From: Escherichia phage vB_EcoS-569R4
Sequence record: ON470598
Direction: 5' to 3' (one strand)
DNA length: 37,380 nucleotides
The notes under the pieces are model-generated. The model did not search any database. It was not told the origin of the DNA and saw nothing but the letters and a program-made list of their open reading frames with translations. The position numbers and the translations under genes were made by a program. Shown here in pieces: positions 1 to 37,380 of the stretch (positions are counted from its first letter, which is position 1; the number at the start of each line of letters is the position of its first letter).

Positions 1-8079: not shown

Positions 8080-8465
8080 AGCTGATCCTGCCTTTTCCGC
8101 CCAGCGTGAACACGTACTGGCGACACCCCAACAAAGGGGCGTTTGCTGGTAAGAGCCTGATAAGCGCGGCGGGGCGAAAATTCCAGAGCGCGGCGTGCGC
8201 AGCAATAGTTGAGCAGTTACGTCGTCTGCCGAAACCAACGTCGGCACCTGCTTCAGTGGAGATCGTGTTGTTTCCTCCGGATAACCGGATCCGCGATCTG
8301 GACAACTATAACAAGGCGCTGTTTGACGCCCTGACCCACGCGGGTGTGTGGGAGGACGACAGTCAGGTGAAAAGAATGCTGGTGGAGTGGGGACCGGTTA
8401 TCCCGGAAGGGAAGGTCGAGATCACTATCAGTAAGTATGAGAAAACGGCGGGTGCAGCCGCCTGA
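8076..8465 (+). CDS. rusA: RusA-family Holliday junction resolvase
   Basis: 129 aa with a RusA-like N-terminus (MKLILPFPPSVNTYW) and an acidic cluster (DLDNYNKALFDAL); typical nin-region position. Confidence 0.85.
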   Translation: MKLILPFPPSVNTYWRHPNKGAFAGKSLISAAGRKFQSAACAAIVEQLRRLPKPTSAPASVEIVLFPPDNRIRDLDNYNKALFDALTHAGVWEDDSQVKRMLVEWGPVIPEGKVEITISKYEKTAGAAA

Positions 8466-8483
8466 TCAAGAGGAGAAACGAAG

Positions 8484-9282
8484 TATGAATAATCTGATGG
8501 TCATTGATGGTATTGAAGTTCGTCGTGATGCTTATGGTCGTTACAGCCTGAACGATCTGCACAGGGCTGCTGGTTCTCTGGATAAGCATAAGCCCGCATT
8601 CTGGCTCCGCAATGAGCAAACTGAACGCTTAATAAGCGAGTTGCAGATTTGCAACTCGGTCAATATAGCGCCAGTTAATGTCATTCGTGGTGGAAATAAC
8701 CAGGGAACGTATGTCTGCAAGGAACTGGTGTATGCCTATGCAATGTGGATCAGCCCGTCATTCCATCTGAAGGTGATCCGTACTTTCGACATGGTAACCA
8801 GCGCACCGGAAAAATTATCCGGACAGGCTGCTGACAAGATGCAGGCTGGTGTGATTCTGCTGGACTTTATGCGCCGGGAATTAAACCTGTCTAACTCTTC
8901 AGTGCTTGGTGCCTGTCAGAAACTCCAGGAGGCTGTTGGCTTACCGAATCTGGCACCGCGCTATGCCATTGATGCTCCTGCTGACGCGCCTGATGGCTCA
9001 AGCCGCCCCACGCTGTCACTGAGTGCACTGCTGAAGCAGTATGGTATCCGCCTGACAGCTAATCAGGCATATCACCAGATGGTGAAGCTGGGGATCGTCG
9101 AGCAGCGCGAACGATACAGCCGTACCGCGATTAACAACATCAAAAAATTCTGGTCGCTGACAGCGAAAGGCTGCATGTTCGGCAAGAATATCACCAGTCC
9201 CGCAAATCCGCGCGAGACGCAGCCGCATTTCTTCGAATCCCGATTCCCTGAGCTGTTAAAGCTGCTCGATACCGTTCATTGA
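8484..9282 (+). CDS. KilA-N domain protein (antirepressor-like)
   Basis: Track ORF trimmed to the ATG at 8484 with AGGAGA 7 nt upstream; N-terminal region (VIDGIEVRRDAYGRYSLNDLHRAAG...) resembles the KilA-N domain. Confidence 0.7.
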
Positions 9283-9283
9283 G

Positions 9284-10279
9284 GTGACCGTGAGAGCACT
9301 ACTGACCCCTGAAATTGCCCCGCGTATGGGGATCGTATTGTTCAGGCCAGGTTCAGAGTTGATGCCCCTGTTTATGCAGGGGCGTGTCCTGCTGGAGCCT
9401 GAGCCGGAACGTTATTCATCTTTCGCCAGTGGTGCAGTTCCGGCGGCATCACAACCGCTGGCGGATGATCCTGCCGTTCGGGCCGTGTTCCGCAATGAGG
9501 CAGTGATCCGTCGTGCTGGTGGCGTGGAATGTCTTGAAAGCTGGTTACTTCGTGAAAAAGGCTGCCAGTGGCCTCATTCCGACTGGCACAGCGAGAACAT
9601 GACCACAATGCGACACGCTCCGGGCGCAATCCGTCTGTGCTGGCACTGCGATAACCAGCTGCGCGATCAGTTCACGGAACGGCTGGAATCAATGGCAACG
9701 GATAACTGTGCCCGCTGGGTGTTGTCTGTTGTGCGTCGGGATCTCGGTTTTGATGACAGTCACGTTGTGACAATGCCGGAACTGTGCTGGTGGCTGATTC
9801 GTAATGATCTGGCGGATGCCTTACCGGAAAGTGCAGCCCGTAAGGCACTGAGATTACCGAAGCCTGTTGTGCCGTCTGTTACCCGGGAAAGTGACCTTGT
9901 GCCTTCGGTTCCTGCCACCAGCATCATCCAGGATAAGGCGAAAAAGGTGCTGGCGCTGAAAGTGGATCCGGAGTCGCCGGAGTCTTTTATGTTACGCCCA
10001 AAACGTCGCCGCTGGGTTAATGAAAAGTACACGCGCTGGGTTAAGACACAGCCGTGTGCATGTTGTGGAAAGCCCGCTGATGATCCCCACCACCTGATAG
10101 GTCACGGTCAGGGTGGAATGGGAACAAAAGCGCATGACCTTTTTGTGTTGCCTTTGTGCAGAAAGCATCACGACGAGCTGCATGCGGATACCGTGGCATT
10201 TGAAGAGAAGTATGGCTCCCAGCTGGAGCTGATATTTCGTTTTATCGATCGTGCGCTGGCAATTGGCGTGCTGGCCTGA
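9284..10279 (+). CDS. DUF968-like nin-region protein with Cys/His cluster (possible HNH-like nuclease)
   Basis: 331 aa, GTG start; C-terminal CACCGKPADDPHHLIGHG...CRKHHDELH cluster; family assignment from memory. Confidence 0.55.
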   Translation: MTVRALLTPEIAPRMGIVLFRPGSELMPLFMQGRVLLEPEPERYSSFASGAVPAASQPLADDPAVRAVFRNEAVIRRAGGVECLESWLLREKGCQWPHSDWHSENMTTMRHAPGAIRLCWHCDNQLRDQFTERLESMATDNCARWVLSVVRRDLGFDDSHVVTMPELCWWLIRNDLADALPESAARKALRLPKPVVPSVTRESDLVPSVPATSIIQDKAKKVLALKVDPESPESFMLRPKRRRWVNEKYTRWVKTQPCACCGKPADDPHHLIGHGQGGMGTKAHDLFVLPLCRKHHDELHADTVAFEEKYGSQLELIFRFIDRALAIGVLA

Positions 10280-10296
10280 TTTTGTGGAGAAAGTTG

Positions 10297-10638
10297 ATGC
10301 GTGATATGTATGAAGTATTGGACCGCTGGGGTGCATGGGCTGCAGCAGATAACAGTGGTGTGGACTGGCAGCCTGTTGCTGCAGGGTTTAAAGGTTTACT
10401 ACCTCATGGAAAGAAAACACGCCAACAATGCGATGATGATGAAGGAATCATGATTGACAGCTGTGTTGCGCGATTGCGGAAATATAAGCCCGAAGAGTAT
10501 GAGTTGGTTATTGCTCATTTTGTTATCGGCATCTCACTAAGAGCTATTGCAAAGAAGCAGAAGTGTTCTGATGGGACAATAAGAAAAGAGTTGCAAACAG
10601 CTCTTGGTTTTCTGGATGGTGTGCTTTCAATGTTGTAA
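10297..10638 (+). CDS. Q: late-gene antiterminator Q (small Q family)
   Basis: Track ORF trimmed to the ATG at 10297 (GGAGA 6 nt upstream); VLDRWGAWAA...GFKGLLP and a Cys-rich segment resemble the phage antiterminator Q family; last gene of the rightward early operon. Confidence 0.75.
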   Translation: MRDMYEVLDRWGAWAAADNSGVDWQPVAAGFKGLLPHGKKTRQQCDDDEGIMIDSCVARLRKYKPEEYELVIAHFVIGISLRAIAKKQKCSDGTIRKELQTALGFLDGVLSML

Positions 10639-10643
10639 TATTA

Positions 10644-10666
10644 GGGGGAATTACCCCCCTTTTTTT
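10644..10666. terminator. strong intrinsic terminator hairpin (GGGGG-aatta-CCCCC(C) followed by T7) directly after Q and overlapping the stop of the convergent membrane-protein gene
   Basis: 5-6-bp all-GC stem, 5-nt loop, T-run at 10660-10666; sits between the two convergent units. Confidence 0.7.
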
Positions 10667-11199
10667 CTCTGTTGCTTTAATAAAATTTTAATATTTTGTC
10701 TGATTATGATGAGGCAATGTAATAAAAGAAATACCGTTAGTATTGCAAGCCATACGCAAAATAAGCATGCATATAAATTAGTTGAAAGTCCAATAGTGAA
10801 TTGTGCAATTGCTGTTGTGATAGAACATAATATTGATGTATTAATAAATGAGGATAAATTGTCTAAAGGTTTATAAAGTACACTATCATTGATTTTGTCA
10901 ATAGGTATACCAGTGGCAATGCTATAAATTTCCTTATATTCCTGAGTTGCAAAAACCTTATCGCGTAAATTTATTATGACAAAGGTATGCAGGCTCAATA
11001 AAAATGAACCCACGGAAATAAAACCGGAGAAGAGATAGCCTCGTAAGTTTTTATGATAAAAATCAAAAAAGTTAACACTTACTTTAGGTGTGTTTCTGTA
11101 CAATAGGTAAAGTGCAAGCAATGCCAGGATCGAGAATGCAAGCAGTGTAATGTACTGATACCTCAATCTTTTATTTATTAGCCATTCATATAAAGGCAT
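10651..11199 (-). CDS. small integral membrane protein with four predicted TM helices (182 aa); downstream gene of the AT-rich cassette
   Basis: Hydrophobic stretches at about aa 16-34, 56-76, 125-146 and 150-172, with a basic C-terminal tail (KQQRKKGG); very AT-rich; start overlaps the upstream gene by 14 nt. Confidence 0.65.
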   Translation of the reverse strand: MPLYEWLINKRLRYQYITLLAFSILALLALYLLYRNTPKVSVNFFDFYHKNLRGYLFSGFISVGSFLLSLHTFVIINLRDKVFATQEYKEIYSIATGIPIDKINDSVLYKPLDNLSSFINTSILCSITTAIAQFTIGLSTNLYACLFCVWLAILTVFLLLHCLIIIRQNIKILLKQQRKKGG

Positions 11200-12112
11200 T
11201 TTTATTCGTCCCGTTCAGCATTTCTTCTTTTATCATATCAAAAACAGGGTTTGTTGTATAATTATCGTTTGTCAATCCATTGACTTTATCGGCAATTATA
11301 TCGAAATCGTATGTTTCAAAAAAAACAGGGCAGTTCATAAAATCAATGGTTTTTTCTATTCCTGCATGGTTTACTGCAATAACCTGTGCTTTAGCAACTC
11401 CACTCATAGAATTATAAATATTTGAAAGATTCTGAGATAGTTGTTGCACTTTTGTTCTGTCGCTAGAATTAAAATTCATATCTATTGTGGTGGTGTTAAC
11501 AAATTGTTCAAGCGCAGTCATTGGTCCACCTTTAAAATCTATATAATTAAATTTAAAGCTTGTGCTTTTAATCTCTTTGAATTGACATAAAACACTCTGA
11601 ATGTTGTTTTTATTTGTCATAAGGCTGAAAGTCAGTCTTTCTTTGTATTTTTTATTTATTGCAGTTACTTCTTTTTGTTTTGGTTTATCACCAAGTTTTT
11701 TTATTTCTTCTTTATTTTGATTTCTGATAAATTCATTACTTATTGTTTCTAAATGAGAAAAGAGAGTGTTCAGACTGCATGAACCGTGGTGATACATATA
11801 GAGACCAGAAAGATTAGATTTTTTAATTAAGAAAAAGTTGAAATTAGCAAGTTTGTCACTTCCTTGAAGATCTTCAATTTTAAGCTGGAATTTACCATCA
11901 ACAAATTGCGACTTACAGTTCTTTTTTTGGTTTCTGAATGTGACAACTAATCCATAATAGAAATCATTCACATCCGAAATGAGAATTTTACGAGTATAGT
12001 CTGTGCGACTGTGTTCTCTGTTTGATGCGTTGATAAAAGCATTCATTACGTCAACGGTATTAATATTTTTGTTATTGTTATTTATTGTAAATCCTATGCT
12101 TCTAACTTTCAT
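11186..12112 (-). CDS. hypothetical soluble protein (308 aa), Asn/Lys-rich; upstream gene of the AT-rich cassette
   Basis: Long uninterrupted ORF in a strongly AT-rich block; no Walker, HNH or PD-(D/E)xK motif recognised; co-directional with and overlapping the membrane-protein gene. Confidence 0.65.
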   Translation of the reverse strand: MKVRSIGFTINNNNKNINTVDVMNAFINASNREHSRTDYTRKILISDVNDFYYGLVVTFRNQKKNCKSQFVDGKFQLKIEDLQGSDKLANFNFFLIKKSNLSGLYMYHHGSCSLNTLFSHLETISNEFIRNQNKEEIKKLGDKPKQKEVTAINKKYKERLTFSLMTNKNNIQSVLCQFKEIKSTSFKFNYIDFKGGPMTALEQFVNTTTIDMNFNSSDRTKVQQLSQNLSNIYNSMSGVAKAQVIAVNHAGIEKTIDFMNCPVFFETYDFDIIADKVNGLTNDNYTTNPVFDMIKEEMLNGTNKNAFI

Positions 12113-12190
12113 GTGTATTCCAGGACCGACTAAAGATAGCGAGAATGGGGACGCATAGTTTATAAAAACCCTAACGCGTACGCAAAAAGT

Positions 12191-12196
12191 ATTATA
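12191..12196 (-). promoter_or_regulatory. perfect -10 hexamer TATAAT on the minus strand ~80 nt upstream of the cassette start (candidate cassette promoter; -35 is weak)
   Basis: Plus-strand ATTATA at 12191-12196 is TATAAT on the minus strand; no convincing TTGACA at 16-18 bp spacing. Confidence 0.3.
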
Positions 12197-12233
12197 TCGT
12201 GTTAAGAGTGGTTACTTCGCCACACAACTTAAA

Positions 12234-12255
12234 CCCGCCGCTGAGCGGTTTTTTT
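12234..12255 (+). terminator. putative intrinsic terminator (short GC stem then T7); candidate tR'-like terminator of a short late-promoter transcript
   Basis: CCGC-tga-GCGG stem followed by TTTTTTT (12249-12255), flanked upstream by AAA; weak stem. Confidence 0.4.
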
Positions 12256-12376
12256 GTACCTGTAAACCTGGTGCAGTACAGTAAACACGCTGGTGGTCGT
12301 GAATACTGGCTTTTTATCTTGCTGGCTTTTTAGACAAGAGTTATTGGTATGTCATGTTAACCAGAAGGAAAAAAAC

Positions 12377-12580
12377 ATGCTAAAACAGCAAGATATGACA
12401 GAAACCGCCGCCGCAGTCCTTCATTTCTTACCTGCTGACAAGTGGGTAACGCCACGCATGATGACGAGAACTATCGGAGTAAGCGAAGCCCGGTGCCAGT
12501 TAATACTGACTCAGTTAGTTCTGGCGGGTCTGGCGAAGGATAACGGCGGGTACGGGAATAAATTCAGACGCTGCCAGTAA
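12377..12580 (+). CDS. small winged-helix-like DNA-binding protein (67 aa), upstream of a methyltransferase
   Basis: Track ORF trimmed to the ATG at 12377 with AAGGA upstream; HTH-like segment (TRTIGVSEARCQLILTQLVLAGLA). Confidence 0.45.
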   Translation: MLKQQDMTETAAAVLHFLPADKWVTPRMMTRTIGVSEARCQLILTQLVLAGLAKDNGGYGNKFRRCQ

Positions 12581-12730
12581 TGGCGGTTTCCTGCTGTGAA
12601 AATGGGCGGCTGGTGGGTGTTGGTAGCACCTGCCAGCCATTCGCTCATGCTTACTGGTCACAAGCGAACCACGGCCCACTGCTTTAGCGCAAAAGCAGAG
12701 TGAGCCTACCAGAGTTACGCTTACTGATCC

Positions 12731-13783
12731 ATGAAAAATACTGTAAAAATAAACAGTGTTGATTTAATCAACGCTGATTGCCTGCATTTTATTCAGTCCC
12801 TGCCTGATGATTCCATTGACCTGATTGTTACCGATCCGCCTTACTTCAAGGTGAAACCCAACGGTTGGGACAATCAGTGGAAAGGGGACGAAGATTACCT
12901 TAAGTGGCTGGACCACTGTCTGGCCCAGTTCTGGCGGGTGTTGAAACCTGCCGGAAGCCTTTACCTGTTCTGTGGGCATCGCCTGGCATCTGATATTGAG
13001 ATCATGATGCGTGAACGTTTCAACGTGCTTAACCATATCATCTGGGCGAAGCCGTCCGGACGTTGGAATGGGTGTAATAAAGAAAGTCTGCGCGCATATT
13101 TTCCTGCCACAGAGCGCGTTCTGTTTGCTGAACATTACCAGGGGCCATATCGTGGCAAAAGTGACGGCTATGCGGCAAAAGAAAGGGAACTCAAACAGCA
13201 CATAATGGCACCGCTGATATCGTATTTCAGTGATGCTCGTGCCGAACTGGGTATAACGGCAAAACAAATTGCCGAAGCCACAGGTAAGAAAAATATGGTT
13301 TCCCACTGGTTTGGTGCCAGTCAGTGGCAGTTGCCGAATGAGGCTGACTATCGGAAGTTACAGGCACTGTTTTCCCGTATAGCGGCAGAGAAGTTTCAGG
13401 AACAACAACTGGAACAACCACACCACCAGCTGGTGGCATCTTATGATTCACTGAATCGCAAATATTCTGAATTGCTGGATGAGTTTAAATCTCTCCGGCG
13501 CTATTTCTCCGTATCAGTCTCCGTGCCTTATACCGATGTCTGGATGCATAAACCCGTTCAGTTCTACCCGGGTAAACATCCGTGTGAGAAACCGGCGGAT
13601 ATGCTCAGGCAAATAATCAATGCCAGTAGTCGACCTGGTGATCTGGTTGCTGATTTTTTTATGGGATCCGGTTCCACAATAAAAGCAGCAATGGCGCTGG
13701 GGCGTCGGGCCTTAGGTGTTGAGCTTGAGTCAGAGCGGTTTAACCAGACAGTGAAAGAGATAAACGAGCTGGTGGGGAAATAA
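12731..13783 (+). CDS. DNA methyltransferase, N6-adenine/N4-cytosine class with DPPY motif (orphan, no cognate endonuclease seen)
   Basis: 350 aa with the catalytic motif IVTDPPYF near the N-terminus and a C-terminal AdoMet-binding-like region ([13 protein letters not shown]). Confidence 0.85.
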
Positions 13784-13850
13784 TCTGGTGGCCACGTCAG
13801 GTGGCCTTTTTATTTCCATTACACAGCACCCGCATCTGCGAGGTGGGGTT

Positions 13851-14066
13851 ATGAAATCCATGGATAAGTTAACAACGGGTGTCGCCTATGGCACCTCAGC
13901 AGGTAGTGCCGGGTACTGGTTTTTACAGTTGCTCGATAAAGTCACGCCCTCACAGTGGGCGGCAATAGGTGTGCTGGGTAGTCTCGTATTTGGCCTGCTG
14001 ACGTACCTGACAAACCTTTATTTCAAGATTAAAGAAGATAAGCGCAAGGCTGCGAGAGGTGAATAA
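13851..14066 (+). CDS. S: class II holin, phage 21 S-type pinholin with dual-start motif
   Basis: Track ORF trimmed to MKSMDKL...; closely matches phage 21 S as I recall it ([13 protein letters not shown]...[11 protein letters not shown]...YLTNLYFKI); Met1 and Met4 give antiholin and holin starts. Confidence 0.85.
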
Positions 14067-14563
14067 TGCCTCCATCATTACGAAAAGCAGTTGCTGCTGC
14101 TATTGGTGGCGGAGCAATTGCTATAGCATCAGTGTTAATCACTGGCCCAAGTGGTGACGATGGCCTGGAAGGTGTCAGCTACATACCATACAAAGATATC
14201 GTTGGCGTATGGACTGTATGTCACGGACACACCGGAAAAGACATCATGCTCGGTAAAACGTATACCGAAGCAGAATGCAAAGCCCTCCTGAATAAAGACC
14301 TTGCCACGGTTGCCAGACAAATTAACCCGTACATCAAAGTCGATATACCGGAAACAACGCGCGGCGCTCTTTACTCGTTCGTCTACAACGTGGGTGCTGG
14401 CAATTTCAGAACATCGACGCTTCTTCGCAAAATAAACCAGGGCGATATCAAAGGCGCATGTGACCAGCTACGTCGCTGGATATACGCTGGCGGTAAGCAA
14501 TGGAAAGGCCTGATGACTCGTCGTGAGATTGAGCGTGAAGTCTGTTTGTGGGGGCAACAATGA
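14066..14563 (+). CDS. R: SAR endolysin (signal-anchor-release lysozyme, phage 21 R-type)
   Basis: Gly/Ala-rich N-terminal SAR segment ([18 protein letters not shown]) followed by a lysozyme catalytic region ([12 protein letters not shown]...VWTVCHGHT); start overlaps the holin stop. Confidence 0.9.
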
Positions 14564-15027
14564 GCAGAGTAACCGCGATTATCTCCGCTCTGGTTATCTG
14601 CATCATCGTCTGCCTGTCGTGGGCGGTCAATCATTACCGTGATAACGCCATCGCCTACAAAGAACAGCGGGATAAAAAAGTCAGTGAGCTGAAGCAGGCG
14701 ACCGCCACCATTACTGACATGCAGCAACGCCAGCGTGCTGCTGATGTACTCGATGCTAAATACACGAAGGAGTTGGCTAATGCGAAAGCTGAAAATGATG
14801 CTCTTCGGCGCAAGCTTGATAATGGTGGTCGGGTGCTCGTCAAAGGAAAATGCTCTGTGCCATCCGCAGCCGAAACTTCCAGCGCCTCCGGCATGGGCAA
14901 TGATGCCACCGTCGAACTCTCTCCAGTTGCTGGACGAAACGTTCTCGGTATCCGGGACGGAATCATCAGAGACCAGACAGCACTGAGAACGCTTCAGGAA
15001 TATATCAGGACGCAATGCCTTCGATGA
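14560..15027 (+). CDS. Rz: Rz i-spanin (inner-membrane spanin)
   Basis: Track ORF trimmed to the ATG at 14560, overlapping the endolysin stop; N-terminal TM segment then a coiled-coil-like periplasmic region. Confidence 0.75.
14780..14986 (+). CDS. Rz1: Rz1 o-spanin (outer-membrane lipoprotein) embedded in the +1 frame of Rz
   Basis: Internal ATG at 14780 with GAAGGAG upstream; signal peptide ending in lipobox-like VVGC followed by a Pro-rich segment ([11 protein letters not shown]); wholly inside Rz. Confidence 0.7.
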
Positions 15028-15201
15028 TAGCGATAATTTTACTCATCATCCTTCACATTTGGCTCTGTAGACAGGGTGGTGATCACTTCTGGAGTGAATC
15101 CAGATTAAACATCTCATTGCTGATGCTTGAAGTTGAGCATCTGGCGCGCGGTAAGGGGCTGCGTTGAGATAAGAGCCAGTCATTACAAATACCAGGATTT
15201 A

Positions 15202-15225
15202 GCCTCGTATTCGCGGGGCTTTTTA
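15202..15225 (+). terminator. putative intrinsic terminator downstream of the lysis cassette
   Basis: GCCTCG...CGCGGGGC stem-loop followed by TTTTT. Confidence 0.35.
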
Positions 15226-15655
15226 TTGCCATTACAAAAGCCACTCCCTACAGAGTGGCTTTGATAATGGCTTATACCCTACACGGGATAACTTAACTGA
15301 TATCCCTTTTAACGGATAAAGGTATTCAAGCCTGACACATCATGCGCTGTATCGTCGCCGTATTCCCGTATTAACAGAGACCGTAGCCCGACGGGGAACT
15401 CCTTCTGCGAGAGTGTGCGGGAATAATCAAAAACGATGCACACCGGGTTTTTACCGCGTTTATGGTTCGCGGGTTTGTCCCTCATGCTCGCCAGTCCTGT
15501 GCGGGGGTGGAAGAAACAGGATACTCACACAGATTCTTGTGGGCACGATGTTATTCCTTTCTGGATTATCCCGATGCCATTCATGCAAGGCGCTGTATCA
15601 GACGTTCGTCATGGCTGTCAGGCTGACGGGTCCTCCCGGTGGGGTGGTCTGCCAC

Positions 15656-15673
15656 GGGGCGGGAGCGTCGCGG
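15656..15673. other. cosN-like cohesive-end site (GGGGCGGGAGCGTCGCGG)
   Basis: Close match to the lambda cos core GGGGCGGCGACCTCGCGG as I recall it, ~187 bp upstream of a Nu1-like small terminase gene; TTCGTCAT elements at 15604-15611 and 15699-15706 flank it. Confidence 0.5.
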
Positions 15674-15842
15674 AAAAAGGCTAGTTTTTGAAATTTCATT
15701 CGTCATCACCACTATTATAATATATTGATATTACAGTGGTTTTATTTTTGTGGTGTCGATTTTGATTGTTTTTTGTTCATCACCAACACCGTTTGCCTAA
15801 AGTTGTTCGCAAGATGCATGTTTAAAACATTCTGGAGCGGGT

Positions 15843-16337
15843 ATGGATCGAGAGTTAAAAAATCTGACGCTGAATATTAGTCAACTGGCGGCACTGTCAG
15901 GTGTACATCGCCAGACTGCTGCGGCAAGGCTGCAAAATCTACCCGTTGCAGGGGGGCATGAAAGCAACCTCAAGCTTTATCGGGTGGTTGATATTGTGTC
16001 GGCATTTCTGGCATTACCACCGCCGGTTGCAGAAGGCGAAATGGACGCGCATGAGCGCAAAGCCTGGTATCAGTCTGAACGTGAGCGTCTTAAGTTCGAA
16101 CAGGAAACGGCACAACTCATTCCGGCCAGTGATGTCAGACGGGAGTTTGCCATCTGGGCAAAAGCGGTCGTGCAGGTGCTGGAGACATTACCGGATATTC
16201 TTGAACGTGACTGCGGTCTGCAGCCTGCCGCTGTGAGCCGTGTTCAGTCCATTATTGATGATCTGCGCGATCAGATAGCCCTGCGGGTGACTGAAGCAGG
16301 TGCGGATGATGAGGAGGAATTACAGCAGGAGGAGTAA
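15843..16337 (+). CDS. terminase small subunit (Nu1-like, N-terminal HTH)
   Basis: 164 aa immediately upstream of and ATGA-overlapping the large terminase; N-terminal HTH-like segment (LNISQLAALSGVHRQTAAARL) and acidic C-terminus. Confidence 0.75.
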   Translation: MDRELKNLTLNISQLAALSGVHRQTAAARLQNLPVAGGHESNLKLYRVVDIVSAFLALPPPVAEGEMDAHERKAWYQSERERLKFEQETAQLIPASDVRREFAIWAKAVVQVLETLPDILERDCGLQPAAVSRVQSIIDDLRDQIALRVTEAGADDEEELQQEE

Positions 16338-18439
16338 TGCTGAATCAGGAAACCGCAAAGGCAGCACGAACCGATTCAGGTTATATCCTTCGCGCACCGA
16401 GACGAATGCGGGTTGCTGATGCCGTTGCTCAGTATATGCGGGTGCCCATGGGGGCAGGGAACTCAGTCCCGTGGGATCCGCTGGTGGCACCGTATGTTAT
16501 TGAGCCGATGAACTGCCTGGCCTCGCGTGAATACGACGCAGTGATATTTGTTGGCCCGGCACGAACCGGCAAGACTATCGGCCTGATTGACGGCTGGGTG
16601 ATTTACAACGTGATTTGCGATCCTGCTGATATGCTGATTATTCAGATGACGGAGGAAAAAGCCCGCGAACACTCCAAAAAACGACTCGCCAGAACGTTTC
16701 GCGTCAGCCCGGAAGTGGTCAGTCGCCTGAGTCCGAACAAAAATGACAACAACGTTTATGACAGAACATTCCTTGCTGGTAACTACCTGAAAATCGGCTG
16801 GCCGTCAGTCAATATCATGTCCTCATCAGATTATAAATGCGTCGCGCTGACGGATTATGACCGTTTTCCGGAAGATATTGATGGCGAGGGGGATGCTTTC
16901 TCTCTTGCCTCAAAACGTACCACAACATTTATGTCCAGTGGTATGACGCTGGTGGAGAGTTCCCCCGGCAGGGATGTGAAGGATGTGAAATGGCGACGGA
17001 CTTCACCGCATGAGGCTCCACCAACCACGGGGATACTGTCGCTCTATAACCGTGGCGATCGCCGTCGCTGGTACTGGCCCTGTCCACACTGTGGTGAGTA
17101 TTTTCAGCCCTGCGGCGATGTGGTTGCTGGTTTCCGTGATATTGCCGATCCCGTGCTGGCAAGTGAGGCGGCTTATATTCAGTGTCCTTCCTGTTCAGGA
17201 CGGATTATGCCTGAACAAAAACGTGAGCTGAACGGACGTGGGGTCTGGTTGCGGGATGGTGAATCCATCAATGCGGATGGCAGTCGTTATGGTGATCCCC
17301 GACGCTCACGTATTGCGTCATTCTGGATGGAGGGTCCGGCAGCTGCTTACCAGACACTCTCGCAACTCGTTTACAAACTGCTTACTGCAGAACAGGAATA
17401 CGAGACAACCGGAAGTGAAGAAACACTCAAGACGGTTATCAATACCGACTGGGGATTACCTTATCTTCCCCGCGCCAGCATGGAGCAACGAAAAAGTGAA
17501 CTGCTTGAGCAGCGGGCAGAGCCAGTTCCTTCCCGCAGTGTGCCGGATGGCGTTAATTTTCTTGTGGCGACAGTGGATGTGCAGGCGGGACGTCATCGCC
17601 GTTTTGTGGTTCAGGTAACGGGCTATGGCAGCCGTGGCGAACGCTGGATTATTGATCGTTACAACATCACGCAGTCATTGCGCGGTGACAGCGACGGGGA
17701 GAGCCAGCGAATTGATCCGGCCAGCTATCCGGAAGACTGGGATGTCCTGCTGACGGATGTTTTTCATAAAAGCTGGCCGCTGGCCTCCGATCCTTCTCAA
17801 CAAATGCGACTGATGGCAATGGCGGTGGACTCCGGCGGTGAAGACGGGGTCACTGATAATGCCTATAAATTCTGGCGTCGTTGCCGTCGTGATGGCCTTG
17901 GTAAACGTATTTACCTGTTTAAGGGCGACAGCATCCGGCGCGCAAAACTGATCACCCGTACATTCCCTGATAACACCGGACGAACGGGCCGACGGGCGCA
18001 GGCTGCAGGTGATGTGCCGCTCTGGCTTCTTCAGACGGATGCACTGAAAGACCGGGTGAATAACGCGTTATGGCGTGACTCGCCAGGTCCCGGCTATGTG
18101 CATTTCCCTGACTGGCTGGGGAGCTGGTTTTACGACGAACTGACGTATGAAGAGCGGAGCAGTGACGGGAAATGGAGTAAGCCGGGTCGCGGTGCCAACG
18201 AAGCTTTTGACCTGATGGTGTATGCCGAGGCTCTGGTCATTCTGCATGGATACGAAAAGATCCGCTGGCCGGATGCACCGGAGTGGGCGAGCCGGGAAAC
18301 CTGGCTGGAGTGTGTCCCGGACAGTATCGAACCGTCACCCTCACCGGAACCGGTATCCACGCCTGTTAAAAAACAAAAACGGAAGAAAACAGTAACTGAC
18401 GATGTTAACCCCTGGCTGACTTCCGGAGGATGGTTATGA
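16337..18439 (+). CDS. terminase large subunit (lambda gpA family)
   Basis: 700 aa with a Walker A-like motif VGPARTGKT and gpA-like size and organisation; coupled to the small subunit. Confidence 0.9.
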   Translation: MLNQETAKAARTDSGYILRAPRRMRVADAVAQYMRVPMGAGNSVPWDPLVAPYVIEPMNCLASREYDAVIFVGPARTGKTIGLIDGWVIYNVICDPADMLIIQMTEEKAREHSKKRLARTFRVSPEVVSRLSPNKNDNNVYDRTFLAGNYLKIGWPSVNIMSSSDYKCVALTDYDRFPEDIDGEGDAFSLASKRTTTFMSSGMTLVESSPGRDVKDVKWRRTSPHEAPPTTGILSLYNRGDRRRWYWPCPHCGEYFQPCGDVVAGFRDIADPVLASEAAYIQCPSCSGRIMPEQKRELNGRGVWLRDGESINADGSRYGDPRRSRIASFWMEGPAAAYQTLSQLVYKLLTAEQEYETTGSEETLKTVINTDWGLPYLPRASMEQRKSELLEQRAEPVPSRSVPDGVNFLVATVDVQAGRHRRFVVQVTGYGSRGERWIIDRYNITQSLRGDSDGESQRIDPASYPEDWDVLLTDVFHKSWPLASDPSQQMRLMAMAVDSGGEDGVTDNAYKFWRRCRRDGLGKRIYLFKGDSIRRAKLITRTFPDNTGRTGRRAQAAGDVPLWLLQTDALKDRVNNALWRDSPGPGYVHFPDWLGSWFYDELTYEERSSDGKWSKPGRGANEAFDLMVYAEALVILHGYEKIRWPDAPEWASRETWLECVPDSIEPSPSPEPVSTPVKKQKRKKTVTDDVNPWLTSGGWL

Positions 18440-18648
18440 ACCAGAATGATATCGAAGCCATGATTCAGCGTTATACGGAAGCTGAAATGGCGGTGCTGGA
18501 CGGAAAATCCGTCACCTTTAATGGTCAGCAGATGACCATGGAAAACTTATCTGAGATCCGGCAGGGACGGCAGGAGTGGGAGCGCCGCCTTGCGGCTCTG
18601 ATTACACGACGACGGGGGCATCCCGGGTACCGGCTGGCGAGGTTCTGA
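18436..18648 (+). CDS. head-tail joining protein (gpW-like)
   Basis: ~70 aa between terminase and portal; start ATG at 18436 overlaps the terminase stop, with GGAGG 6 nt upstream; C-terminal RRRG as in lambda W. Confidence 0.7.
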   Translation: MNQNDIEAMIQRYTEAEMAVLDGKSVTFNGQQMTMENLSEIRQGRQEWERRLAALITRRRGHPGYRLARF

Positions 18649-20156
18649 TGGCAATTCTTGATGATGTGATTGGCGTTTTTTCACCAGGATGGAAAGCGGC
18701 AAGGCTGCGTTCCCGGGCGGTGATCCAGGCTTATGAGGCCGTAAAAACGACGCGGACACACAAAGCCCGGCGGGAAAACCGAACTGCCGACCAGTTAAGC
18801 CAGTACGGGGCCGTGTCGTTACGTGAGCAGGCCCGTTACCTTGATAACAACCACGATCTGGTCATTGGTGTATTTGACAAGCTGGAAGAACGGGTGGTGG
18901 GGAAAAACGGGATTATTGTCGAGCCACATCCGGTATTACGCAATGGGGCCATTGCCCGTGATCTGGCTGCGGAGATTCGCACCCGATGGAGTGAATGGTC
19001 TGTCAGCCCGGAAGTCACCGGGCAGTTTACCCGTCCGATGCTGGAACGTCTGATGCTGCGTACCTGGCTGCGCGATGGTGAGGTGTTTGCCCAGATGGTT
19101 TCCGGGCGCATAAACAGCCTGACGCCTTCTGCCGGTGTTCATTTCTGGCTGGAGGCGCTCGAGCCGGACTTTATTCCCATGACCAGTGATGAGAGCAACA
19201 GGCTGAATCAGGGCGTGTTTGTTGATTACTGGGGGCGTCCCGAAAAATATCTGGTGTATAAAAGCCGTCCCGTATCCGGACGGCAGATGGAAACCAAAGA
19301 AGTGGATGCAGAGCGAATGCTGCATCTTAAATTTGTTCGCCGTCTGCACCAGATGCGCGGGACGTCTTTATTGTCCGGTGTGCTGATCCGCCTCAGTGCT
19401 CTGAAAGAGTATGAAGATTCTGAGCTGACTGCAGCAAGGATCGCCGCTGCTCTGGGGATGTACATCCGGAAAGGCGACGGGCAGAGCTATGAAGCGGATG
19501 GTAATGGCAGCAAGGATAAGGAACGCGAGCTTACCATTCAGCCAGGCATTATTTACGATGATCTGAAACCCGGCGAAGAAATCGGAATGGTGAAGTCGGA
19601 TCGCCCCAATCCTAACCTTGAAACTTTTCGTAATGGTCAGTTGCGTGCCGTGGCGGCGGGCAGTCGTCTGAGTTTTTCCAGTACAGCGCGCAACTATAAC
19701 GGCACTTACAGCGCCCAGCGTCAGGAGCTGGTTGAATCCACTGATGGCTACCTGATCCTGCAGGACTGGTTTATTGGTGCCGTCACCCGTCCGATGTATC
19801 GTGCCTGGCTGAAACAGGCTGTGGCATCCGGTGTTATCAGGCTACCCCGCGATCTTGACCGTTCTTCACTGTATACCGCGGTGTATTCCGGACCGGTGAT
19901 GCCGTGGATTGACCCTGTTAAGGAGGCTGAGGCCTGGAAAATCCAGATTCGTGGTGGAGCGGCGACAGAATCAGACTGGGTACGTGCTGGTGGTCGTAAT
20001 CCGGATGATGTCAAACGTCGGCGCAAGGCCGAAATTGATGAAAACCGCAAACTGGATCTGGTATTTGATACCGATCCGGCCAGTGATAAAGGAGGCAGCA
20101 GTGCCGCAACGAAACGACAGGAGCCGCAGCACACCGACGACCAGTCCGAAGAATAA
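18648..20156 (+). CDS. portal protein (lambda gpB-like)
   Basis: Track ORF trimmed to the ATG at 18648, overlapping the W stop; ~502 aa in the canonical position. Confidence 0.85.
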   Translation: MAILDDVIGVFSPGWKAARLRSRAVIQAYEAVKTTRTHKARRENRTADQLSQYGAVSLREQARYLDNNHDLVIGVFDKLEERVVGKNGIIVEPHPVLRNGAIARDLAAEIRTRWSEWSVSPEVTGQFTRPMLERLMLRTWLRDGEVFAQMVSGRINSLTPSAGVHFWLEALEPDFIPMTSDESNRLNQGVFVDYWGRPEKYLVYKSRPVSGRQMETKEVDAERMLHLKFVRRLHQMRGTSLLSGVLIRLSALKEYEDSELTAARIAAALGMYIRKGDGQSYEADGNGSKDKERELTIQPGIIYDDLKPGEEIGMVKSDRPNPNLETFRNGQLRAVAAGSRLSFSSTARNYNGTYSAQRQELVESTDGYLILQDWFIGAVTRPMYRAWLKQAVASGVIRLPRDLDRSSLYTAVYSGPVMPWIDPVKEAEAWKIQIRGGAATESDWVRAGGRNPDDVKRRRKAEIDENRKLDLVFDTDPASDKGGSSAATKRQEPQHTDDQSEE

Positions 20157-20169
20157 TTCCTGGTTCAGG

Positions 20170-22128
20170 ATGCAGGCTGGTCACCAGAGTGACGCGGATA
20201 TTTATATTTATGACGAGATTGGTTTCTGGGGTGTTACAGCGAAGCAGTTTATCAGTGATCTGAATGCACTGGGCGATATCACCCACATTAATCTCCATAT
20301 TAATTCACCGGGTGGCGATGTCTTTGAAGGCATCGCCATTTTTAATGCGCTGAAAACACATGGTGCGTCCATTACCGTTTATGTCGACGGTGTGGCGGCG
20401 TCAATGGCGTCGGTCATTGCGATGGTGGGAAACCCGGTCATTATGCCGGAAAACACCTTCATGATGATTCATAAACCATTTGGCTTTACGGGCGGTGATG
20501 CGGAGGACATGCGCACCTATGCCGACCTGCTCGATAAAGTTGAGGCGGTTCTGTTACCCGCTTATGCACAGAAAACCGGGAAAACCACCGATGAAATTGC
20601 TGCCATGCTGGCGGATGAGACCTGGATGTCCGGTGCCGAATGTCTGGCACATGGATTTGCTGATCAGGTAACGCCAGCCGTTAAGGCAATGGCATGTATT
20701 CAGTCAAAACGTACAGAGGAATTTAAAAAGATGCCGGAATCCATTCGAAACATGATTACTCCGCCACGCAACAGTGCTCCACGCGTACAGGATAATGAAC
20801 CTGAAGCCTCCCGGACGCCAGTGCAGGCAGCAGCACCCGTGGTGGATGAAAACAGCATCCGTGCGCAGGTACTGGCAGAGCAAAAAGCGCGTGTAAACGG
20901 TATTAATGATCTGTTTGCCATGTTTGGCGGGCGTTATCAGACGCTGCAGGCTCAGTGTCTTGCCGATCCTGAATGTTCGCTGGAGCAGGCCCGCGAAAAG
21001 CTGTTGAACGAGATGGGGCGCGAGTCCACGCCATCCAATAAAAATACCCCGGCTCATATTTATGCCGGTAACGGTAATTTTGTGGGGGACGGGATCCGCC
21101 AGGCGCTGATGGCGCGTGCCGGATTTGAAAAAACCGAACGTGATAATGTCTACAACGGGATGACCCTGCGTGAATATGCCCGTATGTCACTGACTGAACG
21201 GGGTATTGGGGTTTCCAGTTATAACCCGATGCAGATGGTCGGTGCGGCGTTCACACACAGTACGTCTGACTTCGGTAATATTCTGCTGGATGTTGCGAAC
21301 AAAGCCATTCTGCAGGGCTGGGAAGATGCCCCTGAAACCTATGAACAGTGGACGCGGAAAGGTCAGTTGTCTGATTTTAAAATTGCCCATCGTGTGGGTA
21401 TGGGGGGCTTCAGTGCTCTGCGTCAGGTGCGTGAAGGGGCGGAATATAAATACGTCACCACCGGAGATAAACAGGCCACTATTGCACTGGCGACCTATGG
21501 CGAGCTGTTCAGTATCACCCGTCAGGCCATTATCAATGATGATCTGAATATGCTGACCGATGTCCCGATGAAGCTGGGCCGTGCGGCGAAATCCACTATT
21601 GCCGATCTGGTTTATGCCATTCTGACGTCTAACCCGAAAATCTCCACAGATAATGTAAGTCTGTTCGATAAAGCGAAACATGCAAACGTACTGGAGAGCG
21701 CTGCAATGGACGTGGCATCGCTGGATAAAGCCCGCCAGTTGATGCGCGTTCAGAAAGAGGGGGAGCGTCATCTGAATATTCGTCCTGCGTTCGTACTGGT
21801 ACCGACGGCGATGGAGTCTGTTGCTAACCAGGTCATTCGCTCCTCAAGTGTCAAGGGGGCTGACATTAACGCCGGTATTATTAACCCGGTGAAAGATTTT
21901 GCGACCGTTATTGCAGAGCCTCGTCTTGATGATAACAGCCAGACCACCTTCTACCTGGCTGCGTCAAAAGGCTCCGATACGATTGAAGTGGCTTATCTCA
22001 ACGGTGTGGATACGCCATATATTGATCAGATGGAGGGCTTCAGTGTGGATGGCGTGACAACGAAAGTGCGTATTGACGCCGGTGTCGCGCCAGTTGATCA
22101 CCGCGGTCTGGTGAAATGTACGGCGTAA
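20170..22128 (+). CDS. fused head maturation protease (ClpP/S14-like), scaffold-like linker and major capsid protein
   Basis: N-terminal ClpP-like region (IYIYDEIGFWGV...INSPGGDV...VDGVAASMASVIAMVG), Pro/Ala-rich linker, C-terminal ~330-aa capsid-like domain; start chosen at the first ATG after the portal stop. Confidence 0.75.
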   Translation: MQAGHQSDADIYIYDEIGFWGVTAKQFISDLNALGDITHINLHINSPGGDVFEGIAIFNALKTHGASITVYVDGVAASMASVIAMVGNPVIMPENTFMMIHKPFGFTGGDAEDMRTYADLLDKVEAVLLPAYAQKTGKTTDEIAAMLADETWMSGAECLAHGFADQVTPAVKAMACIQSKRTEEFKKMPESIRNMITPPRNSAPRVQDNEPEASRTPVQAAAPVVDENSIRAQVLAEQKARVNGINDLFAMFGGRYQTLQAQCLADPECSLEQAREKLLNEMGRESTPSNKNTPAHIYAGNGNFVGDGIRQALMARAGFEKTERDNVYNGMTLREYARMSLTERGIGVSSYNPMQMVGAAFTHSTSDFGNILLDVANKAILQGWEDAPETYEQWTRKGQLSDFKIAHRVGMGGFSALRQVREGAEYKYVTTGDKQATIALATYGELFSITRQAIINDDLNMLTDVPMKLGRAAKSTIADLVYAILTSNPKISTDNVSLFDKAKHANVLESAAMDVASLDKARQLMRVQKEGERHLNIRPAFVLVPTAMESVANQVIRSSSVKGADINAGIINPVKDFATVIAEPRLDDNSQTTFYLAASKGSDTIEVAYLNGVDTPYIDQMEGFSVDGVTTKVRIDAGVAPVDHRGLVKCTA

Positions 22129-22152
22129 ACGTCGCAGACAACAACTCTGATG

Positions 22153-22171
22153 GCCCGTAAGGGCTTTTTTT
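22153..22171 (+). terminator. putative intrinsic terminator after the capsid gene (GCCC-gtaa-GGGC followed by T7)
   Basis: Short GC stem and T7 run 25 nt after the capsid stop; a second hairpin (AGCCCCTGAACGGGGCT) follows. Confidence 0.45.
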
Positions 22172-22214
22172 GTACCTGAAATCAGCCCCTGAACGGGGCT
22201 GTGCGGAGACAGTT

Positions 22215-22538
22215 ATGGCAAAGAATTTTGTAGAAGAAGGAAAAACGGTGGCGATTGTTGCCAGTGCAGCCATCAGCAGCGGAGATCTGGTGCAGGTGGG
22301 TGATGTTTTTGCGGTGGCGCTGACCGATATTCCACAGGGTGAAACAGGCGACGGCATGACCGAAGGTGTGTTTATGCTGCCTAAGCTGAAAACGGATGAC
22401 ATGAAAACGGGTAAGAAGGTTTATCTGAAGTCCGGAAAAGTTCAGCTGACTAACAGCGGCTCTGATCCGCTGGTCGGGGTTGTCTGGGCAGATGCCGGAA
22501 CCAGTGCAGAAGAAGTGCCGGTAAAACTCAATGTCTGA
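22215..22538 (+). CDS. small head protein, DUF2190-like (possible decoration/cement protein)
   Basis: Track ORF trimmed to MAKNFVEEG...; ~107 aa Gly/Val-rich protein directly after the capsid gene. Confidence 0.5.
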   Translation: MAKNFVEEGKTVAIVASAAISSGDLVQVGDVFAVALTDIPQGETGDGMTEGVFMLPKLKTDDMKTGKKVYLKSGKVQLTNSGSDPLVGVVWADAGTSAEEVPVKLNV

Positions 22539-22806
22539 TCCCTTTTCCCGGCTGGCAGCGCGTATGGATGCGATCACGGTCAGAAAGATGGGAAAGACAG
22601 CCTCGATTAATGATGCCGATATGACTGTGATCCCGGGAGAAACACTGGCAGAGCTGAATGCTCTGTCCGGACCTGCGGTATCTCTGGTGGTGTTTTCTTC
22701 GGGATACCGCCCACGGCGCGGGGATCGCGTTGTTTATGACGGACAACAATGGACGGTCACACGGCATGAACGTTTTAACGGTAAGCCAATGATCTTTATT
22801 GAGTAA
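22531..22806 (+). CDS. head-tail connector/head completion protein (91 aa)
   Basis: Small ORF between head and tail genes, overlapping the previous gene; position-based call. Confidence 0.5.
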   Translation: MSDPFSRLAARMDAITVRKMGKTASINDADMTVIPGETLAELNALSGPAVSLVVFSSGYRPRRGDRVVYDGQQWTVTRHERFNGKPMIFIE

Positions 22807-22817
22807 AGAGGTGTGGG

Positions 22818-23396
22818 ATGAAGGGGCTTGAGAATGCCATCCGTAATCTGAACAGCCTTGATACCCGTATGGTGCCACAGGCCAGCGCATGGGCGATAAA
22901 CCGTGTGGCACAGAAAGCGGTCTCGGTCGCCACCCGGCAGGTTGCCGGGAATACCGTTGCGGGAGATAACCAGGTGAAAGGGATCCCCCTGAAACTGGTA
23001 CGTCAGCGTGTCCGGGTGTTTAAAGCCAGTCCGTCAGGAAAAATGACGGCCAGGATCCGCGTTAACCGGGGCAATCTGCCCGCTATTAAGCTGGGGACAA
23101 CCCAGGTCAGACTGGCCCGGCGTGGTGGAAAACTGCAGTACCGTGGCAGTGTGCTGAAGGTGGGTAAATATCTTTTCCGGGATGCGTTTATTCAGCAACT
23201 GGCGAATGGTCGCTGGCATGTGATGCGGCGTATTGATGGCAAAAATCGTTACCCCATTGATGTGGTGAAAGTCCCGCTGTCCGGACCGCTGACACAGGCA
23301 TTTGAAGATGCCCGCGACCGCATTATTGCTGCGGAAATGCCGAAACAGCTGGGGTATGCACTGAAACAACAACTGAGGTTATGGCTGACCCGATGA
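22818..23396 (+). CDS. Z: tail completion protein (lambda gpZ-like, 192 aa)
   Basis: Size and position match lambda Z; GAGG SD upstream. Confidence 0.6.
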   Translation: MKGLENAIRNLNSLDTRMVPQASAWAINRVAQKAVSVATRQVAGNTVAGDNQVKGIPLKLVRQRVRVFKASPSGKMTARIRVNRGNLPAIKLGTTQVRLARRGGKLQYRGSVLKVGKYLFRDAFIQQLANGRWHVMRRIDGKNRYPIDVVKVPLSGPLTQAFEDARDRIIAAEMPKQLGYALKQQLRLWLTR

Positions 23397-23794
23397 ACCG
23401 ACATACACAAATCCGCCAGGCCGTACTGGCACGCCTTCGGGAACAGTGTGGAGACAGCGCCACGTTTTTTGACGGGCTTCCGGCATTTATTGATGCGCAG
23501 GAACTGCCTGCCGTGGCGGTGTGGCTGAGTGATGCTCAGTACACCGGAAAAATGACGGATGAAGATGACTGGCAGGCTGTTCTGCATATTGCTGTCTTCA
23601 TCCGGGCACAGGCACCGGATTCAGAGCTGGATATGTGGATGGAGAGCACCATTTTCCCGGCTCTGAATGATATACCGGCACTTTCCGGACTCATCGACAC
23701 CCTGATCCCTCTCGGTTTTAACTATCAACGTGATAATGAGATGGCCACCTGGGCGATGGCGGAAATCACGTACCAGATCACGTACACGAATTAA
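23393..23794 (+). CDS. U: tail terminator protein (lambda gpU-like)
   Basis: Start ATG at 23393 overlaps the Z stop (ATGA); sequence aligns with my recollection of lambda U (ATFFDG...PAVAVWL...YTG...). Confidence 0.7.
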   Translation: MNRHTQIRQAVLARLREQCGDSATFFDGLPAFIDAQELPAVAVWLSDAQYTGKMTDEDDWQAVLHIAVFIRAQAPDSELDMWMESTIFPALNDIPALSGLIDTLIPLGFNYQRDNEMATWAMAEITYQITYTN

Positions 23795-23799
23795 AGGAG

Positions 23800-24549
23800 G
23801 TGGCAATGACCACACCAAATCCACTGGCAAAAACGAAAGGTGCGGGAACGACGTTCTGGATGTACACCGGCAAGGGCGATGCGTTTGCGAACCCTTTATC
23901 GGACACTGACTGGCTGCGTCTTGCGATGGTGAAGGATCTGCAACCTGGCGAAATGACCGCTGATGCAGAAGATGACACTTATCTCGATGATGAAGATGCA
24001 GACTGGAAAACGACAACCCAGGGGCAGAAATCCGTCGGTGATACTTCGGCGACGCTGGCCTGGCGTCCGGGTGACAGCGGGCAGAAAAAACTGGTTCAGT
24101 TGTTCGACTCCGGTGAAGTCTGCGCGTTTCGTATCAAATATCCCAACGGCACTGTTGATGTTTTCCGTGGCTGGCTGAGCTCACTGGGTAAAACCATTGC
24201 CTCAAAAGACGTGATGACCCGCACAGTGAAAATCAGCGGTGTGGGGCGTCCGCATCTGGCAGAGGAAGGCACTGAAACAGTGAGCGTTACCGGGCTGACG
24301 GTGGCACCGGCATCTGCCAGTGTAAAAGTGGGAGCAACCACCACGCTGACCTTTACAGTAAAACCTGACGGAGCCAGTGACAAAGCGATCAGTGTGCATT
24401 CGACAGATCCACAGACTGCCACGGTGACCCTGAACGGGCTTGTGGCCACGGTGAAAGGCGTGAAGCAGGGCAGTGTCAGCATTGTGGGCATGACTTCTGA
24501 CGGCGATTTTGTGGCCGTGGCTGCGGTGGCTGTCAGCGCCGCAGGTTAA
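23800..24549 (+). CDS. V: major tail protein (lambda gpV-like) with C-terminal Ig-like domain
   Basis: 249 aa; N-terminus NPLAKTKGAGTTFWMY and motif NGTVDVFRGW resemble lambda V; Thr/Val-rich Ig-like C-terminus. Confidence 0.85.
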   Translation: MAMTTPNPLAKTKGAGTTFWMYTGKGDAFANPLSDTDWLRLAMVKDLQPGEMTADAEDDTYLDDEDADWKTTTQGQKSVGDTSATLAWRPGDSGQKKLVQLFDSGEVCAFRIKYPNGTVDVFRGWLSSLGKTIASKDVMTRTVKISGVGRPHLAEEGTETVSVTGLTVAPASASVKVGATTTLTFTVKPDGASDKAISVHSTDPQTATVTLNGLVATVKGVKQGSVSIVGMTSDGDFVAVAAVAVSAAG

Positions 24550-24569
24550 CAGGACGATACTCATCATTT

Positions 24570-24593
24570 GCCCCGGTTATCCGGGGCTTTTTT
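24570..24593 (+). terminator. intrinsic terminator hairpin between V and G (GCCCCGG-ttat-CCGGGGC followed by T6)
   Basis: Perfect 7-bp GC stem, 4-nt loop, T-run; placed so as to lower G/GT expression relative to V. Confidence 0.6.
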
Positions 24594-24609
24594 GCAGGTG
24601 GAGAACATG

Positions 24610-24996
24610 ATGTTTCTGAAACAGGGCTCGTTTAATTATGAAAAGCAGTCCGTGGTGCTCAGTGAGCTGTCCGGGCTGCAGAGAATTGAATATCTGGCGT
24701 TTGTTCAGCAGCGAACGGCAAAGTTTGATGCCGAAGAGGGAGAACTGCCGGAGGCTGAACGACAGATTGCTTTTCTGCGGATGGGGATGGATATCAATGC
24801 CTGGCTGGTTTCCCGCTCACTGTGGAATGCGGAACAGTCTCAGGATGTTGAGACGCTTTGCGCATCCGTTATTACAACATGGTCGTATGATGCCCTGGGA
24901 GCGGGGGCGGAGATGGTTCTGTCGCTGAGCGGTATGGGAGCCATTGAGAATGCCGGGGATTTGGAGCATGAGGTGCTGACGCCGGAAAAGTCCTGA
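24610..24996 (+). CDS. G: tail assembly chaperone G
   Basis: Track ORF trimmed to MFLKQGSF...; resembles the lambda G N-terminus (LSELSxLQRIE); ends 8 nt before the -1-frame T ORF. Confidence 0.75.
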   Translation: MFLKQGSFNYEKQSVVLSELSGLQRIEYLAFVQQRTAKFDAEEGELPEAERQIAFLRMGMDINAWLVSRSLWNAEQSQDVETLCASVITTWSYDALGAGAEMVLSLSGMGAIENAGDLEHEVLTPEKS

Positions 24997-25334
24997 CGCG
25001 GGAAATGCAGTTTGTCATGCGGCTTGCCCGGGAGTTCCGGCGGGCAGACTGGCGGCGGATGCTGTCGGAAATGTCGGCCACTGAGCTTGGTGAATGGGGC
25101 GATTATTTCCGGATGCAGAGCTTCAGTGATGTGTGGATGGATGCGCAGTTTGCCTCGCTGAAGGCATTGATCGTGAGAATGGTGTCCGGTAGCAGTGATG
25201 CTGCGGTGGCTGATTTCAGCCTTTTACCGGAAGAGAACGGGATACCGGAGCGAACGGACGAAGAACTGATGCATCTTGGGGAAGGTATTTCCGGAGGTGT
25301 GCGTTATGGACCAGATAGCCAACCTGGTCATTGA
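24984..25334 (+). CDS. T portion of the G-T tail assembly chaperone, expected via -1 ribosomal frameshift near the end of G
   Basis: ORF 25005..25334 is in the -1 frame relative to G and is open back through the G 3' end; candidate slip site GGAAAAG at 24984-24990 is non-canonical. Confidence 0.45.
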   Translation, partial: GKVLTREMQFVMRLAREFRRADWRRMLSEMSATELGEWGDYFRMQSFSDVWMDAQFASLKALIVRMVSGSSDAAVADFSLLPEENGIPERTDEELMHLGEGISGGVRYGPDSQPGH

Positions 25335-28300
25335 TTTGGGGATTGATGCGGCAGAGTTTAAAAATGAAATTCCCCGTATCAAAAACCTTCTGAATGGTGC
25401 AGCCAGCGATGCAGAACGGTCTTCTGCCCGTATGCAGCGTTTTATGGAGCGTCAGACTCAGGCCGCCCGGCAGACAATGCAGGCGGCTTCTTCGGCTGCA
25501 ACAGCCGCATCCGTCCATGCGCAGACGGTGGAGAAGAGCGCACAGGCTCATGAACGCATGGCCCGCGAGGTGGAGCAAACCCGCCAGCGTATGGAGGCAC
25601 TGAGCCAGAAAATGCGCGAGGAACAGGCGCAGGCCATGGCTCTGGCGGAGGCTCAGGATAAAGCGGCTGCCGCGTTTTATCGTCAGATTGACAGTGTGAA
25701 ACAGGCCAGTGCGGGACTGCAGGAATTACAGCGTATTCAGCAGCAGATCCGACAGGCCAGAAACAGTGGCGGGATTGGTCAGCAGGATTATCTGGCGCTG
25801 ATTTCTGAGGTTACGGCGAAAACCGGTGTTCTTACGCAGGCTGAGGCAGAGGCTACCCGACAGAAAGTGGCGTTTATCCGTCAGCTTAAAGAGCAGGCAA
25901 CCCGCCAGAATCTTTCTTCTTCTGAGTTGCTTCGTGCTAAGGCTGCCCAGCTGGGGGTAAGCAGTGCTGCAGAAGTGTATATCCGCAAAATGGAGCAGGC
26001 AGGAAAAGCCACGCATTCGCTGGGTCTGAAAAGTGCAGCGGCCCGCCAGGAGATAGGCGTTCTGATAGGTGAACTGGCTCGCGGCAATTTAGGTGCGCTG
26101 AGGGGATCCGGGATAACGCTGGCTAACCGTGCCGGATGGATAGACACACTGATGTCACCGAAAGGCATGATGCTGAGCGGGGTTATTGGCGGTATTGCCG
26201 CGGCCGTCTATGGTCTGGGTAAAGCCTGGTATGATGGTCAGAAGGAGGGGGAAGAATTTAACCGCCAGTTGTCGCTGACGGGGCATTATGCCGGAGTCAC
26301 TGCCGGGCAGCTGTGGACGCTCAGTCGTGCTATTTCCGGGAATGGTATTACGCAACATGCTGCAGCCGGTGCGCTGGCTCAGGTGGTGGGGAGTGGTGCA
26401 TTTCGTGGAAACGATATCGGTATGGTGGCGAGAGCTGCCGCACAGATGGAGCGATCGGTTGGCCAGTCGGTCAGCGATACCATAAATCAGTTTAAGCGGC
26501 TGAAGGATGATCCTGTAAATGCCGCGAAGGCTCTGGACAATGAGCTGCATTTTCTTACTGCCACTCAGCTTGAGCAGATACGCGTCCTTGGGGAACAGGG
26601 GCGGTCCAGTGATGCGGCACGGATAGCCATGTCTGCACTGGCAGAGGAAACCGGTCGGCGTACTGCGGATATTGATAATAACCTCAATGCGCTGGGCAGT
26701 ACGCTGAAGTATCTGTCTGATTTATGGAGTCGTTTCTGGGATGCGGCCATGAATATTGGTCGTGAAGACTCGCTGGATGAACAGATTTCCGCTTTACAGG
26801 AGAAAGTGTCGCGGGCGAAAAGACTCCCCTGGACGGCATCATCTTCTCAGGTTGAGTACGATCAGCAGCGTCTTAACGAGCTTCAGGAGAAAAAACGCCA
26901 GAAGGATTTGCAGGATGCAAAAGAGCAGGCAGAGCGGAATTATCAGGAGCAACAGAAACGCCGTAATGCTGAAAATGCTGCACTGAACCGGATGAATGAA
27001 ACGGAAGCAGCACGACATCAGCGTGAAATTGCGCGTATTAATGCCATGCAGTACGCCGATCAGGCTGTCAGGGATGCGGCGATACAACGTGAAAATGAAC
27101 GTTACGAGAAAGCCCTGGCATCCGGTAAGAAAAAAACACGCGACCCCCGTAATGATGAGGCCACCCGGTTATTGCTGCAGTACAGTCAGCAACAGGCACA
27201 GGTGGAAGGACAGATTGCTGCTGCCAGACAGTCAGCAGGCATTGCCACGGAAAGGATGACAGAAGCGCATAAACAGCTTCTGGCTCTGCAGCAGCGCATC
27301 AGCGACCTGGACGGGAAAAAACTGACGGCAGATGAAAAGAGTGTGCTGGCCCGTAAAGATGAACTGATTCAGGCACTGACGCTGCTGGATGTAAAACAGC
27401 AGGAGCTTCAGAAACAGACGGCACTCAACGAGCTGAAGAAAAAAACAATTCAGCTGACCAGTCAACTGGCTGAAGAAGAGCGCGCTCAGCGTCAGCAACA
27501 TGACCTGGATATCGCCACGGTGGGTATGGGTGATCAGCAGCGGCAGCGATATCAGGTACAACTGAGTCTTCGCCAGAAATACCAGCAACAGCTGGAGCAG
27601 TTGAGGCGGGATAGTGAGCAGAAAGGAACATATAACACGGATGACTACAGAAAGGCCGAGCAGGCGCTGACGGAGAGCCTGAACCGACAACTGAATGAGA
27701 ATCGCCGTTACTGGCAACAGCTTGAAGTTGTGCAGGGTAACTGGAAAAACGGAGTCCTGCGTGCATTTCAGGATTTTACCGTGGATGCAGATAATACGGC
27801 AGGAACAGCAGAACAGGTGTTCTCGTCAGCCTTCAGCAACATGGGAAATGGCCTGGCAACTTTTGTCACTACCGGCAAACTCAATTTCAAATCCTTCACC
27901 TCTTCTGTGCTGTCAGATATGGCGAAAATCCTGGCGCAGGCAACCATGATGAAATCGATAAAAGGGATTGGCAGTGTACTGGGATTTGATCTCAGCAGCC
28001 TTTCCCTGAATGCCAATGGGGGGATTTATCAGTCTGCTGATTTGAGTCGTTACAGTGGCACGGTGGTTAACCGTCCGACGTTTTTTGCTTTTGCAAAAGG
28101 CGCGGGTGTGATGGGGGAAGCGGGACCTGAAGCCATTCTGCCACTGCGTCGTGGTGCTGACGGTAAGCTGGGGGTTGTGGCGGATATTGGTGGTTCAGGT
28201 ATGGCGATGTTTGCCCCGCAGTACAACATCGAGATCAATAACGATGGCACGAACGGGCAGATAGGTCCGGCTGCCCTGAAGGTGGTTTATGACCTCGGGA

Positions 28301-28371
28301 AAAAAGCGGCAGCGGACTTTATGCAACAGCAGGCCCGTGATGGTGGTCGGTTAAGTGGAGCATATCGGTAA
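25306..28371 (+). CDS. H: tail tape measure protein (lambda gpH-like)
   Basis: ~1020 aa coiled-coil-rich ORF after G/T; start at the ATG at 25306 with GGAGG upstream. Confidence 0.85.
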   Translation: MDQIANLVIDLGIDAAEFKNEIPRIKNLLNGAASDAERSSARMQRFMERQTQAARQTMQAASSAATAASVHAQTVEKSAQAHERMAREVEQTRQRMEALSQKMREEQAQAMALAEAQDKAAAAFYRQIDSVKQASAGLQELQRIQQQIRQARNSGGIGQQDYLALISEVTAKTGVLTQAEAEATRQKVAFIRQLKEQATRQNLSSSELLRAKAAQLGVSSAAEVYIRKMEQAGKATHSLGLKSAAARQEIGVLIGELARGNLGALRGSGITLANRAGWIDTLMSPKGMMLSGVIGGIAAAVYGLGKAWYDGQKEGEEFNRQLSLTGHYAGVTAGQLWTLSRAISGNGITQHAAAGALAQVVGSGAFRGNDIGMVARAAAQMERSVGQSVSDTINQFKRLKDDPVNAAKALDNELHFLTATQLEQIRVLGEQGRSSDAARIAMSALAEETGRRTADIDNNLNALGSTLKYLSDLWSRFWDAAMNIGREDSLDEQISALQEKVSRAKRLPWTASSSQVEYDQQRLNELQEKKRQKDLQDAKEQAERNYQEQQKRRNAENAALNRMNETEAARHQREIARINAMQYADQAVRDAAIQRENERYEKALASGKKKTRDPRNDEATRLLLQYSQQQAQVEGQIAAARQSAGIATERMTEAHKQLLALQQRISDLDGKKLTADEKSVLARKDELIQALTLLDVKQQELQKQTALNELKKKTIQLTSQLAEEERAQRQQHDLDIATVGMGDQQRQRYQVQLSLRQKYQQQLEQLRRDSEQKGTYNTDDYRKAEQALTESLNRQLNENRRYWQQLEVVQGNWKNGVLRAFQDFTVDADNTAGTAEQVFSSAFSNMGNGLATFVTTGKLNFKSFTSSVLSDMAKILAQATMMKSIKGIGSVLGFDLSSLSLNANGGIYQSADLSRYSGTVVNRPTFFAFAKGAGVMGEAGPEAILPLRRGADGKLGVVADIGGSGMAMFAPQYNIEINNDGTNGQIGPAALKVVYDLGKKAAADFMQQQARDGGRLSGAYR

Positions 28372-28700
28372 TGGAGACGTTTCACTGGAAAGTGCGCCCG
28401 GATATGAATGTGGTATCAGAGCCGAAAGTGGTGACAGTGAAGCTGGGCGATGGTTATGAACAGCGTCGTGCGGCGGGACTGAATAACCAGTTGTCGATTT
28501 ACAGCGTGACGATACGTGTTCGTAAATGTGAACACCCATCTTTAAAAGCCTTTCTGGAACGGCACGGTGGCGTCCGCGCATTTCAGTGGACGCCACCTTA
28601 TGACTGGAAGCCGATCAGGGTGGTTTGTCGTAAATGGTCGGCAAGCGTGGGGGCGCTGTGGATAACCATAACGGCAGATTTTGAACAGGTCGTGGCATAG
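28371..28700 (+). CDS. M: minor tail protein M
   Basis: 109 aa, the same length as lambda M; ATG overlaps the H stop. Confidence 0.8.
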   Translation: METFHWKVRPDMNVVSEPKVVTVKLGDGYEQRRAAGLNNQLSIYSVTIRVRKCEHPSLKAFLERHGGVRAFQWTPPYDWKPIRVVCRKWSASVGALWITITADFEQVVA

Positions 28701-28709
28701 GAGGCTCTG

Positions 28710-29408
28710 ATGCAGGATATTCCACAGGAAACACATCATGAGACGACACGCCTCACTCAGTCAGCCCAGGTGGTGCTCTGGGAAATCGATCTGACAGAGG
28801 TCGGTGGTGAACGTTATTTTTTCTGTAATGAGCAGAACGAAAAAGGTGAGCCGGTTACCTGGCAGGGGCGGCAGTATCAGGCATACCCCATTCAGGGGAC
28901 GGGATTTGAACTGAATGGCAAGGGCAGTGCTGCCCGTCCGACACTGACGGTTTCTAACCTGCACGGCATGGTCACCGGGATGGCGGAAGACCTGCAGAGT
29001 CTGGTCGGCGGAACGGTGGTCCGGCGTAAGGTTTACGCCCGTTTTCTGGATGCGGTGAACTTCGTCAACGGAAACAGTGACGCCGATCCGGAGCAGGAGG
29101 TGATCAGCCGCTGGCGCATCGAGCAGTGCAGCGAACTGAGCGCGGTGAGTGCCTCTTTTGTACTGTCCACGCCGACGGAAACGGATGGCGCTGTTTTTCC
29201 GGGACGTATCATGCTGGCCAACACCTGCACCTGGACCTATCGCGGTGATGAGTGCGGTTATCACGGTCCGGCAGTCGCGGATGAATATGACCAGCCGACG
29301 TCCGATATCACGAAGGATAAATGCAGCAAATGCCTGAGCGGCTGTAAGTTTCGCAATAACGTCGGCAACTTTGGCGGCTTCCTTTCCATTAACAAACTTT
29401 CGCAGTAA
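28710..29408 (+). CDS. L: minor tail protein L
   Basis: 232 aa, the same length as lambda L; C-terminal Cys cluster (CSKCLSGC). Confidence 0.8.
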   Translation: MQDIPQETHHETTRLTQSAQVVLWEIDLTEVGGERYFFCNEQNEKGEPVTWQGRQYQAYPIQGTGFELNGKGSAARPTLTVSNLHGMVTGMAEDLQSLVGGTVVRRKVYARFLDAVNFVNGNSDADPEQEVISRWRIEQCSELSAVSASFVLSTPTETDGAVFPGRIMLANTCTWTYRGDECGYHGPAVADEYDQPTSDITKDKCSKCLSGCKFRNNVGNFGGFLSINKLSQ

Positions 29409-29412
29409 TCCC

Positions 29413-30156
29413 ATGACAGAGACAGAATCAGCGATTCTGGCGCACGCCCGGCGATGTGCGCCAGCGGAGTCGTGCGGCTTCGTGGTGAGAACGCCGGAGG
29501 GGGAAAGATATTTTCCCTGCGTGAATATCTCCGGTGAGCCGGAGGATTATTTCCGGATGTCGCCGGAGGACTGGCTGAGTGCAGAAATGCAGGGAGAGAT
29601 TGTGGCGCTGGTCCACAGCCACCCCGGTGGTCTGCCCTGGCTGAGTGAGGCCGACCGGCGGCTGCAGGTGCAGAGTGATTTGCCGTGGTGGCTGGTCTGC
29701 CGGGGGGCGATTCATAAATTCCGCTGTGTGCCGCATCTCACCGGGCGGCGCTTTGAGCACGGGGTGACGGACTGTTACACGCTGTTCCGGGACGCTTACC
29801 ATCTGGCGGGAATTGAGATGCCGGATTTGCATCGCGGGGATGACTGGTGGCGTCACGGCCAGAATCTCTATCTTGACAATATGGAGGCAACGGGTTTTTA
29901 CCGTGTCCCACTGACAGAGGCGCAGCCTGGCGACGTGCTGCTGTGCTGTTTTGGTTCATCGGTGCCGAATCATGCCGCCATTTACTGTGGCGACGGCGAG
30001 CTGCTGCACCATATTCCTGAACAACTGAGTAAACGAGAGAGGTACACCGACAAATGGCAGCGACGCACACACTCCCTCTGGCGTCACCGGGCATGGCACG
30101 CATCTGCCTTTACGGGGATTTGCAACGATTTGGTCGCCGTATCGACCTTCGTGTGA
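29413..30156 (+). CDS. K: tail assembly protein K (JAB/MPN plus NlpC/P60-like domains)
   Basis: HSHP JAB-like motif and Cys/His of an NlpC/P60-like domain (TDCYTLF, NHAAIY); track ORF trimmed to MTETESAIL. Confidence 0.75.
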   Translation: MTETESAILAHARRCAPAESCGFVVRTPEGERYFPCVNISGEPEDYFRMSPEDWLSAEMQGEIVALVHSHPGGLPWLSEADRRLQVQSDLPWWLVCRGAIHKFRCVPHLTGRRFEHGVTDCYTLFRDAYHLAGIEMPDLHRGDDWWRHGQNLYLDNMEATGFYRVPLTEAQPGDVLLCCFGSSVPNHAAIYCGDGELLHHIPEQLSKRERYTDKWQRRTHSLWRHRAWHASAFTGICNDLVAVSTFV

Positions 30157-30701
30157 AAACGGGGGCTGAAGCCATCCGGGCACTGGCCACACAGCTCCCG
30201 GCGTTTCGTCAGAAACTGAGCGACGGCTGGTATCAGGTACGGATTGCCGGGCGTGATGCAGGCGAAAATGAATTATCTGCCCGTCTTAATGAGCCGCTGG
30301 CAAATGGTGCCGTGATCCACATCGTGCCGCGTCTGGCGGGAGCTAAAAGTGGCGGTGTGTTTCAGGTGGTGCTTGGGGCGGCGCTGATTGCGGTGGCATG
30401 GTGGAACCCTGTGGGCTGGCTGGGGGCCGCGGCTGTATCGGGCATGTATGCGGCAGGGGCCAGTATGATCCTGGGCGGAGTGGCGCAGATGCTGGCACCG
30501 AAAGCCAGGACGCCCACGGCAGCCAGTACAGATAACGGCAAACAGAACACCTATTTCTCCTCACTGGATAACATGGTTGCCCAGGGCAATGTTCTGCCTG
30601 TTCTGTACGGTGAAATGCGCGTGGGGTCTCGCGTGGTTTCTCAGGAGATCAGCACGGCAGACGAAGGGGACGGTGGTCAGGTTGTGGTGATTGGTCGCTG
30701 A
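30054..30701 (+). CDS. I: tail assembly protein I
   Basis: 215 aa overlapping the K 3' end in another frame; hydrophobic middle segment; matches lambda I as I recall it. Start uncertain (alternative internal Met). Confidence 0.7.
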   Translation: MAATHTLPLASPGMARICLYGDLQRFGRRIDLRVKTGAEAIRALATQLPAFRQKLSDGWYQVRIAGRDAGENELSARLNEPLANGAVIHIVPRLAGAKSGGVFQVVLGAALIAVAWWNPVGWLGAAAVSGMYAAGASMILGGVAQMLAPKARTPTAASTDNGKQNTYFSSLDNMVAQGNVLPVLYGEMRVGSRVVSQEISTADEGDGGQVVVIGR

Positions 30702-30761
30702 TGCAAAATGTTTTATGTGAAACCGCCTGCGGGCGGTTTTGTCATTTATGGAGCGTGAGGA

Positions 30762-33700
30762 ATGGGTAAAGGCAGCAGTAAGGGGCATACCCCGCGCGAA
30801 GCGAAGGACAACCTGAAGTCCACGCAGCTGCTGAGTGTGATCGATGCCATCAGCGAAGGGCCGGTTGAAGGTCCGGTGGATGGATTAAAAAGCGTGCTGC
30901 TGAACAGTACGCCGGTGCTGGACACTGAGGGGAATACCAACATCTCCGGTGTCACGGTGGTGTTCCGGGCAGGTGAGCAGGAGCAGACACCGCCGGAGGG
31001 GTTTGAATCCTCCGGCTCCGAGACGGTGCTGGGTACGGAAGTGAAATATGACACGCCGATCACCCGCACCATTACGTCTGCAAACATCGACCGTCTGCGC
31101 TTTACCTTCGGCGTGCAGGCACTGGTGGAAACCACCTCAAAGGGGGACCGGAATCCGTCGGAAGTCCGCCTGCTGGTTCAGATCCAGCGTAATGGTGGCT
31201 GGGTGACGGAAAAAGACATCACCATTAAGGGCAAAACCACCTCGCAGTATCTGGCCTCGGTGGTGGTGGGTAACCTGCCGCCGCGCCCGTTCAATATACG
31301 GATGCGCAGGATGACGCGGGACAGCACCACAGACCAGCTGCAGAACAAAACGCTCTGGTCGTCATACACCGAAATCATCGATGTGAAACAGTGCTACCCG
31401 AACACGGCACTGGTCGGCGTGCAGGTGGATTCGGAGCAGTTCGGCAGCCAGCAGGTGAGCCGTAATTATCATCTGCGCGGGCGCATTCTGCAGGTGCCGT
31501 CGAACTATAACCCGCAGACGCGGCAATACAGCGGTATCTGGGACGGAACGTTTAAGCCAGCATACAGCAACAACATGGCCTGGTGTCTGTGGGATATGCT
31601 GACCCATCCGCGCTACGGCATGGGGAAACGTCTTGGTGCGGCGGATGTGGACAAATGGGCGCTGTATGTCATCGGCCAGCATTGCGATCAGTCGGTGCCG
31701 GACGGTTTTGGCGGCACGGAGCCGCGCATCACCTGTAATGCCTGGCTGACCACACAGCGCAAGGCGTGGGATGTGCTCAGTGATTTCTGCTCTGCGATGC
31801 GCTGTATGCCGGTATGGAACGGGCAGACGCTGACGTTCGTGCAGGACCGACCGTCGGATAAGGTGTGGACCTATAACCGCAGTAATGTGGTGATGCCGGA
31901 TGATGGTGCGCCGTTCCGCTACAGCTTCAGCGCCCTGAAGGACCGCCATAATGCCGTTGAGGTGAACNNNNNNNNNNAATAACGGCTGGGAGACGGCGAC
32001 AGAGCTTGTGGAGGACACGCAGGCCATTGCCCGTTACGGTCGTAACGTCACGAAGATGGATGCTTTTGGCTGTACCAGCCGGGGGCAGGCACACCGCGCC
32101 GGGCTGTGGCTGATTAAAACAGAACTGCTGGAAACGCAGACCGTGGACTTCAGCGTGGGTGCCGAAGGGCTTCGCCATGTACCGGGCGATGTCATTGAAA
32201 TCTGCGATGATGACTATGCCGGTATCCGCACCGGCGGGCGCGTGCTGGCGGTAAACAGCCAGACCCGGACGCTGACGCTCGACCGTGAAATCACGCTGCC
32301 ATCTTCCGGCACCACGCTGATAAGCCTGGTTGACGGGCAGGGGAGTCCGGTCAGCGTGGAGGTTCAGTCCGTCACCGACGGCGTGAAGGTGAAAGTGAGC
32401 CGTGTTCCTGACGGCGTTGCTGAATACAGCGTATGGGGGCTGAAGCTGCCGACGTTGCGCCAGCGCCTGTTCCGCTGCGTGAGTATCCGTGAGAACGACG
32501 ACGGCACGTATGCCATCACCGCCGTGCAGCATGTACCGGAAAAAGAGGCCATCGTGGATAACGGGGCGCACTTTGACGGCGACCAGAGCTGCACGGTAAA
32601 TGGTGTCACGCCGCCAGCGGTGCAGCACCTGACCGCAGAAGTCACCGCAGACAGCGGGGAATACCAGGTGCTGGCCCGCTGGGACACGCCGAAGGTGGTG
32701 AAGGGCGTGAGCTTCCTGCTTCGCCTGACCGTGGCAGCGGATGACGGCCGTGAGCGGCTGGTCAGCACGGCCCGGACGACGGAAACCACATACCGCTTCA
32801 CACAACTGGCGCTGGGGAACTACAGGCTGACAGTCCGGGCAGTAAATGCGTGGGGGCAGCAGGGCGATCCGGCGTCGGTATCGTTCCGGATTGCCGCACC
32901 GGCAGCGCCGTCGCGGATTGAGCTGACGCCGGGCTATTTTCAGATAACCGCCACGCCGCATCTTGCGGTTTATGACCCGACGGTACAGTTTGAGTTCTGG
33001 TTCTCGGAAAAACGGATTGCGGATATCAGGCAGGTTGAAACCAGCGCGCGTTATCTTGGTACGGCACTGTACTGGATAGCCGCCAGTATCAATATCAAAC
33101 CGGGCCATGATTATTATTTTTACGTTCGCAGTGTGAACACCGTTGGCAAATCGGCATTCGTGGAGGCTGTCGGTCAGCCGAGTGATGATGCATCAGGCTA
33201 TCTGGATTTTTTCAAAGGCGAGATAGGGAAAACCCATCTGGCTCAGGAGCTGTGGACGCAGATTGATAACGGTCAGCTTGCGCCTGACCTGACTGAAATC
33301 AGGACGTCCATAACGGATGTCAGCAATGAAATAACACAGACCGTCAATAAGAAACTGGAAGACCAGAGTGCAGCGATCCAGCAGATACAGAAGGTTCAGG
33401 TTGATACAAATAATAACCTGAACAGCATGTGGGCAGTGAAGCTGCAGCAGATGCAGGACGGACGCCTTTATATTGCGGGTATCGGTGCCGGTATTGAGAA
33501 CACCCCTGACGGCATGCAGAGTCAGGTGCTGCTGGCAGCAGACAGGATTGCGATGATTAATCCTGCGAATGGCAACACAAAGCCGATGTTTGTTGGTCAG
33601 GGCGATCAGATATTCATGAATGAAGTGTTCCTGAAACGCCTGACGGCCCCCACCATTACCAGCGGCGGTAATCCTCCGGCATTTTCCCTGACATCAGACG

Positions 33701-34257
33701 GGAGACTGACGGCGAAAAATGCGGATATCAGTGGCAGTGTGAATGCGAACTCAGGAACGCTCAACAATGTCACGATTAACCAGAACTGTACGATTAAGGG
33801 CATGCTGGAGGCGACCCAGGTCAGAGGAGATTTCGTTAAAGCTGTATCAAAAGCCTTCCCGAAAAAAGTCGGTACGTGGGGTAACACGGAAACACCAAAC
33901 GGTACGGTTACAGTCACCATCAGCGATGATCATAACTTTGACCGCCAGATTATTATTCCGCCCATTATTTTTAACGGTATAGCGTATGACGATCCGGGGA
34001 GCGGAAATAACCCAGGAGGCACGCGATACACGGGTTATGGTTTTGAAGTTCGCAAAAACGGCGTATTAATCGCATCCAGAGAAACTAAAGGGGCCATTCC
34101 CGGTAGTTACAGTGCGGTTATTGATATGCCGAGTGGCAGGGGAAGCGTCACTCTGGAGTTTAAGATTTTCCAGAAAGGCAATCAGGGGGCAGGCAATATC
34201 ACCGACTGTACGGTGATTGTGACCAAAAAAGCCGCTTCCGGCATCAGTATTCGTTGA
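30762..34257 (+). CDS. J: tail tip/host-specificity protein J (one gene, artificially split by the N-run at 31968-31977)
   Basis: Track ORFs 30762..31982 and 32008..34257 together give ~1155 aa; N-terminus [24 protein letters not shown] matches lambda J as I recall it. Confidence 0.85.
31968..31977. other. run of 10 N (assembly gap or mask) inside J
   Basis: Literal n characters in the sequence; flanking reading frames differ, so the true missing length is not 10. Confidence 1.
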
Positions 34258-34278
34258 AATATTTATAACCCCAATAAA

Positions 34279-34304
34279 GGGCGTCAGGAATGACGCCTTT
34301 TTTA
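34279..34304 (+). terminator. intrinsic terminator after J (GGGCGTCA-ggaa-TGACGCC followed by T-run)
   Basis: 7-8-bp stem, 4-nt loop, TTTTTTA. Confidence 0.6.
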
Positions 34305-34327
34305 TTGCAGAAAAGCGAGAGGTAATT

Positions 34328-34927
34328 ATGCGTAAAGTTTGTGCAGCCATTTTGTCCGCAGCCATTTGTCTGGCCGTATCCGGTGCGCCTGCATGGGCGT
34401 CTGAACATCAGTCCACGCTGAGCGCGGGGTATCTTCATGCCTCGATGAACGTCCCCGGCAGTGATGATCTGAACGGGATTAACGTGAAATACCGTTATGA
34501 GTTTACGGACACACTGGGGCTGGTGACGTCATTCAGCTATGCAGGAGACAAGAATCGCCAGCTGACCCGTTACAGCGATACCCGCTGGCATGAAGATTCC
34601 GTTCGTAACCGCTGGTTCAGCGTAATGGCGGGGCCGTCTGTGCGCGTGAATGAATGGTTCAGCGCGTATGCGATGGCGGGTGTGGCTTACAGCCGTGTGT
34701 CGACTTTCTCCGGGGATTATCTGCAGGTGACCGACAATACGGGGAAAACGCACGATGTGCTGACCGGAAGTGATGACGGTCGCCACAGCAACACGTCTCT
34801 GGCGTGGGGGGCTGGCGTGCAGTTTAACCCGACCGAATCCGTGGCCGTTGATGTCGCTTATGAAGGCTCCGGCAGCGGTGACTGGCGCACTGACGGGTTC
34901 ATCGTGGGTGTTGGTTATAAATTCTGA
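34328..34927 (+). CDS. lom: Lom outer-membrane protein (Ail/Lom family)
   Basis: 199 aa with signal peptide (AAILSAAICLAVSGAPAWA) and a beta-barrel-like sequence ending in an aromatic residue (GYKF); matches lambda Lom as I recall it. Confidence 0.85.
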   Translation: MRKVCAAILSAAICLAVSGAPAWASEHQSTLSAGYLHASMNVPGSDDLNGINVKYRYEFTDTLGLVTSFSYAGDKNRQLTRYSDTRWHEDSVRNRWFSVMAGPSVRVNEWFSAYAMAGVAYSRVSTFSGDYLQVTDNTGKTHDVLTGSDDGRHSNTSLAWGAGVQFNPTESVAVDVAYEGSGSGDWRTDGFIVGVGYKF

Positions 34928-34953
34928 TTAGCCAGGTAACACAGTGTTATGAC

Positions 34954-34980
34954 AGCCCGCCGGTTCAGGCGGGCTTTTTT
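34954..34980 (+). terminator. intrinsic terminator after lom (AGCCCGCC-ggttca-GGCGGGCT followed by T6)
   Basis: Perfect 8-bp GC-rich stem and T-run. Confidence 0.65.
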
Positions 34981-34991
34981 GTGGGGTGAAT

Positions 34992-36035
34992 ATGGCAGTA
35001 AAAATTTCAGGTGTACTGAAAGACGGCACAGGAAAACCGGTACAGAACTGCACAATCCAGCTGAAAGCAAAACGTAACAGTACCACGGTGGTGGTGAACA
35101 CGCTGGCATCTGAAAATCCGGATGAAGCCGGGCGTTACAGTATGGACGTTGAGTACGGTCAGTACAGCGTTATTCTGTTGGTGGAAGGATTCCCGCCGTC
35201 ACATGCCGGGACCATCACAGTGTATGAAGATTCCCGACCCGGTACGCTGAATGATTTTCTCGGTGCCATGACGGAGGATGATGCCCGTCCGGAGGCACTG
35301 CGCCGTTTTGAGCTGATGGTGGAAGAGGTGGCGCGTAACGCGTCCGTGGTGGCACAGAACACGGCAGCCGCGAAGAAGTCAGCCAGTGATGCCAGCACAT
35401 CAGCCCGTGAGGCGGCAACCCATGCGACTGATGCTGCAGGCTCAGCACGCGCAGCCAGCACGTCAGCCGGACAGGCCGCGTCGTCGGCTCAGTCAGCGAC
35501 TTCCAGCGCAGGAACGGCATCAACAAAGGCCACTGAAGCATCAAAAAGTGCTGCCGCTGCAGAGTCCTCAAAAAGCGCGGCAGCTACCAGTGCCAGTGCC
35601 GCGAAAACGTCAGAAACGAATGCTGCAGCGTCACAACAATCAGCAGCCACTTCTGCATCCACCGCGACCACGAAAGCGTCAGAAGCTGCCACTTCAGCCC
35701 GGGATGCGGCGGCTTCAAAAGAGGCGGCAAAATCATCAGAAACGAACGCATCCTCGAGCGCCAGTAGCGCAGCTTCCTCGGCAACAGCGGCAGGAAATTC
35801 CGCGAAGGCGGCAAAAACGTCAGAGACGAACGCCAGGTCTTCTGAAACGGCAGCGGGACAGAGCGCCTCGGCTGCGGCAGGCTCAAAAACAGCGGCTGCG
35901 TCGTCTGCCAGTGCAGCGTCAACAAGTGCCGGGCAGGCCTCAGCCAGTGCCACCGCCGCCGGAAAATCGGCAGAAAGCGCCGCATCATCCGCTTCAACAG
36001 CCACAACGAAGGCTGGCAAAGCCACTGAGCAAGCC
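34992..36035 (+). CDS. stf: side tail fibre protein Stf, N-terminal part (truncated by the N-run at 36036)
   Basis: MAVKISGVLKDGTGKPVQNCTIQLKA... N-terminus followed by Ala/Ser/Thr-rich repeats (SAxxASTSA, AAKTSETNA) typical of lambdoid Stf. Confidence 0.75.
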
Positions 36036-36045
36036 NNNNNNNNNN
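36036..36045. other. run of 10 N (scaffold join) between a mid-gene stf sequence and a mid-gene lom sequence
   Basis: Literal n characters; the sequence on the left is the stf interior and on the right the lom 3' half, which cannot be a native junction. Confidence 1.
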
Positions 36046-36267
36046 TTCTCCGGGGATTATCTCCGCGTAACTGACAACAAGGGGAAAACGCACGATGTGC
36101 TGACCGGAAGTGATGACGGTCGCCACAGCAACACGTCTCTGGCGTGGGGGGCTGGCGTGCAGTTTAACCCGACCGAATCCGTGACCATTGACCTTGCTTA
36201 TGAAGGTTCCGGTAGTGGCGACTGGCGAACGGATGCATTTATTGTTGGTATCGGATACCGTTTCTGA
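36046..36267 (+). CDS. lom: Lom C-terminal fragment, second diverged copy (5' part missing at the gap)
   Basis: FSGDYLRVTDNKGKTHDVLTGSDDGRHSNTSLAWGAGVQFNPTES...GYRF parallels 34706-34927 with several substitutions. Confidence 0.6.
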   Translation, partial: FSGDYLRVTDNKGKTHDVLTGSDDGRHSNTSLAWGAGVQFNPTESVTIDLAYEGSGSGDWRTDAFIVGIGYRF

Positions 36268-36418
36268 CAACAGACGCCGATTTATCTTCTGTAAATATTG
36301 TTATGATACGCAGGTTCATCCACCTTATGGGGTGAACTGCGTTTGAGGAAACGTAAAGTTACACTGTCCTGAAGCCCGTGGCGTCACTGCTGCGGGCTTT
36401 TTTTATTGGTGGAAAAGT

Positions 36419-37380
36419 ATGACAGTAAAAATTTCTGGCGTGCTTAAAGATGGCACAGGAAAACCAGTACAGAACTGCACCATTGTGCTGAAGGCCAGAC
36501 GAACCAGCAGCACGGTGGTGGTGAACACGGTGGCCTCTGAAAATCCGGATGAAGCCGGACGTTACAGCATGGATGTTGAGCATGGTCAGTACAGCGTCAC
36601 CCTGCTGGTTGAAGGTTTTCCGCCTTCACATGCCGGGACCATTACCGTCTATGAAGGTTCCAGACCAGGTACGCTGAATGATTTTCTCGGTGCCATGACG
36701 GAGGATGATGTACGACCGGAGGCACTGCGCCGCTTTGAGCAGATGGTAGAAGAGGTGTCACGTAACGCCTCCGCGGTTGCACAGAATACGGCAGCCGCGA
36801 AAAAATCAGCCAGCGATGCCAGTGCATCAGCCAGCGAGGCGGCAACTCATGCAACCGATGCTGCAGCCTCATCACGTGCCGCCAGCACGTCAGCCGGACA
36901 GGCCGCGTCGTCGGCTCAGTCAGCGTCTTCCAGCGCAGGAACGGCATCGACAAAGGCCCGTGAAGCAGCAAAAAGTGCTGCTGCTGCAGAGTCATCAAAA
37001 AGCGCGGCAGCTACCAGCGCCAGTGCCGCGAAAACGTCAGAAACGAATGCCGCAGCATCACAAAAATCGGCAGCCACTTCTGCATCCACAGCGACCACGA
37101 AGGCGTCAGAAGCTGCCACCTCGGCACGGGGTGCGGCGGCCTCAAAAGAGGCAGCGAAATCTTCAGAAACGAATGCATCATCAAGTGCCAGTAGTGCAGC
37201 TTCCTCGGCAACGGCGGCAGGAAATTCCGCGAAGGCGGCAAAAACGTCCGAGACGAACGCTAAGTCTTCTGAAACAGCAGCGGGACAGAGCGCCTCAGCT
37301 GCGGCAGGTTCAAAAACAGCGGCTGCATTATCTGCCAGTGCCGCGTCAACAAGTGCCGGGCAGGCCTCAGCCAGTGCCAC
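36419..37380 (+). CDS. stf: side tail fibre Stf, second diverged copy, N-terminal part (runs off the window end)
   Basis: ATG at 36419 preceded by a hairpin with T-run; translation MTVKISGVLKDGTGKPVQNCTIVLKA... parallels the first stf copy with scattered substitutions; not in the ORF track because no stop lies in the window. Confidence 0.7.
   Translation, partial: MTVKISGVLKDGTGKPVQNCTIVLKARRTSSTVVVNTVASENPDEAGRYSMDVEHGQYSVTLLVEGFPPSHAGTITVYEGSRPGTLNDFLGAMTEDDVRPEALRRFEQMVEEVSRNASAVAQNTAAAKKSASDASASASEAATHATDAAASSRAASTSAGQAASSAQSASSSAGTASTKAREAAKSAAAAESSKSAAATSASAAKTSETNAAASQKSAATSASTATTKASEAATSARGAAASKEAAKSSETNASSSASSAASSATAAGNSAKAAKTSETNAKSSETAAGQSASAAAGSKTAAALSASAASTSAGQASASA

Follow-up and report, generated by a model that had tools for sequence, protein, structure and literature searches.

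An apparent second lom-stf copy in an Escherichia phage record: most probably a piece of another resident prophage joined through an N-run

The genomes of E. coli ST131 harbour multiple lambdoid prophages whose stf genes are mosaic, and in one of these prophages, Phi4 in the EC958 nomenclature, lom has been inactivated by ISEc12; this is real biology and already known. Phi4 adjoins trp (Table 3 of Forde et al. 2014, PMC4134206), being integrated at ompW next to trpA, and there presents, in order, the ISEc12-split lom, stf, tfa, an invertible tail-fibre segment and a truncated invertase. Collapsed repeats, gaps at insertion elements and, in strain NA114, artefactually concatenated contigs are described in the same paper (PMC4134206), which also cautions that duplications in phage regions may be artefactual.

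The locus considered here occupies the end of the window, i.e., the whole 37,380-nt stretch of record ON470598 that was analysed. It resembles the lom-stf-tfa region of lambda in the order gpJ, lom, stf, in possessing a full-length Ail_Lom protein, and in an Stf N-terminal domain that is followed by an Ala/Ser-rich stretch. Unlike in lambda, its alleles are those of resident prophages of E. coli ST131 and neither of its stf copies is complete, each being cut off where a contig ends. Relative to Phi4, the window has only a 1,335-bp island, with the insertion element, the 5' part of lom and the 3' part of stf missing. The evidence assembled below indicates that the second lom-stf copy is, very probably, a real 1.3-kb piece of Phi4 joined by ten Ns, and that it thus represents a draft-assembly artefact and no duplication.

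Two N-runs and two diverged lom-stf copies

Exactly two N-runs, each of 10 nt, are present in the window (Table 1). The flanks of the first are colinear with the ssrA-prophage locus of strain Ecol_AZ146 (L001), mapping to its positions 6966 and 6979, and gpJ appears frameshifted at this point (ORFs 30762-31982 and 32008-34257). On account of the mismatch between the 10 Ns and the 12 nt for which they stand, the N-runs are recognised as fixed-size gap placeholders; the second of them bridges two different loci. Masking as the source of the runs is ruled out, given that the first puts 10 Ns in place of 12 nt.

A BLASTN comparison of the piece to the right of the second run with the rest of the window aligned 36046-36257 with 34706-34917 (87.3% identity, E 1e-71) and 36392-37380 with 34969-35953 (88.7%, E 0), and a repeat search of the window recovered the same two direct-repeat families. 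Between these blocks lies an unaligned stretch of the intergenic spacer that measures 134 nt (36258-36391) in the right copy versus 51 nt (34918-34968) in the left copy. At the protein level, the Lom C-termini share 65 of 73 residues and the Stf N-termini 296 of 320. Hence, the statement in the initial annotation that 36046-37380 repeats the lom C-terminus and the stf N-terminus with substitutions is confirmed, as are the peptides it compared, namely YLQVTDNTGKTHD in the left copy and YLRVTDNKGKTHD in the right copy. Tandem Repeats Finder detected no internal tandem repeats in stf that could have caused the contig to break.

The left lom (34328-34924) matches Pfam family PF06316 (Ail_Lom) over positions 1-199 of 199 (E 3e-121; 402.8 bits against a cut-off of 23), which makes it a full-length member above the gathering score, and its equivalent in Ecol_AZ146 is annotated as an Ail/Lom family protein. 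The right lom (36046-36264) covers only positions 127-199 of the same profile (E 4e-38). It had been described as the 3' half of the gene; it is indeed a 3' fragment, albeit one comprising the final 37%. In complete genomes this second lom is likewise annotated as a pseudogene devoid of the N-terminus, situated downstream of ISEc12. Both stf copies display the PF08400 (phage_tail_N) domain over positions 1-134 of 134 at the start of the ORF (E 2e-72 on the left, 7e-71 on the right), downstream of gpJ and lom, and their C-terminal receptor-binding parts fall outside the window. The complete stf of the ssrA prophage in Ecol_AZ146 is 3,072 nt long (L001 CDS 9993-13064).

Table 1. Features at and around the two N-runs (coordinates of the window)
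Feature	Coordinates	Strand	Remarks
First 10-N run	31968..31977		Within gpJ; colinear gap placeholder for 12 nt, TGGATTGACCCG in Ecol_AZ146
Intact lom, ssrA-adjacent prophage	34328..34927	+	Ail/Lom outer-membrane beta-barrel, 199 aa
stf 5' 1,044 nt, ssrA-adjacent prophage	34992..36035	+	ATG at 34992, 348 codons, no stop; contig end cuts gene
71-nt exact repeat common to both stf genes	35916..35986	+	L001 10917-10987 = L002 9298-9368
49-nt left contig tail	35987..36035	+	Five Phi4-type SNPs: 35987, 35990, 36018, 36029, 36032
Second 10-N run	36036..36045		Artificial join of non-adjacent sequences
lom 3' fragment, Phi4 (ompW/trpA-adjacent)	36046..36267	+	Last 73 codons and stop
Phi4 lom-stf intergenic spacer	36268..36418	+	Ends in a putative GC-rich hairpin, then a T-run (36372-36407)
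Phi4 stf 5' 962 nt, 320 codons	36419..37380	+	Window end cuts gene; L002 CDS 8374-11280

Source prophages and the ISEc12 boundary

The part of the window comprising 1-31967 and 31978-35986 shows 0 mismatches to the lambdoid prophage beside ssrA in Ecol_AZ146, and its first 25,000 nt (1-25000) are 100% identical to this and about 50 other ST131-type chromosomes. The right piece (36046-37380; 1,335 bp), in turn, is 100% identical to EC958 1482544-1483878, which lies in prophage Phi4, and to the Phi4 locus of strain 4/1-1 (L002) from 8001 onward, with window position 37380 corresponding to L002 9335. Further, 786 records contain it at an identity of 99% or more. Both pieces are present in Ecol_AZ146 as two separate prophages, the right piece being found at 836-2170, 1.63 Mb from the ssrA prophage and on the opposite strand. 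The two loci correspond to 1628432-1632167 and to 5432621-4115 of this chromosome, the second range crossing the origin.

In Ecol_AZ146, 4/1-1 and EC958 alike, Phi4 has the order gpJ, lom 5' part, ISEc12 (istA/istB), lom 3' part, stf. The element, as seen in L002, is 2,581 bp long, has the ends TGCGTATT.../...AATACGCA and is accompanied by a 5-bp ACTTT target duplication. The combination of istA and istB, terminal inverted repeats and the ACTTT duplication within lom identifies it as an IS21-family insertion, and istA/istB are annotated as ISEc12 in L002, in L003/L004 and in L018. The right piece starts 3 nt beyond the right end of ISEc12, with the element itself outside the window. The right lom is therefore truncated because the native Phi4 lom is split by ISEc12 and the contig starts at the edge of the element. 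As each chromosome of the strains listed for ISEc12 carries the element at 3-8 sites, a short-read contig would be expected to break at this site. A literature search on ISEc12 in ST131 prophages found nothing relevant.

The shared stf repeat and the end of the left contig

The two stf genes have an exact 71-nt repeat in common, within which the final 38 nt of the right piece (37343-37380) fall. The left contig passes through this repeat, and its last 49 nt are identical to L002 9369-9417, i.e., to the stf of Phi4. At the five SNPs the tail has A, C, A, G and A, where the ssrA-prophage type has G, T, G, A and G; upstream of the repeat, bases specific to the ssrA-prophage type are present at 35902-35915. 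This Phi4-type tail was missed in the initial annotation. Repeat and tail together form the final 120 nt of the left contig, which are identical to L002 9298-9417. The right piece stops at L002 9335, and hence it is the tail of the left contig that truly continues it. The earlier supposition that both contigs end in near-repeats applies to the ends at 36035 and 37380, both of which are located at the stf repeat; it does not apply to the end that was actually joined, at 36046, which is the edge of ISEc12.

Over a stretch of 336 nt that includes the SNP switch, no complete E. coli genome reaches 99% identity. The exact patterns of the N-junction and of the 144-nt switch sequence gave no match in the viral_contigs or genome_contigs collections, and the protein of the post-gap gpJ ORF likewise had no exact match. 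Two short-read metagenome contigs contain the 144-nt switch sequence without any difference, and one of them (L016) ends 63 nt past the equivalent of window position 36035, 112 nt after the repeat.

The lengths to which the two contigs enter the shared repeat are unequal (120 nt on the left versus 38 nt on the right), a pattern not accounted for by a simple de Bruijn model in which just two copies exist. A third stf copy is indicated in such genomes by the 3 places observed in Ecol_AZ146; Phi1 and Phi2 of EC958, the only further prophages for which coordinates have been published, are P2/Mu-like, without a lambda-type stf N-terminus. In a Velvet-like graph, k = 39 would be compatible with the overhang of 38 nt, though no claim is made to this effect.

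Origin of the junction and relation to known systems

To examine the junction, the 500 nt from each side of the second N-run were fused and compared with 5,426 complete E. coli genomes. In none of them did this stf-to-lom' query match contiguously over about 1,000 nt; the matches obtained consist of two pieces spanning 1,409-1,417 nt at no more than 97.7% identity, corresponding to the usual lom-to-stf order. The initial annotation was right that an stf interior and a lom 3' fragment abut the run at 36036-36045 in a junction that is not native.

The window is accordingly most probably a provirus-style excerpt from the short-read draft scaffold of an ST131-type E. coli, made up of three contigs separated by fixed 10-N placeholders. 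Contigs 1 and 2 (1-31967 and 31978-36035) belong to the ssrA-adjacent lambdoid prophage, and contig 3 (36046-37380) is a 1,335-bp island of the second resident lambdoid prophage, the EC958 Phi4 at ompW/trpA. Bounded by repeats on both sides, namely multicopy ISEc12 in lom at the left and paralogous stf sequence at the right, this island for that reason assembles alone as a separate contig. The left contig crosses the 71-nt repeat and continues for 49 nt along the Phi4 branch, and we infer that a scaffolder, or a contig-ordering step, then tied the orphan Phi4 island to its end, the exact behaviour of the assembler being likewise a reconstruction. The stf-to-lom' adjacency therefore has no counterpart in the genome, and no tandem duplication is present.

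Of the origins proposed earlier, the linking of separate contigs, with the second copy drawn from another lambdoid prophage, is supported by the situation in the same genome type, Ecol_AZ146, in which the two loci are 1.63 Mb apart in opposite orientation. The other proposal, a true tandem duplication of the lom-stf module in a single prophage, possibly part-collapsed by the assembler, would be in keeping with the presence of two diverged lom/stf copies that share one orientation in the scaffold and are separated by 1.3-1.4 kb. However, the second copy is base-for-base identical to a separate prophage present in hundreds of genomes, it begins at an IS boundary with no duplication breakpoint, its junction with stf is found in none of the 5,426 complete genomes, and 11 of 11 long assemblies with the exact Lom carry a single lom-stf at the ssrA prophage. 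Moreover, the copies differ by 11-13%, which speaks against a recent event, and a duplication is hence extremely improbable. It is also very unlikely that the right piece came from another strain or organism via a mixed sample or binning. Fixed N-linkers do also serve when contigs of one bin are concatenated, but both pieces exactly match prophages coexisting in one ST131-type chromosome (Ecol_AZ146), and in Phi4 the left contig tail and the right piece are contiguous, which suggests a single assembly graph.

With the join itself regarded as artefactual, two origins come into question for the Phi4-type tail of the left contig, namely a chimera formed at the contig end and a real recombinant of a rare kind. 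The latter, for which the stf of the ssrA prophage and that of Phi4 would have recombined within the 71-nt repeat, is a possibility, albeit a rather doubtful one. It could have taken the form of gene conversion or a cassette swap, or that of a chromosomal inversion, the two genes being inverted and about 1.6 Mb apart. From 35916 on, a true two-copy repeat would then break both contigs, accounting for both of them stopping, and the mis-join would be a by-product. In line with such an event, stf genes of the ssrA prophage whose 3' part is of the Phi4 type occur naturally (L009, L014), with the crossover about 480 nt further downstream than the switch in the window, and the exact switch recurs in two independent metagenome contigs. 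However, L016 also ends near the switch and may reflect the same artefact, and the lack of a complete E. coli genome at 99% or above across the switch region further weighs against a real recombinant. Additionally, all 11 of the 11 assemblies with an identical Lom are of the ssrA-prophage type (L1-type) after the repeat, the rest of the source has 0 mismatches to Ecol_AZ146 over 36 kb, and the switch falls within the last 49 nt of a contig, a typical site of graph chimeras. Were the tail nevertheless real, it would signify gene conversion retargeting the tail fibre of the ssrA prophage, or a prophage-mediated chromosomal inversion.

The preferred reading, an artefactual join of two resident prophages, matters chiefly as a question of data hygiene. 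Accepted as it stands, the scaffold would suggest a phage in which the tail-fibre locus is duplicated, lom is truncated and stf is a hybrid. It would also enlarge the provirus by 1.3 kb of foreign sequence, and gene callers running across the N-runs would report gpJ as frameshifted, together with chimeric ORFs such as 35386-36267. We recommend that 36036-37380 be trimmed or flagged and that 35987-36035 be regarded as uncertain.

In its overall form, the locus is comparable, in no way unusually, to short-read mis-assemblies of poly-lysogenic E. coli, with breaks at a multicopy insertion element and at paralogous tail-fibre sequence and a paralogue placed beside its homologue. It is also reminiscent of the mosaic lambdoid stf genes, among which the ssrA-prophage stf is found with either its own 3' part (L006/L007) or a Phi4-type one (L009/L014). 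Unlike these known mosaics, the switch in the window lies inside the 71-nt repeat, is shared with no complete genome and may be an assembly chimera.

Two lom-stf copies and the prophages they belong to

A second, diverged lom-stf copy past the second N-run, as proposed in the initial annotation, is real and its likeness to the first lies far beyond chance, with alignments, Pfam and a repeat finder in agreement. Alignment gives 87.3% identity between 36046-36257 and 34706-34917 (E = 1e-71) and 88.7% between 36392-37380 and 34969-35953 (E = 0), the spacer between lom and stf being longer in the right copy, and an independent repeat finder recovers the same two direct-repeat families. The Lom C-termini are identical at 65 of 73 residues and the Stf N-termini at 296 of 320; the peptides quoted earlier for the two copies are correct. 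Further, the left Lom spans all of the Pfam Ail_Lom domain (positions 1-199 of 199, E = 3e-121) and the right fragment only positions 127-199 (E = 4e-38), while both Stf starts match phage_tail_N in full (1-134 of 134).

Coordinates of the lom and stf features flanking the second N-run
Feature	Position in window	Extent	Side of second N-run
lom, intact	34328-34927	199 aa	left
stf, 5' part	ATG 34992	first 348 codons	left
lom, 3' fragment	36046-36267	last 73 residues of Lom	right
stf, second start	ATG 36419	320 codons, to window end	right

The left part of the window represents the lambdoid prophage adjoining ssrA: window 1-25000 shows 100% identity to a prophage carried by about 50 ST131-type E. 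coli chromosomes, among them those of Ecol_AZ146, THO-003 and several O25b:H4-ST131 isolates. In Ecol_AZ146 this prophage lies at 1630460-1666496, with its integrase end towards glaH/gabDTP and a tail end comprising gpJ, lom, stf (3,072 nt), tfa, a GIY-YIG gene and an EcoRII-like restriction-modification pair, followed by ssrA/smpB; there are no mismatches to it over window 1-31967 or 31978-35986.

The right piece (36046-37380) has its 100% match at another locus, a second lambdoid prophage (Phi4 of EC958) inserted in ompW beside trpA, and 786 complete-genome records contain it at 99% identity or more. Exact matches lie in strain 4/1-1 (L002, its Phi4 locus, 8001-9335) and EC958 (1482544-1483878), and in Ecol_AZ146 the piece occurs at 836-2170, on the other strand and 1.63 Mb away from the left prophage of the same genome. 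In all three of these genomes lom is split by ISEc12 (IS21 family; istA/istB), which in L002 measures 2,581 bp, has the ends TGCGTATT.../...AATACGCA and is flanked by a 5-bp ACTTT duplication; the right piece starts 3 nt past its end. In the strains listed, each chromosome has ISEc12 at 3-8 places, which forces a break in a short-read contig that reaches it, and for this reason lom is represented by no more than its 3' 37%. This cause has no connection with the stf sequence across the N-run.

The Phi4 lom'-stf segment is further interrupted by IS200C or ISApl1 in NZ_CP124367.1 and NZ_AP026794.1, and IS elements seem to have hit this locus repeatedly. Past the Phi4 stf, at L002 11854-13581 and EC958 1484784-1487890, comes the invertible tail-fibre segment known from Forde et al. 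2014, who place it at 1484784-1487890 with a truncated invertase (PMC4134206, Table 3), and the annotation agrees on both points. In sequence this segment is near-identical to its counterpart in the P2-like prophage Phi1, which adds to the ambiguity of assembling these genomes.

The main inference of the initial annotation, that the scaffold was joined to a paralogous segment of another prophage in the same genome, is right. Its alternative, a real or collapsed tandem duplication, was addressed with a query fusing 500 nt from either side of the N-run, for which none of the 5,426 complete E. coli genomes searched has a contiguous match of ~1,000 nt. The best places match in two pieces that together span 1,409-1,417 nt and reach 97.7% identity at most; this is the usual arrangement within one prophage, lom followed by stf. 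This absence, together with the exact Phi4 identity, the IS-defined start of the right piece and the single lom-stf of the ssrA prophage in every long assembly, leads to rejection of a duplication.

The shared stf repeat and the switch at the contig end

The two stf genes have an exact 71-nt stretch in common (window 35916-35986; 10917-10987 in L001, the Ecol_AZ146 ssrA-prophage tail region; L002 9298-9368). The right piece stops 38 nt into it (37380 = L002 9335), and the left contig passes through it, its last 49 nt (35987-36035) departing from its own prophage by five substitutions, each to the Phi4 base. Over its last 120 nt the left contig is identical to L002 9298-9417, so that its tail continues the right piece as Phi4 itself does.

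This arrangement is characteristic of an assembly graph with two paths through one short common node, from which path A-R-C would be emitted in place of the true paths A-R-D and B-R-C, with the orphan B afterwards joined to the end of A-R-C. The linking step might have been, for example, a paired-end scaffolder that inserts at least 10 N, or the contigs could have been ordered on a reference and separated by a spacer of fixed length. The left contig extends 120 nt into the repeat and the right piece 38 nt, an inequality that a two-copy model does not explain; these genomes also have a third stf homologue, with 3 places in AZ146.

The five-SNP switch is probably a contig-end chimera. No complete E. 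coli genome matches the 336 nt spanning it at 99% (best 98.8%), AZ146 and THO-003 stand at 98.5%, matching the five SNPs, and bases as in L001 follow the repeat in all 11 assemblies with an identical Lom in the ssrA prophage. A real recombinant is rather unlikely, its support being two metagenome contigs from short reads that contain the 144-nt switch sequence exactly, and the existence of true stf cassette swaps. One of these contigs (L016) is a 101-kb SPAdes node differing from the window at 16 positions, and the other (L017) is 2 kb long, has a depth of 1.9x and shows a third mosaic form of stf. As for the swaps, two ssrA prophages (L009 10665-14657; L014 12141-14678) have, compared with L006/L007, Phi4-type sequence in place of their own, comprising the 3' part of stf together with tfa and an inverted tfa. 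The two prophage types have thus exchanged a tail-fibre cassette naturally; the crossover at L001 ~11464 is about 480 nt further downstream than the window switch. The N-join is artificial whether the switch is chimera or recombinant.

Independent short-read contigs also end within the conserved Ala/Ser-rich part of stf: L016 (ERZ1031992 NODE_21, 101 kb; 3247-3453) stops 63 nt past the equivalent of window 36035, and L015 at L001 ~11409. Assemblies break recurrently in this region.

N-runs and window limits

The window holds exactly two N-runs of 10 nt each, at 31968-31977 and 36036-36045. The former, inside gpJ, has flanks colinear with Ecol_AZ146 and puts 10 N in place of 12 nt (TGGATTGACCCG); hence, masking is rejected as the origin and the N-runs are fixed-size gap placeholders. 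The host-specificity gene gpJ looks frameshifted, being split into ORFs 30762-31982 (406 aa) and 32008-34257 (749 aa), and is a single intact gene of 3,498 nt in Ecol_AZ146; the frameshift is only apparent, a gap artefact. Mechanical ORFs also cross the second N-run (35386-36267, plus strand; 35584-36270, minus strand), one example being a 293-aa ORF that joins an alternative stf frame to the lom 3' fragment, and gene callers without N masking would report chimeric proteins across 36036-36045.

Window position 1 (L005 12001) falls exactly on a CDS boundary of the AZ146 annotation, just downstream of the integrase and a small adjacent gene, both absent from the window. Such a start suggests that a provirus caller cut at a gene boundary, and the window looks like such a caller's excerpt of a draft scaffold. 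The right end of the prophage is also absent (stf 3' part, tfa, GIY-YIG gene, EcoRII-like methyltransferase/endonuclease pair and attR at ssrA).

Relation to known prophages and artefacts

It follows that 36036-37380 is foreign to this prophage, and the phase of 35987-36035 is uncertain. Collapsed repeats, insertion-element gaps and artefactual contig concatenation have been reported for ST131 assemblies, along with a warning of artefactual duplications in phage regions (PMC4134206). Everything here is known biology combined with routine artefact: the lambda-type gpJ-lom-stf module, the several lambdoid prophages with mosaic tail-fibre genes in each ST131 genome, the IS-inactivated lom of Phi4, and the breaking of short-read contigs at IS elements and paralogous prophage genes are all already known.
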